From Ramazzottius varieornatus (taxonomy: Eukaryota; Animalia; Tardigrada), in the NCBI GenBank assembly GCA_001949185.1, contig BDGG01000016.1, positions 248,001-312,000 on the forward strand: a stretch of 64,000 nt of DNA, read 5' to 3'. A program made the translations under genes and the position numbers. Below, piece after piece: positions 1 through 64,000 of the stretch. The first letter of the stretch is position 1; every line of letters starts with the position of its first letter. The notes under the pieces are model-generated. The model was not told where the DNA came from. It saw only the letters and a list, made by a program, of their open reading frames with translations, and made no database searches.

Positions 1-3000
1 CGAGATCTGGCCGAACCCACGCGGGCTCGAAATGGCGAACGCTCTGTGGACTCGTACGAGCGGGAAGTTGGCTACGGCCAACGAGACCGCCGATCAGGTC
101 GCTCCGAAAGCCCAAAGAACAGGAACTCGGACAACGAGTCCATTTACAGTGACAAGAGCGAGCATTCCAGCAGTCGTCGCTTCCTGCGGCACTTCAGTCG
201 GTCCCCTTCGGAATCCATCGAAGACCGAAGCCAGAGAAGGAACAGTTCACAGTCCTACGGGCGAAGAAAGAGCAAAGACTACACTCGGACACACAGCGCA
301 CGTAGCCCTTCGCCCTCCAGCCCCATCTCGGGCAACGAAGGTTCAGACTCGGAAGGGTCGCCGGTGAGTAGGCAGAAGCAGCGGCTTCGGCAGCTGCAGA
401 ATGCCGTTATGGAGACCAGTGGACGAAACAGGGGTGTGCTGAAGAGACAGCGCAGTGTCGGACCGAGAACCCCCGAAAGTGGCGGTAGCGAGCGAGCCGG
501 TACACCGGACGAGCCTCCACCAGATAGTCCACCGCTGGAGAGAGATCGAAGGAAGAGCATGACGGCTGGAACCATCGAAGAAGCCAGGCAGACACTACCG
601 GTGGCGGCTGGACAAGTGGTGGCGGAAAGAGTGGTGGCGGACAGTAACACTCCCGAAGTGTCGTCTAGTAAGGAAGATAGCCCAACTCTGTTGACCACCG
701 TCAACTCGGCCAAAGCAAAGGTGGACGGACCAGTCGAGATGGGCAGCGATGTAGTAACGTCCACCGTCAACCATGCTGGATCGCCAAGTCTCGCTGATGA
801 CCCTTCGGTCCATTCCTCGACAGAGTCGGAGACCTCGAAAAAGTCCGAGACGATGGTGTCGCCACTCCCTCAAAGCATTTCCAACGGTCCCTTACCCGAC
901 TTCTTCCAAGCAAGACTGGACAAGAAGGGTTCGATGGCGATAAGTCCGGCTGAGTTACCGCTACCAGGTGAGCAACGGGTGCCGGACTAGAAGCAGCGGT
1001 GGCTGTGATGCTTTTCATAATTTGGAACGTGGGCCAATTAATACGAAAACCAGATCATTTTTCTAAGTGGTGCACACCGTCAGCCATTGGCAGTGAGAAT
1101 GTGCGCCACCTGCGAAGGATCTGGTTGAAGTCATTTGCCGACGTCCCGTGGTACGTTTTCGTGACGACAAAGCGCGGTTATTATGGAATGTTGTTCACCG
1201 GGTTGCCTTCCAGGTTTCGCAATGAAGAAGGCTGACAGCGAAGATATCTCCATGGGTGGTTTTAACGACGTCCCGACACCACCATCTTCTCCGCGCTTCA
1301 AGACCTCCTTCCACGACCGGATGAAAGCCCTGGACGAAAAGTTTGAAAAGATCTCCTCGGTCACAGTGGCTATGAGTGGCCTCAAGAACCGCAGTACATC
1401 GCTGAGCGAGGACAAGGCCTCACCAGTGAAGAAAGTGGACAGTTTCATTGGGTCGAACACCAGCCCACTGATGGTCAAACCAGAACCTTTCCTGGAGAAG
1501 AAGTTGGCAAGTACCAACGAGCCGTCGAGTCAAGAAACAAACGGCCTACCACAGGTGTCGAACATTGCTCGCTACACTGCTAACCCGAAATTGACAGTCA
1601 GGTCGGTCTCCACGGCCAGTTCTCTGCTCCCTACCACTCCGACCGCGTCGACTAACACCCAGGAAGTTAAAGAGAAGGTGGACCCGGTGGAGAGGACGGT
1701 GTCAAAGCCTGTAACGGCTGACATCACCGCAAAGATCTTGTCGATAACCAACGAAGCGTCGGCCAAGTTCCACAGTGCGTCTCCGACCACGTCTGTGCTG
1801 AACACTGCTGTGAGCAGTACGGTGGCACCCCCGGTTTCGGTGGTTCCTTCGGCCAAGTGGAATGGCAAGGTTGAGCCGATGGGTGGTGAGGGGAAGCCAG
1901 GTAAAGCGGAGAATGCCAAGACCATCTTTTTCAGTTCAGCCAAGAGTGTCGAAGAAGTGGGCAGAGCCGAAGCCAAGAAAGCCAGCAGTCTCGTGGCGCC
2001 ACCGGTAACGCCGAAAAGTGCACCGGTTGTTTCCGACAAGAAAACCTTGTTCAAAGTAAGTGATCAACTAACGAAGATAGATATGGGCACTTACGTGATG
2101 GAAATACTGATTCGGATTTTGTGCTTTCAGGCCGAACCGAAGTCAGCGGATTCTGATACAAAGGAGAAGAAGCGTGTGGAAGAGAAGAAAGCTTCCAAGT
2201 CCTGCTTTGACTTCGAGCCGCTGAAGAAACCAACCAGCGCTTTGAAAGAAGCAAAGATCAAGAAAGAGCTCGACCTCTTCGGGCAAGACACCAACGCGAA
2301 AGTCGTCCGTAAAACCTCTACGTCCACAAGCTCCGGTATCAAGGACGAGAAGGAAAAGTCTACGAAGAGTGATAAACACAAGAAGGAAGCCAAGGAAAAG
2401 GAGCAGATCTCGTCGACCGATGACAAGAAAGACAGGAGGGAAAATAAAGAGCGCTCGTCCAGTATTTCTTCCTCGTCCAAGAATTCTGCCAGCGCAGTGT
2501 CTGATGAAGGCAAGGAGAAAGAGCCGAAGAAGCCCGACTCGAAGAAGGAGCCGAAGACGGAAAGGAAGCGAAGTGCCGACAGTGTTTCGTCGCGCGAGCA
2601 GAGTCGAGCTCATGATGAGACTGATTCGAATGCCAGCGGACCTTCATCCTCGCCTCGACGAGAAATCACCTTCAAGCCGGTCGAGAAAAAGGATAGCAAG
2701 GAATCGAAGAACAAGGAGAAGGACAAGGAAAGTAAGGAGGACAAGGAGAAGAGCGATAGGGAAAAGATTGCAGCGCAGTTGTTTGATACGTCGCCTGAAC
2801 AGCTGAAGGAACTCGCGCGAGAGAAAGCCTTGAAAACGATTTCGGCGTACGCGGAAACAACTCAGTCGAAGAGCCCTTCGAAGAAACTCCCTCCAAGTAA
2901 GATATTTCGAACATCGGCAAATGAATTGAACACGACTGTTATGCCAACCGGCGCACGTTTCCATTGGTCCTGACCTGTAGTTTGCGCCACTTGGGAAACT

Positions 3001-6000
3001 CGGGAAAACGATGCTCGATTCATCTGCCGACGTCTCGTTTGAGGGTTTCATTACGTAGTCTTGCTTTCTCAACTGTCTTTATATACAATACCTTCCGAAT
3101 TTGAGCCTACGAAAAATGACAATTTGATTTACTGTTTTTTATTTCGCAGATCAAAGTCAGATTAGCAATTTGTTCAACGCGAAGGCTGATAAAGAGAAGG
3201 AAAGAAGTTCGAAGGACGTGACGCCGACGGTAAGCCGGGAAAGTTCGCCGCAGAAGGGTTTGTCCGCGCTGGCAAAGAGCGCCTTTTCTGCTCACGCCAG
3301 TGCTGTGAAAGCGAAGAACCCATCGGTCGAGTCACCTGTCAGTAAATCCTCTCCACTCAAATCTTCGTCACTCTTTTCGGCCGTCGATCTTTCGACAAAG
3401 AGTTCTACGACGTCGACGCCCAATCAGAAATCGTCGGATTCTGGTGTGGACTTGTCCAAGAAAAAGACAGTAAGCAAACTCTCGAAATCGTTTCGAAGTT
3501 TGGCAAGGTCATAACGCTGCTCGAATTATAACTAACGTCTGTTATTTTAGGTCGGCAGTAAGAGTGAGTTGAGCACTTCGGATTCGGAAGACGAAGTGCC
3601 GCCGGTGAAGCCGAAAGCTGGACGGCCGAAGCAGGTTAGCCTCGTGAGCGACTCGGACTCTGACTCCATAGTTTCATCGGCTAAAGCGTCCACAGCAGCC
3701 AAGGCTCCTCCTTCGCATACTCTAACGAACCTTCCGAAAGAGGGAAAGCAAAGCTTGAAAAAATCGGCAGCCAAACACCTCCTCGCCGATTCAGAGGATG
3801 AGAAGGAATCTTCTGCGAAGGATTTCGGGAACGCCCACAGATCAGCCCAGCCGAAAGTCGAGCCCAAAAGTAAGATTTGTTCCGAGAGCATTTTTAAAAC
3901 TACACCCTGTCCCAGCCAACTTGCTACCGCTCGTTATATTGAGCTGGTCTCGACTCGATTATTGTTCAACGTCCGAAATAGTTTTCCCTGGTTCAACATC
4001 CTACTTGCCATGCCAAGAAAAATTACTGGCCGGAAATCTGTTCACAGGAAGTGGAAATCGACATAAAACTAGAAAAGGTGCGAGACGAAAAAACACAACT
4101 TTTGCAGTTTTTGGGACCGTTTTCGGAAATTATTCTTTCAGTGTCTTACTGAACACCTGCAGTTTTCTTGTTGAAAATGATTAGAACCGAGTATGAATCA
4201 CAGGCAGGGGGGTCGGAAACGTGAATCTACCGTCCGGAACGAGAGCTAGAAATTTCGCCGCAGGACGGTGTTTTCCAGCAAAATGGCCAAATTCGCCAGT
4301 TCTGATTCATTTGTCGAGCTAGTTCGATATTCCTATGGTCTTTTTTGCTTTGTAATGAAAACTCAGATACTTTTGGGCCTAAAATTATCAGACTGGTGAT
4401 CGCAACTCACATACAGAATTCTGAAGACTGCATTTCAGTCGCGGCGACATGTCTTCCCCACCGGAAGTCATATCTGTGGAATGTTCAAAGCTGTTTCTTG
4501 CTGTAACATATCGATTCATGGCTCACTCGGTAGAGCATAAAAAGTTGCAGGAGCGCTGTGGAGGTAAGAGCGGAAAACCAGCAACTTGAAGTTTTTGGCG
4601 TCGAAGTTCGAGGTGGTTGCAAGTTGGCTGGGACAGGGTGTATTTGGAAATAATTTTGCTCAATATTTTAATCTTGTTCCAGATGTTTCGAGTTACGATC
4701 AGTCCAAGTTTCATGCTTCCAAAAATAAACCTGTCAAGCCGGACACAAAAGAGTCTTTGGCGAAGAAGCCAATGTCGACAAGCAAGCCGGACAAGAAACC
4801 GGAAAAGAAGTCCATCTCGAGACGCAGCCGTTCGGTGTCGTCCTCCACATCGGGTAGCTCCTTGGACAGTGAGTCGCACTCTCCTTCCCTAGTGCGCAAG
4901 CCGAAAGCCCTTCCTTCGTCCAGCCAGCTTCAGAAACGTGAGTCGGTCTTGTCGCTGGTCACCAGCACCAACAAGAAAACTTCCGAGGTCTCAGGATCCG
5001 AACGAAGCGACCAAGCTCTTGCGGAACCGAAGAAGCGCGGTCGAAAGAAGAAGGTAAGAACAATGAAACGAGTGAAGCGATTCGGATAACCGATTGCGAA
5101 CCTTTTTTTCGGGACGTCGGCGAATCAGCTGAACGTGATTGTTATCTCAAGTGGCGCACGCTTGCAGTGTTAACTTGATGACAGTGCGCCACCTTGGGAA
5201 AGCGTAAAAGTCATTTGGAGTAGTTTTGGTGACGGGGGAATAACTGACATTGCTTCTTCGGCAGGTGGTTAAGGCCAGCTCGGAGTCCGACGGAAGCTCT
5301 TCGGATGAGCCACCCAAGAAGAACATATTTGAAGTGTCGCTGAACCCGGAAGACCTGATGTGTTCCATGTACGACAAGATCAAGCGGCGGGCTTGTACAG
5401 TAGCCAAACCGGGAACTAGTACCTCGAGGCAGACCTCAGTTGTGGCTGAGGAAAAGTCTAGGACGAAAGAGCCGTCGAAGAAGCCGACAAAGCGCCGGAA
5501 GGGTAGCGACGACTCGTCCAGTTCAGTCAGCGATGATGAGAAGGACGGCAAGTACAACTCGCAGACTACCGCTTCTAGCATCGACTCGGACGACGACTTT
5601 GCCGCCAAGAAGCGAAAGTCGAAGTCACCTCCCAAGAAGAAACCGGCCAAAAAAGAAGTGAGACAAAACATATTTTTTTCCATGGCTGTGCTTACTATAT
5701 TTTATATATTCCTTTTAGACGAAGAAGACGTCGTCCAAGAGCAAATCGAAAAGACGGTCATCGGATGAAAGCTTGGACGAGAGCGAATCTGTCACCGACT
5801 CTTCCTCAAGCGATTCCGATGCTTCAGAGTTCTCGGGAAAAAGTGTGGAAGTCAAGAAGAAGAACAAACGGGGAAGACCAAGAAAGTCTGAGCTGAGTTC
5901 TTCGCGAGGAACTTCCAGTAAGACCAGTAAGCCAAGCTCAAATACCGCCAGCAAGAAAAAGAAGCACACCAGAAGTGAGTCGAGTAGCCCCGACCGGAAG

Positions 6001-7837
6001 TCAGCCTCCACTTCACCAATCAGAAAACCTTCGGCTCCTAAACCATTGAAGGACAAGTCGGAGAAGCAGCCAGAGAAGCGCCAGCCTGAAGGAAAAGACG
6101 AAGTGAACGTCAAGAAGGCCAAAGTGCTGAAGACGTCTTCCGGAAGTGAGAAGGGCGAGAAGACCAAAGAGAAAAAGGAAGGTACCGCCAGGTCGTCGCC
6201 TGAGAAGTCCAAGCCGGTGGAGAAGCTGCCTAGTAAAGCGGTCAATGAGGATCATGACAGCGGCTTCGGCACCTACAACTTATCCTTGCTAATGAAGACG
6301 TCCTTCATGGAGAGCGCCAGCCGAGAGTCCAGTGTGGCTTCACCGGCGGAAGCTCTGACGCCCAAACCAATGTACGTAGGACGCGAAGACCAGAAGAGCC
6401 CAAGGAGGCCGGACAAGAACGATAGCCCGAGAGGGAAGATGAGTGAAAGCCCAAAGAGGAGAATGTCACCACCCAAAAGCGTCGACGCGATGAAAACGAA
6501 ATCACCACAAAGTTCGCCATACGGTAAGTCAGCAACTTCCTATAAAGGTACTGGAAGAACATTGAAAAACTGGGGTTGACAGGCATGGTTGTTTTCCAGA
6601 TTCGGCGAAGCCTTCGAAGGACTCGTCGAAAACTCACCATCAGCCGTCGCATGCCTCTTTCCACGTGAAAGCGGAAACTCTCTCGGCTTCCTCGACCAAG
6701 CCCGAAGTGAGAGAACCCACCTCATCCAAGTCCGGCTGCAAACCTTCCGAAGTAGCGAAACGTTCGGTTGCCGAACCGTCGAAGGAAAAGACACCGGAGC
6801 TGGAACATAACTTGGAGGAAGAGATGACAGCGGCGGAGACTTTGCAGCAGATTATGGACAATGAACCGCTGCATGAAGCCGAGCCCATCATCCACATTCC
6901 TGACGAGGAAGGTGAGATGATGACCGAAGATGAACGGCGGAGGGAAGCCGAGTTGGCGGCCAGTATTGCTAGCATCGAGAACATACCTGAACCGGCGGTG
7001 GACAAGACCCACTTCGGTCACCATCAGGGTCCTCCTGCCTTTGCCAACGATGAAGCGCCAAAGATACCTCAGGCTGCCCAACCTCAACATCCACAAAATA
7101 TGCGGTAAACTTATTCTTACTGAGTTCCCCAAACGGATAGGCAAATGATCCATCCATATCAATATCAAAAGTGGCGCTTATTGCCGCTGTTATTGACTGA
7201 GGGAGTGCGTCACTTTGGAAATGTATTGGGTGAATTCATTTGACGACGTCGCAGATTACGAAAAGTAGGTCGACGTGCTAAATCGTGTAGTCGTTTCTTA
7301 GGTCTCATGGAGTTCCACTGCCTATTCCTCAGCCTCAGCCCGATCCTCGCCAAAGAGAGCACCATTCGCCCTTCCAAGAAGTGCAAGCTTTCAACGCCCA
7401 GAAGCAGTCCTTAGAACGAGCCAATGTCAACCAGCAGCCGTCACCCGCTGGTCAAGTACTACCGGTTCCCACTCATCATGGGCAAAAGATGCAACCTTCC
7501 CCTCACATGCAACCTTCCCCGCTCCAACCTCAACAGCAACAGCAGAGCCCTCTCGTACACCCACAGGCTAGACCGGCTTCGGAGGTCTTTGTCAACGAAG
7601 AGAACGCGGCCAAGCGTATGAAGAAACAGCGCGAAGAAAACCAGGTACAGTACAAACTTCATGTTGCCGTAGTTCCAGAACGTAAACTTGGGCAACATGT
7701 TTTGCCATCTGTGTTATCTGCAGAATTGTGGTGTCCCAAACACAGCCCAACAAGCACCTCGGCAGTCCTTACAGCAGCTACCACCACAGACGCAGTTGAA
7801 GCATGACGACCAAGCTGCTCAGTCCCATCTCCACCAC

Positions 7838-7869
<32 letters not shown>

Positions 7870-10830
7870 GCAAGCCCAGCAGCAGCACATGCTACAAATG
7901 CAGCAGCAGATGCGCCAGCAAGAACAGATTAGTCAGTTCTTTCAGTTTGGCCAGATGGGCTTTGCCCAGCCGGGCGCTGTCGGCGTCAACGTCCAAGGTG
8001 CTCCACAGGCGGCTTTCAGGCTACCTTACGCTACTGTGGCCGAACCGGTAGGTCTTCAGCGGCAGACCAGTCACGAAAGTATGCAAAGCCAGCATGCTGC
8101 TGTGGAGAAGGACAAAGAAAGGAAAAGCAACAGCAGCAGCAACAAGAAGCGGAAGAACACCGCTGAAGAGGTAAGTCCCAAACCCTGTCGATAATCGGAA
8201 CAGGCTGTTCAAGCTTTTCCATGTTGTGCCATGTGGTAAAAGCATGGTAAAATAGCTGTGCTTTTTGATGTAATATATTTCTGTTTTGTAGCATTCGCAA
8301 CAGTCGCAGCCTTCACACGACCCACACCCAACTCAAGCTCAACTCCAACAGCAGCAGCAGCAGCAGGTGGAGCAGCAAGGTCAGAGGTTCATGATGCCCA
8401 ATGGCGCCCTGATCTTGCAACAGCATCCAGCAGCAGCTGGCCTTCCCCAACAAGCTCAGCAACTGCTGATGCGAGGTATCCCCGTCCAAGGTATGCCTCT
8501 GCAGTACCAACAATTCCAGACCCAGCAGCAACAGCAAGCCCAGATGTTCAGCCAGCAAGCTCAGCAAGGACGGCAGGCTCAGGCTGGTCCACAGCAACAG
8601 CAGCCCAGCCATGGTCAGCAACAAGGAAATGGTCAAGACAGGCAGAATATGCAGTCGACGCACCAACAACAAGCTCATGCTTCGCACAGCCGTCACTCCA
8701 GTCAGCAAAAGTCCGATGGAGGAGCTGGGCAAGGTGTTCATCATGGGCTGCCGTCGCCGAGTGGGCAACAAGCCACGCAGAAAGGCTTTAGTGGCCAGCA
8801 CGCCAACTCGACCGTCGCTCACAGCCCTCAAAGTAAGTCTAAGCGTATCCGAGGCAGCGACGGTTCTATGCACCTTTCCCCATTTCTTCTTCAGACTTGC
8901 CTCAAAGTCCACAAGTGCAGCAGCACGCTTCGCACAGCGAGTCCTCTCGGTCCTCGCAGCAGAAACAGCAACCGCTCGCGACGCCACAAGCACACGCTGC
9001 TCATCGTAGCCAGCCTGCTAATGCACCGCAAGTTGGGCATGTGGCGTCAGTGCCTGTTATCATGTCCAGCATGGGAGGGCGAGCCATGCAACAGATCCCC
9101 ACGTCGGCAGGCATCATGGTCAGTATGGCTTCCACCGGTGCGCCACTCTTCATGCCTATGCCCATCCAGCAACAGGCCCAACCTGGACAAGGACGACCAT
9201 CGGCCATCCAGGTAATTATTCGGTCCATCCAGATTGTGATGCAGTTGCATATACCGTGTTGTCCTCTGCAGTCGACTAACCACTCCGGACAGGCTGGGCA
9301 GCGACAGCCGCAACCATCGCCTATACCGATGGACGCGGCGACCCAGTTTGCTCTCATGCAACAGTCGATGAATTTGGGCGTTGGTGATGCCAGAGCCGGA
9401 ACTATTGCCAAGCTGCTCCAGCATCCTCATCATCATAACTTGGCCGAACACCAAAAGGAACAACAGCAGTCACAGAACCAGCAACATTTGGTAAGTTTCT
9501 TTGTGTTTGAAAAGTACGGGACAGCGTCTGATTTCGCCTCGTTCATTGCAGTCGCAGATGGAGAAAAGCATCAGCCGACAACACCAACAGAACCCGCTGG
9601 CCGTGCCCGTTTCCTTTGCTGGCATTGCCGGTGTGGGCGTGGAGGTGCCCAGCAGTTTCCTGCAGCAGTTCGTCTACAGTCCGTATGGCTTCAACCCAGC
9701 CGACATGGCTGCCCATCAGGGTGTGATGGACGGCCGCATGTCGGTGGGCCTGGACCCTAGTGGCCTGGGTCTGCGCATGGCCGCCTTCCAAGCACCCTTC
9801 ATGCACAACCCGGCCGCCCAACAACGAGGACCGGAGGCTGCTGCGCCACTTCATCGGAGTGGTAGTAACTGTGGACAGGACAACAGACCCAGCAAGCCAA
9901 ATCAGGACAAGGAAGACCGGCAAGAAAGGCAACCACAACCGGCGCAGCCACCAAGACAGCAACTACCACCACAAGCGCAGATTCATCAAGCGAACCAAGG
10001 CAGTCAACTGGTGGCGCTGTCAGCTGCCCACAACTTGGTCTCGACGTTACCGGAGGTACGTGTAATGTTCGCCACTGAAACGAGGAAGGAGGAGCCAAAT
10101 GTTGTTTTTTGTTTGCAGAATTTGTTCCCGCCGCTGTGGAATGGAACTTTGGCGCTGAAGAACGACCATGCCTTCGTCAGGATGCACTTTGTCAGAGGCA
10201 GTGAGCATCTGGCCAGGATGGCACTGCCGGCTTTTGCGGACATGAGCCAGAATGTCCTGAAGATCACACAACGGATGCGTCTCGAACCGACGCAATTGGA
10301 AAACGTCACCCGCAACTTGAAGGTAAAAAGTGAAGGTTTCGCGGCTCACAGTTATGTTACCAAATTTAGCTTATATGGCTGTGTATAAGATTGTGGGAAG
10401 ACATTATGACATTTTGGCCTTTTTTCTACGATCTGTTTGACATTACGGTTCTGTTACAGAGCATGAACGAGCACTGCATTCTCTTGGCATGTGCCACCGG
10501 TCACAGCCCGGATGAGATGACGCACCAGGACCAAATGCTGAAGGCTGGCTTCATCACCTATCTTGCACAGAAGCAGGCTGCCGGTATTGCTAATCCCTCC
10601 TCGACCAACCCTGCACAGGTAAATTTCTCGTTGAACATTTCAGCATGTTGCGCTCGATCTATTTGTAGCATCTACCACAAGGCATATCTTTGCTCTTGCA
10701 GAATCTAACCGTGCACGTGTTTCCTCCCTGCGAATTTTCCAAACGAGCCCTGATGTCACCACCGATGCTCAGTGCGGCAGCTATACAACTAATTGACAGC
10801 ACCTCACATCTCTTCATCGTCATTTGCTAG
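1..10830 (+). CDS. spen: Protein split ends / SHARP (MINT) homolog, 5'-truncated by the window, multi-exon
   Basis: Long Ser/Lys/Glu-rich then Gln-rich exons joined by GT-AG introns (e.g. 968-1213, 2897-3149, 5054-5264, 7105-7301). C-terminal SPOC domain across exons at ~10119-10322, ~10460-10618 and 10702-10830 (WNGTLALKNDHAFVRMHFV, RMRLEPTQLE, FITYLAQKQAAGI, VFPPCEF), stop TAG 10828-10830. The segment EAELAASIASI resembles SHARP ETELAAAIGSI. Confidence 0.93.
1024..1147. repeat. Palindromic intronic element, family A
   Basis: AAGTGGTGCAC-N25-GTGCGCCACC with outer arm TCATTTGCCGACGTCCC; in spen intron 968-1213. Confidence 0.8.
2908..3036. repeat. Palindromic intronic element, family A
   Basis: CGGCGCAC-N25-TTGCGCCACTTGGGAAA with both outer arms; in spen intron 2897-3149. 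Confidence 0.8.
3903..4640. mobile_element. Non-autonomous TIR element (Tc1/mariner-type MITE, 738 bp) in a spen intron
   Basis: Terminal inverted repeats CACCCTGTCCCAGCCAACTTGC... (from 3903) and ...GCAAGTTGGCTGGGACAGGGTG (to 4640), flanked by TA at 3901-3902 and 4641-4642. No recognisable transposase ORF. Confidence 0.85.
5111..5218. repeat. Palindromic intronic element, family A
   Basis: GGGACGTCGGCGAAT...CAAGTGGCGCAC-N24-GTGCGCCACCTTGGGAAA; in spen intron 5054-5264. Confidence 0.8.
7134..7252. repeat. Palindromic intronic element, family A (degenerate)
   Basis: AAGTGGCGCTT-N25-GTGCGTCACTTTGGAAA...TCATTTGACGACGTC; in spen intron 7105-7301. Confidence 0.7.
7836..7890 (+). repeat. CAG/CAA (opa, polyQ) coding repeat in spen
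   Basis: Run of CAG/CAA triplets encoding QQQQQQQQQQQAQQQ; further Q-rich runs at ~8345-8365 and ~8520-8600. Confidence 0.9.
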
Positions 10831-12157
10831 GTGAAGGGAAGCCGGCGAGGGTTCTTTTGACGATTGATTTTTGTTCTGGTTTTAACGAATATTTTGGGTC
10901 GACTAAATGTAGGGCAAACGTTTCTCCTCGATGGTTTTTACGTTTTACGCAAGGAATTTTTTTCCCGCTTTCTCTTTCCCCCTTGGATAGAAATGAATGG
11001 ATTGGTGTTTTGGGTTGTAAGCTATGCCAGCTGTCGGTCGACCTCGGCAGTATTATGTACAGAAGAGTATTTACTTTGTCTTTGTTTTTCGTATGATATT
11101 TCAATTATCATCCTCGTTCTCCTGTGTTGAACCTTCTTAATTCTTTTGTAATATGTTGGGTTGTTCGCTCCTTTGGTATGCTAACTATTTATGAGCCCGT
11201 TCCTACAGCTGCACAAGGCAAAAAAGTAATTTACCATACTGGTTCATTTTAACACTCTCAGCAGATCGTTTTCATGTTTGCAGAATACTACCGTCCTCTT
11301 TGTGTATACAGGAATTTTATTGGCTGGTACCGTGTTGCGGAGGCTGGTCAAACCAATAGGCAATCTTCGAAATTCCAAAATTCGGATAATTGACAGGCCA
11401 TGAACGCCAAATCTCAAAAGGGAGAACTGGTCGTCTTGATTTTCTTCTGACCGCACTGATGACTACAAAATTTATCCCAGGCTCGGCTTCGATAGATAAG
11501 ACTGTCCCCAGTGCTCCAGTTTTTTTCTAAGCGAATTCCGTGCACGTGTCTCGCGGGAAGAGACGAAACACCAAATTTCGCCAAAACCACCCGAAACCGT
11601 AGAAACAATTTCCAGCGTGCTGGGGCTCTGCTGACCGCTGGTCATTAGTGTTGCTTCGGTGAGAAGACCGAGGTACATGCAAACAAAAAGACCCAGACCC
11701 GAAAGACCAAGAGCTAAAACTGGGAGGTGAATAAAACTGAGTGATTGTATACACAAAGAGGACGGTCGTACACAGAGTGTTAAGCAGTCTACGAATTTAC
11801 GGTAATTTACTTCTTGTTCGATAAACTGAAAGTGACAAAGACGCCTAGTGGGAAAAATTAGAAATGGTGGAGAAGCTAGCTTCCTGCCAGTATCTCTTCA
11901 CCAGAGATGGGGGACATGGAAACACCAACTAACAGCTTACCAACCAACGACAGATTGATCCTTGAGTAGTGCATTATAGCTATTCGTAAGATGGACGTAC
12001 ACTGAAAAAGGAAAACTGGACGACACCTGCGACTCTGTGAGGTAAACGCAAGCATATCGAAGTGTACGTAAGCTGTGTACAAACCCAATGTTGCCATAGC
12101 AAACAATTGCGGAAACCCGCTTGCCGCTAGCGCTAGACACGGGGTACAGTACGAGTA

Positions 12158-13382
12158 CACGAACGACGGCATATTATGGGCCAGTAAAGATTACGGACCA
12201 GGCCCCTTCGCTACGGCGGCACGGGCAGGTGATTCTTGCCACAAGTAAAAACCAGCTGCCCTGCTGTACGTACGTGCTAGATATTCTTGATGTTGACACG
12301 AGCCCGAACTCTGTCTTGCAGAGTTTTCGTGACATCCTGGCGTCTCGTGACCCGGACTGGAGGATGCCGTGACGTGGTGGCAGCGGCTAGCAGAAGTTGA
12401 CCATCGGGGAAACCGTTCGTCCAGATCTTGAAGGCATTCGCCATCACCGCCTTTGCTCTTCTCTCCCACAGGTATTCCCGCTGCACTTCGGCCAGATGTT
12501 GACGATACTGTTTAAGATCGGTGTCATGTTGGCCTTTCGGGAGTTTGCTCAAGCGGATAATCTTGAGGAAGTCTTTCTGGACTTGTTCCAGCTGCTATAG
12601 GTGCTTGTGGCTCGCAGGGTTCCACACCGAGCAGACATATTCAGCGACGGGGCGAACTAGGCTCTTGTACAGCATCTGCTTGGCAGCACCAAACTGCGCC
12701 GGGAAGTACGAGCGGGTGATGTGGAGGCGTTTCCGGCACTTTTCAGTTGCTGCATCAACCTCCGCAGTCCATCTAATCTTTCTGTCAAGAACCACGCCCA
12801 AGCATGTTGACTGGCTCTCTATCGGAATCTTCTGGCCGCCAATGGAGTAGCTGCCATGAGGGACTGGCACACTTCCGGATCTTTTGAAGGATAGGCGGAT
12901 GTGCTGCGAGCTGCTTGGGTTCAGGCCCATCCCGGCTGCTGCACAGTTCTCTCCCAGTTGGTCCAGGCATTCTTGAAAAGCTTGACAGTCTTCCGGCTTT
13001 CCACCACATAGTTTGCTACCAAGTCATCAGCATACTGGAAAAAGTTCACACTGGACCGAGTCGGAGAGCTTGTTCACTTATAGCTGTCAGATCTCCATTT
13101 TACCGGAACACGCACACCTTCAACAGTTCAAGCTAATCCAAGGCTTCTCCGGGAAAAAGTCGACAGCAGCGTTGAAGCGCCAGAGTGAAACAGCTGATGG
13201 CCACTGACAGTGGCCCACTGTCCATGACAATTTTCAACGTTTGAGTTCTACTACGTTACGTCATTTGTCCGATTTCTGTTTCTGACTTCCATACGAACTG
13301 TAAATTTGCCGTCTTTTCCACCTGGTCCGTAATTTTTACTGGCCCGTAATTTTCACTGGCCCATAATATCCCGTCGTTCGTG
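12158..13382. mobile_element. TA-flanked TIR element (1225 bp) enclosing a LINE RT remnant
   Basis: Left end CACGAACGACGGCATATTATGGGCCAGT...TTACGGACCAGG; right end is its reverse complement (CCTGGTCCGTAA...ACTGGCCCATAATATCCCGTCGTTCGTG) with one extra internal subrepeat. TA at 12156-12157 and 13383-13384. Confidence 0.85.
12300..13080 (-). pseudogene. Degenerate non-LTR retrotransposon (CR1/L2/Jockey-like) reverse transcriptase C-terminal fragment
   Basis: YADD motif at 13023-13034 (-), followed after frameshifts by GLNP...CLGVVLDRKIRW...LYKSLVRPVAEYVCSVWNP, typical of the LINE RT thumb region. Interrupted by stops and frameshifts. Confidence 0.85.
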
Positions 13383-13602
13383 TACGTGTACCTCTTCGCT
13401 TTTAGGCCTTTTGTTGGCGCACTAAATAATCGGACTGAACAGCAACAATTTCAATTCGGGAAAAAGAGGTGTTTGTTAATCGCTAAAGGAAGAGGCGAAG
13501 GACAATAATGAGGAGAAGCTCACAGCAGCAAAGTCGCTGCACAAGGTTTGATATTTGTCCAACCAGGGCAGTGATTTTCCCCCCGAGCGCCTGGCAGAAC
13601 AT

Positions 13603-14816
13603 TCACATGTCGGTGTCGTATCTGGCTTTCGTCAGTGTGGTCAGTTCGCCGTCTTGGATGGACCGTAAGAATTCCACTTCCCGGTTCTTGATACCTTCCT
13701 TGACTTTGCAGTAGTTCGCAGAAAGGCAAATGAGGAAATGGACCTGAGAGAAGTAACAACATTTCCGTATTTATTCTTTCTCGTTTATCCGGCCGTCGTT
13801 CGTGCGTTGGCGAGAACCCATATATACGTACCAAACTGAGCACGACCACCAGGGCTGAGATGCAGGCAGCCAGATAAATATATTCCGTGTCTTTGACGGC
13901 TTGACACATCCTTTGGAATTCGCCACCGCATTTTGTGAAGCGGTTGATATCGTAATTTGGGTACGTCGTATTCGGGAATAAAAAGCCTGCAATTACAATA
14001 TTGGAAAAAGTTTTCGAAATTGGTTTTCTTATTGTTTTCCAAAGCAGCAGAGCAGCAGGGCGGTCAGCTGTCGAGTTTTTCGGTTCGCACGATTAGGTTG
14101 AGTTGATATTCTTACCGACGTTTTTGAAGGATATGCAGTATCCAAGGTCTTCCGACTCTCGGACAGCATGAGAGCATATCTGTGAGTACATCATGTAGAC
14201 GAAGGTAAGAATAATCATGAAGGCCAATATGCCCATCCAGATGAGATTCAGGAGGTAGGTTATCACAATACACTGAAATAAGTTAACCAGTGACATTTGA
14301 AACGCCATCTACACGCATAAATCAAAATCGAACACGGAAGTCCAGCTTACCACAGCAATACTGACGCGTCCACCAATCTTCCCTCTTCCGCCTTTGAAGA
14401 TCTGGTCCCTTGTAGCGCCGGTTGCAGCTATTCCAACCATCAAAAGCAGCAAGGAATATAGGGCCATGCATGCTGCGACTGTGATGAAGATTGTCCGGAT
14501 CGTGTCCATCCTAGGGAAATATACTCCGTTTGATAACCGTGTTATTGCAAGCCATCACAAATTTGTTTACTCTCCACTCACCAGTAGACTTTGAAGTGGA
14601 ACACTTCGTTAAACATGCGAATACTGTAGGAGACTCCAGCATACATCTGCGAGCAAAAGACGGCCACACCGACCACGCACAGCACTGTGGCGATCAGCGA
14701 CCCATAAGGAACTCGAGTGTAACAATCATAAGCTGGAAAAAGTCAAAAAATCATTACGCACCCAAGACTCAACATACCCGACTTTCCTTTGCAGGTTGCT
14801 TTATACCTGAACTCAT
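13603..14816 (-). CDS. M6: Neuronal membrane glycoprotein M6 / proteolipid protein (PLP/DM20) family
   Basis: Exons encode CYTRVPYGSLIATVLCVVGVAVF, GIAATGATRDQIFKGGRGKIGGRVSIAV, ITYLLNLIWMGIL and VHFLICLSANY...RYDTDM*, collinear with Drosophila M6. Four hydrophobic segments; stop TGA at 13603-13605. The start at 14816 is tentative. Confidence 0.88.
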
Positions 14817-16089
14817 TATTCGGAACGCTCAGCCAGATGAACCGAGTAAGCTTCGCAACAAGGCAGCGTAAGATTTCCGGAGGCTAGGATTCAACGACAA
14901 GCCAGCTGGAGGGATACGCAGAAAACACGGAATGCGCGAAACGATGTCTCGATTACATGTTCTTTGTTAGAACGAGTTGGCTTCCAGATAAACAGCTCGG
15001 AAAGTAAGTCGAATTCTTCTGTCCGCTGCTGCCACGGTAAGCATGGCTAAACAAGTATAGTAGTCAAGTCTCGCTGGATATTTCAGAATAACTGGACCGG
15101 CATCGATCGGTCAGCCAGACGGGCTCGATGGAGCAAAGCCTGCTGGAAGAGGAAGCTTCTGATGGCTAAATCAAGCAGCAGAAATGACCAGTGGCTCAAC
15201 TGGATACATAAATCAAACTGGTTATGAGTCTGGTGAAATAGCAAGGACATTCATCGGTGGAAGAGCAGTGCAAGCTCTGAATGTGGTACATTACTATCGA
15301 CAGTAAGGACTGTACAACTTTCGCTCTGCTGAAGCATGCTGTCGGGCAAGGAAGTAGCACGTATTTCCTCAAATAAAGTGAACCATTGACTGCTTGACAT
15401 GGAATAAAATTTACGGCGATAGCATTGAGTCAACAAATAAGTTCATAGATAAGGGCGTACACCTATTTGTATCCTGCGGCAGTTCAAAGATGGGCTTGGC
15501 TACGGCAGGAGCCCACCTTTGTCCTCTTCGACGACACTGTATGCCCCCCATCCGAGATAGCCGGATGTCTTCCGGGTTTTCAGAAGTGTCGTGCATGAGG
15601 GTACCGATCCATAATCCCCGAAGTCCTGCAGCGCCACCTGTATTAAATTGTCGATGAACTAAGTGCAAGGCCATACTCTAAAGACAATGCGGGCGCATGA
15701 TCAAGGGGCGAGTCAGAACCCCAACAAGCGCGATAAGAAATCTATCGTGCAGTGATCTGCCGTTTTTTTGTTTGGGTTCTTCGCTTCTTTATGGAATGTA
15801 TCTAGTGGAATCTCGTCCAAGTTGACGTCTACGATTCTGTTTCGGTTGAACTATATGAAATCCCGAATTTCATTGAATGGACTTGTTGGCTCAGATCGAC
15901 AATGACCTTCGCAATCGACCTACAGTTTTGAGGCTTCACGCGTACAAAAGGACCGAACCGTTCTGAATACTGGTTAGTTTTCAAACGTTTTGTTTTGTCC
16001 CTCCGAATATACTGTGCGTTTAGGCGGTTTGGTCTCGGCATGCTAAGAAGATCCGCCGGAACTTTAACAGATACGACCATTGATCTGAC

Positions 16090-16560
16090 GAGGAACCTCA
16101 ACATGTAGAATCTGAAATCGGTCGATTTTGCTGTTGTCGGTGGTTTCGGTCGAAGGAACTCAGCGTTCGGTTCACAAAACCATCTTGGACGCCAGCTCAC
16201 CGGTGTTTGCCTCAATGTTCGCGTCCAACAAGGAAGAAAATCGAACCGGAAGTTGCAAGATGTCCGAAATATCCACCTGGACCTTGGACGCCCTTCTGCG
16301 GTTCCTGTACTACGGCTTTGTGGGTATCCCGATGGATCAAGCCCCGGACGTACTGGAAGCAGCGGAACAGTACTACGAACTGCTGGACCCGAAAGGACAC
16401 TGAAGAGCGGTTGATCAGCGGTCTAAACCAGTAGAACGCGGTACACTTGCTGTTCACCGCCGAGAAGTTCCTTGCGGTGAAGCTGAAGGAAGCGGCTGTA
16501 CGACAACTTGCACTCGACGCCACCACCACCCTGCAGTCACAGAAATGCTGATGCGCTCTT
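16090..16560 (+). pseudogene. BTB/POZ(-BACK) SPOP-like pseudogene, intronless
   Basis: VHKTILDASSPVFASMF...LDALLRFLYYG...VLEAAEQY is a BTB signature. It continues after a frameshift and an in-frame TAG as EERLISGLNQ*NAVHLLFTAEKFLAVKLKEAAV (BACK-like). Confidence 0.75.
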
Positions 16561-17081
16561 CGGATCGGGGTATGCAGATCTCATCAAAGAAAGTTGTCGC
16601 TGCCATGCTGAGGAAAGCCACGGAAGTTCCGTAACCGGAAAGTCCTCCGAGAAGACGCACGAATCGCCGTTTTATGTTTGCATTACGAACAGATGCTGAT
16701 GCTAAATTTGAATGACAATAGTGAAAATAGCGTATCCTTCCGTTTAGCTACATAGTATCATGTTAACATCTTACTGCCACATCCTGAAACATTGATGTTC
16801 ATCCTCCAAAACAAAGCGGCAGTATCCTTAGCGCTCTAACAGCCGATACTAAACCAAATCTAAGTGAAAAGATAGCGGCTGAGTTCGCTAAGTACAATGT
16901 CACGCTTTGGTAAAATTAGTCGGCATCAAAGAATAGTCCGCTCAGTAACAGTAAAAGCGAGCCTACAGGACGGACCGCGTAATACGCAGGAAGGACAAAA
17001 TTCAAACTGGAACCACGAGGGAAACTACAAAAGAGAATGAAAAAACGTAGTACAGGAATTCACATGAATGAGAACTTAATT

Positions 17082-19042
17082 TCACAACAATCGTTTACGG
17101 CAGTTCTCCGCTCCACATCGACAGTCAATTTTGTACTTGGCGGTGCCCACTTCATAGTTGTAGTTCCACGTCATTTCCTCACCAGCTTTGATGAGACGGG
17201 ACGTAAAGAACCCAATGTGGTACACCAACGGACCGGTGTAGTCTCGTAGCATCGGCTGCGGGAACAAGTTCGGGTCACAAGAATGATCTAAAACAAGATC
17301 TTGTTTGTTAGTTTGTTCGAAGCAATCCAACATTTGGGACGTGGGCAAATGAATGGAACAGAATTATCGGCTGGTAGTATGCAACACTTAAGGGAAGAAT
17401 TTTGGTTCAAATCTTTTGCCCACGTTGCTGTTTTGGAATACGTACTCAGGAATCGGGTGAAGTTCCCAAAGTACTGGGCATCCAGCGTGAAGAGATCCTT
17501 GTAGTCCAGCGTTCCATTCTTCATCTGGTCTTGCGAGTTCCCTTCGTTCAGGTTGGTCAGCGTGAAGTAGTACGTGTCGGGTCGACCTGTTCGCCCTACG
17601 TCCCTCTCGGTCAGGAGCTGGCCAGTGTACATCCCGATGAATGCGCCTTTTGGAATATCGCAAACTGCTCGGACTCCATATCCCTTACCAGGAAAGTAGT
17701 ATAGCAGAACGCGCCAAGGGACTGTGCTGGAACTGACGCGGTTGCGACAAGTTGGAGGACACTTGCAGGAAGAACTGCATTCGGAAACACTGTGAAGGCA
17801 AAGACGAAAGTTTATAACGGTATATGACGGATGCATGGCTCGGGCTCTCTCCGGGCACAGAACATGGCGAAAGCATGGAGATCTTACTGCTTATTACAAT
17901 TAACCAGTAGTTAATTCCTTACTGACCATTTTTGGAATTTCAGTAACAGGCCATGCTGGAACCCTTCTTCGGCTTCGTCCTCATCGTTCAAGTGCTGGCA
18001 GAGGCAGGAAGAGCTGGAAGACGTGGAGCAGGGGCTGGAGCAATGGCACCATTCAGTGCGCTTCTTGGAGGAGCCTTTGGTCAGCCGTTCGTTTGCGGAT
18101 TCCGTCATGATGACTTTGTTAACATAGGTGAACTTGGCTGGGTTGTCCTTTACGTAGCAATTGAATGCTGCAACCTCGAACTGTGCGTTCTTGAGCGTTA
18201 AGGTTGTAGCTGACTTCACCTGCAAGAATACCGTGAAAGATAAGTTGGCCGACCAACGTCCAGCTGGAATCAAACAGCAGTGGCAGTTCGTTGATTTTGG
18301 TCGGCCGTGCGGTTTAACAAACGAACAGAAAGCTCTGTTTGCCACTTCACATAACTTCGGCGTACGGCCTGCCAAAGTCACATTTCGACTGGTTAATGTT
18401 ATTGTCATTTCCGCTCTACTGGCCAGCGTTCAGGAAGTCGGAAACTTACAGTATGTCGTGGTATGTAAATCTTGCTGCTAATGTCCAGGCCTACTTCGAA
18501 ACTGAAACACTGGATCGGAAGAATGGATTCGATGTGCAGGAGGAAATCGTCGACTTGCTCGAGTGAAGAGAGTGTCCTTCCACACGGCGTAACGTATGTA
18601 ACTCTTCGAGCAGCTTTTGATTCACCTACGAATAAAGAGATACTTCGTTCGAGCATTTGGCAAGCTAGAATTTAAGAAAACTCGTACTTCTCTTTCGCTC
18701 CCATCCAAAGAGTAATGGCAAGACCAACGGTGAATGAACGACTCGCGCGTACATTCGTAGAGCAGCGTCGCCTTCTCCACTTGGACGACAAACTGCTGGT
18801 GAGCAGTCGTGGGAACCGAGGGAAACTGGTCCATAGACAGGATACGAGTCGAATAGGTTGCAATGGGTAACTTCGAGGTGGTCGACGGAAGGAAACTGTG
18901 AGCGATGCTTGTAATCTTCTTCGTCGTCTGAGTCCATTGTAGGCTTCTTTGTCCGCTTGCTCCGAGGTTCTGTTACCTCTTGGGAACCATCTCTGCTTGC
19001 TGCGTCTTTCCAACCCGCTTTTGCCTTCCGTTTCGCCTCCAT
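17082..19042 (-). CDS. SETDB/eggless-family H3K9 methyltransferase-like protein (MBD + pre-SET + SET + post-SET); N-terminus uncertain, may extend to ~19400
   Basis: HDCSPAVC then SPLVLPLLFGWER / RVTYVTPCGRTLSSLEQVDDFL (SETDB-type MBD); Cys-rich pre-SET (CHCSSPC...ECSSSCKCPPTCRNRV); GKGYGVRA...GMYTGQ; spliced RFLNHSCDPNL; EEMTWNYNY; CRCGAENCRKRLL*. Confidence 0.85.
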
Positions 19043-19829
19043 AAGGTGAACCTGAAACAACCTGGAGGAGAAAAATCGACGTCAGATTTGAAATGGCAGA
19101 CTGCAGAGTGAGCAAACTTGTAAGTTGCAATGCACCTTCGGAAAATCGGAAAGACACTTTGCAATTTTACGAGAGTTCCGTCTTGCAAATCAGGCAACTT
19201 CACCAGTCTGAATCAACTGGTTATGTTCAGTTCTTGTCCAGGTGCCGCCACTTGCTCGTCCGCGAGGACAGCAACTGCAAAGACAGACCCTTTCCGGCAG
19301 GTTGCTAAAGGCAGGCGTACGGCCAGCAGGCAATCCTCGATGGACGCAGAGTGAAATAGTACTGCGGAAAATACTTATCAACAAGTGTAAGGACGCTGGG
19401 ACGGAAAGAGGAAAGCTTGGCAGAACATCAGTACGGAACAGATGGTATGACTATGGTCCGTGGAAGTTTCGAATTGGAGAACGACTCGACGAGGTGACAA
19501 CTGCTATCACATCCACACCGGATTCTGACAGAAGTTCAGCGTTTGTGTCAACTCAGTAAACTCGTGATCGCTTCGGCCGGAAAGGACGGAGCTGTACTGT
19601 ACCTCGTTCGCGAACCTTATGAAACTGTTTCTTCGGCAATAAGTTAGTTAGCTAGAAGAGGAGAAACCTGTCATGCAGCAGGTGGTTTCGGCATATAAAG
19701 AACAGCATGACCAGACAAGTGCACCAAGAAAGCAACCGATGTGTACTAGAAACGAGTTACCAAGTGTAGAACAAGAGTGTTATCCGCTAGAAGAAAAAAA
19801 CAGCCAAATAACGGTATATTTGGGCAAAG

Positions 19830-23844
<4,015 letters not shown>

Positions 23845-24084
23845 CTATGGAGATCCCGACTCGGCTATCGTCCTTTTCTCCCGTCAAAACTACGAACAAC
23901 CGACTTACTTACCTTTCCAGACGTCCCGTGAGCGGATGAACAAACGTCCAAGGATAAGTTAAACCGGTGAGAGCTGCGAAAGGAACTTTTCTAAAAATGG
24001 AGAATTGAGAGATTTCCGAGGTAAGAAATTCAAGGCTTGAGAATCGACTCAGATCAAAATCAACTGGTTTCATGACGCAGAATG

Positions 24085-24104
24085 GAATTTTCTCGAGAAA
24101 ATTC
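24085..24104. promoter_or_regulatory. Heat-shock-element-like perfect palindrome upstream of Hsp110
   Basis: GAATTTTCTCGAGAAAATTC is a perfect 20-bp palindrome containing alternating nGAAn/nTTCn units. It lies just upstream of the inferred Hsp110 5'UTR exon (intron donor at ~23912 on -). Confidence 0.55.
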
Positions 24105-24772
24105 GAAGCCACCATCCCAGTTCCACACGAATGAATCACTGCAAAGCCTGTGGAAGTCCACTCGTGTTGTACACGAGTATACACATGCCGCAATGCTGAG
24201 GCCACGGGAGCGCGTGGGTGGGTAGCCTACCATGATGAATAGGTGAACACCGCCTAAAATCACCCTCGGTAGGTGTTGCTCCTGCTCCGTCACAGATACC
24301 GCGTGGCGATTATCCGTGAGTCACTGGGAGTGAATGTATTTAATACTCTGTGGAATTTCCACGTATGCGGTTATGTGACCGCTGACGTAACGGCTGGTCT
24401 GGTGTACAAGTCAGTATCAGTCAGCTGCCGGCTCTGCTCTATGACGACATCAACTTAGTCAACATGAAGTAGAGTTCCGCCCAGTCAGCGCCTTGCACAG
24501 GCAAAGGCGCACGCCTTTGTGGTTGTATATGGGCGGCGTGAGTAGGTTGCGCAACACTTGTTCATCCAATCAGTTGCTGCGACATGCAAGTGCATACAGA
24601 AACTCAAACTTCTTATGGCAGAACTGAAATTCTGATCTTGAATGAACGACTCTTTTGCAGTTCCGTCCTTTTCTGATGTTGCCTGCGACAAGACTACCTT
24701 CGCTGAAGTGCTTTTGTGGAATGTGGACTGTACTGCTCCTAGACTTGACCATTGGTCATCCCTGATCTCTGA

Positions 24773-29305
<4,533 letters not shown>

Positions 29306-29723
29306 TAATCATGTCTGTTCTAAGTGTGGAAGGATGTTGTTATATTGAAGTCTTCCGCGAGGTTGAATCCTTGTTGCCTTTTTCTACGATTGTCTTCTTG
29401 TTTTGTTTTCCTTTGCTCTCTCAAGTTTTAGTGATGCATGTTAACGATTTTATAGCTGGAGTACGGGCAGTATTAATGTGTTTGGTCGAAGGCCAGCGAG
29501 TGTGGTAAGCTCCTTATTTTTCTATCATACGTCCTCGAAGTTGGGATGCTGGTACTTCGGTAAATAATGGGGATACTTAATGGTTCCTAATGATAATTAT
29601 CGGGTTGCTCCGTAAGTACACAGTGCAACAACACGAGACCCGTTCCGGTTCGCCGGTAGAAGTCGTGCGGAGGACTTTCTGGGAAGATACCTTAGGAGAA
29701 AGATCGCGCAGTTGATCGCACCA

Positions 29724-29739
29724 CCGGTAGATGGCGCTG
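29724..29739 (+). promoter_or_regulatory. CTCF-like motif between Smad and DIP2
   Basis: CCGGTAGATGGCGCTG fits the CCRSYAGRKGGCRS consensus and lies outside coding sequence. A single motif match only. Confidence 0.35.
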
Positions 29740-31313
29740 ATCGGCGGTAACTTGAATACAGTGAGCTGTCGACCGAAAGTCCGATGCGAACAAAGTCACG
29801 GTATTCTTGCTTTGTGTTTTGAGAGCGAGTACAGCAAAAAATTCTGATGGATTTGCATACGCGATGACAATACGATAGACGCCGTGTTATTTCTCTGCGA
29901 GCTGGACAAACTTAAGGGCGACCTTATCCAGCTTGGCTTATGCATGCATGCTAGATGATTCCAGATGTTTCAAGGTCTCTGCACATGTACCTAAGTACCC
30001 CAAGTTTAAGTGTAGTTAAATTTACCGTCAATGTCATTCATTTAGCATTTATCCACACCGACAGTATACCGGCCAGGAATGCTCGATATTTTCACGCGAG
30101 TGTAGCCGCTTCAAATGACTCCTACCGCGATGTAATGCCACAGTCCAAAAACTTGGCAGGCGACCCCAAAGCGCAGCATGTGCCGTTGTAAAATCAGTTA
30201 CAGATAAGCACTGGCTCGTGGACTACGCGTGAAAACCGTTGGAGATTTAGTGAAACGTAACTAAATCTCAGATCGTAGACCGTTTCAAACGGTCGGGTAC
30301 GCTGTGAGCGTCGCCATAAACTATTGTGATCTGGCAAGAGGTGTGGCTGTTGAGAATTTAGAACGGACTTGCACGCGTGTTTCATACCACGATTTTTTGT
30401 GGTTAGTTAACCAAATGAGTTACATGGTCGCTCACACGTGGCGCTAAATATAGTGGACTGTGGTCAGTACACTGGCCTGTTCATTGGGCGTGTCTTTTCA
30501 TGGCGTTATGAGTAAAGCCTCACCGGCGCTTGATTGTTTATGTACGCCGTATTTACCCGAAGGTCAGCTGAAAGCTGTCGTTTTGATGGTAGCTGTTTTA
30601 TCAAAAGTTTGTATACATATGCCACTCGGGGTCCAGTTCATTTTCAAGCCGTAGGTTGCGTGTGTCATGTTGACGTCCGTTATCATCAAGTGACCAAACT
30701 TTCATCGAAAAGAGAGAGCGCCTTCATTCTTGCAGACAGTCAAATACCGTTTATGTCCTCGTCTGAGTGTATACACCACACCGCCGTTCACTTGGATATT
30801 TTCCATATCTGGGAGTAACCTAGCTTTGTTTGGTTAATGGGTCCTGCCGAGGTCATTCTGGGAGGAAAATCGATCCGCGAACGGCGGAAGGGACGTTTGA
30901 GTGTTCGAGTGTGACAACCAATTCAGATGAGGGTCCTTTATAAGTTTGTATGAAGTTCCGCGCATGAAAGTGGAGCTAGATTGGGTCCGGATCATCGGGA
31001 AATTTTCAAAAACGTCCGAGAAGCTGGATACAATGACGCCCCGGTGGAAATCCAGGTGAACATGTCATGCTTTTCCGTGTTGCGGGATCTATCTGGTCAG
31101 TGTGATGGAAGCGTGATCGAGTACGCGAAGTTGTGTTCCGGATGGATATATCTGGTAGACGAATCAATCAGTGTTTCTATTGATTGCCCACTGGCTCTTT
31201 GTTGACTATCGATTTGCCAGTGCGTTGTTACATCGATTGTGTCAGCTTGAATCTCTCATCCTGAATTTCATCTCTTTGCTCAGTCGTCCGGAGCTGCTTC
31301 GCCAGGACGCTTG

Positions 31314-34300
31314 ATGGATATCTGGGAGAAGCGCAATCAGAGCAGTTATCAAATGGAGCCAGCAAAAATGGATACTTCGAGCACTGTGGAATCTAATCAC
31401 ACTAGCAGCATCATCGTGCTGGAACATTCAAATGACGCGACTCATTTGGCTAACGGAAAGGATACTTTGTCTCATCTGAATGTCGGTACACTTCCTGCTG
31501 CTGTTCGCGAACGACTGGCCGAATTGGATGTGGAATTAAGCGAAGGTACACTGCGAACTTTGAAGCTCTGCACAGTTGCTTTCGCGCTATGCTTTGGTAT
31601 GCTTGATTGCTTCGCTAGGTAGTTTTGTTTGACTGAGCCCGTCTATGACGTCATGGTTTCTTCACCTCTCGACCCGGAAACCAAGTTGTTATCATGTTTT
31701 GTCGTGACGTCATGCGCCGCTTGACCTTGTTTTGCTGAATATGGTCCGTTGGCGTTTATTTTGATCTGTTTCCTCTATGTGCAGTTCTTTTTTCGAAGAT
31801 TATGTCCCTGGCGGTCACTGCACAGTGTTCAGCTGACCAATGGCTAGATCCACATGGAAGATGGAAACAGTCGCTAATTGTGCTAATATAGAACAAAACG
31901 AGGGAATGATCGATTTGATCGTGGTGGGATAAGTATCATCTGTTTCTGCACGTTGATTCCCCTCTGCCTTCGCGCCGTGTTAATTTGTTAAGTAGCAGGT
32001 GAAAGCAGAGATCCTTCTACAGTATAACGAGGATGACCACTTCCCCGCTCCGATTCTCCAACCCGATATTTTCTCTTTCGTAAGGTAAACACTGAAACTT
32101 CCACGGAATTGTCAACTTTGCATTCTTCTCGTCATAGTTCAACTGCGACATTGCTTCCGTTCTGTTCTCTGTTGAAGAAAGTACAAAGCTCTCGTTTAGT
32201 ATGCAGTGGGAAACAGACAATCTGGTTTAGCCTGCCTAAACGGAAAGCCATTAGTCAGCACATTCAAGCATCATCAAGCTTTATCCAGTTAATACGCATT
32301 GCAAAAGCAGCTTTGTTCAAAGCGTAACAGGATCAATTTCCTGAAATAACGAAACAGTAATTTCGTTCGAGTATTCCGCACATTATGAACAATCCATTCT
32401 CATCCATTCGTCAAAATCAAAATTTAGCCGAAGACAGCAACGTACATCATGGGAACGAGGAACTCAGAACGCTATCTGGACGAAATCGCGCACATAATTG
32501 TTAGCCCTTCGAGCACTTACCACGTAATTTTGAATGTTGCGCGCCAGTTAACCTGGGAGATTTTGAATTTGCTCAGAAACTCGCAAGTCCGTGGACTGTA
32601 TTAATGATTTCAAATTTCGGCTGGTGATTATAACTGATTGTCCACCTGCCATGTCGACTCACACGTAGGTAGGTCTCTGCGATCGCGAGATGAATAGGTG
32701 GGGGAAAAAGAAGCTGTCAAGGGAAATTGACTGATGGTGTGAAACTTTAAAACAACATCTTTTTTTCTTCTGGTTCTCACTAGAACCTGATCGTTACTAT
32801 TGCTCGATGACAGCATGTGTAACCTTAAACCCTGTAAAATATACTTTCACGTTTTGGCCGCCAGCTGTGACCGTGACCGGCTCAGCTTTCACGACCCGAG
32901 CGAAAAGTTGGTCCTTTGCAGGAAATTGTGGCACACTGAAATTGTCTGGTTGTTTGTTATTTCTGGGTTGCAAAGTGATTGCAAATTACATCATTTTGAG
33001 TTCTTTCCCGCAGCTGTGCGATGGTGTGAGTGACATCTTTTTCCTCCTCGATTGTTGATGTGTTCGTGCTCAAGTGCTTCTGCTTGCTTTGCTGGCTTTG
33101 CAGTACCCGCGCACTTGTTTTGTTTAGAAACGACATTGTATACCAGTTGCGCCTTTCATACTCTCGTCTTCGACATTTGTTGCTGATACACTCTCTCCTT
33201 TTCCGGATTTATTCTAGGTGACATAACGGAAAAGGGCTATCTTAAGAAACGAGCCAAACTACTCCAGTCCTTCACGACTCCTTCTAGTGCGACTGTCAAT
33301 AACGTTGGCGGTTCTCCTCCTCTTCCTGTTTCTTCTTCCTTGTCTACCGAATCTACTTCTGCCTCTGCTGCTCCACCAAGTGCTCCTTCTGTTCTATCGG
33401 CTATCTCGATAATCGATACGAGTACAGGTATGTCATTTACATACAGTTTCAAGTAAGCGGAAAAGTTGATGAATGAAGTCGCTGCGCGTACCCATCGGGG
33501 TATCAATAGACAGCCGAAGTGTTGCTCGTAAATTATGCAGGTAATTTATAGTGCGATTGAATTTTCCGAATACGTCTGCGGGTCTCAAAGATGGATGAAG
33601 ATAAAAGTGCGAGTTTCAAAGACTGATGATAAGAGTTGACCATATCTCACGTTTCAGTTAGGCGAGTGGACAAGACAGACGCTTGTATCGCTTTCTAGCT
33701 TATCTTCGTGATAGTGACCATCTGTCTTTTGCTGGGCGTTTGCACCACTTGTTATTGTTTGTCACGCCGAACAAAAATTATCGGCTTTTAAGGGCTGTGT
33801 TTGTTCCGGCTGCCAAGAATTTTAAACAAGATAGAAGCGATCAAACTTCGTCTTACACGAGACAAGATAACCCAGTTTTAAACCCAGCTGGGTTGATACA
33901 TTGAACTACCCACATGAACTGGCGCAAAATATGCCCAAACACGGCTCTTAGCCAAGTTCTTCGAATGAGCTAGCGCCAATTCAGGCGGGCATGTGCTCGG
34001 AGCTAGCCTCAGCAAGCGCATATCCAACGATGACTCTCGCGCATGGATGCGCGAGGACTTCAGGGTTGTGTAGGTGTCACTCGTATCAAGTCGCGCGTCT
34101 TTGGTTTTGTGATTTTCGCGTTGCGCAAATTGAGTTGGGTAGCGTATTGTCTCTGGGATTAGGAAAAGGATTCAATAAGTGGCCAGATCGACACCTTTGG
34201 GATTAGGGTGGTCTAAACGTTGAGCACGGGGTGAAGGAATTCTGTGGAGTATGCACCGGTTGACCCAATTTTGAGTTGACAAGCATGGAGTTATCTTGAC

Positions 34301-37300
34301 ATGCTTGGGTGGATATGAGTACTAGTTACAAATATATCGAACGGCGGCTCAACTATTTTCGATGCGAGCAGCACTTTGTGAATTGACCATCACGCCATCG
34401 CGATCACACATGCAACTCCCTTGGCGCAGAGTGAGACCACCTCTTGGGCATATATCCACTTGAGATCACACTTTTAAATTCTCGCACTCGATCCGTAATC
34501 GGCGACGGCGGCTCTTTCTTTCCCTCGCCTTCTCCATATCTTTGCTTGCATTCTCAAACAAAGACGTCGTACGGCGATGTTGACATTTTTTGGACGTGAA
34601 AGGAATTTTTAGGAGCTGTGCGCCAATTTACCCGGGCAGAGCAAACTGGGACGAACCAACAGGCTCTTCATTAAACGACAATTAAATCCTAAATGGATTA
34701 TTCATTGATTCATGCTTTATTCCTGGATCAACTCGTTATTATGTTGAGCATGTAAGTATTATTGACTATATTTTTGAAATGGGGAATTTGTGTCGTTTTC
34801 ATCCGCACGTGTTCGGAAACGGGCACAGTTCAGTTCAGATCGATGGCATCCGTGTTCGAAATTTGAGCGGACAGATTTTTCATTTCGATGCATATCATGT
34901 CGTTACTTTACGGAGGATTAGTTTGTACAGGCAAAGTTGAGAGTTTAAGCCGGTTAGGAGATTTGCTCGCGTTTGAGACGTTCCTAATGTGATTTTCCAT
35001 TCGAAAAAAACGAGTTTGCGCCAATATCCTCTCAGTCACTAAGCTGTCAACCCAGGCAAATCCGATTAGCACTTTGATGGGATTCCAGCGCCCTTTATCA
35101 AGTTTTCTACTCGTCCTCCTCGACCCGAATGAAAATGATGAGGAAAGAGGTTCCCGAGAGGAAGTTAACAACCCACGCTCGTTCGTGCCTAAATTCGGCT
35201 CCCCTTCAGAAACACCATCAGTTTTGCACGCTTTTGTCATGTGTGTATCTCAGGCGATGCCATGAGAACTTGTAGCCCGCGCTTCAAACCGTCAGAACGC
35301 TGTTGTCTACCCACGCTAGCGCCCCTGTAGAAGGGTGAGGAAGAGGCGAAGAAGCGCGTGTTTGACGGTCTTTCAAGGAGGATCTGGTAATTACGCAAGA
35401 AATGTAGGAAGATGACTACCGCAATATCCGTTCCCATTCTTCACTACTCTCGTTGCCTATAAATTCTCAGACATGACATACAAGCATCAATCCAACCCTC
35501 TTTTTGCCAGCGCCACTCTTGCGTCTTTTTCAAGTTTGTTCCACTTGACCAAGCAGTCTATCATGCTGGTGAACTATCGTCCTTCTACCAGTTTCCGGAT
35601 TGCTGGTTCCTCGAACAATAACACTGTTGCCACTGTGCTGTTGCCTTTTCATAAGCTCGCGCAAGTAAACCTACTTACGGCAGCACCTTGTATACCGGGT
35701 CTTAGTATAGCGAAGATATTTTCGTCAACTTCCGCAAATCCCAGATTTACATCAGTGTTCAATAAAATCTGATCAATGCTTTTTAATTTCCGATTTCTAA
35801 ATTTCGAAGCATGACCTTTCTGGTGTCGAGTTTTCGGATTGTTTTAGCATTGCTGTATGAGGCCAGCTTTGCAAATCCCTTCTGGCGGACCATGCCTCAG
35901 TAAGGGAGTTTTGCTACAGTCGTTCTCGAAGTTCTTCGCATTTTGAGGTCGACGATATGCAAAAGCGCGACGGTTGTTTGGACAGCTGCGGTTGAGTGAA
36001 GGTCGCCATATGTGTGGCATTGGGTTCCTGCCTCTGTAGTGCTATCGAGTATTGCTACTATGAGTTCACAATAGTTTTATTGTTCCGTATAATGATATTT
36101 TCATAAGCAAAGTATACATGTGACGTTCACGTTATCTGCTGGTGCGAGAAAGTAGCGATGATTGATGGAAATGGGGCAGATAGTACGCGCTACTATGCAA
36201 TATTCGGCTTCACATCTTTTTGGCCTGGAATGGCAACACTAGCAATATACTCGAGAAGCGAACTTTACTGCTCCAGTTTTAAAGTTTTCTCTCGTTAAAC
36301 TGCGCCAGCGGTTATTGCCAATTCCACACTTTTTGGCCCATCAACTTCACCCGATAATTGAATTTTGATCGTATGAGTTCGCACCCAGACTTTCATACCC
36401 GGTCCGAAATGCACCACACGTTTGCACCCTTTTGTCACGCCGATTCAGTTGACTGGACTATGATACGAGATGCGTTTCCATGCTAAAGTCACATTGCAGA
36501 ACCGTGGCTTTTGGTTCGCCGTCTTTTCGCCGGGGCGGATACTTCGTAAAGTGGAGTGCACGACTACGCGAACGCGTCAGCTGGAAAAGCGATGAGATTG
36601 GCGGCGACGTAAGACGTTTTGTATATGGTTCGTTTGAGAATGACGCGCTCTGGCTGTCGAGCTAGGAAGGAGGGTTCGCCAGTCACTTTTCTTGGTGTTC
36701 AACGAGACTCGTAATAGAATTTGAAGTCCGCCGAAATGAGCGATGAGATGGAGGGTACTACGACAGGTATTTGTACCGAAGGCGTGTGGCGATTGCTGTA
36801 GTACCACATCAGCTGTGCAAGAGCTCATGCTGAGCACTGCTCATTTTCCATAGCCTATTTGTGGAGAATGTGTGCTACAGCGTGAAAGAAGTTTATTGGC
36901 TGTATTGAGCATCTACTCTTCTTTTGAACGCAAAGTAGGAAGTAAGTTAAACGGTAGGTGATCAACGAAAAGTAGCACAGTGCAGTGTGAGATTATTTGT
37001 CGGATTGATCGGATGTGGAAACGACCGATCATTTCTTATTGATGTATACTGATACTCTTGACGAAACAGCTGCGGAATATTCATCGAGTATGTCTATCTT
37101 TTGCAGGACTTTCGGTAACGAACGGAACAGGAAGCAACTGCGCTAGTCCGGGCATCAGAGCCAGACGCAAAGCGGCCAGGAAGTTGACCCGCGACGGCGA
37201 GAACCGGTTTCATTCAGGTACGGACTTCATCCTAAATTCCACTCCGAATCTCCTTGAGTTCAAAAACTAAGTGTTTTATTCAGTTAAAAACATCGGGTTT

Positions 37301-40300
37301 CTTTAATATTGGCAAGTTGTTTCTTGCATGTGTTTTGACAGGTCTGATTTTTTACTGATTTCATGTATTGATGGAATTATTTTTGTGTTGTGGAACTTGT
37401 GGTTGGCCCGGTTTTTCACGAAAGTGTTTTTCATCGTAGAAATTCGTCAGGAACAAGTCCAGAAAGCCTTAGCCGAGATGAAAGAAAAGTCGGCAGTGCC
37501 GCTAAATTCCAAGCGTCACTCGATATTATTTCCGACGGCTAATGGCCTCCCAGTGACTGTTAACGGTAATGGGGATGCTTCATTAGTGAGGAAAATTAGC
37601 GATTCGGGTTCGAGTGAGGAGGATGAGGACAGTATGAAAAGTGGGCATGATTCCTCGTCGAATGTCTCATCCATGCGAACGTCCTCCTTGAAGAGTCAGG
37701 ATGGCCAATCCAGTTTCCATTCAGACACGTCCAACTCCACCGGTGTGGCCATTTATCAGAATCAGATTTCCTACTCCTCCATCGAAAGGACTTCCGCGTC
37801 GACGGCGCTAAGCACCACGGTCGTGGATGGACTGACCGAACTGATAAATAATTTAGGTAATTTTTATGCAAATCAATAACGTGAAAGATGGGTGTTTAAT
37901 CATGAATAAATGATTTTTGTGGTAATTTTAGCGCCATCAATGCCAGTTGATGTGACCAAAGATGTCCCTCCGCACACTTCGACTGTTGCTCATGGAACCT
38001 ACAGCCACAATCATATGGGATCTCTTCGTATGGAACGGGAGGACTCCAGCGGTAATTGCCCTTCAGTCTTGAATGAAACTTTCGCCACAGTATTCTAAAT
38101 GAGGAAAAATGATTACAGCTAGATCGTTTTCCGAAGTAGCGCACGGTGTCGTTGTTATTAGCTGAGAGCGTGAATCACTTGAAGAAAACGATCTGTGTGA
38201 TTGCATTTGCCAACTTTCCAATACAAAATTATTTTACGGATAAGTGGTTGAACTTGCGCCTATTTTTGTACTGATAGAGCGACGACCTGGGAAGGTTTCC
38301 GCCAAAATTCAACAGCTGTTGACAACGCTAAAAAAGCCGAAGCGGAAAAGTTTAGCCGAGTACTTTGAAGATGATGATCGAGAGCTGGAAAGTGAGTACA
38401 CGCTTTTGCCGTTCGTTGAGTGAGTATTACTCCATTTTCTGACACGTTGTCGATATCGTAGTTGCGGCTAACACCGTCAATCCTAATGCTCCAAAGCCAG
38501 AAGGAGCTGTCGTCATGCCGTTCGTTGGCGAGCGACTGCCGGTGAGAATCAACCCGAAAATTGTTGCTTGTGAATGGAAGTGTCAACGTGATTCGTTTTA
38601 GGCATCGGCTGGTGTCACCATTTCCCTGGAAGCTGCTTTGCATCAGCATGGCAAGACCTTCCCGAAGACCCCGGCACTGAGTGTGCTGGATTCTAATGGA
38701 AGAATGTCCAGCCACCTGGCATACGGTATTTTTTTCATCAGTCTTTCTAGGTGGTGAAATACTCGTTGTCTACAGTTCCCACAAGGGCTTTTATTCTGAA
38801 ATAAATCGAAGCTCGGCAAACAAACTCGGCCATATCGTTTCCCAAGTGGCGCATGGTTCCGGGCATATTCGCCTGAACCGTGCGCCACTTGAGAAAACAC
38901 TCTGGTCGAGTTTGTTCGCCGAGCTTCCAAATGTTCCTTAACTTTCGGGATGTGGTTTTGGTTGCTCAATTTTGTTTCTGTTATTTGCAGCTAAGCTTTT
39001 GAGTCGGAGTCAGCGCATCTGTTTCAATCTGTTGAACAAGACAAGTCAGCGTGAAGGAACGCTGAAAATAAAGCCAGGTGATCGGGTAAGACTTCTGCAT
39101 TTCCATGTTCAAATCTGAGAAGAGCGAGTTATATCACGCGCCAACCTGTCACAGCCTTGTCAAACGCTCACCAATTGCTGGTTCAGGTTGCGTTGATTTA
39201 CCCCAATGCCGATCCACTCTCCTTCGTTTGTGCCTTCTACGGCTGTCTGATGGCCGGTGTGGTGCCTGTCATGGTCGAAGCACCCCTCACCAAACGGGTA
39301 AGACGGAACTGTCATGTGTTTTTGTGAGTTCTGATGTTGTAAAGAATATTTTTATACAGGACGCCGGCTGCCAACAAGTCGGATTCTTCCTGGGCAGTTG
39401 TGGTGTGCAGCTTGCCTTGACATCAGACACGTGCTTCAAAGCACTTCCGCGTAATGCCAATGGCGAGCTCACTTCCTTCAAGGGTATGACTGGGTTTTCC
39501 TTCCTTCTTGGAAAACTTTGATAACACCTGGGACTTGTCACAAAAACTTTGGTGTTTCACTGTGATTTCCAAAACGTCGTACACTTCCCGGATTGTTCGG
39601 GTCGATTTTCGAAAAATGTACTTTTAGATGTCTTAAAATATTTTATTCAGTTTTCCGCATCCTCATGTTATCATATTTTCTATCATCAGCGGCGCTTTTC
39701 TACGGATTTTGCTATATTAAATTCATATGAAGTTTCTGACTTACGAGCGGGTAACTTTTGCGGTGGTTTTAGGCTGGCCAAAGCTGCAGTGGATGATCAC
39801 GGATAGTCTGGGCAAAGCTCCCCGCGACTGGGAAGCCCCAGGTCGCTTGATGGACGATCTTCCCGCCTACATCGAATACACTTCCGACCGGGATGGCCAC
39901 GTTATGGGCGTTACCGTCCCCCGTAACGCCATGATCAAGCATTGTCGTTCCCTAACCGCAGTCTGCGGTTACGATGAGGGCGAAGTGATGGTCAGCGTTG
40001 TGGACTTTAAACGCGACGTGGGTCTATGGCACTCCGTCCTCACGGTAGGTACTCCGTAGTCCCTTTTCACTCAGTTTGATCGGCTATTGTGCTAACCCGA
40101 TGTCATTTTACAGAGCATCTATAATCGAATGCACGTAATCTTCATCCCGTACGCCCTGATGAAAATTAGTCCGGGCTCGTGGTTGCTGACCATTACCAAG
40201 TTCCGAGCCTCAGTCGCGGTGGTCAAGTCGAGAGACTTGCATTGGGGAGTCTTGGCACAGCGAGACCACCGTGATGTGAACTTGTCAACGCTGAGAATAC

Positions 40301-43300
40301 TCCTAGTTGCTGATGGATCCAACCCATGTAAGTAAAATCGTCCCTATATAATAAAGGAAGAGATCGAGAAGCCACAGAAGTGGATAATCACCCACCTGCA
40401 TACAGCCGTCTGCGTATTGTACCATAGTGCGAAAGTATGCATGTTTGTGGAAGACTGTAGTTCGTTGTATGTATATTGAGGGATTTCAAGACTGGTGTGA
40501 GAAGTTGAGCGTCCATGGCCTTTGACACGAAAGAGACCTTCGCTTATAAATATTATTACTGACCCTGGTGTTTTGACTTTTGGCAGGGTCTTTGACATCG
40601 TGCGACCAATTCGTCAACGTCTTTCAAAGCAAAGGCTTGCGGCCCGATGTCGTCTGTCCCTGTGCTTCATCCGCCGAAGCCTTAACCGTTGCCATCCGAA
40701 GACCGGGCTCACTGGCTTTACAACAGCCAGGAGCACCCAGTGGTCGCGGAGTCCTGTCCATGAGCGCTCTGAGCTATGGCGTCATCCGAGTTGACCATGA
40801 GAACAGCTTGACGTCGTTGACACTGCAAGATTCTGGCAAAGTTCTTCCGGACGGTAAGCCAACGGTTTTCTTGATAAGCAAGAGAAAAGTCAGATCTATC
40901 GGAATCTCGTTAATAGAAAAATCCAGCCAGTTATTCCACTTCGCATTAAAATGACAATCCAATCAGTTTTCTTGAATCAAAATTTCCCCAGCTTTCGGAG
41001 GTGCATTGACGAAATAATCAACAAGCCATTAATCTACTGTCATCTTTTCGTACTCAGAAATGCTGCTTGACCTCTGGAATTTCAGATTCCGTAGTATGTC
41101 TCAGATAGTCACATATCAAGATGTCAAGTAAAGTCCTGTATTTGTTTCTGGTGTTGCAGGATCGTTGCTGGTCTTGAAGATCGACGGACCACCGTACCTG
41201 TGTAAAACCGATGAAATCGGTGAAATTTGTGTCGACTCACCCTATGTCGGTTCCGGGTACTGGGGACTACAAGGCATCAGCGCCGCCACTTTCAAAGTAC
41301 GTGAAGTCTTTCCGACCTGCTCAAGGTATTACGCAAAGTGATTTGGCGTATAGTGTATTTGATCTATATTTTAGGTTCATCCATTGCGGCAAGATGACAG
41401 TTTGTACCGCGATCGGCAGTATGTGCGGACGGGCTTGCTGGGCTTCTTGGGACCGGTGAGTGCGGGTGTCGTATTAGAGAACATTTGAGAGATGGTGTTT
41501 GATGGATGATGTGTGACATGGCAGTGTTTACAAGGAGGGATTAGATGGTCATATTGGTGTTTATTGTGGTTATTCTCGGTGTGATTGGTAGGGTGGCCTC
41601 TTGTTCGTTTGCGGCAGCCGTCAAGGTCTCATGCAGGTCAGCGGACGCAAACACAACACTGACGACATCATCGCCACCATCCTGGCTGTCGAACCTATGA
41701 AATTCATCTATCGCGGACGGTGAGGAACTTTGCCCAAGCAGAACTTTCCAAAAATAGACTGATCTCACAGAAATAATGATTCTACTGACTGAATAGTCGG
41801 AATGAAACAATTATTAATGGAAAACGGTAGAGCAAGAATTGAAGATGAAATTATGTTATTTTGGAATTTTCAGGATCGCGGTATTTTCGGTGAAAGTCTT
41901 GAGGGACGAGCGGATATGCGTCGTGGCCGAACAGCGGCCCGACTGTACGGAGGACGAGAGCTTCCAGTGGATGAGCAGAGTTCTTCAGGCCGTGGACAGT
42001 ATTCATCAAGTGGGCATCTACTGCTTGGCTCTGGTTTTGCCCAACCAGCTTCCAAAGGTACAACCGACTATGAGGATAAAAAGATTATTTCTTTGTGGAA
42101 AATCTCTGTGAAAGTTATTTGGTCAGTCTTTAACAGTTCTCAGTCATTGCCAGATTGAACTCTGTAGAATACGACAGTCGACACATCTTGATTTGGCCCT
42201 TTCTCCACGAGTTGCTGTACGGTGTCTTAATGATTTCTGTTTCACATAGACTTCGCTGGGTGGCATCCACTTGTCGGAAACTCGCAAGCGCTTTCTGGAC
42301 GGCGCCCTCCATCCTTCCAACGTCCTGATGTGCCCGCATACCTGCGTGACCAACCTACCTAAGCCACGGGAAACACAGGCGGATCTCATCGGACCGGCTT
42401 CCATGATGGTCGGTAGCATCGTGCAAGGTGTTCGGCTGGCCGAAGCTCGTGGCCGGGACCTGCATCTGGCCGACGATGACACAGAGAACGCCAAGAAGGT
42501 ACTGAGGGCTCGCACTTCGAATTAGACGACCTTATCGCTAGAAGCTTTCTATCGTGTAGTATCAGTTTATAACGGAGATACTTCGGTGGCGTGCCACCAC
42601 ATCGCCGGAACATGTGATATACACCCTACTCAGTGCCAAAGGTTTGGCTGTTGGTGGCCTGACCTGTGGTCAGCTGCACAAACGAGCGGAAAAGATGGCG
42701 GCTTTCATTCAAGAGAAAGCTGATGTCCAACCTGGTGACAACGTCGCTCTCGTCTTTCCCCCTGGTATGTATCTTTTCTGGGTCCAAAACACACGATTGC
42801 GAAAAAGAGCTCGATAAAGCAGAGCTAACTTAGAAATGGGACGTCGGCAAATGACATTTGACACGTAAATGACTGTTCTTTCAAGTGGCGCACAGGTTTA
42901 GCCAATAATAATGGCAACGTGCGCCACTGTAGATCAGTTCAAGCTCAAATCCCACCGAAAGCTAAGCTGCGGCTTCCATTTTACATCACTCAAATCGACA
43001 GACTGTATTCGGAGAACCCAAATTTCACGGCAAACGAACAAAATTTAGTAGGACTATCTAAGTCCTGCACCACGGCAACATGTGACACGATCGGGTTCGA
43101 GGCTAGTCAGACGTTCACGTACAACGGCACTGTTGACCTTTGGGACACCATGTTGAGGTATCTTTGGCGCCGCCGACGCAGGTTCCTCTCTTTCCCGTCT
43201 TTGCGCAGATCTGTTGACAATTGCAGCCTCTGCAGTTCTTGATGATTGACCAGAGCCAGCGTGACAAGGGGTCGTCACAAGCCCAGCCCGTCAGCACTCC

Positions 43301-46300
43301 GGCCACCCTGCAGCCTTTACCCTCCACCCAGTAAACTCCGTTCTTTACTGCGTTTCCGATGTCGCCGATGATGTCCCCGAACCAGTTGCGGTTCTGACGA
43401 GCGGATGTCAGGGCTGTGCCGCTCTGGGGAGCAGGAGGCAAGGGCTCCGGAGCGAGGCTGGCTGAGAGGACACCAGAAATTACTAGCGCCACCACGAGGA
43501 ATCCAGCTCCGCAAAAGGTTGGCCGAGCCATGGTACCGCTGACTTCCGAGAGAGACTTTAGGCAAACAAAAATTAGTTTCCAGGAAAACACGGAAATAAA
43601 ACGAATGTTCTTTTCGGTTTAAAAGATTATATACTCTAATGCTTCATGAACTTCGCGAAGTACGTCATCATACGCGTGCAGTTGAACCCCGGTCCGAAAA
43701 TTTTGCCCTACCCACTCCCTAAGGGATGTTTCGCTCGTATGAAAATGTGTTTCGCGAAGTTCGTGAAGCATTACAGTAATCTGGTGCCCTCAGAATTACC
43801 TGAGTTGTATGAAGCAATAATAAACACCGCGTGAGGAAACCATTCCCACTATAAGTGGGAATGCCTTTCATGTCGTGAAATATCCCGCGAAGCACTGCCG
43901 TAGTGGGTGAAACCAGCGAAGGATTCCGACTTGTTTATGCCTTTACCCGGAAGTGGCTCGTGAAAACTTTCATGTGGCTGTAAGGCAACCACTTCATCGT
44001 AAAATTCGACCTTCGGCACAACTAAATCAAAAATTGATCTAGTAGTACAAAAACGTTCGTATTTTAGCACTAAACTTATAAATTTGTAGGCCAGCAAACA
44101 ATTTTGAGAGACAATCGTTTTCCAAGTGGCGCAGTTTTCTTTGTTGTCGGATAGGAAGGTGCGTCACCTGATTCTTTATTGTTATCGTTGCAGGTACTGA
44201 TCTCATATGCGCTTTCTACGCCTGCCTGTACATCGGTGTGGTGCCGGTGACTATCCGGCCGCCGCAGATCCAGAACCTCAGCACGACGCTGCCTACCGTC
44301 AAGATGATCACCGACGTCAGCAAGTCCCGCGCCGTCCTGTCCACCAGCATCCTCATCCGCCTGATGAAGTCGAAAGAAGCCTCGGTGTCAGTGGACCCCA
44401 AGAGCTGGCCGCCGTTACTCGATGCCGACGACCAGCCACGCAAGAAGACCATACCCAGCTACCGACCTCCATCAGCCGACGCGGTGGCGTATATCGACTT
44501 TAGCGTCTCTACTACCGGCATCCTGGCCGGAGTGAAGGTGGGCTTGTCTTGCCTACGCTTCCTTGACGGAAGATATAATGTGGGTTTTATGATTACAGAT
44601 GTCACACGCGGCTTTGACGGCCCTATGCAGGAGTCAGAAACTAGCGTGTGAGCTGTATCCATCGAGGCATGTGACGGTCTGTCTGGATCCTTACTGCGGA
44701 CTGGGCTTCGTCCTGTGGGTTCTCAACAGCGTCTATTCCGGACATCACTCCATTCTTATCCGTACGTATACTAATTATATTTCCATCGATGGCAGGCTGA
44801 AGAGGGCTCACAGTATACAAGCTGCACGTTGAGAGCGCAATACGAAACATATCCAGTATGGGCCATCAGTAGAAAATTGTTGAAATGCCTCTGCTCCATC
44901 GAATGTCAGTCGAAATGACGACAAATCAGACAGTTGACTGTCTACGACGAACAGATGCTCTATAAAGGTTTTCGCTTGTTCTTCAAGCAGTTGCGCTTGC
45001 GAGTCGTGATTTTCATGGGAAATCTGTTGCAGCTCCATCGGAAGTGGAACAGAACCCAGCCTTATGGATAACCACCGTCAGTCAGTATCGAGCTCGCGAT
45101 ACCTTCTGCTCCTACGGTGTCATGGACATCACACTGCGAGGTCTTGGTGGCGCAGTCGCCGTCCTCAAAGTACGTCCAAGAACCCTACTATTCCTTTCCT
45201 TCGAATCATAATTATCATTTTTGTACTGAAATTTACTGGAAGTTGTTTCTTTGGCAGGAACGAGGCCTGAGTCTGTCGTGTGTCAGAACCTGCGTTGTGG
45301 TGGCCGAAGAACGTCCTCGCATATCACTGACCACCTCCTTTTCAAAACTGTTCTCTACCCTGGGACTGTCCGCGCACGCAGTCAGCACCGCTTTTGGATG
45401 TCGGGTCAACGTCGCGCTTTGCGTACAGGTATGTCATTCTCTCTCTCTCTCATTCCCTCATTGTTAAATCTTTTTTCCCTTTAATTGCAAGTCAGCAAAA
45501 CTTTGGCCTTTGATAGGGAGCGTCTAGCCCTGATCCAACCACGTTATACGTCGACATGCGCGCCTTACGGAACGATCGAGTGACTTTGGTGGAACGTGGT
45601 TCTCCACACAGCCTGTGCCTGATGGAATCCGGAAAGCTGCTACCCGGTGTCAAAGTGGTGATTGCCAATCCGGAAACCAAAGGCCAGTGCGGCGACTCGC
45701 ACCTGGGCGAGGTACAAACTGTGCAACTTGGGCCCGAGACATTGGCCGATAGTTTCTACCCTTCTTTTCCCGCAGATTTGGGTGAGCAGTCCGCACAACT
45801 CGACAGGGTACTTCAGTACCTTCGGGGAGAGCGCGCTGACCAACGACCACTTCCACGCTCGGTTGACGACCGGTGATACGCGGACCGTCTATGCTCGCAC
45901 GGGCTACTTGGGTTTCCTGCGTCGAACAGAAGCTATTGGTCCGGAAGGAGGTATGTATGCATCGTTGTTCAGAAGAAAATGAGGCGTATGGTATGGTTCA
46001 TTCTCTTTACAGAGTTGCACGACGCAGTCTTCGTTGTCGGAGCCCTGGATGAAACCCTTCTATTACGAGGCATGCGTTTCCATCCCATCGACATCGAAAC
46101 GTCGGTCCTCAAGTCGGACAAGCGCATTTGCGAAAGGTGATTTTCGCGATTATACTGTGTAAAAATAGAAAACTGTAGTCTTTGTACTGACGTTTCCGCT
46201 TGGCTAAATTCAGCTGTTTATTTGACCTGGAATTTGCAGTGCGGTGTTCTCATGGACGAACCTCTTGGTCGTCACAGTGGAACTCGATGGTTCAGAAGGC

Positions 46301-46757
46301 GAAGCCTTGGATCTTGTGCCGATTGTGACGAATGTGGTGTTAGAAGACCATCATCTGGTTGTCGGAATCGTCGTTGTCGGTAAGAGCGCTTCACCCGAGA
46401 ATGATTTGGGTTTGCACATTTCTTTTCCGTATCGCTCAAGGCTCAATTGGTGTATGCTGCCCTTTAGTTGATCCTGGAACAGTGCCTATCAACTCACGTG
46501 GAGAGAAACAACGGTAAGTTCACTTCGATTTCAGAAATATTCGAGGATGGATCAACTCGCGCACATAATTGCTGATGCTATGGGCATTTGACATGCAGTC
46601 TTCGATATAGTGCGCAAAGTCATCTGGGCGATTGGAATTTGTGCAGGAATTTGTTTGCTGTTACTGATGGAAGTTTGCCTATTTTTTCAGAATGCATTTG
46701 CGAGACAGCTTCCTGGCTGACCAGCTTGATCCTCTATACTGCGCATACAATATGTGA
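31314..46757 (+). CDS. DIP2: Disco-interacting protein 2 homolog (DMAP-binding + two AMP-binding-like domains), multi-exon
   Basis: LPAAVRERLAELDVELSE|GDITEKGYLKKRAKLL (DMAP-binding), FAVVLGWPKLQW, LLVADGSNP, RRPGSLA, LHPSNVLMCPHTCVTNLPKPRE, SQKLACELYPSRH, YARTGYLGFLRRT, and C-terminal MHLRDSFLADQLDPLYCAYNM* (TGA 46755-46757). Start codon tentative (31314 or 31353). Confidence 0.95.
32477..32580. repeat. Dispersed repeat, family B
   Basis: Aligns collinearly with 46548-46650 (TGGA..AA.TCGCGCACATAATTG...GCGC...CTGGG.GATT..GAATTTG). Confidence 0.65.
38100..38219. repeat. Palindromic intronic element, family A
   Basis: AGATCGTTTTCCGAAGTAGCGCAC-N25-GTGAATCACTTGAAGAAAACGATCT; in a DIP2 intron. 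Confidence 0.75.
38808..38927. repeat. Palindromic intronic element, family A (best-preserved copy)
   Basis: GAAGCTCGGCAAACAAACTCGGCCATATCGTTTCCCAAGTGGCGCAT-N25-GTGCGCCACTTGAGAAAACACTCTGGTCGAGTTTGTTCGCCGAGCTTC; in a DIP2 intron. Confidence 0.9.
42838..42960. repeat. Palindromic intronic element, family A
   Basis: GGGACGTCGGCAAATGA...TCAAGTGGCGCAC-N25-GTGCGCCACT; at the 5' end of the DIP2 intron hosting the nested gene. Confidence 0.8.
43115..43531 (-). CDS. Nested, intronless secreted cysteine-rich peptide (CSab defensin/macin-like antimicrobial peptide candidate), 138 aa
   Basis: ATG in ACCATGG context; hydrophobic signal peptide; Pro-rich propiece ending RQNR; 90-aa mature region with 10 Cys including C-x3-C, G-x-C and C-terminal C-P-x4-C-x-C. 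TATATAA lies ~96 bp upstream. Located within DIP2 intron 42765-44193. Confidence 0.8.
   Translation of the reverse strand: MARPTFCGAGFLVVALVISGVLSASLAPEPLPPAPQSGTALTSARQNRNWFGDIIGDIGNAVKNGVYWVEGKGCRVAGVLTGWACDDPLSRWLWSIIKNCRGCNCQQICAKTGKRGTCVGGAKDTSTWCPKGQQCRCT
43627..43633 (-). promoter_or_regulatory. TATA box of the nested peptide gene
   Basis: TATATAA on the minus strand ~96 bp upstream of the ATG at 43531. Confidence 0.5.
44088..44172. repeat. Palindromic intronic element, family A (right arm truncated)
   Basis: ATCGTTTTCCAAGTGGCGCAG-N24-GTGCGTCACCTG; at the 3' end of the same DIP2 intron. Confidence 0.75.
46548..46650. repeat. Dispersed repeat, family B
   Basis: Second copy, in the last DIP2 intron, with an internal inverted GCGCAC...GTGCGC pair. 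Confidence 0.65.
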
Positions 46758-47888
46758 AAATTGTGATACGAAGGAAACGAAAGACCAATACTACGTAGAA
46801 CGGTCGGACCAAAGCCACCGCGATCATCGAGACAGGCGTGTCTTTTTTCTTGACTGCTTCCTTGTGATAACTTGTTGTACAGATGATTTGTGCCGTTGTT
46901 TTCTTGCTGGCATTATGGACAATTTCTTTCTTAGCTTTTATGGTGTTTCAAGTTTTATGCGCCATGTTCAGGATTTAATCAGAGATAGTTTTTATGGTTC
47001 AGTTGATCAATGCAGTTCTAGTTTTACTAATTTGAATATAGCGTGACGAAATTTTTGATCAGCTTCTCAGTCTGCTTGTTTGCATGTTTTACTTGTCCAC
47101 GCCAAAGAGAAATGTGTTGCATAGCCTACGAGGACTCTGATATAACGTCGAGCTCGTCAGAGCTTTTTTTACGTCGTTCCATTAGCTAGAGCAACACAGC
47201 AAACTGCGACCTAACAGAATTCCATAAATATAGCAATACCCGTGCGAGCTCTTCCATCGGAAATACGCGACGCAAAAGCTGATTGCGAAGGTTTGCATGA
47301 GCGGTACTCGAACATCGCACCATGTGCGCCACTTTCGAGAAGCTAGCGCTCGCTCCGCATAACCCACGCATTCCGTACCATATCATCAAGAATGTTTTGC
47401 ATGAGAAAACTTTGTCAGACCAGCCTTGTTCAAGCTGCTGTACAAGGTAGCGCAACATGGTCTTCGCTCTTCAGGCAACCGGTCATATTCAAAGACGTTC
47501 CTTCAGTCTAAAATCGACTGCACATACCGGCACGTATATATTGACGACTGCGTAGGGAGCCTGAACGAGGTTGATAACACCGCTTCTCTCGGCATTCTAC
47601 CTGTCCGTATGTTGGTCAATCAATCACGGTGATACGCTCCCATCTCATCGATTTTTATTTTCGAAATTGTGTCACCGATTATTAATTCAGGTGCCATTTC
47701 TCACTTGACAAACTCAAGTGGTCCATCACGTGGAAGGAGATTGAGAATTGTGTGACGCTTCGGCACTTGCTCTGCATCCCATTATCTTTTCGGTCTGTAC
47801 AACCGGTTTACTTTTTACTTTTTTTCTGGGCTCTGTTGTTATTTGTTATTAGTTTACCACTGGGTTATCTTGGTTGGATTTCCACATC

Positions 47889-50800
47889 ATGTCGAACGCG
47901 CCGACGGTCAGTGTACCGCACGAGGAAGACTACTCCAGCACGAACTCAACTGGCAGTGTTTTGCTAGTCCGACCGCTCAAGGTGAGTTTCATGAAACGGA
48001 ACAGATCGTTTAGAAACTGTCTGGCGTCTACAAAAGAGATTCATTGTGACAACTGTTTGCTTGAGCGGACATGTTTAGCTTTTGCGCGTTCGAGTGGCTG
48101 CATACAGTAAACAGGGTACGTTGGTTTTCGCCGCACGCTCACTTGAGGCGTAAATCGCGTGCTCTGGATAATCATTAGTTTGTTAGGACCTTAACAGGGT
48201 TCGGATGTTCCATCTTGTTACTGTAGTCTCCAATCCGGACAGATCCAGGAGCGAAACAAAATATTGTGGGCAGGCTGAGACCGTAAGCGTGATCAGGGAT
48301 CACACGGAAAAAGCGCCATCTGTGTTGCAAGATCGGCTGCTGCGACTTCCGCATGGAGAGATCAGGCGCTTGATGATTCTTCCGCACCTTCGAAAATCAC
48401 CTGAGCATCCTGGCAAGAACAATACAGTTCTTGACAATAATTGACTACCTAGCTTGAGCTGCTTGATTAGTGGTCGAAAGTCGCGAATACGTTCCACGTG
48501 GAAGAAGGGCGTTGTCGCAGTCAACACCTCTTCTTTGTCCGTTACGCTGTATTCCTGTCAGATAAGTTACGTGGTTCTATTCCATTAGCCATGGGCTTGA
48601 AAAGCTGCAATAAACTGCCGCTCCCGAGACCAAGGGACTGCAGTATCGGACTTCTGATGATGTACTGTACAGGGGCGGAACCAGCTCATGATCATACTCT
48701 AGATCTTTGCCTGCAATGAACGAAGTAATTTCCATCGATCGGTATACGACCACTTGTCCTTCATCATCGACACAATTCGTCCCGGAGCGGCTGGTTAGGG
48801 ATCGGAGGCACTTCTGGACGTTCGACCAGTGGGCTGGGTGGAATAGTCATCACGGCAGGCGTTAGACATTTTCATCAGTGGAACGGTGGCTTTGCTCTCT
48901 AATCTCCACACTATCCATTCCCACATGTTCGACACGTTTGCTCTGATAGCTAGTCCAGCGTCACGGTTAGCTGCCTATGCAAATTTTTACAGACATATTT
49001 CACGCCTCCATATTCTCGGTTTCGAGTCACGTTTTACCACGTCTTGAGGCCTGTTTCCGCAGCTTTTAAGGGTTTCAAGGAGAAAATTTTGCGTGTCTAT
49101 ATCTTGCGGCTTATTGAGAACGGATGTGTATCTTTCATCGAGGCTTGTTAGGAATGTATGGGAGGGGAATTTTATTTACTGCTATGTTTTGAATAGATCG
49201 GGATTTGGATCATTACCCACATTCTGAACACTGGCTGCATTGCATCTAAGAACTACCTTTCCAACCCGGAACATAGTCTTAATGTGGATAATTCGGAACT
49301 AAAAATTCACGAGAAGGTTTACGCATCTCTTGTCCGCAGCAATGTCCTCTTCTGAATTGCTCCAAAGACGTCGTCGTTTTCGGCTTCCTTCCGCTTGACC
49401 ATGCGAGGCGAACTTGCTTGCTTCTTCAGAGGACTACAACATGTAAGGAAAGCCTCATTTGATAAAAATATCTTCCACATACTAATTTTACTATAGGACT
49501 TATTATAGCTTCTTCTTGCCAAAAATAGTTTTCAGAATTACTCAATCGAAGATACCGGGTCTCACACGGTGGCGCCACCTTCACCGCGCTTCTTTGTCCC
49601 CTCTCGCAAAAAAACCATTTTTTATTCGTTGCTACAAAGATAGCGGGTGGAGTTATCATGAGGCACTGTTACTCTCCAGAGACCTTGATATCAGCCGAAA
49701 GGAGAAGGGCCCCACATGAAGCCGATTTGTCAAAACATAATCAGAGTAGAGCGAGATAGCAGCTGGAGTACCGCATACTTATGGCTTCCTTGTTAACGAT
49801 CGACCAGGCGCTTTACTCGCTCCTTCGACAACTATACACGTATTTTCCCACCGTAGAAATAGTCTACCCTCTCTAGTGCTGAGAAGTTAACATCTGATAT
49901 CTTAATGGCGACCCATTATTCCTGTTATTTTCCAAAGGTTCGTTGTTCACGTCCTACGAGCCTGAATTAAGATCCTGCCAATATCTCCGGTTTTCTCCTT
50001 TGTTCATTGCAGGTTGTGGCTTTCGTCTGCGGACTCGCCGTCCTGGTTCTCCTTCTGATCGCTCTAGCCTCCTCCACCTGGCTTGATTCCGAGGGCTTCC
50101 AACAAGGTCTTTGGTTTTACTGTGTGCGCCAGGGTTTCGAAGGTCCTTTACCGCCGCTCATACCGGAGAGAGTAGGATGCCATACAGAGCCCTACAAAGG
50201 TAGGAATATAGAGCGCCGAACGGAGTAAAGTTGAGCTCATTAGCGACAGATGTTCTCCTGTTTCATTTGCCGTTCATCCTGACCACAGTGTATATCCTCG
50301 TCACGGGAGCTCTTTGTGCCGCCGCATTATTGCTGGACTTCATGGCGACGTTCCTTCTGGGCATAGCCCTGTGTATGAAGAAGATCGACAGGAAAATCAA
50401 GCTGTATAAAATGGCTAAATCACTCTTCTTTATTGCCCGTAAGCCCCGAAACCGTCCGAGTTCCTTGGAATTTGACTAATTATTCCGAAGTCAAACGTCA
50501 CCTTTTTTTTTACTTTCAGTACTTTCGGCAGTAAGCGGGCTGACGCTGTTCGCAGGTAAAGGAATTCTGACACTAAAATTCCAGTATTCAACTTGGGGGG
50601 AAAATATTATATCATTTAAAAGACCACGCAATTACGAGATCTGGAAGTACAGGGGGGGGGGGTACATTATCTTCTCCGTTTTTCAACTGGCTGAAATCGT
50701 GGGGTGGGGTCAGATCGGGCCAATCACCACATGTACGCTTCGCAGTTTTCGAGTAAAATGCGCCACTAAGTGAACCAAAGTGCCAGACATTTTTAATTTT

Positions 50801-51340
50801 GCTCTGACCACCGGTCACACAGCATGGAACATACTGAAGCTTCTATGACGGTACCAATGTACTGGCTTTGTCTCCAAATTTTTAAGGAGGCTTTCCGTCA
50901 GCCAGCTCTTGAGTAAAAATTCGGTCTGTCAACTCAAGACAAAATCCGGTCAAAAACGAAATACTTTCTCGAAATTTTCAGAAAGCTGCTGGCCAGTTCA
51001 CGTCTTTTTCAACTGGAAGCGACAAAGTTTCTGAAAGCAAACGTGAAAAATCAGAAGCCGTTCCGTAAGGCTTTTGGGCTGCGCCAAGCAACCGGCGTTC
51101 CCCTTGGTCTTTTAAGTGTTATGCAGTGCTGAATCAACGGTTACTGCATGCCCTTTTTCTACAGTGCAATTCAGCCTTGAATATCGGCAATGGGGAAGAA
51201 GGAGCTTCGAGTTCGGCTGGGCTTTCGGGATGGCCTGGGGCGCTGTCGTCTTCCTTTTCGGCACATTACTGCTACTCTGTTGTGATCAGGAGACAGACAA
51301 CGTATATTACGCCGCCAAGAGTTCCCTGGATGACTCCTAA
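47889..51340 (+). CDS. TMEM47: TMEM47/VAB-9-like tetraspan (PMP22/claudin superfamily)
   Basis: LLVRPLK|VVAFVCGLAVLVLLLIALASSTW...QQGLWFYC (W-GLW-C claudin-like motif), further TM exons at ~50289-50438 and ~50519-50555, and a final exon FEFGWAFGMAWGAVVFLFG...YY; stop at 51340. Confidence 0.82.
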
Positions 51341-52228
51341 TCGGCGTCAACCCACGCAGGTGATTGCGGCATTCAACCTTCCTGTTTTCCCCAACTAATT
51401 CGAAAAACCGCTTTTGAAGGTTTCATTATCTGGTAGTTCCGATTAACAAGGTCTTTTGATTAATTAGGCTGTATTGGATGGAGTCTTCCGCATTGCACCA
51501 ACTGCACCAAATTACACAAGCCTGTGACATACTTCCTGTTGGAGCTTTTCCATCGATAAATGGACAGAGGAACGAGATGCAACGTTACGGTAGCACGTTG
51601 TGTTTTTGCTTTGACAGTATTACAGATGCTGCGTTGCAGTCATTTCCATTGTGATGGAGGAGGCAACGCTGGCTGCCGGATGCTGGGCTACGCATCACTG
51701 CTCTTGCCGTTATCGATCTGCAATGATCTCCAGAGCCATAAATCAGCTAAGTTGTGCTTGCTACTTTAGCTGCGAATTCACATATTGCACAGAGAAATTT
51801 GTTATATTACAGAGCTTTATTTGACCGGCGCTTTTGACAGCTTTGACAATCTTTTCACGCTTTCGATCGCACTCTCCTGCAGCAGTGTTGTTCCTTTTCT
51901 CACGCCCAGTCACGAAGTGAGAAAACGACAAAATTACCAGAATATTATTTTTCCATGACAATAGATAGAACGATGAATGCACTAGTAAAATTCTACGGTG
52001 AACAGAAAATGAGCGATAAAAATCAAACTTTTGTGAACTCGAGATGTGAGCAAAACCACGGAAAGAAAGAAGACAACAAAAGCAAAACTCCAACACGCAA
52101 AACCGAAAAGGAAAGAAGTCAAAAACAATACCACGGGTTGTGTGATTACTTTCCCGAACACTCCTTTGGACATTGGTCGAGAGAAAGGAGCAAAGATGCG
52201 CAGCTTCCGTGAGATAAAGGAATAGTTT

Positions 52229-55200
52229 TCAAAAGCTCATTTCAATGTCCTCTTTCTGGAGAGGAACTCTTGGTGGAGGCAGCGCTGGTCCACCGGAACT
52301 TTGAGTGCCTTTGGGAAGCCCTTGAGAGACTAATCCGTCAGCTTGAGGGTTCTGATAGTGCTCACTGGAAGCGGTGTCAGTCTGGACTGCGCCATGATCG
52401 TTTCCGGGCATGATTAGTGGATGCACTCGCTCGCGTGCCGGCAAGCGCACTGCACCAATGGGCTTCCCGCGATCCCGCGGTGGCAAGGGTGGCGGCGGCA
52501 TATGGGGCCTCTCAACCTTCTTTGAGCTATCGGTCGACTGGGAGGAAGGCTCGGGCAACAAGGAAGACTCGGTCGATGGAAGACTTTGTTCACTGAAAGC
52601 GAGAAAGACAGTATGAAGCGACAAAATAGAAATGGAGGCCTTCTTAGGTAAGCAGACAGGAAATGGACACATGGTTTCTATTTACTCGTACTATGCAAAT
52701 ATCTGTCAGCCATTTTTGACAATTTTGATGAAATTTTTTCAGTCCTACCTGGTGCTTGGAATGGAACCCGCAGTTCGGAAAGACTGGGTGGAAGTAACTT
52801 GTGGTTGTGCAGTCTCATTGCGTTCAGCCAGGGAGACCTTTGGAGCTTCTTGTGACAAGCTGCGGCCGAAACTGTTAGCCATTCCGTTTCTGTTACCACG
52901 CATTTTCGGTACCATGCCTCTGCCACTCTTGAGCAGTTTCAACGGCGAAGCGGAGTCATCGTTCTCCTCGTCGAGGTCCTCGAGCACCGAGTTCGCCACG
53001 GGAGGCGGACACTGAATCTTAATCTGACCCTCTTCAACCAGTACTCGATAAGCCTCTTTCGCGTCCTCCGAAACCTAAACAGATACACAGCAAAACTGAA
53101 TGTTTTTTTCCAAGAGAGTATTTTCTAGTTTGCTGATGAATAACTGGATTTTGCAAAACGTTAAAGTTTCGTGAGGCTATACTTGGTCTTCCAGTTTGGT
53201 TTCGATCGCTGGCTTGTCCGGTAGAAAGACTTTCGGGGTTCTGGGTCCTTCAGGAACACTTGGTTCGTGCGAAGAGTGCTTATTGCGGAACGCTCTGAAG
53301 GAGAACCGACTCTTTGTACTGAGAGCCGGAGACGGTGCACTGCGATGCAGAGGCGACGTCGGTATCTCCAGGCTCCTGGCGGCGATCTCGTTCGACCCGG
53401 CGGCGAACTCGTCCAGCAGCCTCTCGTCCCGCGGCGAGAGAGGCTTCAGTCCTGCTGATGGTATTCCAGGCGAGACCTCGTCTTTGACGACAGAGATGGG
53501 ATCAAGCTTCTTGCGAAGCATCACCGGCGGCTTGGGCTTCACCGGTGGCGGTGGAGGCTTGGCTGGTTTCACCGGCTTGCTGTACGTCACAGCTTCTCCT
53601 GAAAAACAAAAGGAAGGTTATTTGGTGAGAAATTTTCGTTGGCCTTGTCCAGTGAGATCCAGTCTTCTTCTGGACTTTTACGGAGATATTTAGCTCGGTT
53701 CAACTTGCCAATCAATCCACCCTTCTTCTACGAAAGCAGCTAACCTGCTTCAACCTTTCGCTGGAAATTACGTAGGCAACAGAGTAAAAGGGCAAAAACG
53801 AGCCATGTAACTTTGCAGCGTTCGCGAGCTTGTTTTACCGTTTGGAACTTGTGGAACCTCGGAAGAGTTTTCGGTGGGTTTCTTGGTGTTAGGATCCAAG
53901 TCGACAGGCCGAAAGTGGAACTCTTGGCTGATCGCATGTTTTGCTACTTCCTTCTCCTTCTCCGTTTCCTTCTCCGAAACGATTGGTCGACTGTTCAATC
54001 CTGGCGACCCCTCGTTTGTTCTGTTTCCGTCCTTGCTCAACGTCAGCTCACCACTTGTATCCATCATCCTGAGGACTTCATCCATCAGCGAAGGCCCAAA
54101 ATCCAGATCGAACGTCTACGACAGAAATATAAATAATATTACATCATGCAAGTTTATATAAAACTAGAAGGTAAACAGGAAGTTGGATATTGTACATCTT
54201 CTTGCGTGCCAAAGTTGATAAAGCTTCTGTCAGACTGGGAGGTTCTCTTTGCGTTAACGCCATAACTGCCATGGTCAGGCTGGTCCTTGCCATTACGCCC
54301 CATGGCGCTTGTTCGTGCGGAAGACGACATTGAGGGCTTACGAAGGACAGTGGGTGACGGATAGGTCACCGAGTCTTCCTTGGCATTTCCGGAAGAGCGA
54401 CTAGAGCTGGAGCGAGGGGAATCGGAACTGGTGTTCTGCCACGAGTCTGTTGACATTCGACTCTCCGACCCAATGGTTCGTGGCAAGGACAGCCGCGACG
54501 AGATCAACGGCGTCGTGTAACCCATCGAACGATCGTCGTCCCCTTTGTCAACTGCAAAATAAAGAAACATGATATTTTGATTATTGTCCGTCAGTTTATT
54601 GTGAAAGATGAAAGTCAGAAGAAATTCAATTAAGTCTTTCTGAAAAATGCAGAAAATCGGGAAGCACGCCAAACAAAGTCAACAAAATTAGTTTCCCAAG
54701 TGGCGCTCATTTTAACTGTTGTTGGTCGAAAGCGTGCGCCACTTGGGAAAACCGATCTTCCGGGTTTGTTCTCCGCGCTTTGCATTTGAAAATTTAGTAA
54801 ACTGTGTGAGTTGTTTTTAGATATTTAAGGCTTCTATATTTAGAGTTTTTGATTTCAGTTCTGTAAACTTTACACAGCAGCCACCAAGATTATCATTAAC
54901 TCTTACACGAGCGAGCTGACACTGGCTTAGCATGTAGCCCTTTCTCCATGAAGGCCACATCTCCAAAGTATCCCCCATCCATGCCCACATGTCCCGTATG
55001 CCGGAAGTCTCCTTGTGGCCGACTGATCATATCTCGTCGGATCCTACAATCCATGATCAATAATGCATGAAAGTGAAACCAGACCATCTACCATAATCCG
55101 ATAAATTTCACTTTGTTCTTGCGACCTACTTCGTCTTCATTGCCGCACTCTTCTTCTCAGCCACTGCAAGAATAAAATATTTTATCGATCTTTATAGGCT

Positions 55201-58200
55201 CGTTAAGGTGAAACATCGCTGAAAACTCTCTCTGTCGACGAATTTCGGCGCTTACAGTGCGTCGAACCGTCCGAGCCAGACGGTGGAAGCATGTATGGAC
55301 CCAGGTACGTCACCGTGTCGGATGGATCGAAGAGCCCAGCTTTCCGACCTTTGACCACGCCCTTCCATAAGTTGTCTTCGTCCTCTAGCCTACGAGAAAA
55401 ACAGAAACCCTAACATCCAGAAGCACGTTTTGCAAACGAACAGACGACCAGGAGCTTCTGTACATACTTGTTATCAAGGACTGTAATGACATCGCCGATG
55501 GCGTACTGCAGGTGACTTCGACTGGAGGAGTCCAAGCATTCGCGAATGGCTTGAAGTTGCTCCGGCTTTTTCTGTAATGAGGTAAAACCGTTTAGTGAGC
55601 CATAGGTTGATTCTTCGAGCTTCTTGGAGTAATTCATGATACGTACTTCCGGCAGAACTTCAACCAGGGTAGAGAACGTTGGACGATCAGGTTCTTGGAA
55701 TTGCCAGCAGCTTAGCATGAGCTGGTAGTAATCTTTCGGACACAAGTCCGGTTGGTCCAACCGTCTACCAGACTCCAACGCTTCTAAGATCTAAAACAGT
55801 GAAGAACTTGTAAACGGATCGGAAATCGCAGGTCTAATTGGAGAGCTTGGTGTACCTCATGACTGGGAACTCCGATCCATGGTTCGACACCCAGTGAAAA
55901 CATCTCCCATAGCGTTACTCCGAAAGACCAGACATCGCTTGAGCAAGAGAAACGTGAATATCGCAGTGTCTCAGGTGCATACCTTCAAAAAACAAATCAT
56001 CGGCTTAATTTCTCAATATTAGTTGCCGATGTGAATCTCGTTTTATCATAAAAGCACAAAGAAATTTTGGAAACTGAAAATTCGTTTCAGTACCATGGTG
56101 AAACTCGAGCTTGATTTTCGTCTTCGTCCAGCGGGTTCTTGGTGAAGAACTGCGTCAAACCGGCGTCCGATATCTTAACCTAGCATGCAGTGAAGCTTTG
56201 GAAGAGTGGTAACAACTTCCTTACGCATTACGTTACGCGGAGGTTGACGAGTGTGTGTACCTTCATTTTGGAGTAAACCAGCACGTTCCTACAAGAACAA
56301 GAAGCCATGTTACGATGGAGCCTATTTAACCTAATTGGTTAATCGATTAAAGTCTAAAGTGGTGTAATAAAATGCATTTTATTCCACCGACCGTGCAGCG
56401 AGGCCTCCGTGGACGAACTGGCATGATTCGAGGTACTTCATGCCTTCGCAAATTTGCAGCGCCATATCACACAGGGTAATGACTGAAAAACTGGATTTGA
56501 GCAACGGATCACGCAGCGTTTCCACCAGCGATCGATTAGGCGCCAACTCGCTAACCTACATCATCGGAAGAACGTCATCAGCTGCGTTACGAAGTAGCAG
56601 CCAAGCGTGAGAAAATAAAACTCGAGTAGTCCCAACCCGGGCCAAACTTCGACCCCCAGAACACGTTCGTATCACATCATCTCGATTGCGCGAAGCATGA
56701 TTTATCACGTTATTTTGACCCGATGTAACATGAGAGAAGCGCGTATGCGGGGTGGCAGTTTTGGCGGGGATTAGTTCTTCATGACACTTACGAGCCACAT
56801 CAAAGGACCAGTCGGGGCCTCCGCGCTGCCCAGCGCCAGACTGTAGAATGGCACCACGCGTTCGTGCTTGAGCGAGTGTAGTGTAGCTACTTCCTTCAGG
56901 CATTCCAGCGGACTGCTTTGTATTCGCTCGCTGTCCAGACACTTCACCGCCACCTCGCACTACAAAGGGCAAATGCTAAAATTGAGAGGTTGAAAAGATG
57001 GACACTTATCGATCACATTCTTCGAGCTTTGCCTGACTGCATTTAGCGTCTACCGATACTACCAGATATTCAGTATTCAGGCACGTCGTTGAAAAACTCA
57101 AAACCGAATTTGTAAACTGTCGTCCGGAAGCTCGGCATACAAACTCGACAAGATCGGCTACCCAAGTCGGGCCCATTCCTAACCCACCAACACCGAGAGC
57201 GTGCGCCACTTGGGACAGCGATTTGGTCAATTTCCCATGCGGCGCACGCCCCCAGCGAATCACACCAGAGCTATGCGCCACTTGGGAAAACGATCTTTCG
57301 AGTTTATTTATCGAACTTCCAAGTACAGTAACTCTATTTTTTCCAAATGGTTTTTACTTTAAGTACATTACGCACCGGAATGTCTTGGTCATCGGTCCAA
57401 ACCGCCTGGTAAACATGTCCAAACTGGCCCGAGCCCAGCAGTGGGCCTAGCTTAATACTATTAATAGGAATGTGTTTGCTGCTTGAAGACGGTAGCGAAG
57501 CCGACGATGAGGAAGGAGGAAGATGCTTAGCGGACAGCTGTTGCAACTGGTCACGTCGGACCTCCCACTGATCCACACCGGAATTTCGACGTGATAAGTT
57601 TCCATTCTGATGCTGACCGGCCACCGCTGAGGAGGATGAGGACGTTTTTGTTTGGATTATCTACAAAGCACAACAATACTAGAGAAACGTGCTTTCATTT
57701 ATGTGAACAGCAGATTAGGAACAATAATGCCAACATTCCAGAAGAAATGTTGGCCCGATACAATTAAGTTATTTTCAACTTTATTACACTCCCTGATTTT
57801 TCTGGATTGTGTCCGTTGGTTTCAAGAGTCGTTAAGACACTTTCAGTCTATATTTCCTCAAGGGTTTGTTTGCCTCGAAGGAACACAGATCTCTGAAAGC
57901 AACCTCAAAGACGACCGTCGCGATTGTATGCAGGTATAATTATCATTGGACGAGAATATATGGAACGAACACAGTTTGCGCGTGTTTCCGCGGGTCATTC
58001 TGACATAAGCCTCTTCAAATAAGTGTCAATTCTGGTCACAAAAGACACTAATCTCCGCGCAGATAAAAGAGGGCTCTTGCCGTCGAAAGCAGCCCAGTTC
58101 GAACTAGGCCGCGCCGAAAAGACTACGTTCGCTTTTATACGCCGAAGTAAGCCTAACAGATCAAGAGTCAAAACCTCGGCACAACACATGCTTTCGGTTC

Positions 58201-60443
58201 TGTTGTCAGCAGGAAACGAAAATGCGATCATCTCGACCTTAATTTCGCCCGCTTTCGCCGACATATCTTCAGTCTTTAGAGTTGGGCCCGAAATGAAATC
58301 CGACTTTCACGGGACGTTCATTGACGTGGTAGGGTTTTTTAAACGCCGGAAAGTTACTATGAGACGTCACATCTGGAGGCTTCCTCTCAGTGAATTGTGC
58401 CAAACACACCCTTCAACCCCAGTGAGAAATGGCTTGTGCAGCCATGCTTTTCCATGTCACTCTCCATGCTTACCCACAGGGTCCTTTTGGACTCAACGAA
58501 AGCACATTTTCCTGCTGGGTCGGCTGGAACTTTTTGTTGATAAGATAACGCGACTTTTATAACGTTCGCTGCGTTTTACTTCCCCAGCAGCTCGTTGTTA
58601 ACTTCACACTAAGGTTTTTCTGTTCCAGAAAAGGACGGAAGTTCGACGTACAGAACGGAGTAGTCGAAGCGGATCCACCAAGTCTGCAACGACGCCATTA
58701 AGCCTTCTTTAACGATCGCGATCGGCCCGATGCATCCAAACAACCACCGTCGCACCCGGCGTAAATTGCCAACACTCTTACCATTAGGCCAACTTGTCGG
58801 CAAGGCCCTCCGTAAATCTTGAACACAGTTTTTAGGTGGCGACCTCAGCGTCAAATTTGCGGACCTTCAATTATCTCAGCAAGAGAGACTGCGCCAAAGT
58901 CTGTCGTTTTCAGGTCGGAAGCTCGCCGAGGTAGAACCCTTCGCTCACAGATGAAGAAGGCCAGAACTGACAAGTTAATACGATTCAAACGCGGCATAAA
59001 CCTTCCTTCGGCATAATTATGACTTCCGGAATGCACTGTGCGCGTATTTGCATACTCGGCGAACACAGTCAAGACTCAAGACCGCAGACTGCGTCCTCAA
59101 CGTGAGACGATGTTGACATGGTAGACACCCAGAGACCTCATTAAAAGCTATAAGGATACTTCGTACGCTTGTCTGCAATTTGTGGCTTGTAAAGTTAAGT
59201 GACAGATTAGCCTCAACTGAATTACTAATCAGATTGCCTAACGGCGGATGAAAACCCAACTTATTCCACCGCTAGAAACTTTCCTCCTTTGAATCCTCCT
59301 TTCGGCATTTCCTTGAACCTCTTGGAAATTCAAAAACTGCTGCAAATGAGAAGCCATTAAAACACAAGAATTTCTGCATAAATATTTTCGAGGAAGCCCC
59401 TCGACTTTGTAATCGACATTGCACTTGGTTAACGTTGAGAAAATAAACTTCTCTGGCATACTTCGTCCTGCAATGTTTACTGGCCAAGAGGATGGTCAAG
59501 ACAAGCTTATGCCCAAGCCAGTTCGGAAGACGGAAAATATCAAGTGACAATCGCCAAGAAAATCAACACTTGGAAGACGTGTGTCGCTTATTAAAGTAGT
59601 GAAAATGGCAAAAGCAATTTGCCTTGTGGAATTTTTGCACTTGGCCTAATTCATATTCCGGAGCCACATCTTCTGCATCTCTAGAAACCACAACCTAAGA
59701 ATAGTTTGGCCTATCGAAAGAGCTGTGATCAACACAAAATGGTGCGAGGATGACAAGGTTAATACCCGCCAGTATTGCACGATGATGGACGGATCATTGC
59801 GCATGCTTCATCGTTTCAGCTTTTGTGGCACACACAAACATAACATTTCACCCACTCTTGAAACTTTTTGCCCGTTTTGACATACCTTGACGAACTTTCC
59901 CAGATAGGACTGCGGGTAGTATTTGTGGAAGTACTTTTTGAGCCGACGCTGCTCCGGACGTGACATTCCCACCTGCAGTAAATCCTCATCTTCCACGTAT
60001 TTCAGTTGAGCGACATTGGATATCTTCAAATCGTTCCGTAGAATGGAATAGTAGTGCTGTAGTTCGGCCTGAAAGACGTAAGGGTCTCAGTTTCAACAAA
60101 ACAACCAAAATTACTTCCGGTTACAGAGCCAGTTCTACAACACGAACACAAGTAGGCGGCTCCACATCCAGCGCGCGCGCACTGTGCATGTTCATGCCGT
60201 TGTGAAACCAATGGTCAGTGCGCACAGTTTCGGAACCATCAACCAAACAAAATATTCCGAATTATTTGCTTCGTGATTTGAAAACGATCTTCCTCTAATA
60301 AGTTCGTTCCGGCACAAAGCTAGTCTCTCCTGGTCCCTATCTTCGACAAACAAGGAGGACTGTTTCCTGAGAACAACGGTTGAAATTACCTCCGCCAAGA
60401 ATTCCGACAGCTGAAGCTGGTGAGCGGACATTTCTGGAAGCAT
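52229..60443 (-). CDS. Ack-like: Ack-like / PR2 family protein (SAM - kinase-like - SH3 - CRIB - Pro-rich), predicted pseudokinase
   Basis: SAM exon [43 protein letters not shown] resembles PR2. [32 protein letters not shown]; SH3 (GDVITVLD...WKG...GLF); [19 protein letters not shown]; [11 protein letters not shown]; Pro-rich tail, stop at 52229. Confidence 0.9.
54660..54782. repeat. Palindromic intronic element, family A
   Basis: TTTCCCAAGTGGCGCTC-N25-GTGCGCCACTTGGGAAAACCGATCT; in an Ack-like intron. Confidence 0.85.
57126..57320. repeat. Palindromic intronic element, family A, two internal units
   Basis: Outer arms GGAAGCTCGGCATACAAACTCGACAAGATC / GATCTTTCGAGTTTATTTATCGAACTTCC enclose two core units with N26 and N25 spacers; in an Ack-like intron. 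Confidence 0.85.
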
Positions 60444-63275
60444 AGCAAAAGGTAAGTCAGCAATATATTCGGCTCAATATATTCCACCAATATTCCACCG
60501 GGACTATTTAGCAGATGTTCTCCGCTACCTTGAGCGCCTAGTCATGAACTAGCACGGACGAGCAAGAGCACGGCCAGATCTTGACCAGAAATGCGACCAA
60601 AGTCGACCAAACAAGCTCCGTATCTGTGTCTCCGAATGATGAATGATGCCTGCCTGATTATCCGCAGGCCATGCAGTAACATGTACACCCCATTCCTCGC
60701 GCGTAACCAGTAATCTGATATGGCCTAAAAATCAAAATAGAAGAACATGATATGATATTCAGACGAGCAAAAAAAGATGGTCGCTTTCACGCAGAGAAAC
60801 TTCTGTTAGAATGGTCGACATTAAAAATAGGAAATAAATTCAGCTCAAGCTCGCGCAGTCGCGCTCACGCGCTGTGTACTCATACTATGGTGATAGCAGG
60901 CCACACCTCCTGACGCAGCCGTGCGTGTAAATGGGAGCCGCCCACAAACAATAATCGATAAGTCATCCGCGTTTTGACCACTGGCTACCGCCGTAGAAAA
61001 CTGACAGGAACCTCAGGATTGATTACACGTGCAACTCAGATGATTCTTTCATTCGAATATTACAAGTTATTGGTATGGTACCAGATGCAGATTTGCACAG
61101 TCAACATTCGCCGTCGAGAGCTTACTGTAATTTTTTTAATTTGGTCGCTCCCACGCATGACGATTAATAAACTCATTAATCTTCTCAAAAGATATTAGTG
61201 TAGCTCCAGCGCGAGGTTTCCGTCTCGCCGACAGAACATGACAGAATGAAACCACGTTCATTGTACCATCCGCGCAAGAACATCAGGCTGCATAAACGGA
61301 GCTTCACATGATGGAGTTATATTGAGTTTATATTCAGCTACTGGCCGCGTGGGTCTTGAATACTAATGCCGGAAGACCTGACCATCTCGAGTAATCATGC
61401 ACAAGTTGTTCAGTAAGCACCAGCCGTGAACGGAATCAACGGACTACGCATCTTCATCAGTCATTTCGGGAGGGTCGCGCAGCTGCAGCGAACTTGAGTT
61501 GTGGGTCTCCGAGCCGTTTGTTATCGCACAAATCAGATTGAAGTAAACAATTTACATTTTTCCGCTTTGATGAGTCCTCTGTCTGCATCTTCGGTTCGCT
61601 CGTCCAACTTCGTCATTTAGACACCCGAAAAAAACCTTATGTCCCAGTTTGACAAGTTTTCCCCGATCAATTCGCGCAGACGGGAACAGCGCTGTCTTAC
61701 TTTCTCCAGCACCTTTTACCTAATGAAATTTGACGGACCACAAATAGAAACATAAAAATTTTTTGTATCTTTGCAGGGAACGTTACAACACATATAGACA
61801 CAATGTTTTGGCATCGGTGGAAGATGCAAATCGCGCATGTCATGTCAACGCGCCACCTGTCAGTGATGTCTCTCGATGATGCGCAACCGAAACCGGCCAT
61901 CGAAACTGTCGCACTTCAACAGATTCTCAGTCTCCTGACAAAATCTACTATCCATTGCTGTATTACGGAAACCTTCGTCCGTTATAATATCTGTTATTGC
62001 TTGACCTAGCGAACAGCATAACGCACATCTGGCAGAATTACGGAGGAGAAGCAGGAAGATGAACTGCTACATTGCGGCCAACTGGAAACGGCCTATTAGC
62101 ACGATAAATATTGGTATAAAATTAGCAAAGACGAAAGACCAAGCACACGATCACCAAAAGCAACACCGGAAATTCAATCGATCTTATTCCCGTTGTGATG
62201 AATGATCTGGCGTGATACTGCTCGCAGTGTACGATTGTGCAGTTGACCGCTGGTCTTCATGAGAGCTGGTTTAGTGGGCCATTCGATTAATTTAATATGG
62301 TGAAGTATATGGAGAACGACAGGCAACAGTCGGAGTGACAAATATTCTACAAATTGTAATTGATTTCTTTGTCCTCTGTAAGTTCTTCGTAAGATCAATC
62401 GTATAGGCAAACCCGACCGAACAAGTGGCATGCGCTCGAATTTCCATTTGACAGGTCTCTGTGCAGTGTGGTTCGTGAGCTCGAGTGTGGAGCGCCTACT
62501 TGAAGTCCACTGCCCTAAATTCTCAGATCTCGATTCTGGTTATTGCGGAAACTTACAACATGCAATCAACAGTTGTTAACGGGGCTATCATCACCAGCTG
62601 ACGTTTTCCCACATATCAGCTCGTTAGGTAGGTCTCTCAGGAGAATAAGCTCTACAAGAAGATGGTAAGCTCCAACGTAAACCGCTATGCATTCGGAAAC
62701 CTAGTTTACGCATGCACCTCGACGAACACGGTTCGGGATCCCGCAATTCCAGGGCGACCCACCGGAAACGGCTGTTGGCATCAGACATCAAGTAATGCAC
62801 TCGGACAGAAGCTCACTCGGACAGAAGCTCCCGCCTTGATTTCTGCTCCTCTCGATAAGAAAGATACAGCAGCAGAATCACTTGATGCGTTTGCAAACGT
62901 ATGATCCGTTTGTTGCCATCCTATTGCTTATCGAAGAAAAAATAGAACAATGGAATCCATTCATACTAAGGCAAACAGACCAGAACTCGAATGATGTCTC
63001 TGCTATGCATGATTCCTGAGCGGAAATTTGTGGCGCCTTCTGGCGACAAGATTCCTCGCTTGCTTGAGTTCAACCCCCAGCCACGTGCTGTTTTGTCGAG
63101 CAATATGAACGAAATGTCACGTGGGACCTTTCACAGCATGCGGCACAGCCTTGACAGCAAATGTTTGTTGACGGTAACGCGGTTCCAAAGTTTCTGGACT
63201 GTACTGAATTTCAATTTCCTTCCATCCCGTTATGATTTCTCTGATCTGCATGCGACTCTTCAAGGCTTCTCCGCT

Positions 63276-64000
63276 ATGGAAAAAGAAACGAAGAAGTCTT
63301 TCAGCGACAGATGGCGATCAGAGTCATGGGTCTGTCTGGCAGCATTCCTTGCAGCACTCATAGTAACCTACGGGATCGCATTCCGGAACGGCACCTCCAA
63401 CCTCGCTGCGCACCTTTTCAGCATCGCGCTTACTCTTCTTGCCGTCACTGTCCAAAACTATCTCTCCCCTCGACGTTCACTTGCTGAGGTATGTGATGGA
63501 GCAGTGTGTTTCTGCGTTCGGCTATGGATAGTGCTCCTTGCAGGTAGCTATCCGGTCGCTGCTGTTGGGACAAGTGGCCGGGCTTGGAGTGGCTGTCGCG
63601 ACATCGTCCAGCTCCATCTGGATGTTCGGTGCCTACCTCGTCTTCTTGGCTGGTTTCCACTGGTCCGAGTACCTCTCCGTGTCCATCTTCTGCCCACTAA
63701 ATCTGTCAACAAGCAGCTTCATGCTGTACCATAGTCCGGCCTACGTGGTTGCAACTGTGGCGTCGTGGGTTGAATTTACCATCATTCAGTATTTTTGGCC
63801 AGGTAAACACTTACCCCTTCTCTGTTGCGCAGTAACATCACTGCAGTCGTGCATTTCTACCTGGGTACTCTGACGTTGTGCGTCGACTGAGTCAAAGACG
63901 TTGTTCGGCATGTCATTCCGCTATCCTACATGCTCATCCCTACTGTCCACATCGACAATTTTACTCTGTACACATTGCATTTGCATCCGCAGGTTTCCGA
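63276..64000 (+). CDS. ICMT: Protein-S-isoprenylcysteine O-methyltransferase, 3'-truncated by the window
   Basis: VAIRSLLLG...FGAYLVFLAGFHWSEYL...SFMLYHSPAYVVATVASWVEF...FWP is collinear with human ICMT (FHYSEYL, FLLNHS, SWLEF). The next exon begins at ~63993. Confidence 0.88.

What the first reader, a model, noticed from the sequence alone, without database searches (positions are those of the whole stretch)
43115..43531. Nested antisense gene for a hybrid helix + 10-Cys CSab/macin-like secreted peptide inside DIP2
Seen: an intronless 138-aa ORF with strong Kozak context, a signal peptide, and a Pro-rich propiece ending in an R-x-x-R convertase site (RQNR). The 90-aa mature part has net charge about +6 and 6 Trp. 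It begins with an amphipathic segment NWFGDIIGDIGNAVKNGV and ends in CQQIC...KRGTC...WCPKGQQCRC. Established: C-x3-C / G-x-C / C-x-C defines the CSab defensin fold; an extra C-P before the last CxC is typical of macins (hydramacin, theromacin); helix-plus-defensin fusions occur in scorpine-like peptides. The N-terminal Cys spacing (C-x10-C-x14-C-x2-C-x-C) matches no family I recognise. Inference: a new antimicrobial or toxin-like peptide family that gene predictors could easily miss because it is nested.
Basis: partly seen in the sequence, partly recalled or inferred. Interest (0 to 1): 0.8.

Follow-up and report, generated by a model that had tools for sequence, protein, structure and literature searches.

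The report
Hidden macin-like peptide family of micro-animals
A small gene lying backwards inside an intron of the DIP2 gene, in what is likely a tardigrade, encodes a predicted secreted, cysteine-braced peptide; it belongs to an apparently unnamed family also present in rotifers and likely defends these tiny animals against microbes.

Summary
The gene is real. A 138-codon minus-strand ORF (43115-43531) lies in a 1,429-nt DIP2 intron that is spliced out in 7 of 7 RNA-type runs. Separate contigs cover the ORF, but its strand is not shown by reads. The 90-aa mature part has 23 relatives among 1.84 billion representatives, and a profile search added 12. Named ones come from Ramazzottius, Hypsibius and the rotifer Adineta.

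The family is defined by 8 cysteines, not 10, with spacing 10-(17-23)-3-(8-10)-(10-13)-5-1 in 36 of 37 sequences, plus CD-x-P...W and D-x-S-[ST]-WCP motifs. The extra CxxC pair occurs only here and in RvY_09808. The first helix is not conserved, so the scorpine-like hybrid reading fails.

The cysteine order matches macins, but the spacing matches no row of a 533-row CSab reference array, and no scanned member reaches a Pfam cut-off. A low-confidence model gives helices plus a C-terminal helix/two-strand module; all fold hits are non-significant.

Verdict: an apparently undescribed macin-like CSab family, most likely a secreted antimicrobial (0.55). The function is untested.

The parts
43115..43531 (-). 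Intronless ORF, 138-aa precursor (P0001)
   Evidence: homologues
43460..43531 (-). Predicted signal peptide, residues ~1-24 (cleavage position inferred)
   Evidence: hydropathy; a hydrophobic upstream stretch is present in 30 of 36 family members
43388..43459 (-). Pro-rich propiece, residues ~25-48, ending in R-Q-N-R (predicted convertase site)
   Evidence: sequence; RvY_09808 has RVKR at the aligned place; 13 of 36 members have a basic site
43334..43387 (-). N-terminal amphipathic helix, residues 49-66, net -1, lineage-specific
   Evidence: hydrophobic moment 0.5-0.6; modelled as a helix at pLDDT ~50; mostly absent in RvY_09808
43220..43312 (-). Conserved N-terminal subdomain C74-x10-C85-D-x-P...W with an amphipathic Trp-rich helix; carries the private C100/C103 pair
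   Evidence: helices at mature residues 19-33 and 40-49 in the model
43121..43219 (-). CSab-type module C105-x3-C109...G-x-C118...D-x-S-T-W-C129-P...C135-x-C137
   Evidence: helix 57-62 and strands 68-72, 85-89 in the model, pLDDT 64-78; weak CSab hits
42738..43611 (-). Inferred transcript span, with the 3' UTR probably reaching into the DIP2 exon
   Evidence: contigs 42738-43610 (X6), 42740-43589 (X2), 42865-43611 (X1, two pieces); strand inferred, not shown by reads
43627..43633 (-). TATATAA box, about 22 nt upstream of where two runs' contigs end
   Evidence: function inferred
42765..44193 (+). Host DIP2 intron, 1,429 nt, GT..AG
43632..43778 (.). MITE-like multi-copy element (43-nt inverted arms, TA at both ends) directly upstream of the TATA box
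   Evidence: loose ends at 43630-43632 and 43778-43785

Best explanation
This intronless gene nested antisense in a DIP2 intron encodes a predicted secreted, macin-like peptide that is likely cut at RQNR, is predicted to fold into a disulfide-braced helix-plus-CSab structure, and likely binds and damages microbial surfaces. Shown: the ORF, the host intron, contigs from spliced-RNA runs over the ORF, a family with 8 invariant cysteines, and a cationic, Trp-rich make-up. Inferred: minus-strand transcription from the TATA box at 43633; secretion and convertase cleavage; disulfides by analogy with the macin array (C74-C129, C85-C118, C105-C135, C109-C137, plus a private C100-C103); and killing by docking of basic residues and the amphipathic Trp helix on anionic microbial membranes, with aggregation and permeabilisation as described for macins.
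For: There are 23 homologues at E<=1e-3 and 12 more from a profile search. 36 of 37 sequences carry the full 8-Cys frame; W94, G116, S126, W128 and G132 (precursor numbering) are invariant in those 36. The cysteine order C1,C2,C3,C4,C6,C7,C8,C9 is the macin array (PMC5116183 passages and supplement 1). The 36-sequence model has a helix at C-x3-C and strands at G-x-C and C-x-C. 6 of the 9 Foldseek rows are CSab proteins, four of them at rmsd 1.2-1.3 A over 34 columns, none significant. The best Pfam leads are CSab families (Defensin, Toxin_3, Defensin_2, Macin; E 0.012-0.16). Core net charge has median +5 and is >=+3 in 29 of 36; a hydrophobic leader is present in 30 of 36; the helix after CDxP has a median hydrophobic moment of 0.54. 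Identity to RvY_09808 is 42/65 in the Cys core against 15/38 in the prepro part. Macins are cationic CSab peptides with an extra N-terminal helix that aggregate and permeabilise bacteria (PMC6780910 passages).
Against: No functional data exist. No scanned member reaches a Pfam cut-off. The models are low-confidence (mean pLDDT 52 and 60), and no fold search was significant, so the disulfides were not observed. 7 of 36 cores have net charge below +3 and two are -3. Near-invariant acidic residues (D86, D124, 35 of 36) fit a structural role or a specific binding site better than plain membrane lysis. PMC5116183 states that cysteine pattern does not predict activity. The best PDB sequence leads are scorpion alpha-toxins, not macins (E>=0.012). 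The strand is not shown, and a plus-strand AATAAA lies at 43595. A second allele differs at 5 codons, 4 of them non-synonymous, and the ORF is no less variable than the UTR (6/417 against 7/350, p=0.59).
Confidence: 0.55

Rival explanations
1. The peptide is a secreted non-immune factor (trophic, repair, signalling or stress-protective ligand) built on the same scaffold, acting through a protein receptor or specific partner.
For: Macins also have nerve-repair and proliferative activity (PMC6780910 passages). Invariant non-cysteine residues (W94, G116, S126, W128, G132; D86 and D124 in 35 of 36) across cores with median 44% pairwise identity suggest a conserved surface. Some members are neutral or acidic. 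The named hosts are tardigrades and a bdelloid rotifer (desiccation tolerance of these groups is recalled knowledge).
Against: Most cores are cationic and aromatic-rich. The loops and leaders vary widely, and alleles differ mainly at non-synonymous sites, which is more typical of defence peptides (recalled).
Confidence: 0.22
2. The peptide is an ion-channel-modulating toxin used against prey, predators or parasites, like scorpion CSab toxins.
For: The top PDB profile hits are scorpion alpha-toxins (E 0.012-0.05). Toxin_3 and Toxin_17 are among the weak Pfam leads. Atlas leads for the rotifer member include Toxin_3 clusters at 0.77-0.78.
Against: The matches cover only about 30 residues of the generic C-x3-C...G-x-C motif and are below all cut-offs. 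The atlas scores are under the 0.9 lead threshold, and its first hit is a nematode antimicrobial cluster. The array differs: Na-channel toxins have 3-(5-9)-3-(9-11)-(4-9)-1-(14-17) with a C-terminal Cys, whereas this family ends at C-x-C.
Confidence: 0.12
3. The RNA over this region is a sense-strand DIP2 product (retained intron polyadenylated near 43610), and the antisense ORF is a silent or decaying copy.
For: A plus-strand AATAAA lies at 43595, 10-15 nt before the contig ends. The intronic contigs share 42738-42767 with the DIP2 exon. Contigs carry no strand. The ORF varies between alleles as much as the UTR.
Against: The ORF is intact in both alleles with no cysteine or core-motif change. 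Conservation against RvY_09808 is concentrated in the Cys core. All three plus frames over the ORF are closed (3-5 stops). A minus-strand TATATAA sits about 22 nt beyond the contig ends.
Confidence: 0.06
4. The family is not descended from macins or CSab peptides; it is an independent disulfide-rich fold that only shares the C-x3-C/C-x-C motif.
For: No significant sequence or fold match was found. The spacing matches no row of the 533-row array. The family's own motifs cover the whole length.
Against: The secondary-structure order in both models is helix then two strands at the motif positions. The weak hits from four searches converge on CSab families.
Confidence: 0.1

Closest known systems
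Macins (hydramacin-1, neuromacin, theromacin, mytimacins; Pfam PF14865)
   Same: Same order of eight cysteines (C1,C2,C3,C4,C6,C7,C8,C9), including the extra Cys before the last C-x-C; signal peptide; cationic; over 60 residues; additional N-terminal helix.
   Different: Spacing is 10-(17-23)-3-(8-10)-(10-13)-5-1 against the typical macin 6-14-3-9-(6-7)-(8-9)-1. The family has its own CD-x-P...W and D-x-S-[ST]-WCP motifs. The best Macin HMM score is 13 bits against a cut-off of 27, in 1 member and only over the C-terminal half. The fifth Cys pair here is a CxxC before the helix, not the C5-C10 bond of theromacin.
Hypsibius 'defensin 5/6' (macin-type rows in PMC5116183, supplement 1)
   Same: Tardigrade peptides with the same eight-Cys order.
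   Different: Spacing 8-13-3-9-6-9-1. Their sequences were not compared here, only the spacing.
[quoted passage not shown]
   Same: Same eight-Cys order and the same 5-1 ending.
   Different: Much shorter N-terminal loops (5-7-3-10-5-5-1); no room for the helical insert.
Scorpine / long-chain helix + CSab hybrids
   Same: A helical segment N-terminal to a CSab module.
   Different: Scorpine's module has six Cys (9-3-8-4-1) and a Cys-free cationic helix (recalled). Here the conserved helices are inside the cysteine frame, and the free helix is acidic and not conserved.
RvY_09808 (Ramazzottius varieornatus), BV898_08477 (Hypsibius exemplaris), CAF1439478/CAF3998306 (Adineta steineri)
   Same: True homologues. 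RvY_09808 shares all ten Cys and groups with this peptide (UFboot 100).
   Different: All are annotated as hypothetical or unnamed. RvY_09808 lacks the long leader helix, and the others have eight Cys.

Membership tests
CSab superfamily | C-x3-C, G-x-C and C-x-C motifs with an upstream partner Cys | tested here: met
   Present in P0001 and in 36 of 37 family sequences
CSab superfamily | Helix packed on a two-stranded antiparallel sheet | tested here: inconclusive
   Model has helix 57-62 and strands 68-72, 85-89 at pLDDT 64-78; Foldseek rows are CSab but E>4; VIA-align gave nothing informative
CSab superfamily | Disulfides C2-C6, C3-C8, C4-C9 | not testable with these tools
   Model coordinates are not returned; inferred by analogy only
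Macin (PF14865) | Eight-Cys order with C1 and C7 added to the CSab core | tested here: met
   Order matches the array in PMC5116183 in 36 of 37 sequences
Macin (PF14865) | Macin spacing 6-14-3-9-(6-7)-(8-9)-1 | tested here: not met
   Family range is 10-12 / 17-23 / 3 / 8-10 / 10-13 / 5-6 / 1, against the macin rows
Macin (PF14865) | Pfam Macin score at or above the gathering cut-off (27 bits) | tested here: not met
   P0001 has no hit; the best member scores 13 bits, E 0.16 (37 distinct family sequences scanned in all)
Macin (PF14865) | Additional N-terminal alpha-helix | tested here: inconclusive
   Helices 19-33 and 40-49 are predicted at pLDDT 50-57; the amphipathic pattern is conserved
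Macin (PF14865) | C1-C7 disulfide; bacterial aggregation and permeabilisation | not testable with these tools
   Needs disulfide mapping and assays
Scorpine-like hybrids | Conserved cationic Cys-free N-terminal helix fused to a six-Cys CSab domain (helix feature recalled) | tested here: not met
   The leader is net -1 and not conserved; the core has eight Cys, whereas scorpine has six
Long-chain scorpion Na-channel toxins (PF00537) | C1-C10 array with a long C-terminal extension after C-x-C; Pfam cut-off 21.5 bits | tested here: not met
   The peptide ends one residue after C-x-C; the best member scores 16.2 bits; array rows
Nested antisense intronic gene | Lies wholly in a spliced intron of the host gene | tested here: met
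   Intron 42765-44193 is skipped in 7 of 7 RNA-type runs
Nested antisense intronic gene | Own transcript from the opposite strand | tested here: inconclusive
   Contigs cover the ORF but carry no strand

The most novel reading that the evidence does not exclude
This is the first-noticed member of a separate branch of the CSab superfamily, in which a helical subdomain is disulfide-tied to the defensin core. The branch is a main antimicrobial effector of moss- and soil-dwelling micro-animals and has moved horizontally between tardigrades, bdelloid rotifers and other meiofauna. The two named tardigrade lineages do not group together in the tree, but deep support is low.
Probability: 0.15. Interest if true: 0.75.

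Novelty: new variant of a known kind. Interest (0 to 1): 0.52.

Why it matters
Tardigrades appear to lack parts of the canonical Toll pathway, and whether they have novel antimicrobial peptides is stated as open (PMC7056985 passages; 'defensin' and 'macin' occur 0 times in its main text). This gives a concrete, transcribed candidate effector and a 36-member family with a new cysteine spacing, ready for recombinant assay and structure work. If the peptide is antimicrobial, it adds a scaffold to the CSab superfamily and shows that such effectors hide in introns and escape protein collections. If it is not, it is still an unnamed secreted family conserved across at least two animal phyla.

Tried and rejected
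Searches on P0001 alone. Pfam gave 0 families, the PDB sequence search 0 and the Atlas no usable hit. Word-index searches with P0001 or the two-sequence alignment found only RvY_09808. No paralogue was found in the window by tblastn.

Folding. The single-sequence model had pLDDT 52 and gave no informative fold hit. VIA-align on the alignment model returned only helical-bundle noise, Z<=3.4, and nothing from the 7 Foldseek chains it aligned. This absence is no evidence for or against a fold.

Prokaryotic or viral source. Pattern scans of viral contigs and of prokaryote genomes found no relative. One Streptomyces locus (L006) was rejected as a chance match in a repeat-like stretch without the cysteine frame. 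These scans only reach sequences that share short patterns.

Whole-genome context. No genome is held for the window and the genome index did not complete, so the species, the paralogue count and whether RvY_09808 is a paralogue or an orthologue remain open.

Reads. No listed holder is on record as RNA; the RNA nature of 7 runs rests on their spliced DIP2 joints. Contig depth over the ORF was far below DIP2 in X1 and X7 and above it in X3, X6 and X10. The tool states that depth cannot rank genes, so this is not used as evidence. The lack of cover in the right half of the intron, and at 43503-43620 in X3 and X10, is likewise not used. X12 covers only 42764-43147.

Rows left out. P0018 was dropped from the spacing statistics and tree because it lacks the last C-x-C. 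Of the near-identical cluster members P0025-P0047 and P0060-P0066, only P0060 was included.

Literature. Ten searches found no description of this family, and the accession search gave 0 papers. Supplements are not covered by that search, bioRxiv supplements were closed and subscription papers are missing, so expression tables or a prior mention could exist unseen. Five look-ups of earlier scan findings were empty.
Full report
1. Observation. The minus-strand ORF 43531-43115 translates to the 138-aa precursor described. It has a hydrophobic N-terminus, a Pro-rich spacer ending in RQNR, and a 90-aa mature part with 10 Cys, 6 Trp and net +6. Its GC content (0.585; GC3 0.63) stands above the flanking intron (0.45 and 0.42). 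It lies in a 1,429-nt GT..AG intron, 42765-44193. The flanking exons carry consecutive parts of an AMP-binding domain, with DMAP_binding upstream and AMP-dom_DIP2-like downstream, so the host is DIP2. An ORF this long arises in 12 of 500 shuffles of the intron, so length alone is weak evidence; homology is the decisive test.

2. Expression. I laid 8 of the 24 listed runs. Seven, from five studies, skip the intron and therefore hold spliced RNA, although their RNA label is a guess. The eighth (X15) is flat through introns without joints and behaves like DNA. Separate contigs cover the whole ORF in X1, X2 and X6, most of it in X3, X10 and X7, and only its 3' end in X12. Contigs of two studies stop at 43610 and 43611 while the DNA-like run goes on to 43673, a weak hint of a transcript end. 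A minus-strand TATATAA begins at 43633, which fits a start there. A plus-strand AATAAA at 43595 fits a sense poly(A) site equally well in position. Contigs give no strand, so antisense transcription is inferred from the coding evidence. In X3 and X10 the contigs stop at 43484, one with 30 unplaced letters; this is unexplained.

3. Homologues. The word-index search found one relative, RvY_09808 of Ramazzottius varieornatus: 45% identical overall, all ten Cys kept, RVKR at the cleavage site. An exhaustive phmmer search with the mature part found 23 proteins at E<=1e-3, and a profile search returned 21, of which 12 were new. Named members are BV898_08477 of Hypsibius exemplaris and two Adineta steineri proteins; the rest are unnamed. 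One subgroup sits, intronless, on 30-35% GC contigs that have a GT..AG intron-like break in a neighbouring gene; I infer bdelloid rotifer DNA. P0001 itself is not in the collection as an exact sequence. I infer that the window is a tardigrade, probably Ramazzottius or close, from the best hit and the shared private cysteines; this could not be checked against a genome.

4. What defines the family. 36 of 37 sequences match C-x(10-12)-C-x(17-23)-C-x3-C-x(8-10)-C-x(10-13)-C-x(5-6)-C-x-C. Besides the cysteines, W94, G116, S126, W128 and G132 are invariant in the 36, and G82, D86 and D124 are present in 35 of 36. Median pairwise core identity is 44%. The extra C100/C103 pair occurs in 2 of 36 (P0001 and RvY_09808), which are sisters at UFboot 100. 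The Hypsibius member falls elsewhere and the deeper nodes are poorly supported, so no transfer or order of events is claimed. A hydrophobic leader is present in 30 of 36 and a basic cleavage site in 13 of 36. Core charge has median +5 (range -3 to +14). The helix after CDxP is amphipathic (median moment 0.54; 0.61 here). The leader NWFGDIIGDIGNAVKNGV is net -1 and is largely absent from RvY_09808, so it is a lineage-specific addition, not a scorpine-like domain.

5. Fold. The 36-sequence model (mean pLDDT 60, pTM 0.42) has helices 2-15, 19-33, 40-49 and 57-62 and strands 68-72 and 85-89; the last 30 residues are the most confident. Foldseek gave no significant match, but 6 of its 9 rows are CSab proteins. 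Pfam scans of members and PDB profile searches give only sub-threshold CSab leads, and Atlas leads for the rotifer member are 0.76-0.79. VIA-align added nothing. The CSab call is therefore well motivated by motif and convergent weak hits, but it is not proven.

6. Comparison. In the reference array of PMC5116183 (passages; supplement 1 read whole, 533 rows), the eight-Cys order C1,C2,C3,C4,C6,C7,C8,C9 occurs in macins (typically 6-14-3-9-6-8-1), in Hypsibius defensins 5/6 (8-13-3-9-6-9-1) and in fungal DLP family 4 (5-7-3-10-5-5-1). No row has this family's spacing. Nematode macins are described as ten-Cys peptides (PMC10506718 passages and section 17). Macins have an extra N-terminal helix, aggregate and permeabilise bacteria, and also aid nerve repair (PMC6780910 passages; barnacle model also in PMC12496222 passages). 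The peptide probably works like a macin but fails two membership tests (spacing and Pfam cut-off), so it is not filed as one. No description of the family was found in ten searches (listings only, unless named above). PMC7056985 and bioRxiv 10.1101/2021.09.04.458992 (passages) do not mention defensins in their main text. Supplements of tardigrade and rotifer expression papers were not seen.

7. Mechanism. Most likely (0.55): transcription from its own TATA promoter, secretion, convertase cleavage, oxidative folding to four conserved disulfides plus one private one, then binding of basic residues and the Trp helix to microbial membranes with aggregation or leakage. Every step after the sequence and family evidence is inferred. 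Rivals are a non-immune ligand (0.22), a channel toxin (0.12), an independent fold (0.10; this concerns ancestry and overlaps the others) and a sense DIP2 by-product (0.06). The allele data cut both ways. The second allele differs at 14 of 851 sites over the nested unit against 1 of 1,146 in DIP2 exons (p=6e-5). Four of five changed codons are non-synonymous and none touches a cysteine or core motif. This fits a fast-evolving defence gene or relaxed constraint.

8. Verdict. A real nested gene and an apparently undescribed macin-like CSab family of micro-animals: a new variant of a known kind, interest 0.52.

Noticed in passing
window 43632-43778: MITE-like element with 43-nt inverted arms and TA at both ends, multi-copy by read loose ends. 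Its left TA overlaps the TATATAA box of the nested gene, so it sits immediately upstream of the inferred promoter.
   Followed up: partly
window 43484: Contigs of two runs (X3, X10) end here, one with 30 unplaced letters, just beside a minus-strand CTAG. This may be an allele bubble, an alternative 5' end or splice, or a filter effect.
   Followed up: no
window 42738-42767: The intronic contigs run into the upstream DIP2 exon, so the nested gene's 3' UTR may overlap host coding sequence in antisense; a minus-strand AATGAA lies at 42709.
   Followed up: partly
window 42846-43521: A second allele (runs X2, X3, X6, X10) is about 1.6% divergent over the nested unit while the DIP2 exons are almost identical.
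   Followed up: partly
L001 6359-10726: Next to the family member on this probably rotifer contig lie three intronless, mutually similar-looking 403-521-aa helical proteins with no real Pfam hit and, for the one tested, no PDB hit. DUF4246, PapA_C-like, thioredoxin-like and phospholipase A2 genes lie upstream.
   Followed up: partly
window 42879-42892 and 44120-44133: A 14-nt direct repeat (core CAAGTGGCGCA) near both ends of the intron; loose ends in X15 suggest that the motif recurs elsewhere in the genome.
   Followed up: no
window 1-30000 and 52000-56000: Neighbouring ORF fragments look, from recall only, like a SPEN/SPOC-type gene, a SET-domain histone methyltransferase, Hsp110, a Smad and an ACK-type kinase: ordinary compact animal gene content.
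   Followed up: no
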